Notes under the pieces: generated by a model | Told to the model about the DNA's origin: nothing | Databases searched by the model: none | What the model saw: only the letters and a program-made list of their open reading frames with translations | Part shown: one piece after another, positions 1-64,000 of the stretch | How the letters are laid out: every line of letters begins with the position of its first letter | Position numbering within the stretch: position 1 is the stretch's first letter | Position numbers and translations under genes: made by a program | Assembly (NCBI GenBank): GCA_045611605.1 | Contig: JAZKXN010000092.1 | Coordinates: forward strand, 3,674-67,673 | Direction of reading: 5' to 3' | Length of the DNA stretch: 64,000 nucleotides | DNA from: Acutalibacteraceae bacterium | Lineage (GTDB): Bacteria; Bacillota; Clostridia; Oscillospirales; Acutalibacteraceae

Positions 1-489
1 AGCGGCGATAGCAACGGCACTTGTATCCGAACCGCCACGGCCCAATGTTGTGATATCATCATATTTATTAAGACCTTGGAAGCCCGCAACAATAACGATA
101 TGTTTCTTTGCTATTTCAGCCTTAATTCTTTCGCTTTCAACCCTTTGAATACGGGCAATTGAATAATGGCTATCGGTCTGGAAGCCTGCTTGCCAACCGA
201 GAAGGGAAACGGCAGGATAGCCAAGCTTTTCAATTGCCATTGCCAAAAGTGAAATTGAAATCTGTTCGCCTGCGGATAAAAGCATATCCATTTCACGCTT
301 GGAAGGACCGTTAGGGTTGATTTCTTTAGCCTTATCTATTAAATCATCAGTAGTGTCGCCCTGGGCGGATACAACAACTACAACATCGTTGCCTTTTTTA
401 TAATCTTCGATAATAATGTTGGCAACATTGAAAACTTTTTCGGCATTAGCAACCGAAGAGCCGCCGAACTTTTTAACAATAAGTGACAT
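1..489 (-). CDS. lysC: Aspartate kinase, N-terminal part (gene continues beyond window start)
   Basis: Minus-strand translation from ATG at 489 reads MSLIVKKFGGSSVANAEKV...VVVVSAQGDTTDDLI...LLSAGEQISISLLAMA, typical of the aspartokinase N-terminus. SD GGAGG lies upstream. The frame is open to position 1. Confidence 0.85.
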   Translation of the reverse strand, partial: MSLIVKKFGGSSVANAEKVFNVANIIIEDYKKGNDVVVVVSAQGDTTDDLIDKAKEINPNGPSKREMDMLLSAGEQISISLLAMAIEKLGYPAVSLLGWQAGFQTDSHYSIARIQRVESERIKAEIAKKHIVIVAGFQGLNKYDDITTLGRGGSDTSAVAIAA

Positions 490-505
490 TTATAATACCT
501 CCGTA

Positions 506-1738
506 TTAAAGCATGGTGTGTAAAATTTTATATTCTTTAAGCGAAGCAAGACCTTCAAGCTTTGCCTTAACTTGTGAATGGGATAATTCTTTAGTTAAAA
601 TTGCAATTTCCTGACGGTATTCATTAAATACATAACTTTCAAAACAATTGCCAAAAGCAGAAATAAATTCAACTTTCAATGTTTCGTAATTATCGCCCTT
701 TAAGGTGATGTAATATTTGCCTATTTCATCAGTAAATATATCAACATAACCTTCATAACCGTCTTTCCAGTTAAGGTATTTTTTGGAATCAGTATGGCGG
801 ATTGCATCAATTATGTCAGCAACAACCGCGCTGGCAGTAGCTTCTTTACCGGCACCCTTACCATAAAAGGCAACTTCGCCAGTTTGGTCGCCATCAACCA
901 CAACGCAGTTAAATACGCCGTTAACACTTGCAAGAATATGTTCGCGGCTTACAAGGGTGGGGCGGACAGAAGCGATAATTGTTCCGTTTTCTTGCTTTTT
1001 AGCGTGACCGATAAGTTTGATAACCGCGCCAAAGCCGTCGGCATATTCTACATCATCGAGCGATATATTTGTAATACCTTCTGTTTTAACCTGATCGGGA
1101 TAAACATGCTTGCCAAAGCCAAGTGCAGCTAAAATGCATATTTTACGACAAGCATCGTGACCTTCAACATCGGCAGCGGGATTTCTTTCAGCGAAGCCTA
1201 AATCCTGTGCAAGCTTAAGTGCTGTGTCAAAATCCATATTATCCACTATCATTTTATTTAAAATGTAGTTTGTTGTTCCGTTTAAAATGCCCCAAATTTC
1301 ATTAATTTCATTTGCGGCAAGGCAGTTTGCGAGCGGTCTTAAAACAGGAATGCCACCGCCTACACTAGCTTCAAACAGAAAACTTACACCTTTTTGGTTG
1401 GCTAGCTTAATAAGCTCTGCGCCCTTTGCGGCAACAAGCTCTTTGTTGGAAGTAACAACACTTTTACCTGCTTCTAAACAAGCCTTTACAAAATCATAAG
1501 CGGGATTAATACCGCCCATAACTTCAGCAACAACCGAAACGCTGCTATCGTTTATAATGTCGTTAAAATCCTTTGTGAATTTATCACTGTAGTGCACATC
1601 AAAATCCCTTAAATCAAGAATGTGCTTAACATTAATTTCATTTTCAACACGATTTTCGATTCGTTCCTTGTGGTTAATTAAAATTTCAGCCACACCTGAA
1701 CCCACAACACCGTGTCCCATAATGGCAATGTTGATCAT
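506..1738 (-). CDS. hom: Homoserine dehydrogenase
   Basis: 410-aa ORF with an N-terminal GHGVVGSG Rossmann motif, a homoserine-DH core (GGGIPV) and a C-terminal ACT-like region. Its ATGA start overlaps the stop of the upstream gene. Confidence 0.9.
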   Translation of the reverse strand: MINIAIMGHGVVGSGVAEILINHKERIENRVENEINVKHILDLRDFDVHYSDKFTKDFNDIINDSSVSVVAEVMGGINPAYDFVKACLEAGKSVVTSNKELVAAKGAELIKLANQKGVSFLFEASVGGGIPVLRPLANCLAANEINEIWGILNGTTNYILNKMIVDNMDFDTALKLAQDLGFAERNPAADVEGHDACRKICILAALGFGKHVYPDQVKTEGITNISLDDVEYADGFGAVIKLIGHAKKQENGTIIASVRPTLVSREHILASVNGVFNCVVVDGDQTGEVAFYGKGAGKEATASAVVADIIDAIRHTDSKKYLNWKDGYEGYVDIFTDEIGKYYITLKGDNYETLKVEFISAFGNCFESYVFNEYRQEIAILTKELSHSQVKAKLEGLASLKEYKILHTML

Positions 1739-2178
1739 TTTTGCCCTCCGTTCATACTTTTTATCGAAATCACACCGTCAATGTTTTTGAGCGACTGTAG
1801 CATTTCATCAACTGAAACCGAAACATCATCGGTTTTAACGGTAATTGAAACATCCGCCGCGCCATCAAGTGGAATGCCTTGATTAACGGTTAGAATATTT
1901 GCGCCATATTCGTAAAGTGCGGTTGTAAGGGAAGAAAGCATACCTGCCTTATCCGAAAGTCTGGCAAAAAGTGTGAGGGTTTTCTGGTCTGTGTCGGAAT
2001 ATTTAAAAACAAAGTCCTTATACTTATAAAAGGCGCTTCTAGAAATACCCGCCATTTTAGCGGCCTGACTTGCGTTTTGGGCGCGTCCGTCAGCAAGAAG
2101 TTCCTTTGCAAGAACAACATTTTCAAACACACTTGGCAGAACCCTTGAATCAACCAAAAAATAGTTTGAATTTTTCAT
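1735..2178 (-). CDS. ACT domain-containing protein (UPF0735/PheB-like)
   Basis: Start chosen at MKNSNYF, which has SD GGGGGA 6 nt upstream. The protein has an HTH-like N-terminus and a C-terminal ACT-like fold pattern. It is translationally coupled to hom. Confidence 0.7.
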   Translation of the reverse strand: MKNSNYFLVDSRVLPSVFENVVLAKELLADGRAQNASQAAKMAGISRSAFYKYKDFVFKYSDTDQKTLTLFARLSDKAGMLSSLTTALYEYGANILTVNQGIPLDGAADVSITVKTDDVSVSVDEMLQSLKNIDGVISIKSMNGGQK

Positions 2179-2273
2179 AAGTGTCCCCCATACAAAAACT
2201 ATTGTTTTCAATTATAGTACACTTTTCGCAAAAAATCAAGTGCCAAAATATATTTTTTACATATGTGTAAAAG

Positions 2274-3335
2274 TTGCATAAATATAATGAAAAAGGCGGA
2301 AAATTATTGGAACAGAAAACAAAAAAACAGTTTCTAATCAACTTTTTATATGTTACAGTTATCGGTACAATCACAATTGTTGTTTGCCGTTTTTTATTGT
2401 TTCGTATGTTTCCGTTTTTATTATCTTTGTTAGTTGCCGCAGTATCACAGAAACCGTCGCGATTTTTAAGTGAAAAAACAGGTGTTAAAAAGTCTGTTTT
2501 GGCAATGATATTGGCGGCAGGTATTTATCTTGGTGTTGGCTCTGTATTAGTTTTTTCGGCATATCGTTTAATAATTTCTTCAATAGGGTTTATTGAGTAT
2601 TTACCTAAATTTTTTAAAATTTTTGGTGAATGGGCAGGGCAAATAGAAGTCTGGCTCTCAAAATATATGACAGTTGATTATAATTTCTCTTTAAGCGGTA
2701 TTTTAGAAGATTTTCTAAAAAATCTCACTTCATATTTAACCGATTTAATAAAAATGGTTGTTACTTCCGCGCCTTCACTTATGCTTAGTAGTGTTGTGGC
2801 ACTAGTGGCAAGCTGTTATATAGCCAAGGATTTTGATGGTCTTTCAAGGTTTGTAAAAGGGCTTTGTAGCGATACTGTTTTTAATCGTTTTTTAAGGGTA
2901 AAATCAATCTTCACAACAAGCATTTTGAAAATTATAAAGGGCTATTTAATTTTAATGCTGTTAACTTTTTTTGAATTGTGGCTAGGGCTCACAGTTTTGA
3001 AAGTAAATAATGCTTATATATGGGCATTTGCAATAGCATTAATTGACTTTTTACCGGTGCTTGGCACGGGAATTATAATGGTTCCATGGGCTGTTTTTTG
3101 TGCCATTTCTGGTAATACAGCACTTGCTGTCGGTCTTGCGGTTCTCTATATAATAATTGTTATTATACGCAATTTTTTAGAGCCTAAAATTGTTTCGCAA
3201 CAAATAGGAATAAACCCTTTATTTACGCTGTTTTCAATGTATTTGGGTCTTAAGCTTTTTGGCGGCGCGGGGCTTGTTATTTTTCCACTAATTTTAATAG
3301 TAACGATTAAATATTATAAAGAAGATATGTTATAA
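2274..3335 (+). CDS. ytvI: AI-2E family transporter / sporulation integral membrane protein YtvI-like
   Basis: 353-aa polytopic membrane protein with AI-2E/PerM-like topology and conserved C-terminal segments. The start is uncertain: TTG at 2274, or TTG at 2307 after AAAGGCGGA. Confidence 0.7.
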   Translation: MHKYNEKGGKLLEQKTKKQFLINFLYVTVIGTITIVVCRFLLFRMFPFLLSLLVAAVSQKPSRFLSEKTGVKKSVLAMILAAGIYLGVGSVLVFSAYRLIISSIGFIEYLPKFFKIFGEWAGQIEVWLSKYMTVDYNFSLSGILEDFLKNLTSYLTDLIKMVVTSAPSLMLSSVVALVASCYIAKDFDGLSRFVKGLCSDTVFNRFLRVKSIFTTSILKIIKGYLILMLLTFFELWLGLTVLKVNNAYIWAFAIALIDFLPVLGTGIIMVPWAVFCAISGNTALAVGLAVLYIIIVIIRNFLEPKIVSQQIGINPLFTLFSMYLGLKLFGGAGLVIFPLILIVTIKYYKEDML

Positions 3336-3385
3336 CTTGTCATTTTTTCACTTTGTGCATATTATGTAACAGCGGAGTGAATCAA

Positions 3386-3604
3386 ATGAAAAGATATGTA
3401 ATAGCTACCGGAACAGTTACCTATGCTCTCAAGGGCAGGGATATATTGCGAAAAAACGGATTTTCGGTTAAAATTGAAAGAATTACCGGTGATAAAACCC
3501 TTGGGTGCGGATATGTACTTCTGGTGACAGGTGATATAGCCGAAGCCGAAAAAATTTTGAATTCAGGCGGTATTAAAATTCTTAAAATAACCGAAGAACA
3601 ATAA
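3386..3604 (+). CDS. DUF3343-like small protein (putative S/Se carrier-like)
   Basis: 72 aa starting at the ATG that follows SD GGAG. The sequence pattern (MKRYVIATGTVTYALKGRDILRKNGF...GCGYVLLV) resembles DUF3343. Confidence 0.6.
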   Translation: MKRYVIATGTVTYALKGRDILRKNGFSVKIERITGDKTLGCGYVLLVTGDIAEAEKILNSGGIKILKITEEQ

Positions 3605-3661
3605 TTATTATTTAAGGGCATTCCAAGTATTTGGGGTGCTCTTTTTCGAAAGGATATATTT

Positions 3662-4780
3662 ATGATTTATTTTGATAATGCCGCCACGAGCGGCCATAAG
3701 CCGCAGTCGGTAATAAATGCGGTTAATTTTTCACTAAAAAATTTGTCGGCAAATCCGGGAAGAAGCGGTCATACACTGTCAGTAAAAACCGCCGATATGG
3801 TGTATAACACACGCCAAAAATTGGCGGACTTTTTTGGCGCTGACGGTGCAGAACAGGTGGTATTTACCCAAAACTGCACACAAAGTCTTAATTTTGTTAT
3901 CAAGGGTGTTTTGAAAAAGGGCGACCATGTAATAGTTTCAAATCTTGAACACAACGCTGTAATGCGCCCACTTATAAAAACGGGTGTAAATTTTGATACG
4001 GTAACAGTTTTTGAAGACGATAATGATACGATTTCGGACTTCGAAAATAAAATTAAGTCTAATACAAAGCTTGTAATAATGACAGCGGCTTCTAATGTCA
4101 CAGGCCAAATATTGCCATTCGCTGAAATAGGTAATATTTGTCACAAAAGGGGCATATATTTTTGCTTAGACGGTGCACAAGGTGCGGGTGTTTTGCCAAT
4201 AAATATGCAGAGTATGCATATAGATTACCTTTGTATTGCACCGCATAAAGGGTTATACGCACCTATGGGAATAGGTGTTTTAATTTGCCGAAAACCCATA
4301 GAAAATACCATAATCGAAGGCGGAACAGGCAGTTCTTCACTTGATTACAGACAACCTGTAATATTGCCCGAAATGCTAGAAAGCGGTACAGTTAATGTAC
4401 CTGCAATAGCAGGTTTATCGGCTGGTATAGATTTTGTTAAGCAAATGGGAATTGAGAATATTTATAAAAAAGAAATACGGCTTTGCAAAATGTTCTATGA
4501 TGCACTTTTGAAAAACAAAAAAGTTGTGCTTTACACCAAAGAGCCGCAAATGCATAAATATGCAGCGGTTTTGCCGTTTAATTTGCGCGGTTTTACAAGT
4601 GATAGCGCGGCAGAGTTTTTAAATAAAAATTCAATTGCATTAAGGGCGGGACTTCACTGTGCGCCATCTGCCCACAAGACCCTATCTACAACCGAATTTG
4701 GAACACTTCGTGCAAGCTTTTCGGTGTTTAATAATGAAAGTGAAGTTTTGCGGGCAATAAGCACGATAAAAAATGTTTAA
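3662..4780 (+). CDS. Class V aminotransferase, cysteine desulfurase / selenocysteine lyase family
   Basis: 372 aa with a PLP-lysine context (APHK) and the C-terminal active-site motif LRAGLHCAPSAH, typical of group II desulfurases. Confidence 0.8.
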   Translation: MIYFDNAATSGHKPQSVINAVNFSLKNLSANPGRSGHTLSVKTADMVYNTRQKLADFFGADGAEQVVFTQNCTQSLNFVIKGVLKKGDHVIVSNLEHNAVMRPLIKTGVNFDTVTVFEDDNDTISDFENKIKSNTKLVIMTAASNVTGQILPFAEIGNICHKRGIYFCLDGAQGAGVLPINMQSMHIDYLCIAPHKGLYAPMGIGVLICRKPIENTIIEGGTGSSSLDYRQPVILPEMLESGTVNVPAIAGLSAGIDFVKQMGIENIYKKEIRLCKMFYDALLKNKKVVLYTKEPQMHKYAAVLPFNLRGFTSDSAAEFLNKNSIALRAGLHCAPSAHKTLSTTEFGTLRASFSVFNNESEVLRAISTIKNV

Positions 4781-4797
4781 AATTTCACAAATAACTA

Positions 4798-4826
4798 TTG
4801 AATGATATTAGAAACTGTGTTAAAAT
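4798..4826 (+). promoter_or_regulatory. Sigma-A type promoter upstream of cdaA
   Basis: TTGAAT, a 17-nt spacer, then TAAAAT with an extended TGn immediately upstream of the -10 element. Confidence 0.5.
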
Positions 4827-4875
4827 ATAGTAGTTAATTATATTTTATAATACGCTTGAGAAGGGATGTTAAAAA

Positions 4876-5754
4876 TTGGGCGAATTTTTTAATACGATTT
4901 ATGTTATTTGGAACCAAGTTGTATACGCTGTTGCAAACATACAAATTGCTGATATTATTGACATTGCGGTTATCGCTTATGTTATTTATCAGGGCATTGT
5001 ATTTTTGCGTGAGTCACGCGCAGGTCAACTTGTAAAGGGTCTTGTTATCCTTTTTGTGGTTTTTGTAATTGCAAAGTGGTGGAATCTTGTTACCATTCAG
5101 TGGGCTTTATCTAAAGCAATTGATTTTATCATTATTGCCGCTGCGGTTATTTTCCAACCTGAGCTTCGCCGAATTCTTGAAAGAGTGGGGCAGACTAAAC
5201 TTGCCGCTACACAAATTTTCGATGAACGCGAAAGTGTTCAGGCGGAAAGTATTGATAAGATTTGCAAAGCCGCAGGTTTTATGCAAGAAAAGAAAATTGG
5301 CGCTTTGATTGTTTTTGAACGCGAAACCCAACTTGGCGAAATTATAAATACAGGCACTATCACTGACGCTGCGGCTTCGGTTTCGGTGGTTAATAACATA
5401 TTCTTCCCAAAATCTCCCTTACATGACGGCGCAGTAATTGTCCGTAATGGCCGTATTTATGCCGCCGGTTGTATTTTGCCTTTAAGTCAAGTTGACCTTT
5501 CAAGTTCGTCAATGGGTACACGCCACCGCGCCGCTATCGGTATGAGTGAAAACTCTGACGCGGTTGTTTTGGTCGTTTCGGAAGAAACCGGTATGATTTC
5601 AATCGCCGAAGGTGGTAAAATTACACGCAACTATAATGCGGTTACTGCGGCTGCTGAGCTTCGCCGTTTGTTAATTGACACCGAACAAAGGGAAAAAACA
5701 TCGCCTGTTGTCAAGGCACTTAAAACTATTAACCCGTTTAAGAAGAATCAATGA
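4876..5754 (+). CDS. cdaA: Diadenylate cyclase CdaA (c-di-AMP synthase)
   Basis: N-terminal TM helices plus a DAC domain (DGA...RHRAAIG...VVVVSEETG-type motifs). It is followed by cdaR. TTG start. Confidence 0.9.
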   Translation: MGEFFNTIYVIWNQVVYAVANIQIADIIDIAVIAYVIYQGIVFLRESRAGQLVKGLVILFVVFVIAKWWNLVTIQWALSKAIDFIIIAAAVIFQPELRRILERVGQTKLAATQIFDERESVQAESIDKICKAAGFMQEKKIGALIVFERETQLGEIINTGTITDAAASVSVVNNIFFPKSPLHDGAVIVRNGRIYAAGCILPLSQVDLSSSSMGTRHRAAIGMSENSDAVVLVVSEETGMISIAEGGKITRNYNAVTAAAELRRLLIDTEQREKTSPVVKALKTINPFKKNQ

Positions 5755-7043
5755 AAGGAAGGGTAGAAATGTCAGACAAACTTAAAAATTTAAATCCCTT
5801 CGCATTGAAGAAACTGCTTTATAACAAAAAGTTTATCATTCCGCTTTCAATCTTCTTGGCGTTTGTATTGTGGCTTGTTATTATTACACAGGAAAACCCA
5901 ATTCGTGAACGCAGTTTTACCAACCTTAACTTAAGTGTTAATCTTGAAAACACATTTGCAAGTGAAAACAGTATGAATATCGTCGGTGACCTTTCTTCCC
6001 AAAAGGTCAGCGTAGTAGTAAGGGGCCCAAGCTATGTTGTGTCTTCACTTCGCCCTGAAGACATTACGGTTTATGTTTCTGCTGCAAGCGTTGATGAACC
6101 CGGTGTTTATACACTTGATATAACGGCCAGCCGTTCTTCCACAAATTATGAAGTGCTTTCGGTTTCTCCGTCTACCGTTAAGGTTGAATTCGACTATTTC
6201 GACACTAAAGAATTTACCGTTAAAGCTGATGCTAAAGGTGCAACCGCTGTCGAAGGTCTTATTGCCGAAGCAGGTATTGTAAGCGGTATCGAAGGTGATG
6301 TTTTAAAGGTTACCGGCCCCAGAAGCAAGGTTAATAAAATTGCTTCGGTTGTGGCTGTTTGTGATGTAAACCGTGTATTGTCGGAAACCGAAACCTTTGA
6401 TGCGGATATTAACCTTTTAGATGAAGAAGGCAAGAAAATTTCACTTCAGAATATCACTTTGAATGCTGAAAATGTTAAGGTTAAAGTGCCGATTTCTAAA
6501 AAGAAAACGGTATCGGTTGTGGCTGACTTTACAAATCTGCCCGAAGGTTTTGATAAATACAGCATAAAATATACCATTGACCACGCGAAGGTTGATATTA
6601 TCGGCAACCCCGAAACAGTGGATAAAATTTCTAAAATAACCCTTTCGGCTATTGATGTTTCTCAAATCTCTTTAAGCAATAAAGAATTTGATGTCACTCC
6701 CAAGTTGCCCGATGGAGTACGCCTTGTGGATAATTTTGAAACCTTTAAGGTATCGATTAACACAACAGGTTATATTGAAAAAACTGTAGCAGTAACAAAT
6801 GTTAAGGCGATTAACCTTAAATCAGGTCTTAAGAGTACACAAAGCCAAATTAAATTTGTGAAAATCTGTGGCCCAAGGGCGGTAGTAAATAAAATAACTG
6901 CCGATATGATTACTGCTCAGGTTGATCTTACGGATAAAGGCGAAGGTCAACATTCGCTCAATGTGGCTATAAGTTTCAAAACTTATAAAAATGTTTGGGC
7001 TGTGGGAAGCTATAATACCACAGTTACAATTTCTAAAAAGTGA
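5751..7043 (+). CDS. cdaR: CdaA regulatory protein CdaR (YbbR-domain protein)
   Basis: 430 aa with an N-terminal TM helix followed by repeated YbbR-like beta-rich domains. Its ATGA start overlaps the cdaA stop. An alternative start at 5769 follows AGGAAGGG. Confidence 0.8.
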   Translation: MKGRVEMSDKLKNLNPFALKKLLYNKKFIIPLSIFLAFVLWLVIITQENPIRERSFTNLNLSVNLENTFASENSMNIVGDLSSQKVSVVVRGPSYVVSSLRPEDITVYVSAASVDEPGVYTLDITASRSSTNYEVLSVSPSTVKVEFDYFDTKEFTVKADAKGATAVEGLIAEAGIVSGIEGDVLKVTGPRSKVNKIASVVAVCDVNRVLSETETFDADINLLDEEGKKISLQNITLNAENVKVKVPISKKKTVSVVADFTNLPEGFDKYSIKYTIDHAKVDIIGNPETVDKISKITLSAIDVSQISLSNKEFDVTPKLPDGVRLVDNFETFKVSINTTGYIEKTVAVTNVKAINLKSGLKSTQSQIKFVKICGPRAVVNKITADMITAQVDLTDKGEGQHSLNVAISFKTYKNVWAVGSYNTTVTISKK

Positions 7044-7098
7044 TTTTTAACAATGTAATTCCTTCTCGCATAATTTAGTGTGGGGGGAGTTACTGTTT

Positions 7099-7407
7099 AT
7101 GAAGGTTTTATTTTTTGTTGTTATTTTGGTTTTTTCTGTTTTGGGGTTATGTGAATTTCTACATTTTCTGAAATGCATTTTAATTTTTCCGAATCGTCGA
7201 ATGTGTTCAACTTTGGTTGTTATGCTTCGTGAAGAAACCGCTATAAGTCAAGTAACATTCGCAGGCGAACAATACAAATGGCTTGGAAACAAACTTGCTG
7301 ATCGTGTGCTTGTTGTTGCCGAAAATTTAAACAGTGACACCTTGTCTGAATGTGAAAATCTATCCGCCAAATATGATTTAAAATTCGTTGTGAAAGGAAA
7401 GATATGA
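7099..7407 (+). CDS. Hypothetical small membrane-anchored protein
   Basis: ATG preceded by GGGGGGAG. One N-terminal hydrophobic helix and no motif I recognise. Its TGA stop abuts the recD2 TTG start. Confidence 0.5.
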   Translation: MKVLFFVVILVFSVLGLCEFLHFLKCILIFPNRRMCSTLVVMLREETAISQVTFAGEQYKWLGNKLADRVLVVAENLNSDTLSECENLSAKYDLKFVVKGKI

Positions 7408-9612
7408 TTGGAAACAATTTCGGGCATTATTAAAAAAATCACTTTTCATAACGAATCAAATGCGTATACGGTGGCGCTTTTACAAACCAAGACCGAAGAA
7501 ATTACAATTGTTGGCACATTGCCTTTTATAACCGAAGGCGATTCGGTTGATTTGGAAGGTGATTATACTGTTCACGCAACCTACGGTGAGCAGTTTAAGG
7601 TTTCTTCCTTTACACAGCGCACACCCGAAAATTCGGCGGCTATTTTAAGATATTTATCATCAGGCGCAATAAAAGGTGTCGGCCCTACAACTGCAACACG
7701 CCTTGTTGAAAAGTTTGGGGAAGACACCCTTGATATTATTCAAAATCACCCTAGCGATATGGCAACACTTAAGGGGATTTCTTTGCAAAAGGCAATGCAG
7801 ATTCACGAAGAATACCAAAAACAGTTTGGTGTACGCGACATAATGATGATGCTTTCAAAGTATAATATCACGCCTGACAGATGTGTTGGCATTTACCGCA
7901 AATTTGGGGCTAATGCTATTGAAATAATTAAATCTAACCCATACACCCTTTGCGAAGAAGGAATAGATTTTCCTTTTGAGCTTTGCGAAGACATAGCCAA
8001 CGATTATCAGTTTGATATGGCTAGTGAATTGCGCGTATCTGCAGGGGTTGAGTATGTTTTAAAGAAGAATTTGTATAACGGTCATACTTGTCTTCCGCGT
8101 AATAAGTTTGTCGATGTTGCTTGTCGGCTTTTGGGAGCTAAGGAATCGGTTGTGGAAATTTGCTGTGACCGACTTATTGATTGCTTCCGCCTTTGTAGTG
8201 AAGAAATTGACGGGGTAGAGTTTTTATCAATTCCCGAATACCACAATGCGGAAGAGCATATTGCCGCAAGGCTTTGCTCGGTTAAGCGTTTTATAAATGC
8301 TTCTGTAACTGTGGACGAGCTTGAAATAGAGAATGTTGAAAACCGCCTTGGCATCCAGTTTGAAGATTTACAACGCCGTGCAATTTTTGAAGCATTTGAA
8401 AGTGGTATTCTTGTATTAACGGGCGGTCCAGGCACGGGTAAAACAACCACACTTAATGCAATTATTAAACTTTTTGAAAACCGCAATTTGAAAATTGAAC
8501 TTGCCGCCCCCACAGGTCGTGCTGCAAAACGAATGACCGAGCTAACGGGTAGGGAAGCGCGGACAATTCACCGTATGCTAGAAGTTGAATGGGGCGAAAA
8601 CGATAAACCTTATTTTAACCGTAATGAAAAGAATCCCCTTGAATGTGATGTTATTATCATTGATGAAGCATCAATGATTGATGCGCTTTTGTTTGATAAT
8701 CTGCTTAAGGCGTTAAGACTTTCTTGCCGAATTATTTTGGTTGGTGACTCTGATCAGTTACCAAGCATAGGTGCAGGGAATGTTTTGGGTGATATTTTGG
8801 CGGCGGATATTTTCCCGTCAATAAGGCTCAAAAAGGTTTTCCGCCAAGCAGCGCAAAGTGCAATTGTAAATAACGCACACGCAATTATAAATGGCGAAAA
8901 GGCACAGTTTAACACACAGGGTAGTGACTGCTTTTTTATGAAGCGTTCGGACAAGTATCAGACACTTGAAACTTTGGTTTCACTTGTATGTGAAAGGCTG
9001 CCGCAGGCTTACGGGGTTGACCCTTTGACCGATATTCAAATTTTGTGTCCGTCGCGAATGATGGATACAGGTACGCTTAACATCAATAATGTTTTGCAAG
9101 CCAATCTTAATCCCTTTACCAAGAATAAGCGCCAACTATCATATAAGGGTGTTTATTTCCGCGAAGGCGATAAGGTTATGCAGATAAAAAATAACTATGA
9201 CATTACCTTTACAAAAGATAATGGCGAAACAGGTAGCGGTGTTTTCAACGGTGATGTTGGGTATATTACTGATATTGATATACGCGGTGGCATCTTAAAG
9301 GTGCGTTACGATGATAAGGTGGTTACATATTTCTCGGAAGATTTATCCGAGCTTGAACTTGCTTATGCGATAACCGTACACAAAAGTCAGGGTAGTGAAT
9401 ATGATTATGTAATTATTCCGCTTTGTGATGTTCCGTCGCGTCTTGTATACCGCAATCTTTTATATACTGCAGTAACCCGTGCAAAAAAGATGCTTATACT
9501 TATAGGCGATGAAAATGTGTGGGACGGTATGGTCGAAAATGACCGAAAAACCTTAAGATATACTGCGCTTCAAAAATTCTTAAAGGAAAATGCTTATAAT
9601 GGCAGTTTTTAA
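7408..9612 (+). CDS. recD2: ATP-dependent RecD2-like DNA helicase
   Basis: 734 aa with a Walker A motif (GGPGTGKTT), IIIDEASM (motif II), HhH-type N-terminal region and a C-terminal SH3-like/AAA_30 pattern (ITVHKSQGSE). TTG start after AAAGGAAAG. Confidence 0.9.
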   Translation: METISGIIKKITFHNESNAYTVALLQTKTEEITIVGTLPFITEGDSVDLEGDYTVHATYGEQFKVSSFTQRTPENSAAILRYLSSGAIKGVGPTTATRLVEKFGEDTLDIIQNHPSDMATLKGISLQKAMQIHEEYQKQFGVRDIMMMLSKYNITPDRCVGIYRKFGANAIEIIKSNPYTLCEEGIDFPFELCEDIANDYQFDMASELRVSAGVEYVLKKNLYNGHTCLPRNKFVDVACRLLGAKESVVEICCDRLIDCFRLCSEEIDGVEFLSIPEYHNAEEHIAARLCSVKRFINASVTVDELEIENVENRLGIQFEDLQRRAIFEAFESGILVLTGGPGTGKTTTLNAIIKLFENRNLKIELAAPTGRAAKRMTELTGREARTIHRMLEVEWGENDKPYFNRNEKNPLECDVIIIDEASMIDALLFDNLLKALRLSCRIILVGDSDQLPSIGAGNVLGDILAADIFPSIRLKKVFRQAAQSAIVNNAHAIINGEKAQFNTQGSDCFFMKRSDKYQTLETLVSLVCERLPQAYGVDPLTDIQILCPSRMMDTGTLNINNVLQANLNPFTKNKRQLSYKGVYFREGDKVMQIKNNYDITFTKDNGETGSGVFNGDVGYITDIDIRGGILKVRYDDKVVTYFSEDLSELELAYAITVHKSQGSEYDYVIIPLCDVPSRLVYRNLLYTAVTRAKKMLILIGDENVWDGMVENDRKTLRYTALQKFLKENAYNGSF

Positions 9613-10315
9613 AACAATAGTTTCGGCTTTGTTCCCAAATGTTTGCGTGGGTTGCGGCGCAATTATACCCGAAGGCGAGCATTTGTGTGAATATTGTACT
9701 GAAATGGCTGGGAAGGTTGATTTTACAAAAGCTTGTCGCCGTTGTGGTATGCCGAAAAAAGAATGTATGTGTTCTAAACGCGTTTTTCATTTCAGCGGTT
9801 GTGCTGCGCCGTTTTATAATGACGGCGTTATGCAAAATGCAATGTATTCACTAAAATTCGCGCGAAAGGAATATATTGCAAAATTCTTTGCAGAACGAAT
9901 GGCAATAACGGTTAAGTCGGCTTATAGCGATATTGATTTTGATGTTGTTATCTTTGTTCCAATGTCATTATCTAAAAAGTTAAAGCGTGGGTTTAATCAG
10001 TCTGAACTTTTGGCAAAGCGACTTTCCAGAATATTAAAACTTCCGCTTTGTTATGATTTGTTAATGGTCGGCAAGAAATCGGCTGTACAGCACAAATTAA
10101 CTTTTGATGAACGCTTTGAAAATGTTAAGGGTAAATTTGTTGCAAATAAAAAATATAACCTTAATGGCAAAACCGTTTTACTTGTTGATGATATTAAAAC
10201 TACAGGCGCCACACTAGATGAATGTGCAAAACAGCTTATGCTTTTGGGCGCCGACGAAGTTTATTGTATAACGGGTCTTATGACCGCAAAAACCAAGAAG
10301 AAGGAAGGAAAATAA
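9590..10315 (+). CDS. comFC: ComF family protein (ComFC-type phosphoribosyltransferase)
   Basis: N-terminal CxxC...CxxC zinc-finger-like motifs and a C-terminal PRT motif (VLLVDDIKTTGATL). An alternative start lies at 9599. Confidence 0.8.
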   Translation: MLIMAVFKTIVSALFPNVCVGCGAIIPEGEHLCEYCTEMAGKVDFTKACRRCGMPKKECMCSKRVFHFSGCAAPFYNDGVMQNAMYSLKFARKEYIAKFFAERMAITVKSAYSDIDFDVVIFVPMSLSKKLKRGFNQSELLAKRLSRILKLPLCYDLLMVGKKSAVQHKLTFDERFENVKGKFVANKKYNLNGKTVLLVDDIKTTGATLDECAKQLMLLGADEVYCITGLMTAKTKKKEGK

Positions 10316-11337
10316 TGGCTACCGATATTGGTATAGATTTAGGCTCTTCTAAAACTGTAATTTTTTCAAGCTCTAAGGTTGTGCTTGAATTACCGAGCGT
10401 TGTAACGGTTGATAGTGAAAACTGGGAACCGATTTATTACGGCGAAAAAGCAAAACAGACGATTGGCAGAACACCCGACAGTATGTTAAGCGTTTTTCCA
10501 ATTGAACATGGTGTTATTTCTGATTACGATTTAACCGAGCTTATGCTTAAGGATTATATGCAACAGGCATTTGGTAATAAAATTTTGCGTCCGCGTATTA
10601 TTGCTACGCTTCCTGCAGGTCTTACCGAGCTTCAACACCACTCACTTTCAAATGTGGTTGAAGCGGCAGGCGGTAGGAATATTACGGTTGTTGAAGGTCC
10701 CCTTGCAATTGCTTTTGGGTTGGGGCTTGATTTTTCAAAACCCCATGGCACACTTATTGTCGATATCGGCGCAGGTACTACCGATGTTGCAGTTATCTCA
10801 ATGGGGGGGATTGCGGCTTGTGACTCTTTTAAGACCGCTTCATTCGATTTTGATGCGCAGATTATTCGTTATGTAAGGCACGAATATAATATCGAAATTG
10901 GCCCGTTAACTGCAGAAGCAATTAAAATCAAAGTTGGCGCGGCAATAAAGCGTGATATCGAAATTGCAATGGTGGCAAAGGGAAGAAATATATTTTCTGG
11001 TCTTCCCGAAAGTTTTGAAATTACTTCAGGCGAAGTGTATGATGCAATTAACGATACAATTAAGCAGATTCTTAACGCTATTCGTAATGTACTTAATAAA
11101 ACCGACCCTGATTTAGTGGCGGATATTATGAACGACGGAATGTATCTTGCAGGCGGTGGCTCTAAACTTAGCGGTTTTGCTGAAAGAATTGCAGACTTTT
11201 TGAAAATCAAGGTTCATCAGATGGACGACCCTGCACATAGTGTGGTTAAAGGCGCGGCGGTAGCCATTAAAAAGCCGGAGCTTTTAAAGAATGTTGACTA
11301 TCAGATGAGATCGTTAAAAGAGCTTGAAATAGAATAA
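10315..11337 (+). CDS. MreB/Mbl family actin-like protein (divergent paralog)
   Basis: 340 aa with actin-fold phosphate motifs (DIGIDLGSS..., DIGAGTTDVAV, LAGGGSKL). The TAATG junction overlaps the comFC stop by 1 nt. Confidence 0.8.
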   Translation: MATDIGIDLGSSKTVIFSSSKVVLELPSVVTVDSENWEPIYYGEKAKQTIGRTPDSMLSVFPIEHGVISDYDLTELMLKDYMQQAFGNKILRPRIIATLPAGLTELQHHSLSNVVEAAGGRNITVVEGPLAIAFGLGLDFSKPHGTLIVDIGAGTTDVAVISMGGIAACDSFKTASFDFDAQIIRYVRHEYNIEIGPLTAEAIKIKVGAAIKRDIEIAMVAKGRNIFSGLPESFEITSGEVYDAINDTIKQILNAIRNVLNKTDPDLVADIMNDGMYLAGGGSKLSGFAERIADFLKIKVHQMDDPAHSVVKGAAVAIKKPELLKNVDYQMRSLKELEIE

Positions 11338-11387
11338 ATTGTTATAATTTAACACTTTAAAACGCTAAAGTTTGTACAAAATTACGA

Positions 11388-11416
11388 TTGACACATCCAC
11401 TTAATAGGAGTAATAT
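11388..11416 (+). promoter_or_regulatory. Sigma-A type promoter of the aromatic amino-acid operon leader
   Basis: TTGACA (11388-11393), a 17-nt spacer, then TAATAT (11411-11416). Confidence 0.6.
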
Positions 11417-11447
11417 ACACTATATCATCAAAAAAGGAGTGGACAGG

Positions 11448-11522
11448 TTGTTCGTAAAGTCTTATTTTCGATTTTATTATTATTTTAAAAATACGGACTG
11501 TCTGTACACTATTGAAGCATAA
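11448..11522 (+). CDS. Candidate leader peptide, Tyr/Phe-rich (MFVKSYFRFYYYFKNTDCLYTIEA)
   Basis: SD AAGGAG (11434-11439) lies 8 nt before TTG. The ORF has 24 codons, of which 5 are Tyr and 4 are Phe. It lies between the promoter and an intrinsic terminator, upstream of pheA/tyrA/aro genes. Confidence 0.55.
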   Translation: MFVKSYFRFYYYFKNTDCLYTIEA

Positions 11523-11551
11523 TCTTGATTATGTTTTTTAATAATACATTC

Positions 11552-11608
11552 AGCCCGTAGTTATCATATCCTAGTTTTAGGTGTGGTTATTACGGGCTTT
11601 TTATTTTT
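11552..11608 (+). terminator. Intrinsic terminator (attenuator) in the aro operon leader
   Basis: A stem of about 19 bp pairs 11552-11570 with 11580-11598 (core GCCCGTA/TACGGGC). It is followed by TTTTTATTTTT and sits 13 nt before the first operon gene. Confidence 0.75.
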
Positions 11609-11620
11609 AGAAATGGGGAA

Positions 11621-12808
11621 ATGGTAATGATTAATGAAAAAATGATGGAACTTGGTAAGGTTCGTTCGGTAATTCGTGAAATATTTGAATATGGTAATAA
11701 GCGCAGAAGTGAAATCGGTGCAGAAAATGTGCTTGATTTCAGTCTTGGTAACCCAAGTATTCCCGCGCCCGAAAAGGTAACAGAAATAATGGCGCGTCTT
11801 ATAAAAGAAACCGACCCTGTAAAGCTTCACGGTTATACATCTGCTCAAGGTGACCCCACTGTTCGCAAGGCAATTAGCGACGGTATTACTGAACGCTTTG
11901 GTATGAAAGCAAGTGCAGATTTAATTTATATGACCTGTGGTGCGGCAGCTTCATTAACAATTACACTTAATGCGCTTGTTAACGCAGGCGATGAAGTTAT
12001 TGCATTAGCGCCTTTTTTCCCTGAATATCGTGTGTTTGCTGAAAAAGCAGGTGCCAATTTTAAGGTTGTAAAATGCCGTGAAAGCGATTTTCAGATTGAT
12101 TTTGCTGCTTTAGAAAGCGCAATTACCAAAAACACCAAAGCGATTATTGTTAACTCACCTAACAACCCCACAGGTGTTGTGTTGTCTGAAGAAACGGTTA
12201 TTGAACTTTCTGAGCTTTTATTTAAAAAGCAAGAAGAATTTGGTACCCAAATTTACATAATTTGTGATGAACCATATCGTGAGTTAGCTTACGGTGTAGA
12301 TGTGCCGTATATTCCTAATTTTTACGATAACACAATCGTTTGCTATTCATTCAGTAAATCATTGTCATTACCGGGTGAGAGAATTGGTTATATTTTTGTT
12401 TCACCTAAAATTCAAATTGCAACTGATATTTATGCCGCGGTTTGCGGCGCGGGCAGAGCACTTGGCTATGTTTGCGCACCAAGCCTTTTGCAATATACCG
12501 TAAAGGAATGTATTGGTCTTACAGGCGATGTTGATGCATATAAGCGTAATCGCGATATTTTATATAATGCATTGACCGAATATGGATATAGCTGTGCAAA
12601 GCCTGACGGTGCTTTTTATCTATTTATGAAATCACCCGAAAGCGATGCAAAAGCATTTTGCGAAAAAGCTAAAAAGTATGAGCTTTTGCTTGTGCCTAGT
12701 GACAGTTTTGGTTATGAAGGCTATGTTCGTATAAGTTATTGCGTAAGTGAAAAACAAATTGTTAAATCTTTACCTGCCTTTAAGGCGCTTATGGAGGAAT
12801 ATAAATGA
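11621..12808 (+). CDS. PLP-dependent aminotransferase class I/II (aspartate/aromatic aminotransferase)
   Basis: 395 aa with NPTG and SFSKSLSLPGERIGY (PLP-lysine) motifs. First gene of the aro operon. Confidence 0.85.
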   Translation: MVMINEKMMELGKVRSVIREIFEYGNKRRSEIGAENVLDFSLGNPSIPAPEKVTEIMARLIKETDPVKLHGYTSAQGDPTVRKAISDGITERFGMKASADLIYMTCGAAASLTITLNALVNAGDEVIALAPFFPEYRVFAEKAGANFKVVKCRESDFQIDFAALESAITKNTKAIIVNSPNNPTGVVLSEETVIELSELLFKKQEEFGTQIYIICDEPYRELAYGVDVPYIPNFYDNTIVCYSFSKSLSLPGERIGYIFVSPKIQIATDIYAAVCGAGRALGYVCAPSLLQYTVKECIGLTGDVDAYKRNRDILYNALTEYGYSCAKPDGAFYLFMKSPESDAKAFCEKAKKYELLLVPSDSFGYEGYVRISYCVSEKQIVKSLPAFKALMEEYK

Positions 12809-13893
12809 CCGACCTTGAAAAAGCAAGGCAAAAAATCAACCAAGTTGATACTGAAATGCGCGAGCTTTTCTTAGAAAGAATGAAAGCTTCAAAAATTGTT
12901 GCAGAATATAAAAGACTTCACGGTATGCAGGTGTTTGACCCACAGCGTGAAGCAGAAGTTCTTGCAAGGAATAGTGCCGCTTTTGGTGATGAAGAACTTA
13001 AAGCATATTATGTTGATTTTATTACTCATAATATGGAAATTTCCAAACGCTATCAGCACCGTTTACTTGAAGGTATGAAGGTTGCATTCAGCGGTGTTAC
13101 GGGTGCATTTGCAAATATTGCCGCTAACAAAGTTTTTCCCGATGCTGAAGCCGTACCTTATCCTGATTTTAAATCGGCTTATAATTCTGTGGTTGACGGT
13201 GTTTGTGACTGTGTAATTTTACCGATTGAAAACAGTTTTAACGGTGATGTCGGACAGGTAATGGACCTTGCGTTTTTCGGCCCGCTTTATATTAACGGTG
13301 TTTATGACATTGCGGTTGTGCAAAATCTTTTAGCGAATAAGGGTGCTGTACTTGAAGATATTAAAGAAGTAATAAGTCATCCGCAAGCCTTGGGTCAATG
13401 TAATGAATATATTAAAAAACACGGGTTTAAAGCTATTGAAGCGGTTAATACTGCGGTTGCAGCTAAAATGGTTGCTGATAGCGGCAGATTAGATATTGCT
13501 GCCATTGCCAGCGAAGAAGCTGCAGAACAATTCGGACTTTTAAAGCTAGAAGCTCATATTAATCAAAGCAGTAATAATACAACTCGTTTTGCGGTATTTT
13601 CACGCACAGCTAAAGCGCCGTCTTCGGCGGATAATCATTTTATTTTGTTGTTTACAGTTACTAACGAAGCGGGCTCACTTGGTAAAGCAATTTCTATTAT
13701 CGGTGAAAACGGTTTTAACCTTAAAGCACTAAAGAGCCGCCCCACAAAAGAACTTATCTGGAACTATTACTTTTTTGTCGAAGGTGAAGGTAATATTAAC
13801 AGCGATAAGGGTAAAAAAATGCTTTGTGAACTTAAAGAAAAGTGCAGTGATTTAAGAATCATCGGCAACTTCGAAAAGGAAGTTATTTTATGA
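12805..13893 (+). CDS. pheA: Bifunctional chorismate mutase / prephenate dehydratase
   Basis: N-terminal CM_2-like helix region, a PDT domain with a TRF motif (NTTRFAVF) and a C-terminal ACT domain (SRPTK). ATGA overlap with the upstream gene. Confidence 0.9.
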   Translation: MTDLEKARQKINQVDTEMRELFLERMKASKIVAEYKRLHGMQVFDPQREAEVLARNSAAFGDEELKAYYVDFITHNMEISKRYQHRLLEGMKVAFSGVTGAFANIAANKVFPDAEAVPYPDFKSAYNSVVDGVCDCVILPIENSFNGDVGQVMDLAFFGPLYINGVYDIAVVQNLLANKGAVLEDIKEVISHPQALGQCNEYIKKHGFKAIEAVNTAVAAKMVADSGRLDIAAIASEEAAEQFGLLKLEAHINQSSNNTTRFAVFSRTAKAPSSADNHFILLFTVTNEAGSLGKAISIIGENGFNLKALKSRPTKELIWNYYFFVEGEGNINSDKGKKMLCELKEKCSDLRIIGNFEKEVIL

Positions 13894-14882
13894 TTTTAAC
13901 AACCAAAACTTCGGTCGGACAGTATGATATTGTTATTAAACGCGGTGTTTTAAGTGGTTTAAAAGAGTATTTAAATCTTGATCGAAAGGTGCTTATTGTT
14001 ACCGATAGCGGTGTACCCGAAATATACGCTAAAACGGTAGCGGCACAGTGTAAAGCAGGATATATTTACACCTTTGCGCAAGGGGAAGAAAGTAAAAATT
14101 TCGATACATATCAGTCAATTTTAAAACAAATGCTTGCCAATGGTTTCACGCGGAGTGACTGTGTGGTTGCAGTTGGTGGCGGTGTTGTGGGCGATATGGC
14201 GGGTTTTGCCGCGGCTTCGTTTATGCGCGGTGTTGATTTTTATAATATTCCCACAACGGTGCTTTCTCAGGTTGATTCTTCAATTGGGGGTAAGGTTGCA
14301 ATTGATTTTTGCGGTGTTAAAAATATTGTGGGGGCTTTTTATCCGCCAAAGGCGGTTATAATTGATGCCGACACCTTAAAAACATTACCCAAGCGTCAAG
14401 TTTCAAACGGTCTTTGCGAAGCACTTAAAATGGCAGCAACATTCGACAGTGAATTCTTTAATCTTTTTTCCAAAAACGATTTGGATATTGATTATATTAT
14501 CGAACAAAGCCTTCGCCTTAAAAAAACGGTAGTTGAAGAAGATGAAAAAGAACAGGGTGTGCGTAAAGTATTAAACTTTGGCCACACTATCGGTCATGCA
14601 ATTGAAAGCATAAATGTTGGCAGGCTTTATCACGGTGAATGTGTTGGTCTTGGTATGCTTTACTGTTCAAGTAATGATGTTAAAAACAAAATTGAAACTG
14701 CACTTAAAAGACTTGGCTTACCAACTGAATGTGAAATAAATGCTGATGAGATTATTGATTTTATGTCCCACGATAAAAAGAAATCGGGGGATAGTATTTC
14801 GGTGATTTGGGTCAATGAAATTGGCAGTTATGAAATTAGAAAAATGACTTTATCTGAACTTAAAGAAGTGATTTTAAAATGA
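13890..14882 (+). CDS. aroB: 3-dehydroquinate synthase
   Basis: 330 aa with GGGVVGDMAGFAAA and metal-binding His motifs. ATGA overlap with the upstream gene. Confidence 0.9.
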   Translation: MILTTKTSVGQYDIVIKRGVLSGLKEYLNLDRKVLIVTDSGVPEIYAKTVAAQCKAGYIYTFAQGEESKNFDTYQSILKQMLANGFTRSDCVVAVGGGVVGDMAGFAAASFMRGVDFYNIPTTVLSQVDSSIGGKVAIDFCGVKNIVGAFYPPKAVIIDADTLKTLPKRQVSNGLCEALKMAATFDSEFFNLFSKNDLDIDYIIEQSLRLKKTVVEEDEKEQGVRKVLNFGHTIGHAIESINVGRLYHGECVGLGMLYCSSNDVKNKIETALKRLGLPTECEINADEIIDFMSHDKKKSGDSISVIWVNEIGSYEIRKMTLSELKEVILK

Positions 14883-15970
14883 AAAACAGTTTTTTGCAAA
14901 ATGTAACGGTTACCGTTTTTGGTGAAAGTCATGGCGCAGGTATTGGCGCTGTGCTTGACGGTATGCCTGCGGGGATTCCCGTGAATGAAGAGTTTATTAA
15001 ACATCAGCTGTGTCTTCGTAAGCCCACAGGCGATATTTCTACACCGCGCGTTGAAGCGGATAATTATATAATTTACAGCGGTGTTTTTAATGGTTATACA
15101 ACCGGCACGCCGATTTGTATCGTTATCCCAAATGAAAATACAAATTCAAAGGATTATGAATCCGATAGGTTTTTAGCCCGTCCTTCCCATGCCGATTATG
15201 TTGCCTTTAAAAAGTATAACGGCTTTGAAGATTATCGTGGTGGGGGTCATTTTAGTGGAAGAGTAACTGCAGGTATTGTTGCAGTTGGCGCTATTGCAAT
15301 TTCGGCTTTAAAGCAAAAGGGCATAAAAATCGGCACACATATTTCAAGGTGCGCCGGTGTTAACGATGCAAAATTCAGTAATTACGAGACTGAAATAGAT
15401 TTGCTAAATAATATGCAGTTTGCCGTTTTGGATAACGCAAAGGGCGAAGAAATGCAGAATGCAATTAAAGCCGCAAAAGCTGATTGTGATAGTGTTGGCG
15501 GTGTTCTGGAAACGGCGGTTATTGGTATGCCTATCGGTGTGGGTGAGCCTTGGTTTGACACACTTGAAGGTCTTATTTCTCATGCGCTTTTTTCAATCCC
15601 CGCAATAAAGGGTGTTGAGTTTGGCTTGGGTTTTGATATAGCAGATTTAATGGGTTCGCAGGCTAATGACCTGTTTGAAATTAGTGATGGTAAAATTATA
15701 ACCAAAACCAATAATAACGGTGGTATAAACGGTGGTATTTCAAATGGTATGCCGCTTGTGTTCCGCTGTGCGGTTAAACCTACCCCTACCATTGCAAAAG
15801 AGCAGCAAACAGTTGATTTTAAAGAAAATATAAATACCACAATTGAATCGGCTGGCAGACACGATCCGTGTATTGTACATCGTGCGCGTGTTGTGGTTGA
15901 TAGTATGGTTGCAATCACACTTTGTGATGCTTTGACGACTAAATACGGAACAGACTGGTGGCTTAAATGA
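14879..15970 (+). CDS. aroC: Chorismate synthase
   Basis: 363 aa with FGESHG and RPSHAD signature motifs. ATGA overlap with the upstream gene. Confidence 0.95.
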   Translation: MKNSFLQNVTVTVFGESHGAGIGAVLDGMPAGIPVNEEFIKHQLCLRKPTGDISTPRVEADNYIIYSGVFNGYTTGTPICIVIPNENTNSKDYESDRFLARPSHADYVAFKKYNGFEDYRGGGHFSGRVTAGIVAVGAIAISALKQKGIKIGTHISRCAGVNDAKFSNYETEIDLLNNMQFAVLDNAKGEEMQNAIKAAKADCDSVGGVLETAVIGMPIGVGEPWFDTLEGLISHALFSIPAIKGVEFGLGFDIADLMGSQANDLFEISDGKIITKTNNNGGINGGISNGMPLVFRCAVKPTPTIAKEQQTVDFKENINTTIESAGRHDPCIVHRARVVVDSMVAITLCDALTTKYGTDWWLK

Positions 15971-17202
15971 AATACGGTCTTATTGGTGAAAAATTAGGTC
16001 ACAGTTTTTCTAAAATCGTTCATTCAAGGCTTGCAGATTATGAATATGAGTTATTAGAAATTGCAAAAACCGATTTAGAAACTTTTATGAAATCGCGTGA
16101 TTTTTGCGGTATAAATGTAACCATTCCATATAAAGAAGCAGTTATTCCGTATCTTAATTTTATTAGCAATGAAGCTGAGAAAATTGGTGTGGTTAATACT
16201 GTTATTAACAAAAACGGTAAACTTTACGGATATAATACCGATTTTTTTGGTCTTAAGCATCTTATCGAAACTAATGGTATCGAAATTTGCGGTAAAACTG
16301 TTTTAATTTTAGGAAGTGGTGGTACTTCGAAAACTGCAAAAGCGGTTTGCGAAAGTATGGGTGCTAATGACATTTTTATAGTTTCTCGTTCGGGTGGTAA
16401 CGGTGCTATATCTTATGATGATGCGCACAATAAAAATGCTCAGGTTATAATTAATACCACCCCTTGCGGAATGTTTCCAAAAACTGATGAGCAACCAATT
16501 TCGTTAGATGGTTTTAAGAATTTGGAAGCGGTAGTAGATGTTATTTATAATCCTTTAAGAACAAAGCTTGTGCTGGATGCTCAAAATCGTGGTATAAAAG
16601 CGGTTGGCGGATTATATATGCTTTATGGACAAGCGGTTAAAGCGGCAGAAATTTTTACCGATAATGAAATTAACGCCGATGTTTTTAATGAAATTTTAAA
16701 AGAAAAACAAAACCTTGTGCTTATTGGTATGCCATCTTGTGGTAAGACAACCCTTGGTAAGTTGCTCGCCGATGAGTTTAATAAAGAATTTGTTGATACC
16801 GATATCGAAATCGAAAAACTGACAGGAATGACAATACCCGAAATTTTCGAAAAATACGGTGAAGATTATTTTAGAAATTTAGAAGCACAGATTATTAGTG
16901 ATTTATCTGTAAAACAGTCACTCGTGGTTGCTACGGGCGGCGGTGCGGTTTTAAGGCGAGAAAATATTGATGCACTAAGACAAAACGGTAAAATAATTTT
17001 TATTGACCGACCGCTTAGTATGCTTATAACAACCGACGACCGACCCTTGTCAAGCAGCCGTGAAGCGTTGGAAAATCGCTATTTTGAAAGATATGCAACT
17101 TATTGTTTTTCGTGCGATGTACGAATTAATGCAGATGGTGATATAAACTCTAATTTTGAAAAGGTAAAAGAAGGCTTTTTAAATGAAAATTTTGGTAATT
17201 AA
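15967..17202 (+). CDS. aroE/aroK: Fused shikimate dehydrogenase / shikimate kinase
   Basis: The N-terminal ~250 aa is AroE-like (GLIGEKLGHSFSK, GSGGTSK). The C-terminal ~160 aa carries a Walker A motif (GMPSCGKTT) and an AroK-like fold pattern. Confidence 0.9.
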   Translation: MKYGLIGEKLGHSFSKIVHSRLADYEYELLEIAKTDLETFMKSRDFCGINVTIPYKEAVIPYLNFISNEAEKIGVVNTVINKNGKLYGYNTDFFGLKHLIETNGIEICGKTVLILGSGGTSKTAKAVCESMGANDIFIVSRSGGNGAISYDDAHNKNAQVIINTTPCGMFPKTDEQPISLDGFKNLEAVVDVIYNPLRTKLVLDAQNRGIKAVGGLYMLYGQAVKAAEIFTDNEINADVFNEILKEKQNLVLIGMPSCGKTTLGKLLADEFNKEFVDTDIEIEKLTGMTIPEIFEKYGEDYFRNLEAQIISDLSVKQSLVVATGGGAVLRRENIDALRQNGKIIFIDRPLSMLITTDDRPLSSSREALENRYFERYATYCFSCDVRINADGDINSNFEKVKEGFLNENFGN

Positions 17203-17611
17203 CGGCGTTAATCTTAATATGTTAGGTGTTCGTGAACCGCAAATTTACGGTAACAAAACCTATAAAGCTTTGTGCACTTATATCAAAGCGTATGCCAAGC
17301 AAAAAGGGGTTAAAGTTTCATTTTTTCAGTCAAACTGTGAAGGCGATTTAGTTACCGCAATTCAAAAAGCATATCAGAAATTTGACGGTATTGTTATAAA
17401 TCCTGGCGCTTATACCCACACAAGTATTGCACTTTTAGATGCTGTAAAATCGGTGGGTGTGCCGACAGTTGAAGTACATATTTCTGATGTCGAAAGCCGT
17501 GAAACTTTCCGTCAGATAAGCTATATCCGTTCTGCTTGTGTTGCAACAATAAGCGGTAAAGGTTTTGAAGGTTATAATGAAGCAATTGATATATTAACGG
17601 TGAAAAAATAA
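17183..17611 (+). CDS. aroQ: Type II 3-dehydroquinate dehydratase
   Basis: 142 aa reading MKILVINGVNLNMLGVREPQIYG...INPGAYTHTS. Confidence 0.95.
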   Translation: MKILVINGVNLNMLGVREPQIYGNKTYKALCTYIKAYAKQKGVKVSFFQSNCEGDLVTAIQKAYQKFDGIVINPGAYTHTSIALLDAVKSVGVPTVEVHISDVESRETFRQISYIRSACVATISGKGFEGYNEAIDILTVKK

Positions 17612-18831
17612 TGATAGTTAAGTTTACCCCTTCTGCCGCGTTTGGCAGAGTAAAAGCACCCCCTTCAAAAAGTATGGCGCACCGACTTTTAATTTGCGGT
17701 GCCTTTTCTAAGGAGAGTGTAATAAGCGGTGTTGCTTTTTCGGAAGATATTAAGGCAACGCTCGGTTGTTTAAAAGTTTTAGGCGCGAATATCAGTATCG
17801 AAAACGATATTGTTACTCTTGGCGGTATTGATATAAATAAAGCCCCTGAATCTACAAAACTTTTTTGTAATGAAAGCGGAAGCACTTTAAGGTTTTTAAT
17901 ACCTATTTGTTTGCTTTTTGGCGGTTATTTTAACTTAAGCGGTACTCAGCGTCTTATGGAACGCTCATTATCGGTTTATGAAGACATTTGCAAAAGCCAA
18001 GGTATTTCTTTCACTAAGGGGAAAACAGACCTTGCCTTGTGTGGAAAATTAAATGCGGGGAAATATACCGTTCGCGGTGATATTTCCAGTCAGTTTATAA
18101 GTGGCTTAATGTTCGCTCTTCCACTTTTAGAGCAAGACAGTATTATTGAAATCACAAACGGATTAGAAAGCGGTTCTTATCTTAATTTAACCATAAAAGC
18201 TCTTGCGGAATTTGGTGTAAGAATTACCCGTTATGACGAGAGAACCTTTTATATTAAGGGCGGACAAACCTATAAAAACCGCAATTTGAAGGTTGAAGGC
18301 GATTTTTCAAATGCGGCATTTTTTGAAGCCTTTAATTTGATTGGCGGTAATGTTGCAGTATCAAATCTTTCTAGCATGAGTGCACAGGGTGACCGAGTTT
18401 ATAAAGAAATGATGGTTGAAATTGCAAACGGGTGCCCTATCCTTGATATAAGTGACTTCCCCGATTTGGCGCCTATTCTTATAACCTGTGCCGCCCTTAA
18501 AAACGGTGCAAGATTTATAGGTACGCATCGCCTAAAAATTAAGGAAAGTGACCGCGGTGCCGCAATGGCGGAAGAACTTTTAAAATTTGGTTGTGAAATA
18601 AAAGTTTTAGAAAACGAAATAATTGTACCTAAAGTTGAATTACATTCGCCTGCATTACCGTTATTTTCACATAATGACCACCGAATTGTTATGTCACTTT
18701 CGGTGTTAGCGTCGTGCTATGGTGGCGAAATTTATGGTGCAGAAGCAGTGAGTAAAAGCTTTCCCGATTATTTTGAAAAGCTCAATTCTATTGGTATTAA
18801 GACAGAGATGGTGACTTTAAATGAAGCTTAG
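17611..18831 (+). CDS. aroA: 3-phosphoshikimate 1-carboxyvinyltransferase (EPSP synthase)
   Basis: 406 aa with a PPSKSMAHR motif and the class II-like short form. Its start shares 1 nt with the aroQ stop. Confidence 0.95.
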   Translation: MIVKFTPSAAFGRVKAPPSKSMAHRLLICGAFSKESVISGVAFSEDIKATLGCLKVLGANISIENDIVTLGGIDINKAPESTKLFCNESGSTLRFLIPICLLFGGYFNLSGTQRLMERSLSVYEDICKSQGISFTKGKTDLALCGKLNAGKYTVRGDISSQFISGLMFALPLLEQDSIIEITNGLESGSYLNLTIKALAEFGVRITRYDERTFYIKGGQTYKNRNLKVEGDFSNAAFFEAFNLIGGNVAVSNLSSMSAQGDRVYKEMMVEIANGCPILDISDFPDLAPILITCAALKNGARFIGTHRLKIKESDRGAAMAEELLKFGCEIKVLENEIIVPKVELHSPALPLFSHNDHRIVMSLSVLASCYGGEIYGAEAVSKSFPDYFEKLNSIGIKTEMVTLNEA

Positions 18832-19678
18832 TAAAGACTTAAATATATTAATTGTTGGTCTTGGCCTTTTGGGTGGTAGCTATGCAAGAACCCTTAAACA
18901 GAAAGGCTTTAAAGTGTCGGCAATTACTAAAAATCAAGACGATATTGATTTTGCCCTTGAAAACGACATTATTGATGATGGTACAACCGAAATTGATGCC
19001 GAGATTATCGGTAATGCTGACCTAGTGATTTTTGCGCTTTATCCACACATTTTTGTTGAATGGATTACCGAAAATCAATCGCTTTTAAAAAGTGGCGCAA
19101 TCATTACCGATGTTACAGGTGTAAAGGGCAGTATTGTTTATAAAATTCAGGATATGTTACGCCCTGATATCGAATTTATTGCTGCCCACCCAATGGCTGG
19201 TAGGGAAATGAGCGGTGTTCAGAATTCTGACGGCGTTAATTTTTTAGATGCTAACTATATTGTTGTTCCGACCGATAAAAACACACATAAGGCGATAGAA
19301 CTTTGCTGCGAACTTGGTGAAACATTGGGCTTTAAGCAAATTGCCGAGCTTTCGGTTGAAAGTCACGATAAAATGATTGCCTTTCTGTCACAGCTTACAC
19401 ACTGTATTGCTGTATCCTTAATGTGTTGTAATAACATTTCGGGTATGGAGTATTATACAGGTGACTCTTTTAGAGATTTAACCCGAATTGCTCAAATTAA
19501 CGACGAAATGTGGAGTGAACTGTTTTTAAATAACAAAGATTATTTGTTATATGAAATGGACTGCTTTAGAAAATCATTTGATGAATTGTACGATAAAATT
19601 AAAGATGAAGACAGGGAAGGTATGCGTGAAATGATGCGCCTTTCCACTTATCGCAGAAAGAGATTTGATAAAAAATGA
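18821..19678 (+). CDS. tyrA: Prephenate dehydrogenase
   Basis: 285 aa with a Rossmann motif (VGLGLLGGS) and an HPMAG motif. Confidence 0.9.
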   Translation: MKLSKDLNILIVGLGLLGGSYARTLKQKGFKVSAITKNQDDIDFALENDIIDDGTTEIDAEIIGNADLVIFALYPHIFVEWITENQSLLKSGAIITDVTGVKGSIVYKIQDMLRPDIEFIAAHPMAGREMSGVQNSDGVNFLDANYIVVPTDKNTHKAIELCCELGETLGFKQIAELSVESHDKMIAFLSQLTHCIAVSLMCCNNISGMEYYTGDSFRDLTRIAQINDEMWSELFLNNKDYLLYEMDCFRKSFDELYDKIKDEDREGMREMMRLSTYRRKRFDKK

Positions 19679-20706
19679 ATTTAGATTTCAAAAGAAAATT
19701 ACCCGTACCGCAACAAATTAAGACTCGCTATCCCGTTACTGACGAATTGGCTAAAATTAAAGCACAGCGCGATGCGGAAGTTGAAGCAATTTTCAAGGGT
19801 GAAAGCGATAAATTTATTCTTGTTATCGGCCCTTGCTCGGCCGATAACAAAGAAAGCGTGCTTAATTATATTGGCAGACTTAAAAAAGTTGAAGCGGAAG
19901 TTAAAGATAAAATTTTAATTATGCCCCGTATTTATACTAACAAACCCCGTACAACGGGTGACGGATATAAGGGAATGCTTCATCAACCCGACCCTGATAA
20001 AACCCCTGATATGCTCGAAGGCATTATTGCAATCCGTGATTTGCATATGTCTGCTCTTAAGGACTACGGTTTCACCTGTGCTGATGAAATGCTTTACCCC
20101 GATAATTATCGTTATCTATCTGACCTTCTCGGTTATGTGGCTGTTGGTGCGCGTTCGGTTGAAAATCAGCAACACCGTTTAACTGCAAGCGGTATTGATG
20201 TACCTGTTGGTATGAAAAACCCCACAGGTGGTGATTTGTCGGTTATGATGAATTCAATCACTGCGGCACAACATTCTCACACCTTTATTTATCGCGGTTG
20301 GGAAGTTACAAGCGCGGGTAATCCCTTGGCGCACGCAATTATGCGCGGATATATCGATTATGCGGGCAAATGTGTTTCTAACTATCATTATGAAGATTTG
20401 CAAAATCTTTATAATCTCTATGCGAAATCAAATCTTGTAAACCCTGCGGCAGTTATTGACTGTAACCACGCTAATTCCGGCAAAAAATATCTTGAACAAA
20501 TCCGTATTGCCAAGGATGTGGTTTATAGCTGTAATCATAATAAGGATATAAGAAAAATGGTTAAGGGTCTTATGATTGAAAGCTATATTGAAGACGGTGC
20601 ACAAAAAATAGGCGAAGGCGTATATGGTAAATCAATTACCGACCCGTGTCTAGGCTGGGAAAAGAGTAAAGACCTTATTTACAAAATTGCAGATACACTT
20701 AAATAA
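19675..20706 (+). CDS. aroF: 3-deoxy-7-phosphoheptulonate (DAHP) synthase, class I
   Basis: 343 aa with IGPCS and KPRT motifs. Last gene of the operon, with an ATGA overlap. Confidence 0.9.
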   Translation: MNLDFKRKLPVPQQIKTRYPVTDELAKIKAQRDAEVEAIFKGESDKFILVIGPCSADNKESVLNYIGRLKKVEAEVKDKILIMPRIYTNKPRTTGDGYKGMLHQPDPDKTPDMLEGIIAIRDLHMSALKDYGFTCADEMLYPDNYRYLSDLLGYVAVGARSVENQQHRLTASGIDVPVGMKNPTGGDLSVMMNSITAAQHSHTFIYRGWEVTSAGNPLAHAIMRGYIDYAGKCVSNYHYEDLQNLYNLYAKSNLVNPAAVIDCNHANSGKKYLEQIRIAKDVVYSCNHNKDIRKMVKGLMIESYIEDGAQKIGEGVYGKSITDPCLGWEKSKDLIYKIADTLK

Positions 20707-20737
20707 AAAAATCGACCCATTAGGGTCGATTTTTTTG
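20705..20737. terminator. Bidirectional intrinsic terminator between convergent genes
   Basis: AAAAAATCGACCC-atta-GGGTCGATTTTTT, a perfect hairpin flanked by A and T runs. Confidence 0.8.
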
Positions 20738-20738
20738 T

Positions 20739-22220
20739 TTAATCATCTGCTTTTATTATAAACGCAAAATCAAGTGATGTGCCGTTTTGAATTTTAACAT
20801 TTGAAAGTAGTTCGGAATAGGCAATAGTCTTGCTTTCAAATGCTAATGGAATAAGTGTTGTACTACTTAAAAGTGATGTTTGAATTTGTGTTAAATCACC
20901 ATTGGTATAATCAATGCCAAATTTCGAAAGATATTCACTGGCACTTGGCGAATTAACGGTAACAGGGAAGATAGACATATAATAACTTTGCTCTTTAAGT
21001 TGGCTTTCAAGCACGGTTGGTGATGATACACCTTCAATGTTTATAAAAGCGCCAAGATTATTTTGCCAATGGCCCACAATCGCGGTCACCATATTTTTAG
21101 AGAAGCCGTTATCGTAATAATAAAGTTTTATGTCGTTTGGTAGCTTTTTGTCAGGTAATTGCTTAATTGAATTTGCGTATAGCGATTTCGCTGTATCGAG
21201 ATTATATGTTGACATACCAGATGCGCCGACCGATGTGCCGAGCGATGGCGGAAAAATAGAATTTGCAGGGGAAACACCGTTTGTAAGGGTGAAAGAATAA
21301 ATTTCGCTATTTGCTAATATGGCAAAGGCTTTGCGTATGTTTTGCGGAAGTTTATTGCTTAATGTTAAAAACCAAACGGTATTTTGTGTTCCTACCATTT
21401 TTATGCCGTTTTGTTTTAATTGTTCAATTTGGTTTGATTTTACAAACGCAATGTCGGTATCATCTTGTAAAAGGGTATCAGCGGCGGAAAGGTCTTTATT
21501 ATATGAAATGAAAACTGCTGCATTTTTAGCCGTGAAATCACCTGCGTATTCTTTGTTTTTATAAAGGCGTATACCAAAAATTTCTTTACTCCACTTAACT
21601 AAACGGTAACTACCGTTTGAAAGGGTAAAATCGGTATCAAGACCGTATTTGCCTTTGCAGGTAAGAAAAAATTCTTCATTACAGGGCATTGTAATTGGTA
21701 GGGTCAAAATCTTTAAAAAGTCGGGGTCATCATAGCAAAGCTCAATTTTAAGTGTTTGATCATCAATCGCTTTTACACCTAGTTCAAGGTTAATTAAATC
21801 ACCGCTGTTAATTTCTTTGCCGTTTTTAATTGAGTAAAGCAGGGAAGCATATGGAGCGGCGGTATCAAAACTTAAGGCACGTTTAAATGCAAATTCAAAA
21901 TCGTTTGCGGTAAGCTTTTCGCCGTTTTTCCATTTTGCATCTTTTCGTATTTTAAAGGTGTATGTAAGTCCTTGTTTTTTATAACTTTCAGCAACGCCAC
22001 ATTGTAGTTTGCCATTTTCATCAAAACGCATAAGACCTTCATAAAGGTTTTGCGAAATTAAAAGTTCAACATCGCTTTTTGCGGTCTGTGGGTCAAGTGT
22101 TCTCGGAAGTTCATCAAGCTGAAAATATATGTAAGCATCATCATTGTTGCCGCAAGCGGTTAATGGTAGCAACAAAATAATACAAAGAATAAGTGAAATT
22201 ATCTTAAAAAACGGTTTCAT
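20739..22220 (-). CDS. ABC transporter substrate-binding lipoprotein, family 5 (peptide/nickel type)
   Basis: Start set at MKPFFKIISLILCIILLLPLTACGN, which has a lipobox (LTAC) and SD GAAAGG upstream. The SBP_bac_5-like pattern runs throughout. No permease or ATPase genes are adjacent. Confidence 0.8.
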   Translation of the reverse strand: MKPFFKIISLILCIILLLPLTACGNNDDAYIYFQLDELPRTLDPQTAKSDVELLISQNLYEGLMRFDENGKLQCGVAESYKKQGLTYTFKIRKDAKWKNGEKLTANDFEFAFKRALSFDTAAPYASLLYSIKNGKEINSGDLINLELGVKAIDDQTLKIELCYDDPDFLKILTLPITMPCNEEFFLTCKGKYGLDTDFTLSNGSYRLVKWSKEIFGIRLYKNKEYAGDFTAKNAAVFISYNKDLSAADTLLQDDTDIAFVKSNQIEQLKQNGIKMVGTQNTVWFLTLSNKLPQNIRKAFAILANSEIYSFTLTNGVSPANSIFPPSLGTSVGASGMSTYNLDTAKSLYANSIKQLPDKKLPNDIKLYYYDNGFSKNMVTAIVGHWQNNLGAFINIEGVSSPTVLESQLKEQSYYMSIFPVTVNSPSASEYLSKFGIDYTNGDLTQIQTSLLSSTTLIPLAFESKTIAYSELLSNVKIQNGTSLDFAFIIKADD

Positions 22221-22349
22221 TTTTCGTTTCCTTTCAAAAATCGTGTGCCTAATTATACTATATTTCGCAAAAAAATTCAATAATTCTAGCATATTTTTAA
22301 AAAAGTAATGTTTTTTATCAATAAATATAATAAAAACAGTAAAAACCCT

Positions 22350-22378
22350 TTGCAAATTGATATAAAGTGTGTTATAAT
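22350..22378 (+). promoter_or_regulatory. Sigma-A type promoter of the hydrogenase operon
   Basis: TTGCAA (22350-22355), a 17-nt spacer, then TATAAT (22373-22378) with an upstream TG. Confidence 0.55.
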
Positions 22379-22454
22379 TTTAACATATATGTAACTCTAT
22401 ATATTTACAATATATAGGCGTATATAGCAATTATCTTATAGGAGGATTTGTAAC

Positions 22455-22958
22455 ATGCTTAAAAAACTCAGCACACTCCCTTTTAAGGGAACGCCTGAAC
22501 AGGAAGCACAGCTTAAAAGTGTTATTGATGCTCATAAGCACGACAAGAGCTTATTGATGGCAGTAATGCAAAAAGCACAGGACATTTATGGCTACCTTCC
22601 TATCGAGGTGCAAACCATGATTGCTGAAGGTATGGATGTTCCGCTTGAAAAAGTTTACGGCGTTGCAACATTCTATGCTCAGTTCTCATTGTCACCTAAG
22701 GGCGAGTACAACATCTCAGTTTGCCTTGGTACCGCTTGCTATGTTAAGGGTTCGGGCGACATCTTCAACAAGTTCAGCGAACGCCTTGGTATAGGCGCAG
22801 ACGAATGTACCGAAGATGGTAAATTCTCGCTTACTGCTTGCCGTTGTATCGGCGCTTGCGGTCTTGCACCTGTTCTTACAGTAAACGAAGAAGTTTACGG
22901 TCGTCTTACCGTTGATGATGTTGATGGTATTCTCGAAAAATACGGTTTTAAAAAATAA
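22455..22958 (+). CDS. hydC: NuoE-like [2Fe-2S] subunit of bifurcating [FeFe]-hydrogenase (HydC)
   Basis: 167 aa with the thioredoxin-like 2Fe-2S motif C..GTAC....C.C.GAC and SD AGGAGG. Confidence 0.85.
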   Translation: MLKKLSTLPFKGTPEQEAQLKSVIDAHKHDKSLLMAVMQKAQDIYGYLPIEVQTMIAEGMDVPLEKVYGVATFYAQFSLSPKGEYNISVCLGTACYVKGSGDIFNKFSERLGIGADECTEDGKFSLTACRCIGACGLAPVLTVNEEVYGRLTVDDVDGILEKYGFKK

Positions 22959-22978
22959 ACCGAGAGGATAATGTTTGT

Positions 22979-23335
22979 ATGAAAATCAGTACAATTAAAG
23001 ATTTACTTGAAGCTGAAGTTATCTGCTGTGAAGAAGAACTTGGCTCCCATGTTTATTCTGCTTGCGGAAGCGATATGATGAGCGATGTCTTGGCTTATGT
23101 TAAAGATCAGGCAGTTTTGCTTACCGGCCTTGTTAATTCACAGGTTATCAGAACCGCTGAAATGATGGATATGAAATGTGTCGTATTCGTGCGTTCCAAA
23201 AATCCCACTGCCGAAATGATTTCTTTGGCGCAGGAAAGCGGTATTGTTTTATTGGCTTCCAAAAAAAGACTTTACGAGGCTTGCGGTATTTTATACAGCA
23301 ACGGTCTTGTAGGAAATAGAGTTAAAAATGTCTGA
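22979..23335 (+). CDS. DRTGG domain-containing protein
   Basis: 118 aa. The pattern (SDMMSDVLAY...AVLLTGL...VVFVRSK) is typical of small DRTGG proteins found in hydrogenase operons. Confidence 0.7.
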   Translation: MKISTIKDLLEAEVICCEEELGSHVYSACGSDMMSDVLAYVKDQAVLLTGLVNSQVIRTAEMMDMKCVVFVRSKNPTAEMISLAQESGIVLLASKKRLYEACGILYSNGLVGNRVKNV

Positions 23336-23750
23336 GGCTTTAAAATTTCACTTCGAAGTTGACGGTAAGGATTTCACATCCGCAGGTCATGCTTCGGTAA
23401 TGGTGAAGAAAAATTTAAGGCAGTTAGGGTTGCCACCCGAAAAAATCAGGCAGGTTTCCATAGCTATGTATGAAGGCGAAATCAATATGGTCATTCACGC
23501 AGGCGGCGGCGTTGCCGATGTCAGTGTAACTGAAGATTATGTTGAAATTGTTTTGAAGGATAATGGCCCCGGTATTAAGGATATTGAACAGGCGATGCAG
23601 GAAGGTTTTTCGACCGCAACTGAAAATATTCGTTCATTGGGCTTCGGCGCGGGTATGGGTCTTCCCAATATGAAGCGTTATTCCGATTTTATGGAAATCG
23701 ACTCTACCGTTGGTGTTGGCACAACCATCACCATGCGTGTAAATATTTAA
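23328..23750 (+). CDS. GHKL-type ATPase, anti-sigma-factor/Ser-kinase-like (HATPase_c)
   Basis: 140 aa with an N-box-like region and G-boxes (DNGPGI ... GFGAGMGL). It overlaps the upstream DRTGG gene by 8 nt. Confidence 0.7.
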   Translation: MSEALKFHFEVDGKDFTSAGHASVMVKKNLRQLGLPPEKIRQVSIAMYEGEINMVIHAGGGVADVSVTEDYVEIVLKDNGPGIKDIEQAMQEGFSTATENIRSLGFGAGMGLPNMKRYSDFMEIDSTVGVGTTITMRVNI

Positions 23751-23769
23751 TTTTCGGCAGGTATTAACT

Positions 23770-25032
23770 ATGAATACATACGAGCATTCGGTTTTTTTAG
23801 ATGTCGAAAAATGTACCGGCTGTACCACCTGCTTAAAGCATTGCCCGACTGAGGCAATTCGCGTTAAGGATGGTCACGCCGTTATAAATGAAGGACGCTG
23901 TATCGATTGCGGTGAATGTATAAGGGTTTGTCCGCACCACGCGAAAAAGGCAAAATGTAATGCTCTTTCCGGTATGGATAAATTTAAATGGAAGATTGCT
24001 CTTCCGGCACCGAGCCTTTACGGTCAGTTTGAAAATCTTGATGATGTGGATTATGTTTTGGACGGTCTTTTAAAACTAGGCTTTGATGATGTTTTTGAAG
24101 TTTCTGCGGCGGCTGAACTTGTTTCGGCTTATACCCGTAAATATTTGAAAACCGAATCAATTACAAAGCCTGCAATAAGTTCGGCTTGTCCTGTTGTGAC
24201 AAGACTTATCGCTTTAAGATTCAGGTCCTTAATGGACAATATAATCCATATGCTGCCGCCGATGGAGGTTGCAGCAGACCTTGCTCGCCAAAAGGCAAAG
24301 CAAGAACATCCTGAATTTTCTGATGATGAAATCGGTGTTTGCTTTATTTCGCCCTGTCCTGCAAAAGCAAGTTATGTAAAAAACGGCTTTGCGGATTATA
24401 ACAGTAAAGTTGATGTGGTTGTTCCGATAAGCGACATATATTTTCAACTTATTAGTGTGATGTCACACAGCAGTGATATTAAATCACTTTCCAATTCGGG
24501 CATCATTGGTATTGGTTGGGCTTCATCCGGTGGCGAGTCTACTGCAATTTTTAATGAAAGTTATCTTGCGGCTGACGGTATTGAAAATGTCATTAAGGTT
24601 TTAGATCAACTTGAAAATGGTGATTTCCCAAATCTTGAATTTATCGAGCTAAACGCTTGCCCCGGCGGTTGCGTGGGCGGGGTTTTGACGATACAAAATC
24701 CCTTTATTGCTAAAGCAAGGCTTCAGTCCTTAAGACGGTATCTTCCTGTTTCGGAAAATTTTGTCAAGGATGACGGCGGTTATATTCCCGACGGTTTTCT
24801 GTTTGACAACTTGCCCGTTTATCAGCCAATTTCCCGCCTTTCTGACAGTATGGCAGAATCTATGCGTATGCTGTCTGACATTCAGCATATAAAGGGTGAG
24901 CTTCCGGGGCTTGATTGTGGCTCTTGCGGTGCTCCGACCTGCCGAGCATTGGCAGAAGATATTGTTAAGGGTCTATCAAGTATAGATAAGTGTCTTATAA
25001 AGAAATGTAGAGATCAGGGGTGCGACAAATGA
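23770..25032 (+). CDS. [FeFe]-hydrogenase-like protein, putative sensory type (HydS-like, no PAS domain)
   Basis: The N-terminus has 2x CxxCxxCxxxCP ferredoxin motifs. H-domain motifs are SSACP (L1 variant), SPCPAK (L2) and ELNACPGGCVGG (L3). The C-terminus has a CGSCGAPTC putative Fe-S domain. Confidence 0.8.
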   Translation: MNTYEHSVFLDVEKCTGCTTCLKHCPTEAIRVKDGHAVINEGRCIDCGECIRVCPHHAKKAKCNALSGMDKFKWKIALPAPSLYGQFENLDDVDYVLDGLLKLGFDDVFEVSAAAELVSAYTRKYLKTESITKPAISSACPVVTRLIALRFRSLMDNIIHMLPPMEVAADLARQKAKQEHPEFSDDEIGVCFISPCPAKASYVKNGFADYNSKVDVVVPISDIYFQLISVMSHSSDIKSLSNSGIIGIGWASSGGESTAIFNESYLAADGIENVIKVLDQLENGDFPNLEFIELNACPGGCVGGVLTIQNPFIAKARLQSLRRYLPVSENFVKDDGGYIPDGFLFDNLPVYQPISRLSDSMAESMRMLSDIQHIKGELPGLDCGSCGAPTCRALAEDIVKGLSSIDKCLIKKCRDQGCDK

Positions 25033-25355
25033 CGGTAAATGATTTGCTTTTAAACGAAAACTTTTCTGCAATCACTTTACCAAATGGCGACCGTGAAATT
25101 TCTGATGTTTACATAGGTGACCTTTTAAGCTGGGTTATGGGACGCGCTAAGGCTGATGACGCTTGGATAACAATAATGTCAAATGTTAATATTTTGGCAG
25201 TTGCTTCGTTGGCTGATACCGCCTGCATCATTTTGGCAGAGGGTGTAACAGTTGATGAAAGCATTAAAGCGACCGCTGTTGATAAGGAAATAAATATTCT
25301 TTCAACCGATTTGAGTATTTATGATGCGGCCATCTCATTAAATGATATGCTATGA
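25029..25355 (+). CDS. DRTGG domain-containing protein (second copy)
   Basis: About 108 aa. The ATGA start overlaps the upstream stop and SD AGGGGTG is present. The sequence pattern parallels the protein at 22979-23335. Confidence 0.7.
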   Translation: MTVNDLLLNENFSAITLPNGDREISDVYIGDLLSWVMGRAKADDAWITIMSNVNILAVASLADTACIILAEGVTVDESIKATAVDKEINILSTDLSIYDAAISLNDML

Positions 25356-26077
25356 AAAAGTTTTTTTACGATTTGCACATACACTCGTGTTTGTCACCCT
25401 GTGGTGATGATGAAGCGACTCCCGCTTCTATCGCAGGTATCGGTAAGCTTAATGGGTTGGACATTATGGCTCTTACCGACCATAATACAACCAAAAATTG
25501 TCCTGCTTTTTTTAAGGCGGCAAAGGCTTATGGTATCATTCCTGTTGCGGGGATGGAGCTTACTACCGCAGAAGACATTCATATGGTGTGTCTGTTTAAA
25601 ACCTTAGATGAAGCAAGCGCCTTCGATGAAGCGCTTGACAGTTATCGAATCCCGATTCCAAACCGCCCCGAAATATTCGGCCGGCAGTTAATAATGGATG
25701 AAGATGATATTATAATCGGTGAAGTGGATAATGTTTTATCCTTTGCGACAAGCCTTTCCTTTGACGAGACACCTGCCTTGGTGGAAAGCTTTGGCGGTAT
25801 ATGCTATCCAGCACACATTGACCGACCTTCAAATTCAGTTATTGCGGTGCTTGGCGCTTTTCCGCCTGATGTCAAATTTACTTGTGCCGAGCTTCATTTA
25901 AAGGAAAAAGTTACCGATTATGCTGTTATGGCTCAGTTGACGGAAGATAGATTAATCTTTAGTTCTGATGCACATCAACTTCTCGATATTAAAGAAGCAC
26001 AAGATTTTATAATGCTTCCTGATGATGGAGAGAATGCGGTAGAAAATCTTTTCAAGGCTTTGAAGGGGATATTATGA
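25352..26077 (+). CDS. PHP domain phosphoesterase
   Basis: 241 aa with N-terminal DLHIHS and TDHN motifs characteristic of the PHP metal-dependent phosphoesterase fold. ATGA overlap with the upstream gene. Confidence 0.75.
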   Translation: MKKFFYDLHIHSCLSPCGDDEATPASIAGIGKLNGLDIMALTDHNTTKNCPAFFKAAKAYGIIPVAGMELTTAEDIHMVCLFKTLDEASAFDEALDSYRIPIPNRPEIFGRQLIMDEDDIIIGEVDNVLSFATSLSFDETPALVESFGGICYPAHIDRPSNSVIAVLGAFPPDVKFTCAELHLKEKVTDYAVMAQLTEDRLIFSSDAHQLLDIKEAQDFIMLPDDGENAVENLFKALKGIL

Positions 26078-26628
26078 AGGAGTTATCACTTAATATTCTT
26101 GATATAACCGAAAATTCGGTTAAAGCGGGGGCAACCCTTACTGAAATTAACATTTCAGAAACTGAAAACGATTTAGTTTTAACCATTACCGATAACGGTC
26201 ACGGTATGACAAGTGAGATTTTAGATTCGGTTACAAACCCGTTTACAACAACTCGAACCACCCGCAAGGTTGGTTTGGGGTTACCGCTTTTAAAATTAGC
26301 GGCAGAGCAAACGGGCGGGGAAGTGGTTATCACTTCAAAACACGAAAGTGAATTTCCCGATAGTCACGGCACAATTGTAAAAGCAGTTTTTCATAAAAAT
26401 CATATTGATTTCACACCGCTTGGCGATGTGGTTTCAAGTGTAACAACATTAATTCAGGGTCATCCTGAAACCGATTTTCTCTTTATTCATTCATTCGGTG
26501 AAAATCAAGTCTTACTTGATACAAGAGAACTTCGTGAAACTCTTGAAGGGATTCCCCTTAACACTTATGAAGTAATTAAATGGATCGAAGAATATTTAAA
26601 AGAACAGTATTCTGAAATTCTTAAATAG
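26074..26628 (+). CDS. GHKL-type ATPase domain protein (HATPase_c, second copy)
   Basis: 184 aa with NILDITENSVKAG (N-box), DNGHGM (G1) and GLGLPLL (G2) motifs. ATGA overlap with the upstream gene. Confidence 0.7.
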   Translation: MKELSLNILDITENSVKAGATLTEINISETENDLVLTITDNGHGMTSEILDSVTNPFTTTRTTRKVGLGLPLLKLAAEQTGGEVVITSKHESEFPDSHGTIVKAVFHKNHIDFTPLGDVVSSVTTLIQGHPETDFLFIHSFGENQVLLDTRELRETLEGIPLNTYEVIKWIEEYLKEQYSEILK

Positions 26629-26651
26629 TATTAGGAAAGGATGTCATTAAA

Positions 26652-27020
26652 ATGAAATCTTTAGCTGAATTACAAGCAATTAAAGAAAAAATGAAGGACA
26701 AGGTTGTTCTTCGTGAAGGCACCAATGCTACACGCGTTGTTGTCGGTATGGCTACTTGCGGTATTGCTGCAGGTGCAAGACCTGTTCTCGCTGCTTTTGT
26801 TGAAGAGGTTAACGCTTTAGGTCTTATGGATACTGTTACAGTATCACAGACAGGTTGCATTGGTCTTTGCCAGTATGAACCTATTGTTGAAATCTTTGAA
26901 TCAGGCAAAGAAAAGGTTACCTATGTTAAGGTAGATGCTGACAAAGCAAAGCGTATTGCTAATGAACATTTAAAGGGTGGCAAGGTTGTAACTGAATTTA
27001 CAATCGGTGCTAACCAGTAA
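26652..27020 (+). CDS. Thioredoxin-like [2Fe-2S] ferredoxin
   Basis: 122 aa with a GMATCGIAAG ... GCIGLCQYEP cysteine pattern. Confidence 0.8.
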   Translation: MKSLAELQAIKEKMKDKVVLREGTNATRVVVGMATCGIAAGARPVLAAFVEEVNALGLMDTVTVSQTGCIGLCQYEPIVEIFESGKEKVTYVKVDADKAKRIANEHLKGGKVVTEFTIGANQ

Positions 27021-27040
27021 AATAATTGGAGGTAAAAAAC

Positions 27041-28861
27041 ATGATTCGTGCACATGTCTTAATTTGTGGCGGTACAGGTTGTACTTCTTCGGGCAGTGCT
27101 TCAATTCAGAAGGCATTTGAAGAAAATCTCAAAGCATTTGACCTTACTGAAGAAGTAAAACTCGTTCAGACAGGTTGTTTCGGTCTTTGCGAACTCGGTC
27201 CCGTTGTTATCGTTTATCCTGACGGCACTTTCTATAGCCGTGTATCTGTTGACGATGTAAAAGAAATCGTTGAAGAACACTTGCTTAAAGGTCGTAAGGT
27301 TGACCGCCTTGTTTATGATGAAACAGGCGATGAAGCACCTGCTGTTGAAGGCAATGTTGCTTTAAATGACACTGTATTCTACAAATCACAAAACCGTGTA
27401 GTTCTTCGTAACTGTGGTGTTATCGACCCTGAAAACATTGAAGAATATATTGCAATGGACGGTTATGCTGCTTTAGGTAAGGTATTAACCGAAATGAAGC
27501 CTGAAGAAGTTATTCAGGTTGTTAAGGATTCAGGTCTCCGTGGTCGTGGCGGCGGCGGCTTCCCGACAGGTCTTAAGTGGGCTTTAACTGCTCCTAATCA
27601 GGCTGACCAAAAATATGTAGTATGTAATGCCGACGAAGGCGACCCCGGTGCATTTATGGACCGTTCTATCTTGGAAGGTGACCCCCACTGCTTGGTTGAA
27701 GCAATGGCTATCGCAGGTTATGCTATCGGCGCTACCGAAGGTTATGTTTATGTTCGTGCTGAATATCCTATCGCTGTTCAGCGTTTACAGAAGGCTATTG
27801 ACGATGCTCGTGCTTACGGTCTTTTGGGTAAAGACATTTTCGGCACCGGTTTTGATTTCGATCTTTTCATCCGTCTTGGCGCAGGCGCATTCGTTTGCGG
27901 TGAAGAAACCGCTCTTATGACTTCTATCGAAGGTAATCGTGGTGAACCCAGACCCCGTCCTCCTTATCCTGCAGTTAAGGGTCTTTTCGGCAAACCCACC
28001 GTTGAAAACAATGTTGAAACCTTTGCTAACATTCCTCAGATCATCCTTAAGGGTGTTGACTGGTTCACATCTATGGGTACTGAAAAGTCAAAGGGTACTA
28101 AGGTATTCGCTCTTGGCGGTAAAATTGCTCACACCGGCCTTGTTGAAATTGCTATGGGTACCACTCTCCGTCACATCATCGATGAAATCGGCGGCGGTAT
28201 TCCTAACGGCAAGAAGTTCAAGGCAGCTCAGACCGGTGGTCCTTCAGGTGGTTGTATTCCTGCACACCTTATCGATACGCCTGTTGACTATGACAACCTT
28301 ACAGCTATCGGTTGTATGATGGGTTCAGGCGGTCTTATCGTTATGGACGAAGACAACTGTATGGTTGATATGGCTAAGTTCTTCCTTGAATTCACTGTTG
28401 ACGAATCTTGCGGTAAGTGTACTCCTTGCCGTGTAGGTACAAAGCGTCTTTTGGAAATTCTTGACAAGATTACTTCAGGTAAGGGCACACTCGAAGATGT
28501 TGACCGTCTTGAAGAACTCTGCTACTACATTAAGCAGAACTCACTTTGCGGTCTCGGTCAGACTGCTCCTAACCCTGTACTTTCAACACTTAACTTCTTC
28601 CGTGATGAATATATCGCTCACGTTGTTGATAAGAAGTGCCCTGCAGGTGTATGTACCGACCTTCTCAAGTTCGTTATTGACCAAGATAAGTGTATCGGTT
28701 GTGGCGTTTGCGCTAGAAACTGCCCTGTAGATGCTATTCAAAAGACTGATTATATTGCACCCGGTCACAAGCTTCCTTCTTACACTATCGATACTGACAA
28801 GTGCGTTAAGTGCGGCGTTTGTATGGGTAACTGTAAGTTTAAGGCAATCAGCAAGAATTAA
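27041..28861 (+). CDS. hydB: NuoF-like FMN/NAD(H)-binding subunit of bifurcating [FeFe]-hydrogenase (HydB)
   Basis: Start at the ATG 8 nt after GGAGG. The protein has an N-terminal 2Fe-2S domain, GRGGGGFPTG (FMN site), a SLBB/NuoF 4Fe-4S motif and 2x C-terminal CxxCxxCxxxCP. Confidence 0.9.
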   Translation: MIRAHVLICGGTGCTSSGSASIQKAFEENLKAFDLTEEVKLVQTGCFGLCELGPVVIVYPDGTFYSRVSVDDVKEIVEEHLLKGRKVDRLVYDETGDEAPAVEGNVALNDTVFYKSQNRVVLRNCGVIDPENIEEYIAMDGYAALGKVLTEMKPEEVIQVVKDSGLRGRGGGGFPTGLKWALTAPNQADQKYVVCNADEGDPGAFMDRSILEGDPHCLVEAMAIAGYAIGATEGYVYVRAEYPIAVQRLQKAIDDARAYGLLGKDIFGTGFDFDLFIRLGAGAFVCGEETALMTSIEGNRGEPRPRPPYPAVKGLFGKPTVENNVETFANIPQIILKGVDWFTSMGTEKSKGTKVFALGGKIAHTGLVEIAMGTTLRHIIDEIGGGIPNGKKFKAAQTGGPSGGCIPAHLIDTPVDYDNLTAIGCMMGSGGLIVMDEDNCMVDMAKFFLEFTVDESCGKCTPCRVGTKRLLEILDKITSGKGTLEDVDRLEELCYYIKQNSLCGLGQTAPNPVLSTLNFFRDEYIAHVVDKKCPAGVCTDLLKFVIDQDKCIGCGVCARNCPVDAIQKTDYIAPGHKLPSYTIDTDKCVKCGVCMGNCKFKAISKN

Positions 28862-28879
28862 GAAAGGAGCCGAATAATA

Positions 28880-30631
28880 ATGGATATGATTACTTTAAAA
28901 ATTAATGGTATTTCCGTTTCTGTACCTAAGGGCTCTACAGTATTAGATGCTGCCCGTGTTGCCGGTATTGAAATCCCCACCCTTTGCTTTATGAAAGAAA
29001 AGAACGAAATCGGTGCTTGCCGTATTTGCGTTGTTGAAGTAAACGAAGGCCGTGGATTTAGAATGGTTACTGCTTGCGTATTCCCCGTAAGTGAAGGTAT
29101 GGAAGTTTTAACCAATACAGAAAAAGTTCAAAAGGCTCGTAAGACCACTTTGGAGCTTATTCTTTCAACACATGAAAAGAAGTGTCTTTCTTGCTCACGC
29201 TCAACCAACTGCGAACTTCAGAAGCTTTGCCTTGATTATGGCGTTGATGAAGCTGCATTTGAAGGCTTTAAGCCTGTTTACGAGCTTGACGAAAGCACTC
29301 CCCACTTAGTACGCGACAACAACAAGTGTATCCTTTGCCGTCGTTGTGTTGCTGCTTGTAACGAACAGTATGTTGGTGTTATCGGCGCTAATAACCGTGG
29401 TATTGACACCAATATCGGCACTCCGTTTGAAGTTGGTCTTTCTAAAGTTCCTTGTATTTCTTGCGGTCAGTGTACAGTTGTATGTCCTACAGGTGCATTG
29501 GTTGAAAAGGACGACACAGATAAGATTTGGGCAGCTCTTGCTGATCCTACAAAGCATGTTGTTGTTCAGACCGCTCCTTCAGTTCGTGTAACTCTCGGCG
29601 AATGCTTCGGTATGCCCGTTGGTTCAAATGTTGAAGGTAAAATGGTTGCAGCTCTTCGTCGTCTTGGCTTTGCTAAGGTATTTGATACCGACTTTGCAGC
29701 TGACCTTACTATCGTTGAAGAAGCAAATGAACTTGTACAGCGTATTCAGAACGGCGGAACTCTTCCGATGATTACTTCTTGCTCACCTGGTTGGGTTAAG
29801 TTCTGTGAATACTACTATCCCGATATGATTAACCATCTATCTTCCTGCAAATCTCCTCAGCAGATGGCAGGTGCAGTAATTAAAACCTACTATGCTAACA
29901 AGATGGGTATAGATGCTAAGGATATCGTTTCAGTTTCTGTTATGCCTTGTACTGCAAAGAAATTTGAAATCGGTCGTGAAGATCAGTCTGCTGCAGGTGT
30001 TCCCGATGTTGATATCGCTATCACTACTCGTGAACTCGGCCGTATGATTGACCGTGCAGGTATCAAGTTTACCGCTCTTCCTGATGAAGAATTTGATTCG
30101 CCTCTCGGTGAAGATACCGGCGCAGCTGTTATCTTCGGTGCTACCGGCGGTGTTATGGAAGCAGCTCTCCGTACCGCTAACGACTGGCTCACCGGTAAGG
30201 ATAACACTGAAGTTGACTTTACTGCAGTTCGTGGCACTATGGGTCTCAAGCAGGCAACTGTTAATATTAACGGCAGCGATATCAAGGTTGCTGTTGCTTC
30301 AGGCGCAGCTGCTGCTAAGTGCGTAATGGATCAACTCAAAGCAGGCAACCCTGCAGGTTGGACCTTTATCGAAATCATGGGTTGCCCCGGCGGTTGTGTA
30401 AACGGCGGCGGTCAGCCTATCCAGCCTCAGTCTGTACGCGATACTGTTGATCTTAAGGCAGTTCGTGCTAAGGCACTTTATGATCAGGATGCTTCAATGG
30501 CTATTCGTAAGTCACACGAATCACCTGTTGTAAAGACTCTTTACAGCGAATGGTATGACGGCTTTGGCGGTCATAAAGCTCATCACGATTTGCATACAAG
30601 CTATGTAGCTCGTGAAAAGTATGGCAAATAA
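28880..30631 (+). CDS. hydA: [FeFe]-hydrogenase catalytic subunit, group A (HydA)
   Basis: 583 aa with an N-terminal 2Fe-2S plus His-ligated and 2x[4Fe-4S] F-clusters. H-cluster motifs are TSCSPGW (L1 variant), MPCTAKKFE (L2) and EIMGCPGGCVNGGGQP (L3). Confidence 0.95.
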   Translation: MDMITLKINGISVSVPKGSTVLDAARVAGIEIPTLCFMKEKNEIGACRICVVEVNEGRGFRMVTACVFPVSEGMEVLTNTEKVQKARKTTLELILSTHEKKCLSCSRSTNCELQKLCLDYGVDEAAFEGFKPVYELDESTPHLVRDNNKCILCRRCVAACNEQYVGVIGANNRGIDTNIGTPFEVGLSKVPCISCGQCTVVCPTGALVEKDDTDKIWAALADPTKHVVVQTAPSVRVTLGECFGMPVGSNVEGKMVAALRRLGFAKVFDTDFAADLTIVEEANELVQRIQNGGTLPMITSCSPGWVKFCEYYYPDMINHLSSCKSPQQMAGAVIKTYYANKMGIDAKDIVSVSVMPCTAKKFEIGREDQSAAGVPDVDIAITTRELGRMIDRAGIKFTALPDEEFDSPLGEDTGAAVIFGATGGVMEAALRTANDWLTGKDNTEVDFTAVRGTMGLKQATVNINGSDIKVAVASGAAAAKCVMDQLKAGNPAGWTFIEIMGCPGGCVNGGGQPIQPQSVRDTVDLKAVRAKALYDQDASMAIRKSHESPVVKTLYSEWYDGFGGHKAHHDLHTSYVAREKYGK

Positions 30632-30640
30632 TATAAAATT

Positions 30641-30672
30641 AAGGAGTCAACTGAAAGGTTGACTCCTTTTTT
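30641..30672 (+). terminator. Intrinsic terminator after hydA
   Basis: An 11-bp perfect stem (AAGGAGTCAAC/GTTGACTCCTT) with a 6-nt loop and a T-run. Confidence 0.85.
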
Positions 30673-30675
30673 CTA

Positions 30676-30882
30676 TTAATCCTTATCACAACAAGTGTCT
30701 TTTCGGAAAAGCAAAGAAATACACCAAACACCTGCAAGAGCAATTACGGTGTAAATGATTCGGCTAATAATTGCTGTGCTACCGCCAAATGCCCAAGCCA
30801 CAAGGTCAAAAGAGAAAAGTCCTACAAGACCCCAGTTTAAAGCACCGATTATAACAAGAATTAAGCAAATTTTATCAAACAT
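30676..30882 (-). CDS. DUF378 family small membrane protein
   Basis: Start at MFDKICLILVIIGALNWGLVG (DUF378 signature GALNWGLVG) with SD AAAGGAG upstream. Confidence 0.7.
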   Translation of the reverse strand: MFDKICLILVIIGALNWGLVGLFSFDLVAWAFGGSTAIISRIIYTVIALAGVWCISLLFRKDTCCDKD

Positions 30883-30934
30883 AATTTCAACTCCTTTTGT
30901 AAACATATCATTTACCAAAAAAGGTGAAATATAC

Positions 30935-30972
30935 AAAAAAGCAACGATTTTTTAAAAAAATCGTTGCTTTTA
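30935..30972 (-). terminator. Intrinsic terminator after dapB
   Basis: GCAACGA...TCGTTGC hairpin flanked by A and T runs. On the minus strand it is followed by TTTTTTG. Confidence 0.7.
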
Positions 30973-30975
30973 AAT

Positions 30976-31728
30976 TTAAAATGACATTATGTCGTTCATA
31001 TCGTAAAGACCGGAAGCCTTTGATGCAATAAACTTCGCTGCACGGATTGCACCCACTGCAAACACTTCTTTTGAAGTTGCACTGTGTGAAAGTGTGATAA
31101 CTTCATCTCTGCCTGCAAAAATAACATCGTGTTCTCCAACGATTGTACCACCGCGTACCGAATGAATACCAATTTCGTTTTTCGGTCTTTTGGCGCGTTT
31201 TGAATGGCGGTCATATTCATAGTTGTAACTATCATCAAACTGTGAATTAACAGCATTTGCAAGCATTAAAGCTGTGCCTGAAGGGGCATCAATTTTAAGA
31301 TTATGGTGTTTTTCAATAATTTCAACATCAAAGTCGCTGCCCAAAACCGAAGCAGCTTTCTTCGCAAGGGAACATAGTAAATTAACGCCGATTGACATAT
31401 TGAAAGTGAAGAAAACGGGAATATTCTTAGCGGCATTTTTAATTTTTTCAATTTGCTCTGCAGAATAGCCCGTTGTAGCAATTACTACAGGTGTGTTGCT
31501 TTTAATAGCGTAATCTAAAAGAGAATCAAGCAAAGCAACATTTGAAAAGTCGATAATTACATCTGCTTTAACATTAAGTGACTCGAAATCAGAAAATATA
31601 GGATATTTCTGACCGATATTTACCTTATCAACGCCTGCAACAATTTCAATTTCGGTGTCATTTGCGGCACAGTCAGTAATAAAACCGCCCATTTTTCCGC
31701 TTGCGCCTACTAGTATGGCCTTTAACAT
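30976..31728 (-). CDS. dapB: 4-hydroxy-tetrahydrodipicolinate reductase
   Basis: Starts MLKAILVGASGKMG (Rossmann motif) and carries EKHHNLKIDAPSGTA (the E-x-HH-x-K-DAPSGTA signature). Confidence 0.9.
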   Translation of the reverse strand: MLKAILVGASGKMGGFITDCAANDTEIEIVAGVDKVNIGQKYPIFSDFESLNVKADVIIDFSNVALLDSLLDYAIKSNTPVVIATTGYSAEQIEKIKNAAKNIPVFFTFNMSIGVNLLCSLAKKAASVLGSDFDVEIIEKHHNLKIDAPSGTALMLANAVNSQFDDSYNYEYDRHSKRAKRPKNEIGIHSVRGGTIVGEHDVIFAGRDEVITLSHSATSKEVFAVGAIRAAKFIASKASGLYDMNDIMSF

Positions 31729-31750
31729 TTTTTCACATCCCAAATATTAT

Positions 31751-32641
31751 TTAGGTTAATAGATTACATTCACAAAGTTTTTGGATTAAAAAGTTTAAGT
31801 TCTGTTCATTCATTGGGTAAAGGGGAAGACGACAAGGTCCTGCATTTTGACCCAACAAATTCATTGCAGTTTTAATAGGAACGGGGTTAACATCGCAAAA
31901 CAGAGCCTTAATAAGCCCCATATATCTAATTTGCGAAGCCATTGCAGTTTTTACATTGCCTACCCAAAAGTTTTGACACAAGTTGTGAATTTCGGTTGGT
32001 AAAATGTTAGAAATGACCGAAATTACTCCTAACCCACCAAGTGACATAATTGGCACAATTTGGTCATCATTGCCCGAATATATCCACAAATCGTCACCGC
32101 AGAGATATGCAGTTTCACAAACCTTTGAAAGATTACCCGACGCTTCCTTTGTAGCAACAATGTTTTTGTGTTTAGACAGGGCTTTGTAGGTTTTGGGTTC
32201 AATATCCACACCTGTGCGGGATGGGACATTGTAAAGAATTATTGGTTTTCCCACACGGTCGGCAATATAACCGTAATGTGCAATTAAACCATCTTGTGAT
32301 GCTTTGTTATAATAAGGTGTTACCATTAAAAAAGCATCGGCACCAAGCCTTTCGGCATCGTTACAAAGTTCTACCGTGTAAAGTGTGTCGTTACTTCCTG
32401 TACCTGCAATAATAGGTACTTTGTTTTGTGCGGCTTCGACCGCCGTTTCAATAACTTTTAAATGCTCGTCATATTTTAAGGTTGACTTCTCACCGGTGGT
32501 GCCGCAAATTACAAGGGCATCAATACCGGATGCTATTTGACTTTTGACAAGTGTTCGAAGGTGTTTAAAGTTAACACTGCCGTCTTCATTCATCGGGGTT
32601 ATAAGTGCCGTTGCGGCACCCGTGAACACTTTCGGCTTCAA
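31751..32641 (-). CDS. dapA: 4-hydroxy-tetrahydrodipicolinate synthase
   Basis: 296 aa with GTTGE and YNVPSRTG motifs and a Schiff-base Lys context (ATKEASG). Confidence 0.95.
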   Translation of the reverse strand: MKPKVFTGAATALITPMNEDGSVNFKHLRTLVKSQIASGIDALVICGTTGEKSTLKYDEHLKVIETAVEAAQNKVPIIAGTGSNDTLYTVELCNDAERLGADAFLMVTPYYNKASQDGLIAHYGYIADRVGKPIILYNVPSRTGVDIEPKTYKALSKHKNIVATKEASGNLSKVCETAYLCGDDLWIYSGNDDQIVPIMSLGGLGVISVISNILPTEIHNLCQNFWVGNVKTAMASQIRYMGLIKALFCDVNPVPIKTAMNLLGQNAGPCRLPLYPMNEQNLNFLIQKLCECNLLT

Positions 32642-32658
32642 AAAATCCCTCCAAAAAG

Positions 32659-33738
32659 TTAGTCCATATATCCTTTCGCGCAGAGAAGTTCAGCAAGTAA
32701 TACGGCACCGCCTGCAGCACCGCGAAGTGTGTTGTGTGAAAGACATACGAACTTATAATCGTACTGACTGTCTTCACGCAAACGACCGATAGACACAGCC
32801 ATACCGCCTTCAAGGTCGCGGTTAAGCTTGGTCTGTGGCATATTATCTTCAACAAAATAGTTGAGGAACTGCTTGGGAGCGTGGGGAAGTTCGAGATCTT
32901 GGGGAGCGCCCTTGAATTCTGCCCAAGTGTTTAAAATTTCTTCCTTGGTGGGCTTGTTTTTAAAGGTCACGAAAACTGCTGCCATATGACCGTCTGAAAC
33001 GGGAACACGAAGGCACTGCGCAGTAAACTTGGGAGAATCAGCGGGAACAATTTCGCCGTTTTCAATTTTGCCCCAAATTTTAAGCGGTTCTTTTTCGCTC
33101 TTTTCTTCTTCGCCACCGATAAAGGGAATAACATTATCAATCATTTCGGGCCAACGGTCAAAGGTTTTACCGGCGCCTGAAATTGCCTGATAGGTGCAAA
33201 CCAAAACATTTTCAACACCAAACTTATCAAGGGGATAAAGGGCAGGAACATAGCTTTGGAGTGAGCAATTTGATTTAACTGCAATAAAGCCCTTTTTAGT
33301 GCCAAGGCGCTTTCTTTGGCTTTCAATAATTTCTGCGTGGTCGTCATTAATTTCAGGGATAATCATAGGAACATCAGGTGTAAAGCGGTGAGCCGAGTTG
33401 TTAGAAATAACAGGGCATTCACGCTTAGCATAGGTTTCTTCGAGTGCCTTGATTTCATCTTTTTTCATATTAACTGCGCAGAAAACAAAATCAACCTTTG
33501 AAACGATTTCGTCTATATCCTTTTCAGCGTCGTAAACAATCATATCTTTAAGGCTTTCGGGCATGGGTGAAGTCATTGCCCAACGACTTCCAACTGCATC
33601 GGTATAAGATTTACCTGCAGAATTTGCACTTGCAGCCAAAGCGGTAACATTAAACCAAGGATGGTCGTGAAGTAAAAGTGCAAAACGCTGACCAACCATA
33701 CCGGTAGCGCCGATAATACCTACATTGTATTTTTTCAT
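32659..33738 (-). CDS. asd: Aspartate-semialdehyde dehydrogenase
   Basis: 359 aa with GATGMVGQR, an active-site SNCS motif and HNTLRGAAG near the C-terminus. Confidence 0.95.
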   Translation of the reverse strand: MKKYNVGIIGATGMVGQRFALLLHDHPWFNVTALAASANSAGKSYTDAVGSRWAMTSPMPESLKDMIVYDAEKDIDEIVSKVDFVFCAVNMKKDEIKALEETYAKRECPVISNNSAHRFTPDVPMIIPEINDDHAEIIESQRKRLGTKKGFIAVKSNCSLQSYVPALYPLDKFGVENVLVCTYQAISGAGKTFDRWPEMIDNVIPFIGGEEEKSEKEPLKIWGKIENGEIVPADSPKFTAQCLRVPVSDGHMAAVFVTFKNKPTKEEILNTWAEFKGAPQDLELPHAPKQFLNYFVEDNMPQTKLNRDLEGGMAVSIGRLREDSQYDYKFVCLSHNTLRGAAGGAVLLAELLCAKGYMD

Positions 33739-33882
33739 TTTTAAAACATTCCTTTCAAAATTTGAAAATCACACTTGATATATATTTTATTATAATATAT
33801 AATTATATCCAAATAATAATACCATTTTGATTTGTTTTTGTCAAATGGTTTTACGCTATTTTTAAGGAAGAAACGAGAAAAA

Positions 33883-34905
33883 ATGAAAACAAGCGACTTT
33901 TATTATGATTTGCCCGAAGAATTAATTGCACAAACACCTGTTGAACCGCGTGACCGGTCGCGTCTTTTGGTGTTTAATAAGGACACAGGCGATTTATTAC
34001 ACAAACATTTTTATGATGTTTTTGATTATTTAAAGGCGGGAGACTGCCTTGTTTTAAACGACACAAGGGTTTTGCCTGCGCGAATTTTTGGTACCCGTAC
34101 AGACACAGGCAGTATTGTCGAATTTGTGTTATTAAAACAGAAAGAACAGAATATTTGGGAATGTCTTGCGGGTCCGGGTAAAAAGGCGAAGGTAGGGCAT
34201 AAGTTTACTTTTTCCGATAAATTATCCGCCGAAGTTATAGATGTTTTGGAAGATGGTAACCGCATTGTTAAATTCACCCCAAATGGTGAGTTTTTTGCCG
34301 TACTCGACGAAGTGGGTCAAATGCCGTTGCCACCTTATATTAAAGAAAAATTACAGGATAAAGAACGCTATCAGACAGTATATTCGCGTGAGCTTGGTTC
34401 TGCCGCAGCACCAACTGCAGGTCTACATTTTACTAATGAAATTCTTGCAAAACTAAAGGAACGCGGCATTAATATTGCTTATGTAACCCTGCATGTGGGT
34501 CTTGGTACTTTCCGCCCTGTTAAGGTTGATGATGTGACACAGCATAAAATGCACAGTGAGCATTATTCAATTACACAAGAAAATGCCGATATTATTAATA
34601 GCACCAAGCAAAACGGCGGTAGGGTGATTTGTGTTGGCACAACAAGCTGCCGCACCGTTGAAAGCGCAATGCAAAAATTTGGTGAAATTAAAGAGTGTAG
34701 TGATGATACTTCAATCTTTATTTACCCTGGTTACACATTTAAATGTATGGACGGTCTTATCACTAATTTCCACCTTCCCGAAAGCACACTTATAATGCTT
34801 GTTTCGGCATTTGCAGGCTATGAAAAAACAATGAATGCTTATAATGTTGCAGTTGCTGAAAAATATAGATTCTTTAGTTTCGGCGACGCGATGATAATTA
34901 TATAA
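33883..34905 (+). CDS. queA: S-adenosylmethionine:tRNA ribosyltransferase-isomerase
   Basis: Starts [19 protein letters not shown], the canonical QueA N-terminus, and has a C-terminal FFSFGDAM motif. Confidence 0.95.
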
Positions 34906-34922
34906 TTCTAGGAGAATATTTA

Positions 34923-36053
34923 ATGTATAAATTAATTAGCGATAAAGATGGTGCGCGCAGGGGCGAGTTTCATACAAACCGCGGCACAGTGCAAACACCT
35001 GCTTTTATGAATGTTGCTACCTGTGGTGCAATTAAGGGTGCTGTTTCAGCAGAAGATTTAAAAACACTCGGTTGTCAGGTAATGCTTTCAAATACCTACC
35101 ATTTACATGTGCGCCCAGGCGATAAACTTATTAAAGATTGTGGCGGCCTTCATAAATTTACCACTTGGGATGGTCCGATTTTGACCGACAGTGGCGGTTT
35201 TCAGGTGTTTTCGCTTTCTTCACTTCGCAAAATTGAAGAAGAAGGCGTGACCTTTGCTTCGCATGTTGACGGTAAGCGCATTTTTATGGGTCCCGAAGAA
35301 AGTATGCAAATTCAGTCAAACTTGGGCTCGACTATTGCGATGGCATTTGATGAGTGTGTTGAAAACCCTGCGGCTTACAGTTATTCTAAAGCATCATGCG
35401 AACGCACAACCCGTTGGCTAAAGAGATGCAAGGCAGAAATGGCAAGACTTAATGGCTTGGAAGATACAATCAATCCCGAGCAAATGCTTTTCGGTATTAA
35501 TCAGGGCTGTACTTATGAAGATTTGCGTGTTAACCATATGAAAGAAATCGCCGATTTAGATTTAAACGGTTATGCAATCGGCGGTCTTGCAGTTGGTGAG
35601 CCTGCTGAAGTTATGTATGATATAATAGAAAAGGTTACACCCCATATGCCGCAAAACAAAATTCGCTACTTAATGGGTGTGGGTACACCTGCAAATATTT
35701 TAAACGCGGTTGAACGCGGTGTTGATTTATTTGACTGTGTAATGCCAAGCCGTAATGCCCGTCACGGTCATTTATTCACAAGCGAAGGTATTATTAATAT
35801 CAACAATAAAAAGTACGAAAATGATATGCGCCCCATTGATGAAAATTGCGGTTGCCCTGTGTGTCAAAGTTTTAGCCGCGCGTATATTCGTCACCTTTTA
35901 AAGAGCGAAGAAATGCTTTCACAACGCCTTTTGGTTATGCACAATTTGTGGTTTTATAATCACCTTATGGAAGATATCCGTAATGCACTTGATGAAGGCA
36001 GATTTGCCGAATTTAAACGCGAAAAAGAAATTATATATTCAAAAAGAATATAG
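34923..36053 (+). CDS. tgt: tRNA-guanosine(34) transglycosylase
   Basis: 376 aa with TDSGGFQV, MAFDEC and the zinc motif CxCxxC...H (CGCPVC). Confidence 0.95.
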   Translation: MYKLISDKDGARRGEFHTNRGTVQTPAFMNVATCGAIKGAVSAEDLKTLGCQVMLSNTYHLHVRPGDKLIKDCGGLHKFTTWDGPILTDSGGFQVFSLSSLRKIEEEGVTFASHVDGKRIFMGPEESMQIQSNLGSTIAMAFDECVENPAAYSYSKASCERTTRWLKRCKAEMARLNGLEDTINPEQMLFGINQGCTYEDLRVNHMKEIADLDLNGYAIGGLAVGEPAEVMYDIIEKVTPHMPQNKIRYLMGVGTPANILNAVERGVDLFDCVMPSRNARHGHLFTSEGIININNKKYENDMRPIDENCGCPVCQSFSRAYIRHLLKSEEMLSQRLLVMHNLWFYNHLMEDIRNALDEGRFAEFKREKEIIYSKRI

Positions 36054-36056
36054 CAC

Positions 36057-36085
36057 TTGCTTTTTTCTGGAAATTAGGGTATAAT
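36057..36085 (+). promoter_or_regulatory. Sigma-A type promoter upstream of yajC
   Basis: TTGCTT, a 17-nt spacer, then TATAAT. Confidence 0.55.
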
Positions 36086-36119
36086 ACCATTTGACATTTA
36101 ATTTGGAGGAAGTTTTACA

Positions 36120-36449
36120 ATGAATTTTGAATTTTTAACACTTGCTGATAAAAATCCCGGCGGTCTTAATATGATTTGGATTATTTTGGTATATGCAGTG
36201 CTTTTCGGTGCAATGTATCTTATCTTTATCCGTCCTAACCGCAAAAAGCAAAAAGAAGAACAAAAAATGCGTGAAAATTTGCAGATTGGTGATGAAATTG
36301 TTACCATCGGCGGTATTTACGGTCGTGTTATTTCTTTAAAGGAAGACAGCATGGTTATTGAATCTAAAGCTGACCGCAGCAAAATGACAATTGCTCGTTG
36401 GGCTTTACAGCAAAATCTTACTGTTCACGACGAAGTAGCTAAAAAATAA
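36120..36449 (+). CDS. yajC: Preprotein translocase subunit YajC
   Basis: 109 aa with one TM helix, then RPNRKKQKE...LQIGDEIVTIGGIYGRV, the YajC signature. Confidence 0.85.
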   Translation: MNFEFLTLADKNPGGLNMIWIILVYAVLFGAMYLIFIRPNRKKQKEEQKMRENLQIGDEIVTIGGIYGRVISLKEDSMVIESKADRSKMTIARWALQQNLTVHDEVAKK

Positions 36450-36461
36450 GTAATAAAATAT

Positions 36462-36500
36462 GTCCCTTCCGAATAGACTTTATCGGGAGGGACTTGTTTT
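36462..36500 (+). terminator. Terminator-like hairpin after yajC that overlaps the SD of the next gene
   Basis: A 10-bp stem (GTCCCTTCCG/CGGGAGGGAC) with a 12-nt loop, then TTGTTTT, directly followed by ATG at 36501. Confidence 0.7.
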
Positions 36501-36887
36501 ATGCCTAAAAAATTAGATTATATATTTTTGCTTAAGATTTTAATTATTCTTGTGTTAACTACGGTTTTGTCGATGTTTTTGTTTGCCGCGGTTTTGTATT
36601 TTTTAGAAGGCGGTTATGAATATTCACCGCTTTTTGCATCAATATCGTCAGGTGTCGGCTGTTTTGCGGCATCGCTTTATGCTTCTAAAAAAATAGGGCA
36701 AAAGGGACTGCTGGTAGGTAGCATTATCGGTGGTATCTGTTTTATTATAATAACACTTGTGAGCCTTATGGCAAGTAAGGATATTTTTACTGTTAACACG
36801 CTTTTTAAACTGATTATTATAATGCTTTTATCATTTATCGGCGGTGTGCTTGGGGTTAATTCAAAACAAAATCAAAAGTACATATAA
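36501..36887 (+). CDS. Small integral membrane protein (TIGR04086/YrzE-like, tentative)
   Basis: 128 aa with about four hydrophobic segments. It occupies the position after yajC. Confidence 0.6.
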   Translation: MPKKLDYIFLLKILIILVLTTVLSMFLFAAVLYFLEGGYEYSPLFASISSGVGCFAASLYASKKIGQKGLLVGSIIGGICFIIITLVSLMASKDIFTVNTLFKLIIIMLLSFIGGVLGVNSKQNQKYI

Positions 36888-36889
36888 AA

Positions 36890-36912
36890 AAGCCCGACTT
36901 TATGTCGGGCTT
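36890..36912. terminator. Bidirectional terminator hairpin
   Basis: AAGCCCGAC-tttat-GTCGGGCTT with an A-run upstream and TT downstream. It lies between convergent genes. Confidence 0.7.
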
Positions 36913-36915
36913 AAA

Positions 36916-37461
36916 TTATTTCATAAGGCTTTCGTAAAATTTATCAAAGTTGTCAATAGATTCTTCGGCTTCTTTATTGTTGCCTGTAATCTTATCCTTA
37001 GTGTCAACAAGTGACTGAATAAGCTCATCAAGCTCGCTTACAAAGTCTTCCGAAGTTTTAACAATATTAGCGCGAATTTCATCAAGAGAAGCGTGTGCTT
37101 CATCGATAGAGTTCAAGTTCTTTTCAACTTCTGCATTCGAAATGTTAAGGCTACTCTCACTGTTTTTCATAATTGCCTGTGCATTAGCCTGAGCAACTAA
37201 ATAAAGCTTGCCAATGTTTTCCGAAAGCTTTTCGATTTCTTCATACTTTTCAACAAAGGCATTAAGCTTTTCGTCAACAATTGCTTTTTCAGCCATTAGG
37301 TTATCGTATTGTTCCTTTGAAAGTTCAAGGTCTTTTGCCAAACTGTCAGCCTTTTGATTTAAAGCATCCTGTTTTTTAGAAAATGATTTGTGGGTTTTTT
37401 CAATATATTCTAAAACATCATCGGTATTAAAACCAAAAAGACTTCTTCTAAAACCTGCCAT
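36916..37461 (-). CDS. DivIVA-domain / coiled-coil protein
   Basis: 181 aa. The N-terminal FGFNTDDVLEYIEK resembles the DivIVA N-domain. The remainder is heptad-rich coiled coil. Confidence 0.55.
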   Translation of the reverse strand: MAGFRRSLFGFNTDDVLEYIEKTHKSFSKKQDALNQKADSLAKDLELSKEQYDNLMAEKAIVDEKLNAFVEKYEEIEKLSENIGKLYLVAQANAQAIMKNSESSLNISNAEVEKNLNSIDEAHASLDEIRANIVKTSEDFVSELDELIQSLVDTKDKITGNNKEAEESIDNFDKFYESLMK

Positions 37462-37533
37462 TTTAAACTTCCTTTCGAAATTTGTACATAGATTATATCA
37501 CACATTTTATAAATTGACAAGTTTTTTATTTTA

Positions 37534-37562
37534 TTGACATTTTGGAGTGTAAATAGTATTAT
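37534..37562 (+). promoter_or_regulatory. Sigma-A type promoter upstream of pcrA
   Basis: TTGACA, a 17-nt spacer, then TATTAT. Confidence 0.5.
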
Positions 37563-37624
37563 TAAATATGAAATATTGTGCGTCGAAAAAGGCGCATTTT
37601 TTATTGATTTGGGAGTATATTTTT

Positions 37625-39958
37625 ATGGATTTTATCGACCTTCGTAAAAAGGTAATTAAAAAATATTTTGGACGTATGAACGATCGTCAGTTTGAAGCCG
37701 TTACAACCGTAAACGGTCCTGTTTTGGTGCTTGCAGGTGCGGGTAGTGGTAAAACTACAGTACTCGTAAACCGCATTTTAAATCTTGTTAAATTTGGTAA
37801 TGGGTATAATAGCACCTATATACCGAATGTTTCTGAAGAAGATATTAAAGCGGGCGAAGACTATTTAAATGGTGTTACTGATTTCGTGCCCGATGGTATT
37901 TTTGCTGATTTTCCCGCAAAGCCTTGGCAGATTTTAGCCATTACCTTTACCAATAAAGCGGCGGGTGAACTCAAAGAGCGTATTGCCGATAAATTGGGTG
38001 ACGATGCTAATGATATATGGGCAGGCACTTTCCACTCGGTTTGTGGTAAAATTTTACGCTATAATGCCGATAGATTAGGTTTTACACCGCACTTTACTGT
38101 GTATGATACCGATGACCAAAAACGCCTTTTGAAGGATATTATGAAGCAGCAGTGCATAGATGATAAATTTGTGCCCGTAAAGTATGCTTTGTCGCTAATT
38201 TCTTCTGCAAAAGATGAGCTTTTAACCCCGGAAGAATACGAGGAACAAGCGGGAAATGAATACCGCACCAAAATTGTTGCACAGCTTTATAAGCAGTATC
38301 AAAAACGCCTTTACGATGCCGATGCAATGGATTTTGACGATATGATTGTTAACACTGTCCGTTTGCTTCGCGATAATGACGATGTTTTAGAGTATTATCA
38401 AAATAAATTTCGTTATGTTTGTGTGGACGAGTATCAGGACACTAACCACGCACAATATGTTTTGGTATCACTTTTAGCGGGTGGAAAAAACAACATTTGT
38501 GTTGTGGGTGACGATGACCAAAGTATTTATCGTTTCCGTGGTGCTACAATTGAGAACATTTTGAATTTTGAAGATGAATATCAAAACGCAAAGGTTATTC
38601 GCCTTGAACAAAATTATCGTTCGACTTCAAACATTTTGAATGCCGCTAATGAGGTTATTAAAAATAACCGTGGTCGTAAGGGTAAAACCCTTTGGACCGA
38701 TAACGGCGACGGCGAAAAAATTACTATGCACACCGCTTATGATGAAAGGGAAGAAGCTCGTTTTGTTGCGGATACTATTTTAGAAAATGTGAGAAAAGGC
38801 GGTAAATTTTCAGATAATGCGGTGCTTTACCGAATAAATGCGCAGTCAAACGCAATGGAAAACGCTTTCACCCGTTCAGGTATTTCCTTTAAAGTTATTG
38901 GTGGCACAGCATTCTATGACCGCAAAGAAGTTAAGGATGTTTTGGCGTATTTGCAGCTTATAAATAATAACCGTGATGATATTCGTTTGCGCCGTATTAT
39001 CAATGAACCTAAACGCTCAATTGGAGACACTACGGTTAATCACGCTGCCGAAATTGCGCGTGAGCTCGGTGTTTCGATTTTTGAAGTCATATCACGCGCT
39101 GATGAATATGCACAACTTAACCGTTCGGCAGTCAAGCTTAGGGGCTTTTGCGATATGATTAATTCATTGAGCGAATATGCTGAAGAAGCATCAATAAGCG
39201 AACTTTTTGAAAGGGTAATTGATGTTACGGGTTATAAAACAATGCTTGAGCTTGAAGGCGAAGAAGGCAGAGACCGTTTGCAAAATGTGATGGAACTTTC
39301 ATCTAATATTTTGCAGTATGAGCTTGAAAATGATGCACCTACTTTAGCAGAATTTTTGGAACAAATTGCCCTTATAAGTGATATTGATGGCTTAGAAAGT
39401 GACAACGACAAGGTTGTTTTAATGACTGTTCACTCGGCTAAGGGCTTGGAATTTGAAAATGTTTTCCTTGTTGGTATGGAAGAAGGCATTTTTCCGGGTG
39501 ACCAGTCCATTATGGGCGGTATTAGCGAAATTGAAGAAGAACGACGCCTTTGTTATGTTGCAATTACACGCGCTAAAAAGCGACTTACTGTATGTAACAC
39601 ATCGTTGCGTATGCTCTACGGACAGACGAAACGCAATCTGCCTTCACGATTTTTAAAAGAAATTCCGCTAGAACTTTGCAATTCTTCGGGTGTTAATATT
39701 CGCACCTATAATGTTACACCATCGGCACCTTCGTTTGTTCCGACTTCTGTAAATAAATCATCATTTATTAAGGAAACATCTAAGCCTAAAACTGAATCGC
39801 CTTATAAGGTTGGTATGTCGGTTAAGCATAACACTTTCGGTACGGGTATGATTTTATCTGCTACTTCAATGGGTAATGACACCCTTTTAGAAATTGCTTT
39901 CGATAAGGTCGGTACTAAAAAAATTATGGCAGGTTTTGCAAAATTAACAATTATTTAA
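37625..39958 (+). CDS. pcrA: ATP-dependent DNA helicase PcrA/UvrD family
   Basis: Start at MDFIDL after GGGAG. Motifs are AGAGSGKT (Walker A), DEYQDTN, QNYRS and VHSAKGLEF. The C-terminal Tudor-like tail is typical of PcrA. Confidence 0.9.
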   Translation: MDFIDLRKKVIKKYFGRMNDRQFEAVTTVNGPVLVLAGAGSGKTTVLVNRILNLVKFGNGYNSTYIPNVSEEDIKAGEDYLNGVTDFVPDGIFADFPAKPWQILAITFTNKAAGELKERIADKLGDDANDIWAGTFHSVCGKILRYNADRLGFTPHFTVYDTDDQKRLLKDIMKQQCIDDKFVPVKYALSLISSAKDELLTPEEYEEQAGNEYRTKIVAQLYKQYQKRLYDADAMDFDDMIVNTVRLLRDNDDVLEYYQNKFRYVCVDEYQDTNHAQYVLVSLLAGGKNNICVVGDDDQSIYRFRGATIENILNFEDEYQNAKVIRLEQNYRSTSNILNAANEVIKNNRGRKGKTLWTDNGDGEKITMHTAYDEREEARFVADTILENVRKGGKFSDNAVLYRINAQSNAMENAFTRSGISFKVIGGTAFYDRKEVKDVLAYLQLINNNRDDIRLRRIINEPKRSIGDTTVNHAAEIARELGVSIFEVISRADEYAQLNRSAVKLRGFCDMINSLSEYAEEASISELFERVIDVTGYKTMLELEGEEGRDRLQNVMELSSNILQYELENDAPTLAEFLEQIALISDIDGLESDNDKVVLMTVHSAKGLEFENVFLVGMEEGIFPGDQSIMGGISEIEEERRLCYVAITRAKKRLTVCNTSLRMLYGQTKRNLPSRFLKEIPLELCNSSGVNIRTYNVTPSAPSFVPTSVNKSSFIKETSKPKTESPYKVGMSVKHNTFGTGMILSATSMGNDTLLEIAFDKVGTKKIMAGFAKLTII

Positions 39959-40014
39959 TTGATTTTAATTATTTTAATGCTATACTTAAAGCAGTATATT
40001 GAAGGAGTAAAGGT

Positions 40015-40818
40015 ATGACGGTTAGCATATCAGCGGTTAAATCACAAGCGAAAAAAGCACTTTTCGGCAATTGGGTTATTGCAATTGTTTCGGCTTTGAC
40101 TGTGATATTTTCATTTTTAATGATTCAAAATATTGCATGGGTTTTTAGCCTTGTGCTGGGTGATGTGGTTGCAAATTTTATTATGATACTTTTAACCGTT
40201 TTGCTTTGTGGTCCATTAGCACTTGGTGTATTTCGTTTGTTTTGGCGTTTACACGGCGGTCTTGTGGAATCACCTGCTAATGCTTTTTATTATTTTTCAG
40301 GCACGGCGCGTTATTATAAGGCAATAAAGCTTTGCTTTATGCTTTCGTTACGCCTTTTAATGTTTGCGGCAGTTTTTTATTTACCCGCAATTTTGCTTTA
40401 TATTATTTCAAGTCCTAATTTATATGATTTTTTAAAAATGCCAATACCTATGTGGTCGCAGTACTTACAGCATTTGGTTAATTTCTTTTCTTCAATCGGT
40501 GCGGTGCTTATTATAAGTTCAATGCTAAGGTTTTACCTTGCCCCAGTTTTGGTTATTGCAGATGATGAAATGGATGCTGAAGAAGCGGTGCATATGTCGG
40601 CGGTTATTGCCAAAACTTCTTTTACTGACTTTATTTTTCTGGCGTTTAGCTTATTATTTTGGATAATCATTTCGTTATTGTTTATTCCTTTAATTTTTAC
40701 ACTTCCGTACTTTATAATGTGTTATGTTGTTCATTCTAAAGTGGCGATTAAAGATTATAATGAAAGAATTAAAAAACTTATAGACGACAAGCTTCCGTCT
40801 TTTGTGGCAGGTGTTTGA
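40015..40818 (+). CDS. DUF975-like polytopic membrane protein
   Basis: 267 aa with multiple TM helices. The N-terminal pattern (KSQAKKALFGNW) resembles DUF975. Confidence 0.6.
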   Translation: MTVSISAVKSQAKKALFGNWVIAIVSALTVIFSFLMIQNIAWVFSLVLGDVVANFIMILLTVLLCGPLALGVFRLFWRLHGGLVESPANAFYYFSGTARYYKAIKLCFMLSLRLLMFAAVFYLPAILLYIISSPNLYDFLKMPIPMWSQYLQHLVNFFSSIGAVLIISSMLRFYLAPVLVIADDEMDAEEAVHMSAVIAKTSFTDFIFLAFSLLFWIIISLLFIPLIFTLPYFIMCYVVHSKVAIKDYNERIKKLIDDKLPSFVAGV

Positions 40819-40819
40819 T

Positions 40820-41221
40820 GTGAAAAAAAGTATATTTTTTCTTATATTTTATGGTCTCGCGTTTTTGGTTATAACCATTAATTCGGTTTACCTTATGCTT
40901 AATAATGTTTATGTTGATATATCGGATGTACCTGAAGGCGAATATAAGTGCGCTTCAAATTCACCCAATGGTGAACGAGAGCTTAAGGTTTATTTGGTAG
41001 AAACCGACATTGGCAATGCTGTAAGAATTACTCAAACTCAAAATAATAAGACTGAAAATATTTTTTGGCAAACCAATGTAAATAATGCAAACATTTATTG
41101 GCAGGATAACGATTCTGTCGTGATTAACGGTATTGTTTTAGAGCTTTCTAAAGGTGATGTTTTTGACAGCCGATATATGCGCTCAATTTTCAATGACGGT
41201 TTAATGGGGTGGGATAAATGA
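40820..41221 (+). CDS. Hypothetical N-terminally anchored protein
   Basis: GTG start just after the upstream stop, with TTG at 40802 as an alternative. One TM helix followed by a beta-rich domain. The stop overlaps the maf start. Confidence 0.5.
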   Translation: MKKSIFFLIFYGLAFLVITINSVYLMLNNVYVDISDVPEGEYKCASNSPNGERELKVYLVETDIGNAVRITQTQNNKTENIFWQTNVNNANIYWQDNDSVVINGIVLELSKGDVFDSRYMRSIFNDGLMGWDK

Positions 41222-41772
41222 GTTATATTTTAGCATCGCAGTCACCGCGAAGACGCGAACTGCTTTCGGTGATTACAGATGATTTTACGGTAATACCGTC
41301 AAATGTTGAAGAAATTGTACCGGATGATATTGATGCTTTTAACAGTCCTGAATATCTTGCTAAAATTAAGGCATTAGATATTGCAAAAGATTATCCCAAC
41401 GATATTGTTATCGGGGCGGACACATCGGTTTTTCTTGGTGATTTTATTTTAGGTAAACCTAAGGACAGAAATCACGCGCACGGAATGCTTAAAATGTTGT
41501 CGGGTAATACACATTGTGTTATTACCGGCTGTGCAATTGTGAAAGGGAACAAATGTGTAAGCTTTTCGGTTAAAAGCGAAGTTGAGTTTTATCCGCTTTC
41601 TGAAGAAGAAATTAACGCTTATCTTGACACTGATGAACCTTATGATAAAGCAGGTAGTTATGGTATTCAGGCAAAAGGTGCGTTGCTTGTTAAAGAAATA
41701 CGCGGTGATTATTTTAATATCGTTGGTCTTCCTATAGGCGAATTAAACCGAAGATTAAAAGAATTTGAGTGA
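41218..41772 (+). CDS. maf: Maf family nucleoside-triphosphate pyrophosphatase
   Basis: 184 aa reading ILASQSPRRRELL ... KAGSYGIQ. Confidence 0.9.
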   Translation: MSYILASQSPRRRELLSVITDDFTVIPSNVEEIVPDDIDAFNSPEYLAKIKALDIAKDYPNDIVIGADTSVFLGDFILGKPKDRNHAHGMLKMLSGNTHCVITGCAIVKGNKCVSFSVKSEVEFYPLSEEEINAYLDTDEPYDKAGSYGIQAKGALLVKEIRGDYFNIVGLPIGELNRRLKEFE

Positions 41773-41805
41773 TGTGAGAAATCGCATCACTTTTATTGTA
41801 TAACG

Positions 41806-41840
41806 AAAACACGGCGAAGGTAATCCTTCGCCGTGTTTTT
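41806..41840. terminator. Strong bidirectional intrinsic terminator
   Basis: A 15-bp perfect stem (AAAACACGGCGAAGG/CCTTCGCCGTGTTTT) with a 4-nt loop, between convergent genes. Confidence 0.85.
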
Positions 41841-41848
41841 ATATTAAA

Positions 41849-42388
41849 TTATTTAAAGAAAAGGGGAAGCTTTTCAAGGAAGATGATATCATCGCGGTCA
41901 GCGGCATCACCTTCAGCTAAGAATGCGCAAGAAGCAGCTTCAATAGCGCCTGCGGCTTCAACAAGGTTTCTAACAGCGGTGAGTGATTCACCTGTGCTGA
42001 TAACATCATCAACGATAAGTACCTTTTTGCCCTTGATCATATTAACTTCGGTTTCGCCAAGGTATAAATGCTGTTCGTTCTGTGTGGTAATTGAATTAAC
42101 CGAAACAGAAAGGGGATTACGCATATAAACCTTAACGCCCTTACGAGCAATTATGTAAGGTTTGCCTGACTGGCGTGACATTTCGTAAGCAATCGGAATA
42201 CTTTTTGCTTCGGGTGTTAGAATAACATCAAATTCGGGAAGTTTTTTAAGCAATTCTTCACTTGCTTTAACTGTAAGTTCAACATCACCGAAAATAATGA
42301 AAGCGGCAATATCCAATTTATCGCTTACAGGGAATTTTTCAAGTTGTCTTTCAAGACCTGCGATTTTTAATGTATAAAACTCAGACAT
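41849..42388 (-). CDS. Phosphoribosyltransferase family protein (purine PRT-like)
   Basis: 179 aa with the PRPP-binding motif VLIVDDVISTGES. Confidence 0.7.
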   Translation of the reverse strand: MSEFYTLKIAGLERQLEKFPVSDKLDIAAFIIFGDVELTVKASEELLKKLPEFDVILTPEAKSIPIAYEMSRQSGKPYIIARKGVKVYMRNPLSVSVNSITTQNEQHLYLGETEVNMIKGKKVLIVDDVISTGESLTAVRNLVEAAGAIEAASCAFLAEGDAADRDDIIFLEKLPLFFK

Positions 42389-42410
42389 ATTAATATCTCC
42401 TTAAAATTTA

Positions 42411-42752
42411 TCAGCCGGGTGGCCACTGAAGATTTCTTCTGGCTAAAAGGTGGAAGTGAATGTGACCAACGGTTTGCCCACCGTCGTGCCCACAGTTATT
42501 AACTACGCGATAACCGTTTTCCAAATTTTCTGCTTTTGCAATTTTTGCAACGGCTTCAAAAATCTTGGCGATATACATACTGTTTTCGCCGTTAATTTCA
42601 TCAGCTGATTTAATGTGAATCTTTGGAACAATTACTGCGTGAAAGGGTGCTTGGGGCTCAATATCTAAAAAGGCGTAAACAAATTCGTCTTCGTAAACTT
42701 TTGTTGACGGAATATCGCCCTTTATAATTTTGCAAAATAAACAGTCGTTCAT
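42411..42752 (-). CDS. HIT family (histidine triad) protein
   Basis: 113 aa with the HIHFHLL histidine triad. Its start directly abuts the alaS stop. Confidence 0.9.
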   Translation of the reverse strand: MNDCLFCKIIKGDIPSTKVYEDEFVYAFLDIEPQAPFHAVIVPKIHIKSADEINGENSMYIAKIFEAVAKIAKAENLENGYRVVNNCGHDGGQTVGHIHFHLLARRNLQWPPG

Positions 42753-45374
42753 TTATTTAAGCATCTCCTTTAAAATAGCGGGAACAGTTGCAAGTGCTTC
42801 TTCTACTTTAGAAGCATCTTTACCGCCTGCCATAGCGCTATCAGGTTTACCGCCACCGTTACCACCGCAAATTTTTGCGATTTCACGAACCAAATTGCCG
42901 GCGTGTGCGCCCTTAGAAATAGCAGTTTTGCCACATGCTGCGCAGAAGGTAAGTTTTTCACCATTAACTGCGGCTAAAACGATAACTGTATCGTCATTTT
43001 CTGCCTTAACGGTGTCGGTCATCTTGCGCAAATCATCAGCTGTGCCGTCAATTTTTGCAACTGCAACCTTAACATCATTAACCATAACGGCTTTAGCTAA
43101 AATATCATCAAGCTTACCGCCTGCAAGTTTTGCTTCGGCCTTTTCAAGTAAGCGCTGTGTTTCTTTGAGTTCTGCCATAACAGCGGTAGCACGCTTTGCA
43201 ATTTCATTAGCATTTTGTGCCTTAATAATGCTTGCGGTTTCATTTGCAAGAGCAATGTTGTTATAAAGAACATTAAGTACGCCTGCACCTGTAACTGCTT
43301 CAATACGGCGAACACCTGCAGCAACGCTTGATTCACTTACAATATGGAAAAGACCAATCTTAGCGGTGTTGTCAACATGTGTACCGCCGCAAAGTTCAAC
43401 CGATGTATCAGCCGCTGCAACAACACGAACAACTTCGCCGTATTTTTCACCGAATAATGCCATAGCACCGAGTTTCTTTGCTTCGGCAATGGGCATTTCT
43501 TTGTTCATAACATCAATACCGCTTAAAATAGCGTTATTAACAAATTCTTCTACCTTTGCAATTTCTTCGCTTGATAGGGCAGAGAAGTGGGTAAAGTCAA
43601 AACGAACTGCCTTTTCGTTAACAAGCTGACCAGCCTGCTCAACATGGGTGCCAAGAACAGAACGAAGACCTGCTTGCAAAAGGTGAGCTGCAGTGTGATT
43701 ACGGCGTATAGCGGCGCGCTTAACATTATCAATTTCAACTGTTACTGCGCTGTCTACTGCGATTTCGCCGTTTTCAACAGTACCGAAGTGGGTGAAAATG
43801 CCGCTTGAATTTTTCTTAACATCGTAAACCTTAAAAGTGAAGTTGTTAGCAGAAATTACACCACTGTCACCAACCTGACCGCCACTTTCAGCATAGCAAA
43901 CGGTTTTGTCTAAAACAATAATTGCTTTGTTACCGGCAGTTGCGGTTAAGGTATGTTCACTTTCCACTACAATATCTAAAACCTTAGCGTCACATTTATT
44001 ATCGGTGTAACCCAAAAATTCGGTAGCATCAATATTTTCAAAGGTCAAATCGTTTGATTTCCAACTTTCACCGTCGGATGCTTTGCGCGCATTTCTTGCT
44101 TTTTGGCGTTGTTCATCCATACATTCTTTAAACTTTTCTTCGTCAAGGGTCATACCTTTTTCAGAAAGAATATCCTTGGTTAAGTCAACAGGGAAGCCGT
44201 AGGTATCATAAAGCTTAAATGCATCTTCGCCTGAAAGCATACCGCCATTTTTGGTGAGCGCTTCAAGCATTGAAAGACCTTGGTCAACAGTTTTGTTGAA
44301 TGATGCTTCTTCGTTGGTGATAACCTTTGTAATAAGTTCTTTCTTTTCAACAAGTTCAGGGTAGCCCGACTTGTTTTCGTTTATAACGCAGTCGCAAAGC
44401 TCCATAAAGAAAGGACGGTTAATACCGATAAGTTTACCGTGGCGCACTGCACGGCGAATGATTCGGCGTAAAACATAACCACGGCCTTCGTTTGAAGGAA
44501 TAATACCGTCGCTAATCATAAAGGTTGCGGCGCGTGCGTGGTCGGTAATAGCGCGGATAGAAATATCGGTAGAATGGTCTTTACCGTATTCTTTTCCCGA
44601 AATTGCGCAAACCTTATCAAGAATGTTTCTGATGGTGTCAACTTCAAACATATTGTCAACACCCTGCATTACACAAGCAAGGCGTTCAAGACCCATACCG
44701 GTATCAATGTTTTTGTGTTCGAGTTCGGTATATGTGCCGTCACCCATATTGTTGAACTGTGAGAAAACATTGTTCCAGATTTCCATATATCTGTCACAAT
44801 CGCAACCGGGTTTACAGTCGGGTGAGCCACAGCCATATTTTTCGCCGCGGTCAAAATAAATTTCGCTACAAGGACCGCAAGGACCTGTACCATGTTCCCA
44901 GAAGTTGTCAGCTTTACCCATTCTTACAATGCGTTCTTCGGGCACACCGATAACATCGCGCCATAAAGCGTAGGCTTCGTCATCTTCTTCATAAACTGAC
45001 GGCCACAAAAGTTCTTCGGGGATTTCAAGAGTCTTAGTTAAATATTCCCAAGCCCACGGAATAGCTTCGTTTTTAAAATAATCACCGAACGAGAAGTTAC
45101 CAAGCATTTCGAAAAATGTGCCGTGACGGGCGGTAATACCAACGCGTTCAAGGTCGGGTGTGCGGATGCACTTTTGGCAGGTGGTAACACGGTTACGTGG
45201 TGGTGTTACTTCGCCTGTAAAGTACTTTTTCATCGGTGCCATACCCGAGTTTATTAAAAGTAAGGATTTGTCGTTATTTGGCACCAACGAAAAGCTGCCA
45301 AGACGCAAATGTCCCTTTTCTTCAAAGAATGAAAGATAGCTTTCGCGAAGGTCGTTAAGTGAAGTCCATTTCAT
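42753..45374 (-). CDS. alaS: Alanine--tRNA ligase
   Basis: 873 aa with a class II core, an editing domain (HTAAHLL, CGGTH) and a C-terminal DHHA1-like domain. Confidence 0.97.
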   Translation of the reverse strand: MKWTSLNDLRESYLSFFEEKGHLRLGSFSLVPNNDKSLLLINSGMAPMKKYFTGEVTPPRNRVTTCQKCIRTPDLERVGITARHGTFFEMLGNFSFGDYFKNEAIPWAWEYLTKTLEIPEELLWPSVYEEDDEAYALWRDVIGVPEERIVRMGKADNFWEHGTGPCGPCSEIYFDRGEKYGCGSPDCKPGCDCDRYMEIWNNVFSQFNNMGDGTYTELEHKNIDTGMGLERLACVMQGVDNMFEVDTIRNILDKVCAISGKEYGKDHSTDISIRAITDHARAATFMISDGIIPSNEGRGYVLRRIIRRAVRHGKLIGINRPFFMELCDCVINENKSGYPELVEKKELITKVITNEEASFNKTVDQGLSMLEALTKNGGMLSGEDAFKLYDTYGFPVDLTKDILSEKGMTLDEEKFKECMDEQRQKARNARKASDGESWKSNDLTFENIDATEFLGYTDNKCDAKVLDIVVESEHTLTATAGNKAIIVLDKTVCYAESGGQVGDSGVISANNFTFKVYDVKKNSSGIFTHFGTVENGEIAVDSAVTVEIDNVKRAAIRRNHTAAHLLQAGLRSVLGTHVEQAGQLVNEKAVRFDFTHFSALSSEEIAKVEEFVNNAILSGIDVMNKEMPIAEAKKLGAMALFGEKYGEVVRVVAAADTSVELCGGTHVDNTAKIGLFHIVSESSVAAGVRRIEAVTGAGVLNVLYNNIALANETASIIKAQNANEIAKRATAVMAELKETQRLLEKAEAKLAGGKLDDILAKAVMVNDVKVAVAKIDGTADDLRKMTDTVKAENDDTVIVLAAVNGEKLTFCAACGKTAISKGAHAGNLVREIAKICGGNGGGKPDSAMAGGKDASKVEEALATVPAILKEMLK

Positions 45375-45429
45375 TTTAAAAACATCCTTTAATTAGAATT
45401 AAACATACTTTATTATTATATACTTATAG

Positions 45430-47046
45430 TTAAAATTTGTCAACTGAAACCGCCATAATTTTATCCGCTGTTTTTGCGAAAATTTCGGCGCAGGACTCGG
45501 TTTGAAGGCTTGAGTTTTCACAAAACACGATAATTATATATCTCGGGTTGTCTGCAGGGAAGAAGCCACAAAACCAACTCCTTAAAATTTCTTTTCCGTT
45601 TTCAAATTTTCCGGTTTGTGCGGTGGCTGTTTTACCGGCAGCAGTAACAGTCTGCGGTAGTGCGGCGGCACCTGTACCTTCACTAATAACAGTTTGTAAA
45701 TATTTCTTTAAATTCCGGGCGGTGGATTCACTCATTACCTTGGTGGGATACCCACTGTTATATTTTGTAAAACTACCGTCTTTATATGTGCCTTCAACAA
45801 GGCTCGGTATATAATATTTTCCTTCGTTAGCTATTGCTGAATATAATGTCAGCATAGAAACAGGGGAAGCAGTTAAATCGCCTTGTCCAATGCTGAAATT
45901 TGCTAGATGTGCTTGGTTTTGCAGATTGGCTTTTTGGGGAATTACACCATTGGCGGTATAAATGCCGTCACAAAGCTTAATTTTTCTTCCAAAGTGAAGA
46001 GAGTCTGCCATTTTATAAACACCGTTACCACCCGTTTTAAGCGCCAAATTAAAGAAATATGTGTTGCAAGAATTTGCTAAGGCATATTCAAGCGATAAGG
46101 TGCCGTGTCCTGCTCGTTCGTGACAGTTAAATGAACGGTCAACAATCTGCATATTACCGACACAATTGTATTTTGTATGCCCCAGTTTGTTTTCAATAGC
46201 CGCCGCGGCAACACAGGGCTTAAAGCAAGAACCAACTGCATAACAGTTTATCGCTCGGTTAAAAAGTGGGGAAGATTCATCATTTAAAAAAATCGAAAGC
46301 TCTAAGTTGTTAAAATTAGGTCGAGAAACAATTCCGCGAATTTTTAAGGTTTCGGCGTCTGCCACCACGATTGCACCCTTTGTTAGAGGGTTTGCTGTTT
46401 CTTCAATAATGTTTTGAATGTTAATATCAAGTGTTGTTACAACACCGTTTGCCACAACCGATGTATCGTTATATATCTCAGGCTCGACTCCGCTTAGAAT
46501 GTTGCCAAGACCGTCACAAGCATAGGCAAAATATGCCGAATTTTTACTATATAGTAGAGTGTCGTATGCGAATTGTATACCGCTAACACCCTTATTATCG
46601 GTGTTGACATATCCGATTGTGTGTGGCGCAACCACAGGCTCATCGTCATAAAAAACGGTGGTGCATAAAATTCCGTCGCAAATTATTTCTTCGGGCAGTT
46701 CGCAAAGTATTGGCTTGTCGGAACTATCAAGGCGGGTGCACAAATCGTTATATTCTTTTTCGTTAAGTATTGTTTTAAGGGCGTCTTTTGTGCGTTTCGT
46801 GTTAGATACTGCTGCGATAACTTTGGTTTTTGTGTTAGTAAGTGGTACCATATTGCAGTCATAAATTGTTCCGCGAAGCCCTGTAATTTCTAACTTTAAT
46901 CGCCCATGTGACTTTAAAACAGTGGTATAGTCAGTTCTTGCAATTACAGCAACACGCAAAAATCCACCGAAAAAAAGTAAAATAAGTACAAAATAACATA
47001 GCGCGCTACGACGGGCAAAAAAACGCCACCAAATACTGTTTTGCAT
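45430..47046 (-). CDS. Class B penicillin-binding protein (PBP2/SpoVD/FtsI family transpeptidase)
   Basis: Start at MQNSIWW after GAGGTG. N-terminal TM helix and transpeptidase motifs SCFK (SxxK), SNS-like and KTAT (KTG-like). Confidence 0.85.
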   Translation of the reverse strand: MQNSIWWRFFARRSALCYFVLILLFFGGFLRVAVIARTDYTTVLKSHGRLKLEITGLRGTIYDCNMVPLTNTKTKVIAAVSNTKRTKDALKTILNEKEYNDLCTRLDSSDKPILCELPEEIICDGILCTTVFYDDEPVVAPHTIGYVNTDNKGVSGIQFAYDTLLYSKNSAYFAYACDGLGNILSGVEPEIYNDTSVVANGVVTTLDINIQNIIEETANPLTKGAIVVADAETLKIRGIVSRPNFNNLELSIFLNDESSPLFNRAINCYAVGSCFKPCVAAAAIENKLGHTKYNCVGNMQIVDRSFNCHERAGHGTLSLEYALANSCNTYFFNLALKTGGNGVYKMADSLHFGRKIKLCDGIYTANGVIPQKANLQNQAHLANFSIGQGDLTASPVSMLTLYSAIANEGKYYIPSLVEGTYKDGSFTKYNSGYPTKVMSESTARNLKKYLQTVISEGTGAAALPQTVTAAGKTATAQTGKFENGKEILRSWFCGFFPADNPRYIIIVFCENSSLQTESCAEIFAKTADKIMAVSVDKF

Positions 47047-47052
47047 AATAAA

Positions 47053-47088
47053 ACACCTCTTGTTTAGTATTAACAAGAGGTGTAAATT
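47053..47088 (-). terminator. Terminator-like hairpin after the U32 gene that overlaps the SD of the PBP gene
   Basis: On the minus strand: ACACCTCTTGTT-aatacta-AACAAGAGGTGT (12-bp perfect stem), then TTTATT, then ATG at 47046. Confidence 0.7.
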
Positions 47089-48321
47089 TTAATCTGCTTT
47101 CATTCGTAAAAGTGAGCCTGCTTTTACAGGCTTGTCATACGGAATTTTAATTGTCATCATTGGGTGCGGCGCAGATTCAATTTCTTCATTTTTATCGTTA
47201 TAAACCACATCTGCTTTAACAATAAATGGTTTGTTTTGTGGCTCTAGACAGTCAAATTCCTGGCCCTTTAAAAATTTATTTTTAAGGGTAGCAATAATCA
47301 TACCGTCTTCGTAACCGTCAACAATTGCGGCAACCGAATAATCGCGCACATAACCCGCATTTGCATAGGTTTGCGAGTTGGTCGGTTGACCGAAATAAAA
47401 GCCTGTAGAATAGTTGCGGTGGCTTATTTTATTAAGCTCTTCCATAACCCATTCGGGGCAAATCCAAGTGCCCACACAGTTTTTAAGTGAGTCAAGCGCA
47501 CCGCGGTATGCGTTGGTAGTAACCGCAACATAGTAATGTGATTTAGCGCGGCCCTCAATCTTAATACTGTCAACCCCTGCATCGCGAATTAAGTCAAGAT
47601 ACTCTGCCATACACATATCGTTGGCATTCAAAATATAAGTGCCTTTTTCGGTTTCAGTAATATTAAAGAACTGACCGGGGCGTGTTTCTTCCATTAAGGA
47701 ATAACTCCAACGGCAGGGTTGAGCGCAGTCACCGCGATTGGCATCTCTGCCGGTCATATAGCTTGATAAAAGGCAACGCGATGAGTACGAAACACACATT
47801 GCACCATGTGCGAACATTTCAATTTCCAAATCTTTGGGTGTTTTTTCGCGTATTTCCTTAATTTCTTTAAGAGATAATTCACGCGCTAAAACAATGCGCT
47901 TTGCACCCAAATTATAGAATGCGTTTGCAGTTTCGTAGTTGCAAATGCCCGACTGAACTGACACATGTAAATCTACATCGGGTGCATACTTTTTAACCAT
48001 CATAATTGTGCCTAAATCGGCAGCAATAATGGCATCTACTTTTATTTCATTTAAAAATTTCAAAAAGTCGGGTAGGCGGGGAATTTCATTGTTGTGTGGA
48101 ATGGTATTACAGGTTACATGCACCTTTACACCGCGGTCGTGGGCGTATTTAACACCTTCTATAAGGTCTTTTTCGCCAAAGTTTGTGGCGGCGGTACGCA
48201 TACCAAATTCTTCACCCGCAAGGTAAACAGCGTCGGCACCGTAATCAACTGCTGCTTTAAGGCGCACGATATCACCCGCGGGGCATAAAAGCTCGGGTAT
48301 ATTATTTGTTGAAATATTCAT
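47089..48321 (-). CDS. Peptidase U32 family protein
   Basis: About 410 aa. The U32 signature region is EMFAHGAMCVSYSSRCLLS. The start is ambiguous (48321 or 48339) and overlaps the end of mltG. Confidence 0.85.
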   Translation of the reverse strand: MNISTNNIPELLCPAGDIVRLKAAVDYGADAVYLAGEEFGMRTAATNFGEKDLIEGVKYAHDRGVKVHVTCNTIPHNNEIPRLPDFLKFLNEIKVDAIIAADLGTIMMVKKYAPDVDLHVSVQSGICNYETANAFYNLGAKRIVLARELSLKEIKEIREKTPKDLEIEMFAHGAMCVSYSSRCLLSSYMTGRDANRGDCAQPCRWSYSLMEETRPGQFFNITETEKGTYILNANDMCMAEYLDLIRDAGVDSIKIEGRAKSHYYVAVTTNAYRGALDSLKNCVGTWICPEWVMEELNKISHRNYSTGFYFGQPTNSQTYANAGYVRDYSVAAIVDGYEDGMIIATLKNKFLKGQEFDCLEPQNKPFIVKADVVYNDKNEEIESAPHPMMTIKIPYDKPVKAGSLLRMKAD

Positions 48322-49390
48322 AAATCCAATTTCCGTCATTTTTTAATTTATTTATAGTTGCATTCTGTTCGGCATAGGTCTTATGGAAATAGAACTTGCC
48401 GTTTTTGTCGGTTACAAAATAGAAATATTCACTGCCTTCAGGGTTTAAAGCGGCGTTGATTGCTTTAATACCGGGGGAGCAAAGCGGTCCCGGGGGCAAA
48501 CCCTTGGCTTTATAAGTGTCGTATCTTTCATCGTCGTTTTCAAAAGAATCGCCATAATAGCAGGTGGGGGAAGAGCCCAAGGTTGCGAAATTAGGGCTCT
48601 TGAGGCGGTTATAAAATACACCTGCAATTTTGGGGAGTGAGTCAGTATCAATGCCTGCTTCCATCTGAATAATAGAAGCCATTGTCAAAATTTCATGCAT
48701 ACTATAGCCTAAATTTTCAGCCTTTTTGTACATATCGTCGGTTATACGGCTTTCGGTTTCTTTAAGCATTTTTTCCACAACCGATTTTGCAGCGGCTTTA
48801 GAATCATCTAACTTATAAAATTCGTAAGTTTCGGGGAAAAGATAGCCTTCAAGAGTATAGTAGGTGTTTTTATCCTTAGCGCCACTTAAAAGTTTGCTGT
48901 CAAGTGTTGCGTTTTCTAATGCTTCAAGAAAATCTGCTTTATTGCAAACACCCGCTTTTTCCAGAATCGAAGCGATGCCCAAAACGGTAACATTTTTACC
49001 GTTTACATTCTTGACATAATCATTAATGCCTGTGCCTTCAGGAATAGTTACTTTAATAGTTTTTGCTTTTGCACCTTGGGTGATAAGCTTTTGTGCTATT
49101 TCATCATAGCTGTCACCGGTGTTGAACTTGTAAACGCCGTATTTAAATTTACTTTCATACTTTTTAACTTTTGCAAAAATACGGAAGCCGAGCGCAGAAT
49201 TTATAATGCCTTCATTTTCTAAAATTTCGGCAATCTGTGCGGTATAAGTGCCTTGTTTAATTTCAATTTCCATATCCTTGCCACTTTTACCACCGTTCAT
49301 ATCGGCAATAAAAAATGAAGATACACCGATAACCGCAACTAAAATTACGGCAACAACACTTAAAACAATAATTAAAATCTTCTTTTTCAT
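48302..49390 (-). CDS. mltG: Endolytic murein transglycosylase MltG (YceG-like)
   Basis: 362 aa with an N-terminal TM helix and YceG motifs (ASIIQMEA, GLPPGPLCSPG). Confidence 0.9.
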   Translation of the reverse strand: MKKKILIIVLSVVAVILVAVIGVSSFFIADMNGGKSGKDMEIEIKQGTYTAQIAEILENEGIINSALGFRIFAKVKKYESKFKYGVYKFNTGDSYDEIAQKLITQGAKAKTIKVTIPEGTGINDYVKNVNGKNVTVLGIASILEKAGVCNKADFLEALENATLDSKLLSGAKDKNTYYTLEGYLFPETYEFYKLDDSKAAAKSVVEKMLKETESRITDDMYKKAENLGYSMHEILTMASIIQMEAGIDTDSLPKIAGVFYNRLKSPNFATLGSSPTCYYGDSFENDDERYDTYKAKGLPPGPLCSPGIKAINAALNPEGSEYFYFVTDKNGKFYFHKTYAEQNATINKLKNDGNWIYEYFNK

Positions 49391-49404
49391 TTAAAACCCT
49401 CAAA

Positions 49405-49944
49405 TCAATTAAACATCATTTGAATTTTTAAATCGTTTGCTGTATTTTCGTCCTTTAAATAGGCAAGTAATTCAAAACCGAAGTCAAAGGCAACGCCTGC
49501 ACCCTTTGCGGTTATAATATTACCGTCGCGCATAACCGATTCAGTGGTAACCATAGCACCCAATAAATCCTTTTCAAAACCGGGGAAGCAGGTTGCTTTT
49601 TTGCCGTTAAGTAATCCCTTGTGGCCCAAAATAGAAGGTGCGGCACAAATTGCACCGATAAGCAAATTGTTTTTATTTGCATAATCAATTGCTTTTTGCA
49701 CGATCCCATCATTTTCAAGATTTATAGTACCGGGCATACCGCCAGGCAAAATAACCGCTTCTAAATTTTCAAAGGTTATTTCATCGGTTGAAATATCGCA
49801 CATAACGGGAATATTGTGTGCACCCTCTGCAGTTTTGCCGTTTACACCAACAGTTTTTACATCAAAGCCCGCGCGTCGCAAAATGTCAATAGGTGCAAGA
49901 GCTTCGCATTCTTCAAAACCATTTGCTAAAAATACATAAATCAT
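49405..49944 (-). CDS. DJ-1/PfpI family protein
   Basis: 179 aa with a nucleophile elbow (GAICAAP). Confidence 0.85.
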   Translation of the reverse strand: MIYVFLANGFEECEALAPIDILRRAGFDVKTVGVNGKTAEGAHNIPVMCDISTDEITFENLEAVILPGGMPGTINLENDGIVQKAIDYANKNNLLIGAICAAPSILGHKGLLNGKKATCFPGFEKDLLGAMVTTESVMRDGNIITAKGAGVAFDFGFELLAYLKDENTANDLKIQMMFN

Positions 49945-49947
49945 ATA

Positions 49948-50616
49948 TTAATCCTTATAAATTTCTAAAACTGCTTTTAAAACATCTTCTGCAATTTCGT
50001 CGATAGAACGGGCTTCGCCATCTTTAGAGCAGGGGATAATATCCCAATTTGAAAACTTGGCAGTAAAAATTGCGGCTTTGCGGCAACGGTCAAGATATTC
50101 AGTGTCCTTTTCGTGAATGTCTTTTTTAGCTTCATCGCCTTCATATCGCTTTGATAAAAGCTTTTGAGAAACTTCAATCGGCATATCAAGGAAAATAACC
50201 TTATCAGGCTTTGGAATAGCAACCTTATTATACTCAAAATCATAAAGCCAATTTAAAAAGTCTTCCCATTCGTTTTCGGGCAATTTTGAGCACTGGTGAA
50301 CGGCATTAGAAGTGGTATATCTTCCCGAAACAATAGTGCCGCCATTATTATAATATTCGCCCCAATTTGCTTTAAAAGATGCATAGCGGTCAACACAGTA
50401 AAAAGTAGATGCCGCATAAGCGTTAACATCGCCGGGTTTTTTGCCAAAATCACCTGCTAAATACATTTTAACAAGTGTGCTTGACGGATTTTCATAATCA
50501 GGGAATGACACCTTTTTGCAGTCTATACCCGCTTTTTTAAGGTTTTCGGGAAGTAAATCAAGCTGGGTTGATTTGCCGCTGCCATCGAGACCTTCTAATA
50601 CTATAAGTTTACCCAT
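49948..50616 (-). CDS. tmk: Thymidylate kinase-like (dTMP kinase family)
   Basis: Start at MGKLIVLEGLDGSGKSTQ (P-loop). The ATG overlaps the thyX stop by 8 nt. Confidence 0.8.
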   Translation of the reverse strand: MGKLIVLEGLDGSGKSTQLDLLPENLKKAGIDCKKVSFPDYENPSSTLVKMYLAGDFGKKPGDVNAYAASTFYCVDRYASFKANWGEYYNNGGTIVSGRYTTSNAVHQCSKLPENEWEDFLNWLYDFEYNKVAIPKPDKVIFLDMPIEVSQKLLSKRYEGDEAKKDIHEKDTEYLDRCRKAAIFTAKFSNWDIIPCSKDGEARSIDEIAEDVLKAVLEIYKD

Positions 50617-51382
50617 TGTTTTTAAGTCCTTCATAAAATTCTTTAATTTCTTTACAGTGACCGCAGGTCATTTTGCCTTCGGGGCAAGGACCGCTTACAC
50701 AAGCGGGGCCTGCGTTTTTGAATAAATTAGGTGCAACCTGTAAAACAAGCGCTAGCATTTGGTCGGCTACATCTTTAATTTCCCACTGTGCGCGGTTGCA
50801 ACAACGGTGACGGAAAAAGTTCATTAAAGACCGTGCATTCATTGTCATAACTATTTGGGTTTCACAAGCATTGGGAAGTACAAAACGAGCATCTTCAATG
50901 GCTTTCTTTTCGGCCATTCTTGTTGCGGTTTTTTCATCCTTACCTTCAGCTATAAAGGTTTTAATGTGCTTTTCCTTTAAAACGGCGGCAAGTGCATCGT
51001 AACGGCGTTGGTCTTCTGCCATAATTTCGTCATAAATTGCCTTTGCTTCGGGTATTGCTTCAATTTCCGGCGGGGTAACATATTCAAAGCTGCCTTCTCG
51101 AACATAGCGTTGGCTTTTAACCGAAAATGATGCCATTCTGTGGCGGGTAATCTGTGCTAATAGTGCGCGAGAAACACCTTCAATGCCAAATGTGAAGCTT
51201 GCGTGTTCGATCGGACTTTCGTGACCGATTTCACTTAGCATTTCAACAAACTCAGCTGCCTTTTCATCGGTTAAATAGTTGCGTAAATCTGCAATATTTG
51301 ATGAACTGTAGCAAAGCTTTGCTGCTGATGCTACGCAATGTTCAGGATAGGGCGTATGCCCTAAAAGATATACCCTTGCCAT
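50609..51382 (-). CDS. thyX: FAD-dependent thymidylate synthase ThyX
   Basis: 257 aa with the ThyX signature RHRMASFSVKSQRY. Confidence 0.95.
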   Translation of the reverse strand: MARVYLLGHTPYPEHCVASAAKLCYSSSNIADLRNYLTDEKAAEFVEMLSEIGHESPIEHASFTFGIEGVSRALLAQITRHRMASFSVKSQRYVREGSFEYVTPPEIEAIPEAKAIYDEIMAEDQRRYDALAAVLKEKHIKTFIAEGKDEKTATRMAEKKAIEDARFVLPNACETQIVMTMNARSLMNFFRHRCCNRAQWEIKDVADQMLALVLQVAPNLFKNAGPACVSGPCPEGKMTCGHCKEIKEFYEGLKNNG

Positions 51383-51609
51383 TATGTTTCACTCCAAAAT
51401 AACATATTCAATTTATTGTACCAAAAAACGCTTAATTTTTCAATAAATTTTACTATATTTTTAAATTTTAATAAATTTTGTATATAATTTTAGAAAAAAA
51501 CGGCTAAATTACAAAAAGTTTATACACTTTTTCGTTAAAAAGGTCTTTTTTTGTCGAGCAATTTATGTTATTATATATAAAGCAATTAAATATTATGGAG
51601 GGGTCCGTT

Positions 51610-52737
51610 ATGGCAAAAGTAGATTTTAAACACACACCTTATGGGGATTTGGCAATTATCAGTATGAAGGGTTGCGAAGATATTTCAAGCAAGGTTGACC
51701 ATTACCTTAAAAATTGGCGCAACGCTGATGAAGATGAAACTTATATTGTTAAACCTAATTGTCCCCGCTTCGGCACAGGTGAAGCAAAGGCTGTTTTAAA
51801 GCATACCGCACGCGGTGTTGACGCGTACATTCTTTGTGACTGCTTCAACTATAGTGTTGAATATAAGATGTATGGCAAGACCGTTCCGATGAGCCCCGAC
51901 GACCATTTCCAAGATTTAAAGCGTGTTATCGCTGCGCTTGGCGGTAAGGCAAGAAGAATTACCGTAATTATGCCAATGCTTTATGAAGGCAGACAGCACA
52001 GAAGAACCGCACGCGAATCAATGGACTGTGCAATGGCTTTGCAAGAACTTGTGTCAATCGGTGTTAAAAATATCATTACTTTTGACGCACACGACCCCCG
52101 TGTTAATAATGCAATCCCGCTTGATGGTTTTGATAATGTACAAGCAACCTATCAGATGATTAAGGCATTACTTAAATCTGTTCCCGATATTCAGCTAGAT
52201 CGTGAACACACAATGATTGTTTCACCCGATGAAGGTGGTATGGGTCGTTGTATTTATTATTCATCAGTTTTAGGCTTAGAGCTTGGTATGTTCTACAAGC
52301 GCCGCAACTATTCTGTTATTGTTAACGGTAAAAACCCCATTGAAGCGCACGAATTTTTGGGCGCCGATATTAAGGGTAAGGATTTGATTTTGGTTGATGA
52401 TATGATTTCATCTGGTGAATCAATGCTTGATATTTCCGCTAAGCTTAAAGAACGCGGTGCAAAGCGTATTTTTGTTTTCTCAACCTTCGGTCTTTTTGTT
52501 GACGGTCTTGAAAAGTTTGATGAATATTACGCTAATGGTCTTATTGATAAGGTTTTCACAACCAACCTTATTTACCAAACACCCGAACTTTTATCACGCG
52601 AATGGTATTGCAGTGTTGAAATGTCAAAATATATTGCATTGCTTATTGATACTTTGAATTATGATAATTCAATCAGCAAACTTTTGGATCCTGTTGACAG
52701 AATTCATAAGGCTGTTGAATTGTATAAATCAAAATAA
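51610..52737 (+). CDS. prs: Ribose-phosphate diphosphokinase family protein (long form)
   Basis: Start at MAKVDF after GGAGGGG. PRPP-synthetase motifs include LILVDDMISSGES. Confidence 0.85.
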   Translation: MAKVDFKHTPYGDLAIISMKGCEDISSKVDHYLKNWRNADEDETYIVKPNCPRFGTGEAKAVLKHTARGVDAYILCDCFNYSVEYKMYGKTVPMSPDDHFQDLKRVIAALGGKARRITVIMPMLYEGRQHRRTARESMDCAMALQELVSIGVKNIITFDAHDPRVNNAIPLDGFDNVQATYQMIKALLKSVPDIQLDREHTMIVSPDEGGMGRCIYYSSVLGLELGMFYKRRNYSVIVNGKNPIEAHEFLGADIKGKDLILVDDMISSGESMLDISAKLKERGAKRIFVFSTFGLFVDGLEKFDEYYANGLIDKVFTTNLIYQTPELLSREWYCSVEMSKYIALLIDTLNYDNSISKLLDPVDRIHKAVELYKSK

Positions 52738-52825
52738 TTCTTTTAAATTATATATTTTCCAAGGGCGGCGGCTTTTATAGGCTGTCGCTTTTGAACGCTA
52801 TTAAACAAAAATGTGAGGACTTAAT

Positions 52826-55000
52826 ATGTTCAATAAAATTTGCATTTTAATCCCTTCCTTAAACCCTGATGAAAAGTTAATGCAAACTATTCAAGGGTTA
52901 AAAGACGTCGGCTTTAAAAACTTTGTTATTGTCGATGATGGCAGTGACACTGCTCATCAAAAGAACTTTCCCGTAACCGATAAAGAGAATAACTTTATCG
53001 TTTTACGCCATTCCTATAATAAGGGTAAGGGTGCGGCTATTAAAACTGCATTTAAGTTTATTTTAAAATATTCTGACACCATTGAAGGTGTAATTACAGT
53101 TGACGGTGACGGTCAGCATGCCCCTGAAGATGTTAAAAACTGTGCCGAAGCCTTACTTCGTGAAGGGGATAAAATCATTCTCGGTTGTCGTGATTTCACT
53201 CTTCCGCAAGTGCCCCCACGCAGTCGTTTTGGCAACAAAACAACTTCATTGGTGTTTAGAACACTTTGCGGTTTGAAAATTTCCGATACTCAGACAGGAC
53301 TTCGCGGTTTTCCAACCAAGCATTTGCCTTTCTTACTTAATGTCAAAGGCGAACGCTTTGAATATGAAACCAATATGCTTTTAAAATTCAAGCAAGCAGG
53401 CATTGAACTTTACGAAGTAACAATTAACACCATATATGAAGAACCGGGTGAACACAAGTCACATTTTAAAACTGTTAGAGATTCTATCCGCGTTTACAGT
53501 TTCATTTTAGGATTTTGGCTTTCTTCCACCGCTTCTGCAATAATTGATTTATTGTTGTTTTATTTGCTTAACAAATTCTGTGGCGGCATATTCGGCGGTT
53601 TAAGTGTTTTAATTTCAACCGTTATTGCGCGTGCCGTTTCATCATTTACAAACTTCTCAATCAATCGCAGTCAGGTGTTTGATTTTGACGGAAACGGTAA
53701 AAAAGCATTGCTCCGTTATTATGCTTTGGCAATCCCGCAAATGCTAGTTTCAGCAGGTTTGGTTTCTGTTTTGTCAATGATTTTCTCAAATAACCCCGAA
53801 ATTAAGACGGTTTTCAAACTTATTGTTGATGTTGTGCTTTTCTTTATAAGCTATCGCATACAGCAAACTTGGGTTTTCAGTACAGCTGTAAAAAAAGAAA
53901 AAACTGAAGAGCCTAAGAAGAAACTAACCGTTAAAAATGTTATTAACCGTTCACTTATATCGGTTGGTACAGCGCTTTTACTCATTGTCATTACTGCTTT
54001 TTCTGCGGGTATGGTTGTTGCGCACGGTCCAAGTGAAACAATGCGTGATATGCTGGTTTTATCGGCTATGCAGGCAAGTGCTACAAAATGGGTGCCCGGT
54101 CTTTTCTTACCTAAAGAAAAGGTCAAGGAAATTGTCGATAACAGTCATAAGATTAGCACTGACTCTATTGATGTATCTCAAATGGTTACAGGTGATGAAG
54201 ATGAGTGGAAGGATGCCAAGAACGGTACAAAACTTATCTTCTTACAAAAGCCTAATTTTAAAGCATATTTACTTTTAGTAAAAGACCCTTCGCGCGTTAA
54301 GGTTGGCGTTTCAAGTGAAAATTTTGCAACCGCTACAGGCGGTATGCGAATTTTTAAATTTGCCGAAAAGTATAATGCGCTTGCGGTAATTAATGCGGGC
54401 GAGTTTGCTGATGGCGGCGGAAAGGGTACAGGCGCTCAGCCTATCGGTCTTACTTATTCGTTTGGTAAGAAGGTATGGGGTGGTAACGGCAGTCGTACCT
54501 TTATGGGCTTTACTAAGGATAATAAATTTGTTTGTTATGAAGGTATAACCGTTAAAAAGGCTGAAGAACTTGGTATTCGCGATGCGGTTTGCTTCCAGAC
54601 AGGTAATTTGCTTATAGACCATACCTTGAAAGATAACGGCGATATCGACAAAGTAAATCTTCACTACGGTGATGGTAATATCGGTGCGGCACAGCGCACT
54701 GCAATCGCTCAGCGTGCTGATGGTACTGTAATTATGCTTGTAACCGACGGTAGAAGCGCAAGCAGTATTGGTGCTACCCGTAATGATGTTATTGATATTC
54801 TTGTTGAATATGGCGCGGTATCCGCCGGTATGCTTGATGGTGGCTCTTCCGCAATGATGTATTACCGTGATTATTACAATGTTTATAACATTGATACAGC
54901 AAAACTTGACAATTATCAGAAGCAAGGTCTTGTAAATCAGTACAAAGCATTTACAACCCCAAGAAGATTGCCAACTTGCTTTATCGTAACGGAGGAATAA
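52826..55000 (+). CDS. Tri-domain fusion: family-2 glycosyltransferase + GtrA-like membrane domain + phosphodiester glycosidase (NAGPA/DUF2233-like)
   Basis: 724 aa. The N-terminal GT2 domain has IVDDGSD and DGDGQH motifs. The central region has about 5 TM segments and is GtrA-like. The C-terminal ~300 aa carries INAGEF... and MLDGGSSAMM motifs of phosphodiester glycosidases. Confidence 0.8.
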   Translation: MFNKICILIPSLNPDEKLMQTIQGLKDVGFKNFVIVDDGSDTAHQKNFPVTDKENNFIVLRHSYNKGKGAAIKTAFKFILKYSDTIEGVITVDGDGQHAPEDVKNCAEALLREGDKIILGCRDFTLPQVPPRSRFGNKTTSLVFRTLCGLKISDTQTGLRGFPTKHLPFLLNVKGERFEYETNMLLKFKQAGIELYEVTINTIYEEPGEHKSHFKTVRDSIRVYSFILGFWLSSTASAIIDLLLFYLLNKFCGGIFGGLSVLISTVIARAVSSFTNFSINRSQVFDFDGNGKKALLRYYALAIPQMLVSAGLVSVLSMIFSNNPEIKTVFKLIVDVVLFFISYRIQQTWVFSTAVKKEKTEEPKKKLTVKNVINRSLISVGTALLLIVITAFSAGMVVAHGPSETMRDMLVLSAMQASATKWVPGLFLPKEKVKEIVDNSHKISTDSIDVSQMVTGDEDEWKDAKNGTKLIFLQKPNFKAYLLLVKDPSRVKVGVSSENFATATGGMRIFKFAEKYNALAVINAGEFADGGGKGTGAQPIGLTYSFGKKVWGGNGSRTFMGFTKDNKFVCYEGITVKKAEELGIRDAVCFQTGNLLIDHTLKDNGDIDKVNLHYGDGNIGAAQRTAIAQRADGTVIMLVTDGRSASSIGATRNDVIDILVEYGAVSAGMLDGGSSAMMYYRDYYNVYNIDTAKLDNYQKQGLVNQYKAFTTPRRLPTCFIVTEE

Positions 55001-55004
55001 TGTT

Positions 55005-56072
55005 ATGAAAATTAAATCTTTATTTTATAAAATTTATTTTTCCGTAATTGCGGTATTTTTAGTATTACTTATTGTCGGTTTATTTGTGCTTAATTCGGTG
55101 CTTTCGGTTTTTGAAGCTGCACAGCCAACAGGACTTATGGAAACAATCGTTACCGAATATCTCCAAAAAGGCGATTTAAAGGGCGCTGTTTTGACCTATA
55201 ATATTCCGCTTTCAGATTACGAAAGTAAAGATGATGTTAATACTGCATTTAAACAAATTGTTGGCAATAAAAAACTTTCTATTTCTTCATCGGGTAAAAA
55301 ACTTGATGGTTATACCGAAGTTTATAATATAAAAGCCGAAGATAAAAGCATTTTAACTTTTTATCTTAAAAAGGCTAAAAAAGGCGGCAAATATGGTATA
55401 AAGGGTTATGAAGTTGGCGTTGCCGAAGTTGATAGTAATATTTGTAAGAAATATGAAATATATGTACCTTCGGATATAAAACTTGTTATTAATGGTGTCG
55501 AAGTTAAAAAAGAAGACCGTATTGATAATGAATTGCCTAAAATCTTAACCGATAAAATTGGCGATAACACTGTTGTTAAGCTTCAAACGGTTAAGATTGA
55601 AAACTTAATTTCTGATAAGTTCGAAGTTAAGGCTTACGCTGCTGATGGTAGCGAAGTTGAAGTTTCCGAAAAGGATGGCGTTTATACCGTTGCACAGGGT
55701 ATTGAAGAATCTGAACTTAATAACCTTAAAAATCACGCTTTAAATGCTAGTCAGGGCTATGCAAAGTTTATGCAGGAAGATGCATCACTTGGCAGTATTG
55801 CACATTTCTTTGACACTTCGACTGAATTTTATAAATATGTGCGCAAGACTGAACTTTGGGTATGGACACATACGGGTTATCGTTTTGAAGATGTAACCTT
55901 TGGAGAAGCGCATAAATATAACGATAATCTTTACAGCTGTCGCGTAACCTTTACCCATATCTTGACTTGGGGTAATAATGTGTATAAAGATTATTTTGAT
56001 AAATATGTTTATATCGAAAAAACTGCTAATGGTTTAAAGGTTATTGATATGCAAACACCCAATAGTAAATAA
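55005..56072 (+). CDS. Hypothetical N-terminally anchored extracytoplasmic protein
   Basis: 355 aa with a single N-terminal TM helix and no motif I recognise. It starts 4 nt after the upstream gene. Confidence 0.5.
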   Translation: MKIKSLFYKIYFSVIAVFLVLLIVGLFVLNSVLSVFEAAQPTGLMETIVTEYLQKGDLKGAVLTYNIPLSDYESKDDVNTAFKQIVGNKKLSISSSGKKLDGYTEVYNIKAEDKSILTFYLKKAKKGGKYGIKGYEVGVAEVDSNICKKYEIYVPSDIKLVINGVEVKKEDRIDNELPKILTDKIGDNTVVKLQTVKIENLISDKFEVKAYAADGSEVEVSEKDGVYTVAQGIEESELNNLKNHALNASQGYAKFMQEDASLGSIAHFFDTSTEFYKYVRKTELWVWTHTGYRFEDVTFGEAHKYNDNLYSCRVTFTHILTWGNNVYKDYFDKYVYIEKTANGLKVIDMQTPNSK

Positions 56073-56077
56073 AAAAT

Positions 56078-56103
56078 AACACCGCTTGAATTCAAGCGGT
56101 GTT
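56078..56103. terminator. Bidirectional intrinsic terminator
   Basis: Perfect palindrome AACACCGCTTGAA/TTCAAGCGGTGTT flanked by A and T runs, between convergent genes. Confidence 0.8.
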
Positions 56104-56106
56104 TCT

Positions 56107-56655
56107 TTATACCATTTTATTGTCGATTAAATATTTAAGCTTTAAAATTGCAGTTTGGGTTTTTGCGTCTTTGATTTCGCCCGAAATCACCATTTCAACC
56201 GCTTTTTCAAGTGGGATTCTTTCAACTTCTAAAAATTCATCATCATCGGGGTCGCAGTCGCCAAAATCAAGGTCAAAGGCCGCGTACATCCAAATAATTT
56301 CACCGCAGTAACCGGGGGTGGGGTAAAGTTCACCAAGTGATATAAAGCGCTTTGCGGTGGCACCCGTTTCTTCTTTAAGCTCGCGCTTGCCACATGTCAA
56401 AGGGTCTTCGGTTAAAGAATCTCGTTTCCCTGCGGGAATTTCGAAAATCTCTTCCATATAAGGGTAACGGAACTGTTTCACAAATAGAACTTCATTTTTA
56501 TCTGTAAGTGCTGCGACACAAACACCACCATTGTGTTCAACAACTTCGCGAAAAGCGGTTGTGCCGTTGGGAAGCAGTGCGGTATCGCGCCTTACGTTTA
56601 TAATTTTACCGTTAAAAACATATTCTTTTGAAAGTTGTTTTTCAGTTAAATTCAT
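56107..56655 (-). CDS. NUDIX hydrolase (ADP-ribose pyrophosphatase-like)
   Basis: Start at MNLTEKQ after AAGGTGA. The Nudix box is GKRDSLTEDPLTCGKRELKEETG. Confidence 0.85.
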   Translation of the reverse strand: MNLTEKQLSKEYVFNGKIINVRRDTALLPNGTTAFREVVEHNGGVCVAALTDKNEVLFVKQFRYPYMEEIFEIPAGKRDSLTEDPLTCGKRELKEETGATAKRFISLGELYPTPGYCGEIIWMYAAFDLDFGDCDPDDDEFLEVERIPLEKAVEMVISGEIKDAKTQTAILKLKYLIDNKMV

Positions 56656-56765
56656 TAATATCACCTTGGTTAATTATATAATTGTTATATTATCTTGTCA
56701 ATCTTTTGTACAACGAATTCATTTTTTTGTTACCTGTTTAATATATATTAAAAGAGGTGTTAAAA

Positions 56766-57668
56766 ATGAAAGCAATTATAAAACCAATGGAATATGATTA
56801 TTTTTCAAGGCAACGCGCTATTGATGAAATTTGTCGCGAATATCCTTTTATAAAACGCTCAGTTATTGGCAAAAGTTGTATGGGAAAAGATATAACGGCG
56901 CTTAAAATAGGTTCTGCAAGTGAATATAGCCTTATAACAGCAGCATTTCACGGTAGCGAACGCATAACTTCGACCGTGCTTTTAATGTATATAGAAGATT
57001 TGGCTTATGCTATAAAAAATGATTTGTCGATTGAAGGGGTAAATGCTATTCGCGGTTTAAAGGGCAGGGGAGTTATTTTAGTGCCCTGTGTAAATCCTGA
57101 TGGGTGTGATATTTCACTTCTAGGAAGGTCTGCCTGCGGAAGTGAAGCTGACCGCATTGCGCGGCTGTGCAAAAATGATTTTGAACATTGGAATGCGAAT
57201 TTTCGCGGTGTAGATATTAATCATAATTTTAATGCTGATTGGGAAAATTTACGAGAAAAGGAAAGAAAGACGGGAATATATGGTCCTGCACCTAGTCGTT
57301 ACGGTGGGCCAAAACCCGAAAGCGAGCCTGAAACTGCAGCGCTTACAAAGCTTTGTAATAAAACCAGGATAAGACATGCGGTGGCATTACATAGCCAAGG
57401 TGAAGTGATTTATTGGAATTTTGGTGAATATACTCCAACCCGTTCAAAGCGCATTGCCGAAATTTTAGCAACTGCTTCGGGTTATGCACTTGATGTGCCA
57501 ATTGCAATTGCTGATGGTGGTGGTTTTAAGGATTGGTTTATAGAAGAGCATAACCGCCCAGGATTTACAATTGAGATTGGCAAAGGGAAAAACCCATTGC
57601 CTGTTGAAACGGCAGAAGAAATATATCTTAAAATCCGTGAAATGCTGACATTGGCGACGATAATATAA
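56766..57668 (+). CDS. M14 family metallocarboxypeptidase (gamma-D-glutamyl-meso-diaminopimelate peptidase-like)
   Basis: Start after GAGGTG. Zinc motif HGSERIT (HxxE) with a downstream His (ALHSQGE). Confidence 0.85.
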   Translation: MKAIIKPMEYDYFSRQRAIDEICREYPFIKRSVIGKSCMGKDITALKIGSASEYSLITAAFHGSERITSTVLLMYIEDLAYAIKNDLSIEGVNAIRGLKGRGVILVPCVNPDGCDISLLGRSACGSEADRIARLCKNDFEHWNANFRGVDINHNFNADWENLREKERKTGIYGPAPSRYGGPKPESEPETAALTKLCNKTRIRHAVALHSQGEVIYWNFGEYTPTRSKRIAEILATASGYALDVPIAIADGGGFKDWFIEEHNRPGFTIEIGKGKNPLPVETAEEIYLKIREMLTLATII

Positions 57669-57670
57669 AA

Positions 57671-57703
57671 AAAGCGTATCGAACATTTAGTTCGATACGC
57701 TTT
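57671..57703. terminator. Bidirectional intrinsic terminator
   Basis: A 14-bp perfect stem (AAAGCGTATCGAAC/GTTCGATACGCTTT) with a 5-nt loop. Confidence 0.85.
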
Positions 57704-57708
57704 TAAAA

Positions 57709-59121
57709 TTAAAATGACAAATCTTCAACTACAAGATTGCGAACGCCGTTTTCATCCACAGCGGGAGCAGCATCGCGTACCTTGAAGAATTTTTCAGCAA
57801 CCTGTGGGAAGAGAGCGTAGCTTAATACATCTTCAACCGTGCCATTGCCGAGATTCTTTGCTTCGAGTTCTGCCTTGTATTTTGGAAGTTCGGGTTCAAT
57901 AAGGTCGGCAGGACGGCAAGTGATAACTTCGTCTTCGCCAATGCACTTCTTGCGAACATCTTCATCAACAGATGCGGGTAAGCGGCCATATTCGCCCTTT
58001 AAAAGACCTTTAGATTCCTTAGGAACCATCTTATATCTTTCGCCTGCGATTACATTCATAACGGCTTGGGTACCAACGATTTGGCTTGTAGGAGTAACAA
58101 GTGGGGGGTAACCAAAGTCTTTGCGTACACGCGGAACTTCAGCAAGCACATCGTAATACTTATCTTCCTTACCTGCTTGTTTAAGCTGTGAAAGCATGTT
58201 TGAAAGCATACCGCCGGGAACTTGATAAATAAGGGTTTTGGTATCAACATTTAAAACCTTGGGGTCTAAAATACCATCGGCCTTCATCTTGTCGGCAACC
58301 TTGCGGAAATGAGCAGCAACATCACTTAACTTGTTAAGGTCAAGACCGGTGTCGCGTGCGGTACCGTTAAGGGTGGCAACCAAAGCTTCGGTTGCGGGTT
58401 GTGCAGTACCGTTAGCTAAGGGAGAAAGCGCGGTATCTACAATATCAACACCTGCCTGAGCAGCCATCAAGTACACCATATCACCTGTACCGGTGGTGTT
58501 GTGGGTGTGAAGATGAATCGGAACATTTACATTTTCCTTAAGCTTTTTAACAAGTGAATATGCATCAAAGGGTAAAAGCAAGTTTGCCATATCTTTGATA
58601 CAAATAACATCGGCGCCCATTTGTTCAAGTTCCTTTGCAAGTTTTACAAAGTATTCTTCGTTGTGAACGGGGCTTTCGGTATAACTTAAAGCGGGTTCGC
58701 AAATACCGCCGTATTTCTTACAACTTTTGATTGCCTGTTCAAGGTTGCGAGTATCGTTAAGCGCGTCGAAAATACGGATAACTTCAATACCGTTTTCAAT
58801 TGATTTACCAACAAATGAATCAACCACATCATCAGCATAATGCTTGTAGCCAAGAATATTCTGACCGCGGAAAAGCATTTGAAGCTTGGTGTTGGGCATA
58901 TATTTTTTAAGTGTGCGAAGTCTTTCCCAAGGATCTTCATTCAAAAAGCGCATACAAACATCAAATGTTGCGCCGCCCCAACATTCGAGTGACCAATAAC
59001 CAATTTGGTCAAGCTGTTCAAGTGCGGGGATCATATCTTCGATTTTCATTCTGGTGGCCGCCTGTGACTGGTGAGCGTCACGCAAAATGGTATCGGTTAT
59101 AAATAATTTTTTGTTGTTCAT
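57709..59121 (-). CDS. oadA: Oxaloacetate decarboxylase alpha-type carboxyltransferase subunit (no biotinyl domain)
   Basis: 470 aa with an HMGL-like/PYC_OADA pattern (TLRDAHQS, HLHTHNTTG). It ends before any AMKM biotin motif. Confidence 0.85.
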   Translation of the reverse strand: MNNKKLFITDTILRDAHQSQAATRMKIEDMIPALEQLDQIGYWSLECWGGATFDVCMRFLNEDPWERLRTLKKYMPNTKLQMLFRGQNILGYKHYADDVVDSFVGKSIENGIEVIRIFDALNDTRNLEQAIKSCKKYGGICEPALSYTESPVHNEEYFVKLAKELEQMGADVICIKDMANLLLPFDAYSLVKKLKENVNVPIHLHTHNTTGTGDMVYLMAAQAGVDIVDTALSPLANGTAQPATEALVATLNGTARDTGLDLNKLSDVAAHFRKVADKMKADGILDPKVLNVDTKTLIYQVPGGMLSNMLSQLKQAGKEDKYYDVLAEVPRVRKDFGYPPLVTPTSQIVGTQAVMNVIAGERYKMVPKESKGLLKGEYGRLPASVDEDVRKKCIGEDEVITCRPADLIEPELPKYKAELEAKNLGNGTVEDVLSYALFPQVAEKFFKVRDAAPAVDENGVRNLVVEDLSF

Positions 59122-59138
59122 TTAAATTCTCCTTTAGC

Positions 59139-60392
59139 TTAACCGAAAATAGCAATAAGTGCGCCGGCAGCAATAGCAGAGCCGATAACACCTGCAACAT
59201 TCGGACCCATAGCATGCATAAGCAAGAAGTTTGCGGGGTTTGCTTTTTGACCAACAGTTTGTGAAACACGAGCGGCCATAGGAACAGCAGAAACACCTGC
59301 AGAACCGATAAGCGGGTTAATCTTGTTCTTGGTGAACAAGTTCATAAATTTAGCAAAAAGAACACCGCAAGCAGTAGCTACGCCGAAAGCAACAACACCT
59401 AAAACAATGATTTCAAGAGTGGGAAGGCGAAGCATATTGATTTCGGTACCACCGATTGTTACAACATTTCTTGTTGTGTTAAGGAAGGTGCCTGCAGTAG
59501 CGGTTGCGCCAACCGAAATACCAAGGAAGATTGTAACAATATTCATAAGTTCATTCTGTGCAGTTTTGCAAAGGCGTTCAGCAACGCCACATTCTTTCCA
59601 AAGGTTACCAAGCATTAAGCAACCAACAAGTGGGGTAGCCGAAGGAACGAGCAATGCAACGAAAATTGTAATGATAATGGGGAACAAAATCTTTTCGGTT
59701 TTTGAAACTTCGCGAAGGGGCTTCATAACTATAGCGCGTTCCTTTTTGGTGGTGAGAAGCTTCATGATTGGTGGCTGAATTACAGGAACAAGTGCCATAT
59801 AGCTGTAGGCGGCAACGGCAATAGGTCCTAAAATATGGGGAGCTAACTTAGAAGTTACGAAAATAGCTGTAGGGCCGTCAGCACCACCAATAATACCAAT
59901 AGATGATGCTTCTAAACCGTCAAATCCTAAAAGTTTCGCACCAACAAATGTGGCAAAAATACCAATTTGTGCAGCAGCACCTAAAAGGAGTGATTTGGGA
60001 TTTGAAATAAGTGGTCCAAAGTCGGTCATAGCGCCAATACCAATAAAGATAAGGCAGGGGTAAATACATGTTTTAACACCAATATAAAGGAAGTCTAAAA
60101 GACCGCCGTTGGCAAGGATGTAACCATACGAATGGTAATGTGCACTGCCTTCGGTCATAAATTCATTCCAAAGTTCTTGGTTATAAAGACCCGCACCCGG
60201 AAGATTGGTAAGTAACATACCGAAAGCAATACCAATTAAAAGCAAGGGTTCAAACTGCTTTTTAATACCGAGATATAAAAGTACGAGTGAAATGGTAATC
60301 ATTACAGCATACTTCCAACCTTCGGTCAAAAAGCCGGCACCAAGCAAATAAAAGCCGGTTTGTTTTAAAAATTCAATAATTGCATCTAACAT
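59139..60392 (-). CDS. oadB: Sodium ion-translocating decarboxylase beta subunit
   Basis: 417-aa polytopic membrane protein with the OadB/GcdB/MmdB family pattern. Confidence 0.9.
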
Positions 60393-60419
60393 TTTAAATT
60401 CTCCTTAAATGCGGGGCAA

Positions 60420-60797
60420 TTAAGCGATAACGCAAAGAACAGCACCGGTTTCAACAGATGCACCAGCGTTAACATTAACAGAAGCAACGGTACCGTCGCA
60501 AGGTGACATAATTTCGTTTTCCATTTTCATAGCTTCCAAAATCATCAAAACATCGCCCTTCTTAACAACAGAGCCGTTTTGTACATTGATAGAAAGGATT
60601 GTGCCGGGCATTGGGCTGTTAACGGTTTCGCCGCCTGCGGGAGCAGCAACAGGAGCAGGAGCAGCAACAGGAGCGGGTGCTGCAGCGGGAGCAGGAGCTG
60701 CAACGGGAGCGGGTGCTGCTTTAACATCAGCAGCGTCAACAACTTCTAAAGTGATTTCGTAAGCAGTACCGTTTACAGTAACATTATATTTTTTCAT
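60420..60797 (-). CDS. Stand-alone biotin carboxyl carrier protein
   Basis: 125 aa with an Ala/Pro linker and a biotinyl domain carrying the EAMKM motif. Confidence 0.85.
   Translation of the reverse strand: MKKYNVTVNGTAYEITLEVVDAADVKAAPAPVAAPAPAAAPAPVAAPAPVAAPAGGETVNSPMPGTILSINVQNGSVVKKGDVLMILEAMKMENEIMSPCDGTVASVNVNAGASVETGAVLCVIA
60636..60719 (-). repeat. Coding low-complexity Ala-Pro repeat (BCCP linker)
   Basis: The region encodes AAPAPVAAPAPAAAPAPVAAPAPVAAPA. The GCAGCAACAGGAGC-type DNA repeats also generate the spurious out-of-frame ORF at 60545-60742. Confidence 0.7.
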
Positions 60798-60815
60798 AAT
60801 TTAACACCTTTTTTC

Positions 60816-61145
60816 TTAGATTTTTTTAAACGATAAAATTCTTATTGCGGAAACATCGGTTCCCAATTCTTCAGCAACTGCGGCTGAGACTGCAGCAATG
60901 ATTTGCTGACGGTTTTCAATGGGCTGAGCAGCAACTTGCACTTGTGGTGCAGGAGCAGCGGTTTCGGTCTTTTCAGTAGTTTTTGCTTTACCGCAAAATA
61001 AACCAATAATTTTACATAAAAGCACTATACAAACAAGACCCGCAAAAACAGTACCAACACCAATAATGACAACCTGTGCATCAGGTATGTCTTTTACAGT
61101 ATCAGCAGTTTTGGCTAATATTAAATCATACATTTTTACAGGCAC
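60816..61145 (-). CDS. oadG: OadG-like gamma subunit of the Na+-translocating decarboxylase
   Basis: 109 aa with one TM helix, an Ala/Pro/Gln linker and a conserved C-terminal AAVSAAVAEELG...I-type segment. First gene of the cluster. Confidence 0.7.
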   Translation of the reverse strand: MPVKMYDLILAKTADTVKDIPDAQVVIIGVGTVFAGLVCIVLLCKIIGLFCGKAKTTEKTETAAPAPQVQVAAQPIENRQQIIAAVSAAVAEELGTDVSAIRILSFKKI

Positions 61146-61365
61146 CTCCCTTAAGCCTAAAAAAGTTTTAAATTTAGAAATTTGGCCTTTTATAATAAAA
61201 TTCCCAAATTTCGCCTATTTACATCTATTATACATTAAATGTCAAGATTTTACAATATGTAATTTTGTGTTTTTTTGATATTATTTTGTACTTTTCAGTA
61301 ACCATTTACAAAAATATAAATATACTGTTATGGGACAAGCGAAAAAATTTAAAGGAGAATTAAAA

Positions 61366-61629
61366 TTGGATAGAAAAATGTTTGATTTCAACAATTTTAC
61401 AAACCGTGTTGTTATGGAAGACGACAACATGCTTTCTAAACCCCAAGTTTGTTTTGATACAAATCCGTGTAATCCCCCTGAAACACAAAACACACAAGAT
61501 GTTTTAACAATGGCTTTTGTTAATATGCAACCGCTAGACTATGTTTATGATGAAGCTAAGGCTTTCGAAAACGGTTCACTGTTCCCAAATATTACAAAGC
61601 CATTTTATTATGGGGGTAATTATAAATGA
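61366..61629 (+). CDS. cotJA: Spore coat-associated protein CotJA
   Basis: Motif LTMAFVNMQPLDYVYDEAKAFENGSLFPNITKPF. The start is ambiguous: TTG at 61366 lies 8 nt after AGGAG, with ATG at 61330 or 61378 as alternatives. Confidence 0.75.
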   Translation: MDRKMFDFNNFTNRVVMEDDNMLSKPQVCFDTNPCNPPETQNTQDVLTMAFVNMQPLDYVYDEAKAFENGSLFPNITKPFYYGGNYK

Positions 61630-61886
61630 ACAAAAAATATGAATTAAAAAAGAAAATACACGCGCTCGATTTTGCCATACACGAGCTTGTGCTGTTTTTA
61701 GATACCCATCCCACAAATCAAAAAGCAATGACACTTTTAAAAGATTACCGTTTTAAACGGGCAGAGCTTATAAAAGAATACGAATCACAGTTTGGCGATT
61801 ATATCGTTACACCAAATGATGTTACAGCAAACGGCTGTTGGCAGTGGCTTGACGGTAAATGGCCTTGGGAATATAAGGAGATATAA
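61626..61886 (+). CDS. cotJB: Spore coat protein CotJB
   Basis: 86 aa reading IHALDFAIHELVLFLDTHP, the CotJB signature. ATGA overlap with cotJA. Confidence 0.85.
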   Translation: MNKKYELKKKIHALDFAIHELVLFLDTHPTNQKAMTLLKDYRFKRAELIKEYESQFGDYIVTPNDVTANGCWQWLDGKWPWEYKEI

Positions 61887-61889
61887 TTT

Positions 61890-62498
61890 ATGTGGCAGTA
61901 TGAAAAAAAATTACAATTTCCAGTAAATATTAAAAATCGCAATCCTAAATATGCGCAAATTATAATAAGCCAATATGGTGGACCGGATGGCGAGTTAGGT
62001 GCTTCAATGCGCTATTTAACACAGCGTTATGGTCAGCCATTTAGTGAAGTTAAAGGCATTTTGACGGACATCGGTACTGAAGAACTTGCGCACCTTGAAA
62101 TGATATGTGCAATGGTGCATCAGTTGACCCGTGATTTGACACCTGAAGAAATTAAGCAAAGCGGATTTGACAAATATTTCGTTGACCATACCGCATCGGT
62201 TTATCCGCAAGCAGCGGCAGGTCTGCCTTGGCGTGCTGAATATATTCAGTCCAAAGGCGATGTGTTAGCAGATTTGCACGAAGACTTGGCAGCCGAGCAA
62301 AAGGCAAGGGTAACCTATGATAATCTTATTCGGCTTATTGATGACCCCGATATTTTGGAACCGCTCAAATTCCTTCGTCAGCGTGAAATTACTCATTATC
62401 AGCGATTTGGTGAAGCGTTGCGCTTGACTACTGATAGACTTAATAGTAAAAACTTCTACGCATTTAACCCTAATTTTGACAAGCAAACATGCAGATAA
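61890..62498 (+). CDS. cotJC: Manganese catalase family spore coat protein CotJC
   Basis: 202 aa with GELGASMRYLTQRY and EELAHLEM di-metal motifs. Confidence 0.9.
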   Translation: MWQYEKKLQFPVNIKNRNPKYAQIIISQYGGPDGELGASMRYLTQRYGQPFSEVKGILTDIGTEELAHLEMICAMVHQLTRDLTPEEIKQSGFDKYFVDHTASVYPQAAAGLPWRAEYIQSKGDVLADLHEDLAAEQKARVTYDNLIRLIDDPDILEPLKFLRQREITHYQRFGEALRLTTDRLNSKNFYAFNPNFDKQTCR

Positions 62499-62501
62499 AA
62501 T
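62420..62501 (+). repeat. Direct repeat copy 1 (authentic 3' end of cotJC)
   Basis: About 80 nt with roughly 90 percent identity to 63569-63650 (7 substitutions in the 75 coding nt, no indels). Confidence 0.85.
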
Positions 62502-62502
62502 T

Positions 62503-62530
62503 AAAAGCAGATGGGAAACCATCTGCTTTT
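62503..62530 (+). terminator. Intrinsic terminator after cotJC
   Basis: A 12-bp stem (AAAAGCAGATGG/CCATCTGCTTTT) with a 4-nt loop. Confidence 0.8.
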
Positions 62531-62550
62531 GTGCACAGTTATTTAAAAGT

Positions 62551-63393
62551 TTATTTATCAATCAATGAATAAACATTATTGTGATATTCGAGTTTTTCTG
62601 ATTCAATTATAGAAGAATATTTTGTATAATCCTTGCCGGGTGGGGCAAACAAATTTTCTAAATCGGCTATGGGATTCGCGTTAACACCATTAAAGAAAGC
62701 GAGAATAATTTTAATTCCGTCAACAATTTTTTTAAGCCACTGCATTGCATTTTGTGCAAAGTTGATGGTATCTTCAAGTTTTTCAGCTTCGGTGCCATTG
62801 CTCACATGTGCATTTTCGGCCGTATCTTTTATGTCGAAACCTTTATCTACAATATTTTGCAAAACATCCTTAGAAGTGAAACCGGCCTTAACAAATTCCA
62901 ATACCACAACTTCGGCGATACTTTCTTTTTCGGCTTCAAACCATGACTCAACAACACTGCCGAAAAGTTCTTTTTTTAGTTCTTCAGGAGACATATTTTT
63001 GCTTATCATTCGTTCTGAAATGACATTGAGTGCCGCTTTTTCGACTGAAGGATAAATCGCTTCAAGTTTTTTATCGTTTTTACATGCCCTATCGATAGTG
63101 GCATTTTTCATATTCCAAACCATTACTCTAAAACTATCTGTTTTATATGTATGTGTGCCTTCGTTATTAGTTATTTCAAATTCAAAATACACCTTATTTG
63201 TAAGTGTCATAAAAGTGTACTTATGATATCTATTTACAACAATTACTTCGTGACCGCGTTCATTGTGTTCTAAAATAGATTCAAATACAAACTCTTTAGT
63301 GTATTTACTATTGTTTTCTGCTGCGCAGACAGTAAGTGGAGAAGTGCCAATTAGCAAGCAGATTGATAGTATTATACAAAGAATTTTTTTCAT
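62551..63393 (-). CDS. Hypothetical secreted protein (signal peptide) on an AT-rich islet
   Basis: 280 aa. The N-terminal MKKILCIILSICLLIGTSPLTVCAAE is signal-peptide-like. SD AAGGGGG lies 7 nt upstream. No motif I recognise. Confidence 0.6.
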   Translation of the reverse strand: MKKILCIILSICLLIGTSPLTVCAAENNSKYTKEFVFESILEHNERGHEVIVVNRYHKYTFMTLTNKVYFEFEITNNEGTHTYKTDSFRVMVWNMKNATIDRACKNDKKLEAIYPSVEKAALNVISERMISKNMSPEELKKELFGSVVESWFEAEKESIAEVVVLEFVKAGFTSKDVLQNIVDKGFDIKDTAENAHVSNGTEAEKLEDTINFAQNAMQWLKKIVDGIKIILAFFNGVNANPIADLENLFAPPGKDYTKYSSIIESEKLEYHNNVYSLIDK

Positions 63394-63568
63394 ACCTATA
63401 CCCCCTTAGAGTGATGTTGGTTTTTTATTCCATATTGTCAAGAGCTGTAGAAAATTGACTAAAGTCAATATAGCATTTGAAGTATAGCAGTTTTCGGTAA
63501 TCTTGTCAATAGTACCACATTTGATATTTAAATGAGCCTTGGTACAGGTCTTCTCTTGTTATTTCACT

Positions 63569-63650
63569 GTGTTTGATTACTGATAGACTTAATAGCAAAA
63601 ACTTCTACGCATTTAACCTAAATTTTGACAAGCAAATTTGTAGATAAAAT
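63569..63650 (+). pseudogene. Relic copy of the cotJC 3' end (direct repeat copy 2)
   Basis: It encodes LITDRLNSKNFYAFNLNFDKQICR-stop, in frame and ending at the same stop position as the cotJC tail (LTTDRLNSKNFYAFNPNFDKQTCR). Homology stops abruptly upstream at about 63569. Confidence 0.8.
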
Positions 63651-63763
63651 AATTTTTGAAATTTTTTCAAAAAAATAAAACCGATTGAATTTTTAATTCC
63701 CCTTTGTTAGTGTAAGGGGCAAAACCCAAGCAGAAAAACATATTTTTAAAGGAGAAATTAAAA

Positions 63764-64000
63764 ATGAAAAAATTAGTTGCAGGTTTATTGGTAGTTATGT
63801 TGATGTTCACATTCACAGGTTGTGGTATGGTTGACAAGGTGCTTGAAAAATTTGAGACTACACTTAATCAAACAACCACTCACGAAGCCAAAGAATTAGA
63901 TTATGATGCAATAATCGAAAGTTTTGTAGCAAGCGGGCTTAACACATTTGAACTTTACATCGACGATTCACACGCGCCCATAGCAAATGTTTGGCTTAAA
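63764..64000 (+). CDS. Hypothetical lipoprotein, N-terminal part (continues beyond window)
   Basis: SD GGAG lies 9 nt upstream. MKKLVAGLLVVMLMFTFTGCG carries a lipobox (FTGC). The frame is open to the window end. Confidence 0.6.
   Translation, partial: MKKLVAGLLVVMLMFTFTGCGMVDKVLEKFETTLNQTTTHEAKELDYDAIIESFVASGLNTFELYIDDSHAPIANVWLK

Follow-up and report, generated by a model that had tools for sequence, protein, structure and literature searches.

The window, the whole 64-kb stretch of DNA analysed here (61% A+T), carries a nine-gene aromatic amino-acid operon preceded by a short leader (Table 1). The operon runs from an aminotransferase through CM-PDT (pheA), aroB, aroC, an aroE-aroK fusion, aroQ, aroA, and tyrA to DAHP synthase. 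Gene identification bears out the original prediction of an operon with pheA and tyrA, and none of the nine genes is a trp gene. That prediction placed the start of the first gene at 11621; ATG 11627 is judged the more probable start of the aminotransferase. The individual sequence elements that it listed are all present where it had placed them.

Table 1. Features of the leader and the downstream operon, in positions of the window.
Feature	Position	Strand	Description
Sigma-70-type promoter	11388..11416	+	TTGACA 11388-11393, 17 nt, TAATAT 11411-11416
Shine-Dalgarno AAGGAG	11434..11439	+	TTG start 8 nt further on
Region 1, 5′ arm of hairpin 1:2 (anti-antiterminator)	11438..11456	+	SD end, TTG start, codons 2-3
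Leader ORF MFVKSYFRFYYYFKNTDCLYTIEA-stop	11448..11522	+	24 codons plus stop, TTG start
Putative regulatory codon run YFRFYYYF	11463..11486	+	7/8 codons Phe/Tyr; proposed ribosome stall site
Region 2	11492..11510	+	Codons 16-21, UACGGACUGUCUGUACACU; partner either region 1 or region 3
Hairpin B, antiterminator apical part	11514..11537	+	10 bp, loop UUGA; stop UAA 11520-11522 in 5′ arm
Region 3	11545..11561	+	11545-11559 pairs with region 2; 11552-11561 is the terminator basal 5′ arm
Intrinsic terminator	11552..11608	+	Hairpin 11552-11598, region 4 = 11589-11598, then U-tract TTTTTATTTTT
Operon predicted to be regulated, nine genes	11621..20706	+	Aminotransferase through DAHP synthase

Conservation was assessed in 80 orthologous loci from Acutalibacteraceae/Oscillospiraceae genomes, one per species, with nearly all of these relatives being uncultured metagenome-assembled genomes. 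The loci contain 37 full leaders, two leaders cut by contig ends, and one that is degenerate; the 37 full leaders together with that of the window make up the 38 leaders referred to below. Counts over these 38 overstate the number of independent events because the leaders share a phylogeny, and roughly a dozen distinct leader types can be recognised among them.

The promoter, described originally as near-consensus, is read directly in the sequence, recovered by a promoter scan (10/12 matches), and kept in the orthologues, where the distance of TTGACA-17-TAnAAT to the mini-ORF is constant in nearly all of the 38 leaders. Transcription would start near 11423. Further upstream, 11354–11371 is a palindrome. 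The Shine-Dalgarno (SD) sequence and its spacing to the TTG start likewise read as predicted, and a purine-rich SD (AAGGAG, GGGTG, or GGAGG) occupies an unchanged position in orthologues. The leader peptide has Phe or Tyr at nine of its 24 residues and at seven of the eight codons 6–13, with no Trp, in agreement with the composition first noted. The regulatory codons, Phe and Tyr but never Trp, match exactly the end products of the operon. Downstream of the mini-ORF, RNAfold gives a terminator hairpin of 20 bp (10+6+4 bp; ~19 bp had been predicted) with a UUUU loop at −25.8 kcal/mol (z = −6.6), followed by UUUUUAUUUUU, with the U-tract ending at 11608. The whole leader folds with z = −4.9. Despite this strong hairpin and U-tract, a simple terminator scan of 10800–12200 flagged nothing, the terminator hairpin included, and the miss is counted against the attenuator reading.

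Such an arrangement could be non-regulatory, with the hairpin ending transcripts of the upstream mreB-like gene or being a constitutive 5′ UTR structure, and the Phe/Tyr-rich ORF arising as a by-product of AT-richness. The base composition of the window does favour TTT and TAT codons, and the simple scan shows no other terminator from the mreB-like gene to the promoter. However, a conserved promoter stands upstream of the terminator, and the Phe/Tyr codon cluster is more than chance, as a window of the YFRFYYYF type (7/8 Phe/Tyr) is unique in all six frames of the 64 kb and arises in only 20 of 20,000 shuffles of the leader (0.1%). Conservation, with covariation, moreover extends to the ORF, its frame, and the antiterminator in about 40 species. 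A non-regulatory origin is extremely improbable and is already largely refuted by these comparative data.

The leader transcript can form three alternative helices. Hairpin 1:2 (P1) appears in MFE folds at −17.8 kcal/mol. Region 2 can otherwise pair with region 3, and the predicted structure of the segment 11487–11565, which contains neither region 1 nor region 4, is a 2:3 stem with hairpin B at its tip (−20.6 kcal/mol, z = −3.9). For the full segment, the terminator is the predicted fold, at −36.2 kcal/mol. Some bases of the terminator 5′ arm also belong to the antiterminator, and the two structures are mutually exclusive. An antiterminator pairing had been proposed from the outset; it exists and is longer than first described (11492–11506 with 11545–11559), with support from compensatory changes and per-sequence folding. 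The Phe/Tyr run is located between regions 1 and 2, and the stop codon is 10 nt beyond region 2, inside the antiterminator. The original prediction had missed that the RBS and start codon of the leader themselves serve as region 1, that the Phe/Tyr run falls within the 1:2 loop, and that the stop codon belongs to the antiterminator's apical hairpin. A small hairpin in the P1 loop of the window (AAGUC/GAUUU) was dropped, being not conserved in orthologues.

For the full helix model, pairs were defined from the fold of the window and then counted across the leaders, alongside folding of each sequence separately. Helix 1:2 is 77–85% paired across the 38 leaders, with both-side changes at nine pairs, and P1 plus terminator is 84% paired, with both-side changes at 16 pairs. 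For the 12 pairs of the antiterminator, 88.5% of cells are paired versus 30–45% in slid controls; both-side changes occur in 8/12 pairs and none of 500 shuffles attains the observed score. The 2:3 duplex has a predicted energy of −11 to −22.5 kcal/mol across all 38 leaders (mean z = −3.3), and the basal helix of the terminator covaries, with CG and UA exchanged at two positions in seven and ten sequences. When folded individually, the transcript preceding region 4 adopts the antiterminator in 38/38 leaders. An apical hairpin equivalent to hairpin B is predicted in nearly all of them from differing sequences, for example GGCGGA...UCCGCC in L056/L062, and the leader stop codon is in or beside it in most of the 38. 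RNAalifold on a MAFFT alignment detected no more than the base of the terminator and one small local hairpin. The analysis yielded a covariance model, R1, and an alignment, A1.

The element differs from the known regulators that were searched for. Across the whole window, Rfam gave no leader-family match at gathering score for the Phe, Trp, His, Leu, Thr, or leu/phe leaders. At E ≤ 10, Trp_leader was the sole leader family, with 19.1 bits over the terminator region compared to a gathering score of 41, and Phe_leader was unreported even at this threshold. Weak hits to snoZ5 (minus strand, 28.6 bits), MicF, and SpF51 were dismissed as AT-rich or terminator artefacts. T-box leaders are recognised by a Stem I with a specifier loop and a conserved AGGGUGGNACCGCG in the antiterminator bulge. 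The window gave no T-box hit in Rfam at gathering score or E ≤ 10, and no core motif within three mismatches, so that the absence of a T-box noted originally holds in both types of search. TRAP leaders of Bacillus trp and aro genes carry about 9–11 (G/U)AG triplets spaced 2–3 nt apart, while the leader here holds five, with a longest properly spaced chain of two.

The mini-ORF is conserved in ways that follow its reading frame. Its SD, start codon, and frame are kept in 38/38 leaders, with ATG in 17, TTG in 14, and GTG in seven. The distance from the start to a conserved CGGAC core is 34, 37, 40, 43, or 46 nt in the 38 leaders, all 1 mod 3, and stops interrupt the other two frames in 26 and 34 of them. 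The peptides diverge widely (e.g., MAGFYFYYFTSADCLNVD and MKSFNSYYFYFYFNNADLNTCRKPYTA) and vary in length from 17 to 27 aa, with a mixed Phe/Tyr run retained in all. This run varies synonymously between leaders and comprises 5–8 Phe/Tyr codons, always with both amino acids present, and there is no Trp codon in any of the 38. Codon usage is TTT 116, TAT 96, TAC 50, and TTC 27, with C inside these codons confined to the third position. A CGA (Arg) codon within the run is nearly invariant. Loss of the mini-ORF from relatives that keep the hairpin had been named beforehand as an outcome that speaks against attenuation; the full terminator is accompanied by an in-frame, SD-preceded, Phe/Tyr-rich mini-ORF in 38/38, window included, which favours the attenuator interpretation.

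These data also bear on the proposal that the same three helices form an RNA switch set by a small-molecule ligand, an RNA-binding protein, or uncharged tRNA, with the mini-ORF being an incidental consequence of a U/A-rich loop. No part of the element has better support than helices 1:2, 2:3, and 3:4, and RNA pairing rather than peptide function explains much of the conserved peptide, namely MF(V/G) and (A/T)DCLY. Firmicutes also usually employ T-box, riboswitch, or protein-mediated attenuation (PMC2494555, PMC9413887). However, the loop that separates regions 1 and 2 is of low complexity and variable in length, with no conserved structured aptamer. Its length changes in 3-nt steps, the SD, start, and open frame persist in every leader while the other frames contain stops, and base changes in the Phe/Tyr codons track codon positions. 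The T-box motif, a (G/U)AG repeat array, and an Rfam match are all absent, and the codons specify the operon end products, Phe and Tyr, and never Trp. An RNA switch of this type is considered unlikely.

The distribution of the leader follows that of the genes it precedes. It co-occurs with pheA/aroB downstream of the aminotransferase in 41/41 loci, whereas five aminotransferase-pheA-aroB loci lack it (L038, L067, L072, L077, and L079), a point against the attenuator reading. Most leaderless loci have lost the aro genes, and one clade, with the aminotransferase directly behind the mreB-like gene and no aro genes left, has neither the promoter nor any trace of the leader. T-boxes were expected in the 40 leaderless loci and none was found, with the scans of these loci returning only tRNAs, a tmRNA, a 6S RNA, a group II intron fragment, and one unrelated SAM riboswitch. 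A relocated leader was sought in the 139-nt aminotransferase-pheA gap of L038 and not found, and a search with R1 gave no second leader copies. A 19-bit R1 hit at 36438–36613 of the window was rejected, as it spans the end of one gene, a terminator, and the beginning of an ORF for a membrane protein. This distribution is relevant to a further explanation, in which a small hydrophobic peptide made from the mini-ORF has a function of its own and the hairpins only terminate or stabilise a short transcript. An ORF with an SD and start codon kept in about 40 species could be expected of such a peptide. Against this, sequence and length (17–27 aa) are unconserved outside the Phe/Tyr run and residues encoded by paired RNA, the stop codon is within the antiterminator in most leaders, and the element is found only ahead of aro operons and disappears along with them, making a functional peptide very improbable.

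The leader is, with good confidence on comparative sequence grounds, a candidate ribosome-mediated transcription attenuator that would sense charged tRNA-Phe and tRNA-Tyr and control read-through into the nine-gene operon. An ORF with SD and start codon between promoter and first gene, a cluster of product codons, a terminator, an antiterminator, and an anti-antiterminator, the features of this class, are all present. The Phe/Tyr attenuator was already the interpretation of the original prediction, and conservation of the mini-ORF, covariation and folding of the antiterminator, and absence of a T-box all support it. Translation of the ORF, stalling, the geometry of the ribosome footprint on regions 1 and 2 and on the stop codon, and kinetic competition between helices are inferred.

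In the proposed mechanism, a ribosome would have to engage the leader RBS while region 2 is still to be transcribed. If none does, region 1 would pair with region 2, leaving region 3 free for the 3:4 terminator, and transcription would stop at ~11608, making OFF the default state. When Phe and Tyr are ample, the ribosome would pass codons 6–13 and reach the stop codon, where it would cover region 2 and melt the 5′ arm of hairpin B. The antiterminator would then be unable to form, and the terminator would end transcription. Under scarcity of Phe-tRNA or Tyr-tRNA, the ribosome is predicted to stall in YFRFYYYF, within the loop of hairpin 1:2, preventing 1:2 pairing and keeping region 2 exposed. 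Region 2 could then pair with region 3, with hairpin B stacked above, before region 4 is made. This antiterminator would exclude the terminator and allow RNA polymerase to enter the operon. A point against the model is that the terminator is thermodynamically more stable than the antiterminator, as seen in the fold of the full segment (−36.2 kcal/mol), so that read-through would hinge on kinetics. The last Phe codon ends 5 nt ahead of region 2; a stall at a late codon would partly mask this region, and so only stalls at earlier codons fit the model cleanly. The TTG start codon, partly sequestered by hairpin 1:2, counts against the attenuator.

Coupling of transcription and translation bears on this mechanism. 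Transcription runs ahead of translation in Bacillus subtilis, possibly a widespread condition, according to PMC7858274 on Johnson et al. 2020. Uncoupled transcription would oppose attenuation that depends on ribosomes, except where RNA polymerase pauses within the leader. A tentative extension, possible but not favoured, is that the leader is a single-round dual-amino-acid sensor. On this view, because hairpin 1:2 sequesters the RBS and start codon, only ribosome loading in the first ~70 nt would influence the decision. Such a sensor would need RNA polymerase to pause in a programmed way and transcription and translation to be tightly coupled early on, in a Clostridia lineage of a phylum whose norm has been proposed to be runaway, uncoupled transcription. 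The nearly invariant CGA codon could be part of the timing device. If the single-round sensor is true, the leader family would be a natural reporter of coupling in gut Clostridia; the leader in any case offers a simple natural test of promoter-near coupling in Clostridia.

T-box leaders, TRAP, or repressors are the controls usually described for the aromatic amino-acid operons of Firmicutes. Here, a predicted Phe- and Tyr-specific leader-peptide attenuator is kept in about 40 gut Acutalibacteraceae/Oscillospiraceae species, outside any Rfam family, which adds a case of independently evolved ribosome-mediated attenuation in Clostridia. The leader reveals no new regulatory principle. The mechanism is classical, while the RNA family and its presence in this bacterial group had not been described, with the aromatic leaders aroR and uORFC-13-1 compared by description only. 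With R1 and A1, annotators can label such intergenic regions and mini-ORFs. The leader also leads to the prediction that these largely uncultured gut bacteria produce Phe and Tyr on demand.

Classical attenuation is sporadic in Firmicutes, where it stands in place of T-box or repressor control. Gram-positive precedents that speak for the mechanism are the His leaders of Firmicutes, aroR, and uORFC-13-1, described below. Lactococcus lactis has leu/phe leaders, represented in Rfam. His-leader attenuators occur in the Bacillus cereus group, Peptostreptococcaceae, and Erysipelotrichales (PMC9413887, PMC2965389), and the ilv-leu operon of S. aureus has a Leu-rich attenuator (PMC5794164). These leaders differ from that of the window in amino-acid specificity or lineage, and none of the Firmicutes examples compared is reported from an Acutalibacteraceae/Oscillospiraceae aro operon. 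In Acholeplasma, uORFC-13-1 upstream of aroF is a bioinformatic prediction comprising a promoter, an RBS, a U run that encodes Phe, and an intrinsic terminator next to it (PMC8632094). Compared by description only, it resembles the window leader as a candidate uORF with a terminator before a shikimate-pathway gene, but it belongs to Mollicutes, has another gene order and at least one Phe codon, and its description contains neither a Tyr component nor a three-helix switch. The aroR leader upstream of aroF in C. glutamicum contains F-Y-F codons and acts by ribosome stalling, and is reported as Phe-responsive and not Tyr-responsive in the account of Neshat et al. 2014 that PMC11802643 gives. Also by description only, it shares a mixed Phe/Tyr leader peptide controlling aromatic biosynthesis, but is actinobacterial with three regulatory codons, whereas the leaders here have 5–8 Phe/Tyr codons and always both amino acids.

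A further close parallel, with the same logic, is the E. coli class of pheL-pheA, pheM-pheST, and trpL/hisL. As in the window, a promoter-proximal ORF carries a run of product codons; the pheL-pheA class shares the exclusive 1:2, 2:3, and 3:4 pairings and an intrinsic terminator before pheA. In both, stalling of the ribosome would allow the antiterminator to form, and its arrival at the stop codon the terminator. However, there is no sequence or structure homology between them, with the Rfam leader families not matching the window leader, and the codon run of the window type mixes Phe and Tyr about equally. Here the RBS and start codon of the leader themselves form region 1, with the regulatory codons in the 1:2 loop and not inside region 1, and the stop codon is in the antiterminator apical hairpin. 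Unlike in E. coli, the operon downstream comprises the whole shikimate pathway plus pheA and tyrA, and the host belongs to the Clostridia.

The promoter, Shine-Dalgarno sequence (SD), TTG-initiated mini-ORF and hairpin with U-tract upstream of the aro operon are each present where the original prediction placed them. The mini-ORF encodes nine Phe or Tyr residues, seven of them within the eight codons 6–13, and no Trp. No other 7-of-8 stretch of this kind exists in any of the window's six frames (64 kb), and shuffling the leader produces one in 0.1% of shuffles. The fold of the entire leader has a z-score of −4.9. The nine downstream genes include pheA and tyrA and no trp gene, in agreement with the original prediction. 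For the aminotransferase, ATG 11627 (MINEK...) is a more probable start than the first ATG, 11621, since homologue matches begin at query residues 2–3 and an SD-like GGGGA (11615–11619) lies 7 nt from 11627. Within the cluster, a single ORF (15967–17202) joins the shikimate dehydrogenase N-terminal domain to shikimate kinase.

Features of the leader and its neighbouring genes in the window
Feature	Position	Strand	Details
mreB-like gene	10222–11337	+	Upstream neighbour of the leader, co-directional with the cluster
Intergenic region holding the leader	11338–11620	+	Between the mreB-like gene and the nine-gene cluster
Promoter	TTGACA 11388–11393; TAATAT 11411–11416	+	17 nt spacing; sequence and promoter scan
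SD AAGGAG	11434–11439	+	8 nt 5' of TTG 11448
Mini-ORF, TTG start	11448–11522	+	Codes for MFVKSYFRFYYYFKNTDCLYTIEA
Terminator hairpin	11552–11598	+	10+6+4 bp, then TTTTTATTTTT to 11608; −25.8 kcal/mol, z = −6.6
Nine-gene cluster		+	Class I/II aminotransferase, chorismate mutase-prephenate dehydratase, aroB, aroC, aroE-aroK fusion, type II dehydroquinase, aroA, prephenate dehydrogenase, DAHP synthase

Three hairpins make up the fold of the full leader: an anti-antiterminator pairing regions 1 and 2 (1:2; 11438–11456 with 11492–11510), hairpin B (11514–11537) and the terminator (3:4). Region 1 spans the last bases of the SD, the start codon and codons 2–3, and the loop of 1:2 holds the Phe/Tyr run. 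When region 1 is omitted and region 4 (11589–11598) is unmade, 11487–11565 instead forms a single composite hairpin (−20.6 kcal/mol, z = −3.9) in which region 2 (11492–11506) pairs with region 3 (11545–11559) as an antiterminator, with hairpin B stacked above. The 5' arm of hairpin B contains the leader stop codon (11520–11522). As region 3 overlaps the terminator basal 5' arm (11552–11561), antiterminator and terminator are mutually exclusive. With region 4 included, 11487–11612 prefers the terminator (−36.2 kcal/mol), hence antitermination must be kinetic, like in classical systems.

Conservation was assessed by scanning for the aminotransferase in one genome per species, giving 80 loci at 63–93% identity. 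Almost every locus comes from a metagenome-assembled genome of ruminant or human gut origin that bears the label Acutalibacteraceae, Oscillospiraceae or Clostridia. A Phe/Tyr-rich mini-ORF lies 80–180 nt 5' of the aminotransferase in 37 of the 80. A covariance model built from these and the window leader (38 leaders) was searched over the window and loci, and matched the element solely at this position, adding L035 and L047, whose copies are truncated at contig ends, and a degenerate copy in L063. The search gave no second copy, either in the window or at other positions in the loci; a 19-bit match at window 36438–36613 was dismissed as noise. The degenerate copy (L063:620–815, 35.6 bits) retains a promoter, SD, GTG start, peptide MPFSFNYEKKFSK with only four Phe/Tyr, and terminator, and precedes an operon whose pheA has shrunk to about 100 residues.

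Pairing was counted in a MAFFT alignment fitted to no structure, in which the leaders are phylogenetically related and counts are not independent. The core antiterminator is 79.6% paired versus 17–41% with the partner slid, with a clean GC (20)/AU (11) exchange at one position. Extended to 12 pairs, it is 88.5% paired versus 30–45% slid, with eight pairs changed on both sides, and 0/500 shuffles attain the observed score. Hairpin 1:2 and the terminator are jointly 84% paired, with both-side changes in 16 pairs. All pairings are kept in lineages whose sequences differ considerably, for example L048/L049 (GUUCGGGU:ACCUGAAC and GCGGACC:GGUCCGC) and L056/L062 (UUUUAUGUAAC:GUUCAUAAG). The 2:3 duplex has an energy of −11 to −22.5 kcal/mol in 38/38 leaders (mean z = −3.3 against shuffled region 2). 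For the transcript running from region 2 through the terminator 5' arm, the composite antiterminator is the MFE structure in all 38, mostly with the stop codon inside or next to its apical hairpin. The promoter (TTGACA, 17 nt, TAnAAT) is also conserved. A near-perfect palindrome (ACTTTAAA-ACGC-TAAAGT, 11354–11371) lies ~17 nt 5' of the −35 box. Most leader-bearing loci share it at the same position, in the form CTTTAAA-N4-TTAAAG, as does L038, where the promoter is kept without an attenuator. This palindrome is a candidate operator for a transcription factor, which would add a second control layer.

Several features indicate that the mini-ORF is read as codons. A purine-rich SD and start codon (ATG 17, TTG 14, GTG 7) are present in 38/38 leaders, and 34, 37, 40, 43 or 46 nt separate the start codon from region 2's conserved CGGAC core, in each case 1 mod 3. 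The mini-ORF stays open in all 38, while the remaining two frames contain stops in 26/38 and 34/38. Phe/Tyr codons total TTT 116, TAT 96, TAC 50 and TTC 27, with C at the third position only. Every peptide keeps a mixed Phe/Tyr run and none contains Trp, as originally noted for the window, yet they otherwise diverge strongly (e.g., MFGFKFFYFYFINADCLCTKKA, MKSFNSYYFYFYFNNADLNTCRKPYTA, MAGFYFYYFTSADCLNVD, MKTNYFFYYFIVDCPYAL). RNA pairing accounts for the conservation of MF(V/G) and (A/T)DCLY, as these residues fall on regions 1 and 2. A CGA (Arg) codon sits within the run (Y F R F Y Y; 11469–11471) and at the same place in orthologues, in 23/34 distinct runs, with no conserved pairing to account for it. 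It may be slow-decoding or simply inherited.

The leader is associated with aro genes. pheA lies 3' of the aminotransferase in all 41 leader loci, window included (a remnant in L063), as does aroB wherever the contig reaches far enough. Conversely, in a coherent clade at 76–80% identity (L010–L024, L026, L030, L033, L040) the aminotransferase begins 3–6 nt past the mreB-like gene, around locus position 2490–2500, with promoter and leader wholly absent and no pheA or aroB 3'. This arrangement indicates loss or relocation of the aro operon, with the aminotransferase now part of the transcription unit upstream. Hence, presence of the element tracks the aromatic biosynthesis genes and not the aminotransferase. 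In leaderless L030 a SAM riboswitch (74 bits, 3274–3368) lies directly 3' of the aminotransferase, reflecting a different gene neighbourhood. Five loci carry aminotransferase-pheA-aroB without the leader (L038, L067, L072, L077, L079), and an Rfam scan of these loci found no known RNA element replacing it; L072 has just 180 nt of upstream sequence. L038 keeps palindrome and promoter (2380–2500) and lacks mini-ORF and terminator; its unusual 139-nt aminotransferase-pheA gap (3683–3820) contains no recognisable element. Other flanking Rfam matches, a group II intron domain (L026:475–559), 6S RNA (L065:4826–5039, minus strand) and tmRNA (L073:1–209, minus strand), are unrelated to the leader.

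Across the whole window, every Rfam family stays below its gathering score. A T-box, which the original prediction also did not see, is absent from the leader's Rfam matches at E≤10 and from a core motif search, and no TRAP-type triplet array was found in the leader. The sole leader-type match at E≤10 is Trp_leader, at 19 bits versus a threshold of 41, over the terminator. Tested against curated Rfam leader families, T-box and TRAP leaders, the leader thus conforms to none.

The leader is very likely a ribosome-mediated Phe/Tyr attenuator, as originally proposed; codon signature, covarying helices and aro-gene association support this reading, and the suggested antiterminator pairing is borne out by the window fold and covariation. 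The mechanism is drawn from leader anatomy. The outcome would be set by a ribosome that binds the leader RBS while region 2 is still untranscribed. A ribosome stalled in the YFRFYYYF run would occupy the 1:2 loop and part of region 1, blocking 1:2, such that region 2 is free to pair with region 3 ahead of region 4 synthesis and the polymerase reads through. A ribosome at the stop codon would instead mask region 2 and open hairpin B, allowing 3:4 to form and transcription to end at ~11608. If the leader is not translated, 1:2 would form, concealing the leader RBS as well, and the terminator would act, making OFF the default. Weak points are that the last Phe codon is merely 5 nt from region 2 and that the window start codon is TTG. 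According to a summary in PMC7858274, transcription and translation are reported to be uncoupled in Bacillus subtilis; were this also true here, the polymerase would have to pause in the leader. The finding is useful for annotation and bears on the coupling question in Clostridia.

A full-text literature search turned up neither this element nor any aromatic leader peptide reported from Acutalibacteraceae/Oscillospiraceae. Gram-positive precedents include His leaders in the Bacillus cereus group, Peptostreptococcaceae and Erysipelotrichales (PMC9413887, PMC2965389) and a Leu-rich leader in S. aureus (PMC5794164). Leader-peptide attenuation is also described, according to PMC11802643, for the F-Y-F aroR leader of C. 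glutamicum, and a Phe-codon uORF precedes aroF in Acholeplasma (PMC8632094). What is distinctive here, as modelled, is the balanced Phe and Tyr run, a predicted region 1 formed by the RBS and start codon of the leader itself, and placement of the stop codon in the putative antiterminator apical hairpin. Every sequence-testable feature of leader-peptide attenuators was found, which, with no prior description, makes this a new leader within a known mechanistic class. It follows the logic of the E. coli pheL, trpL and hisL attenuators and introduces no new regulatory principle.
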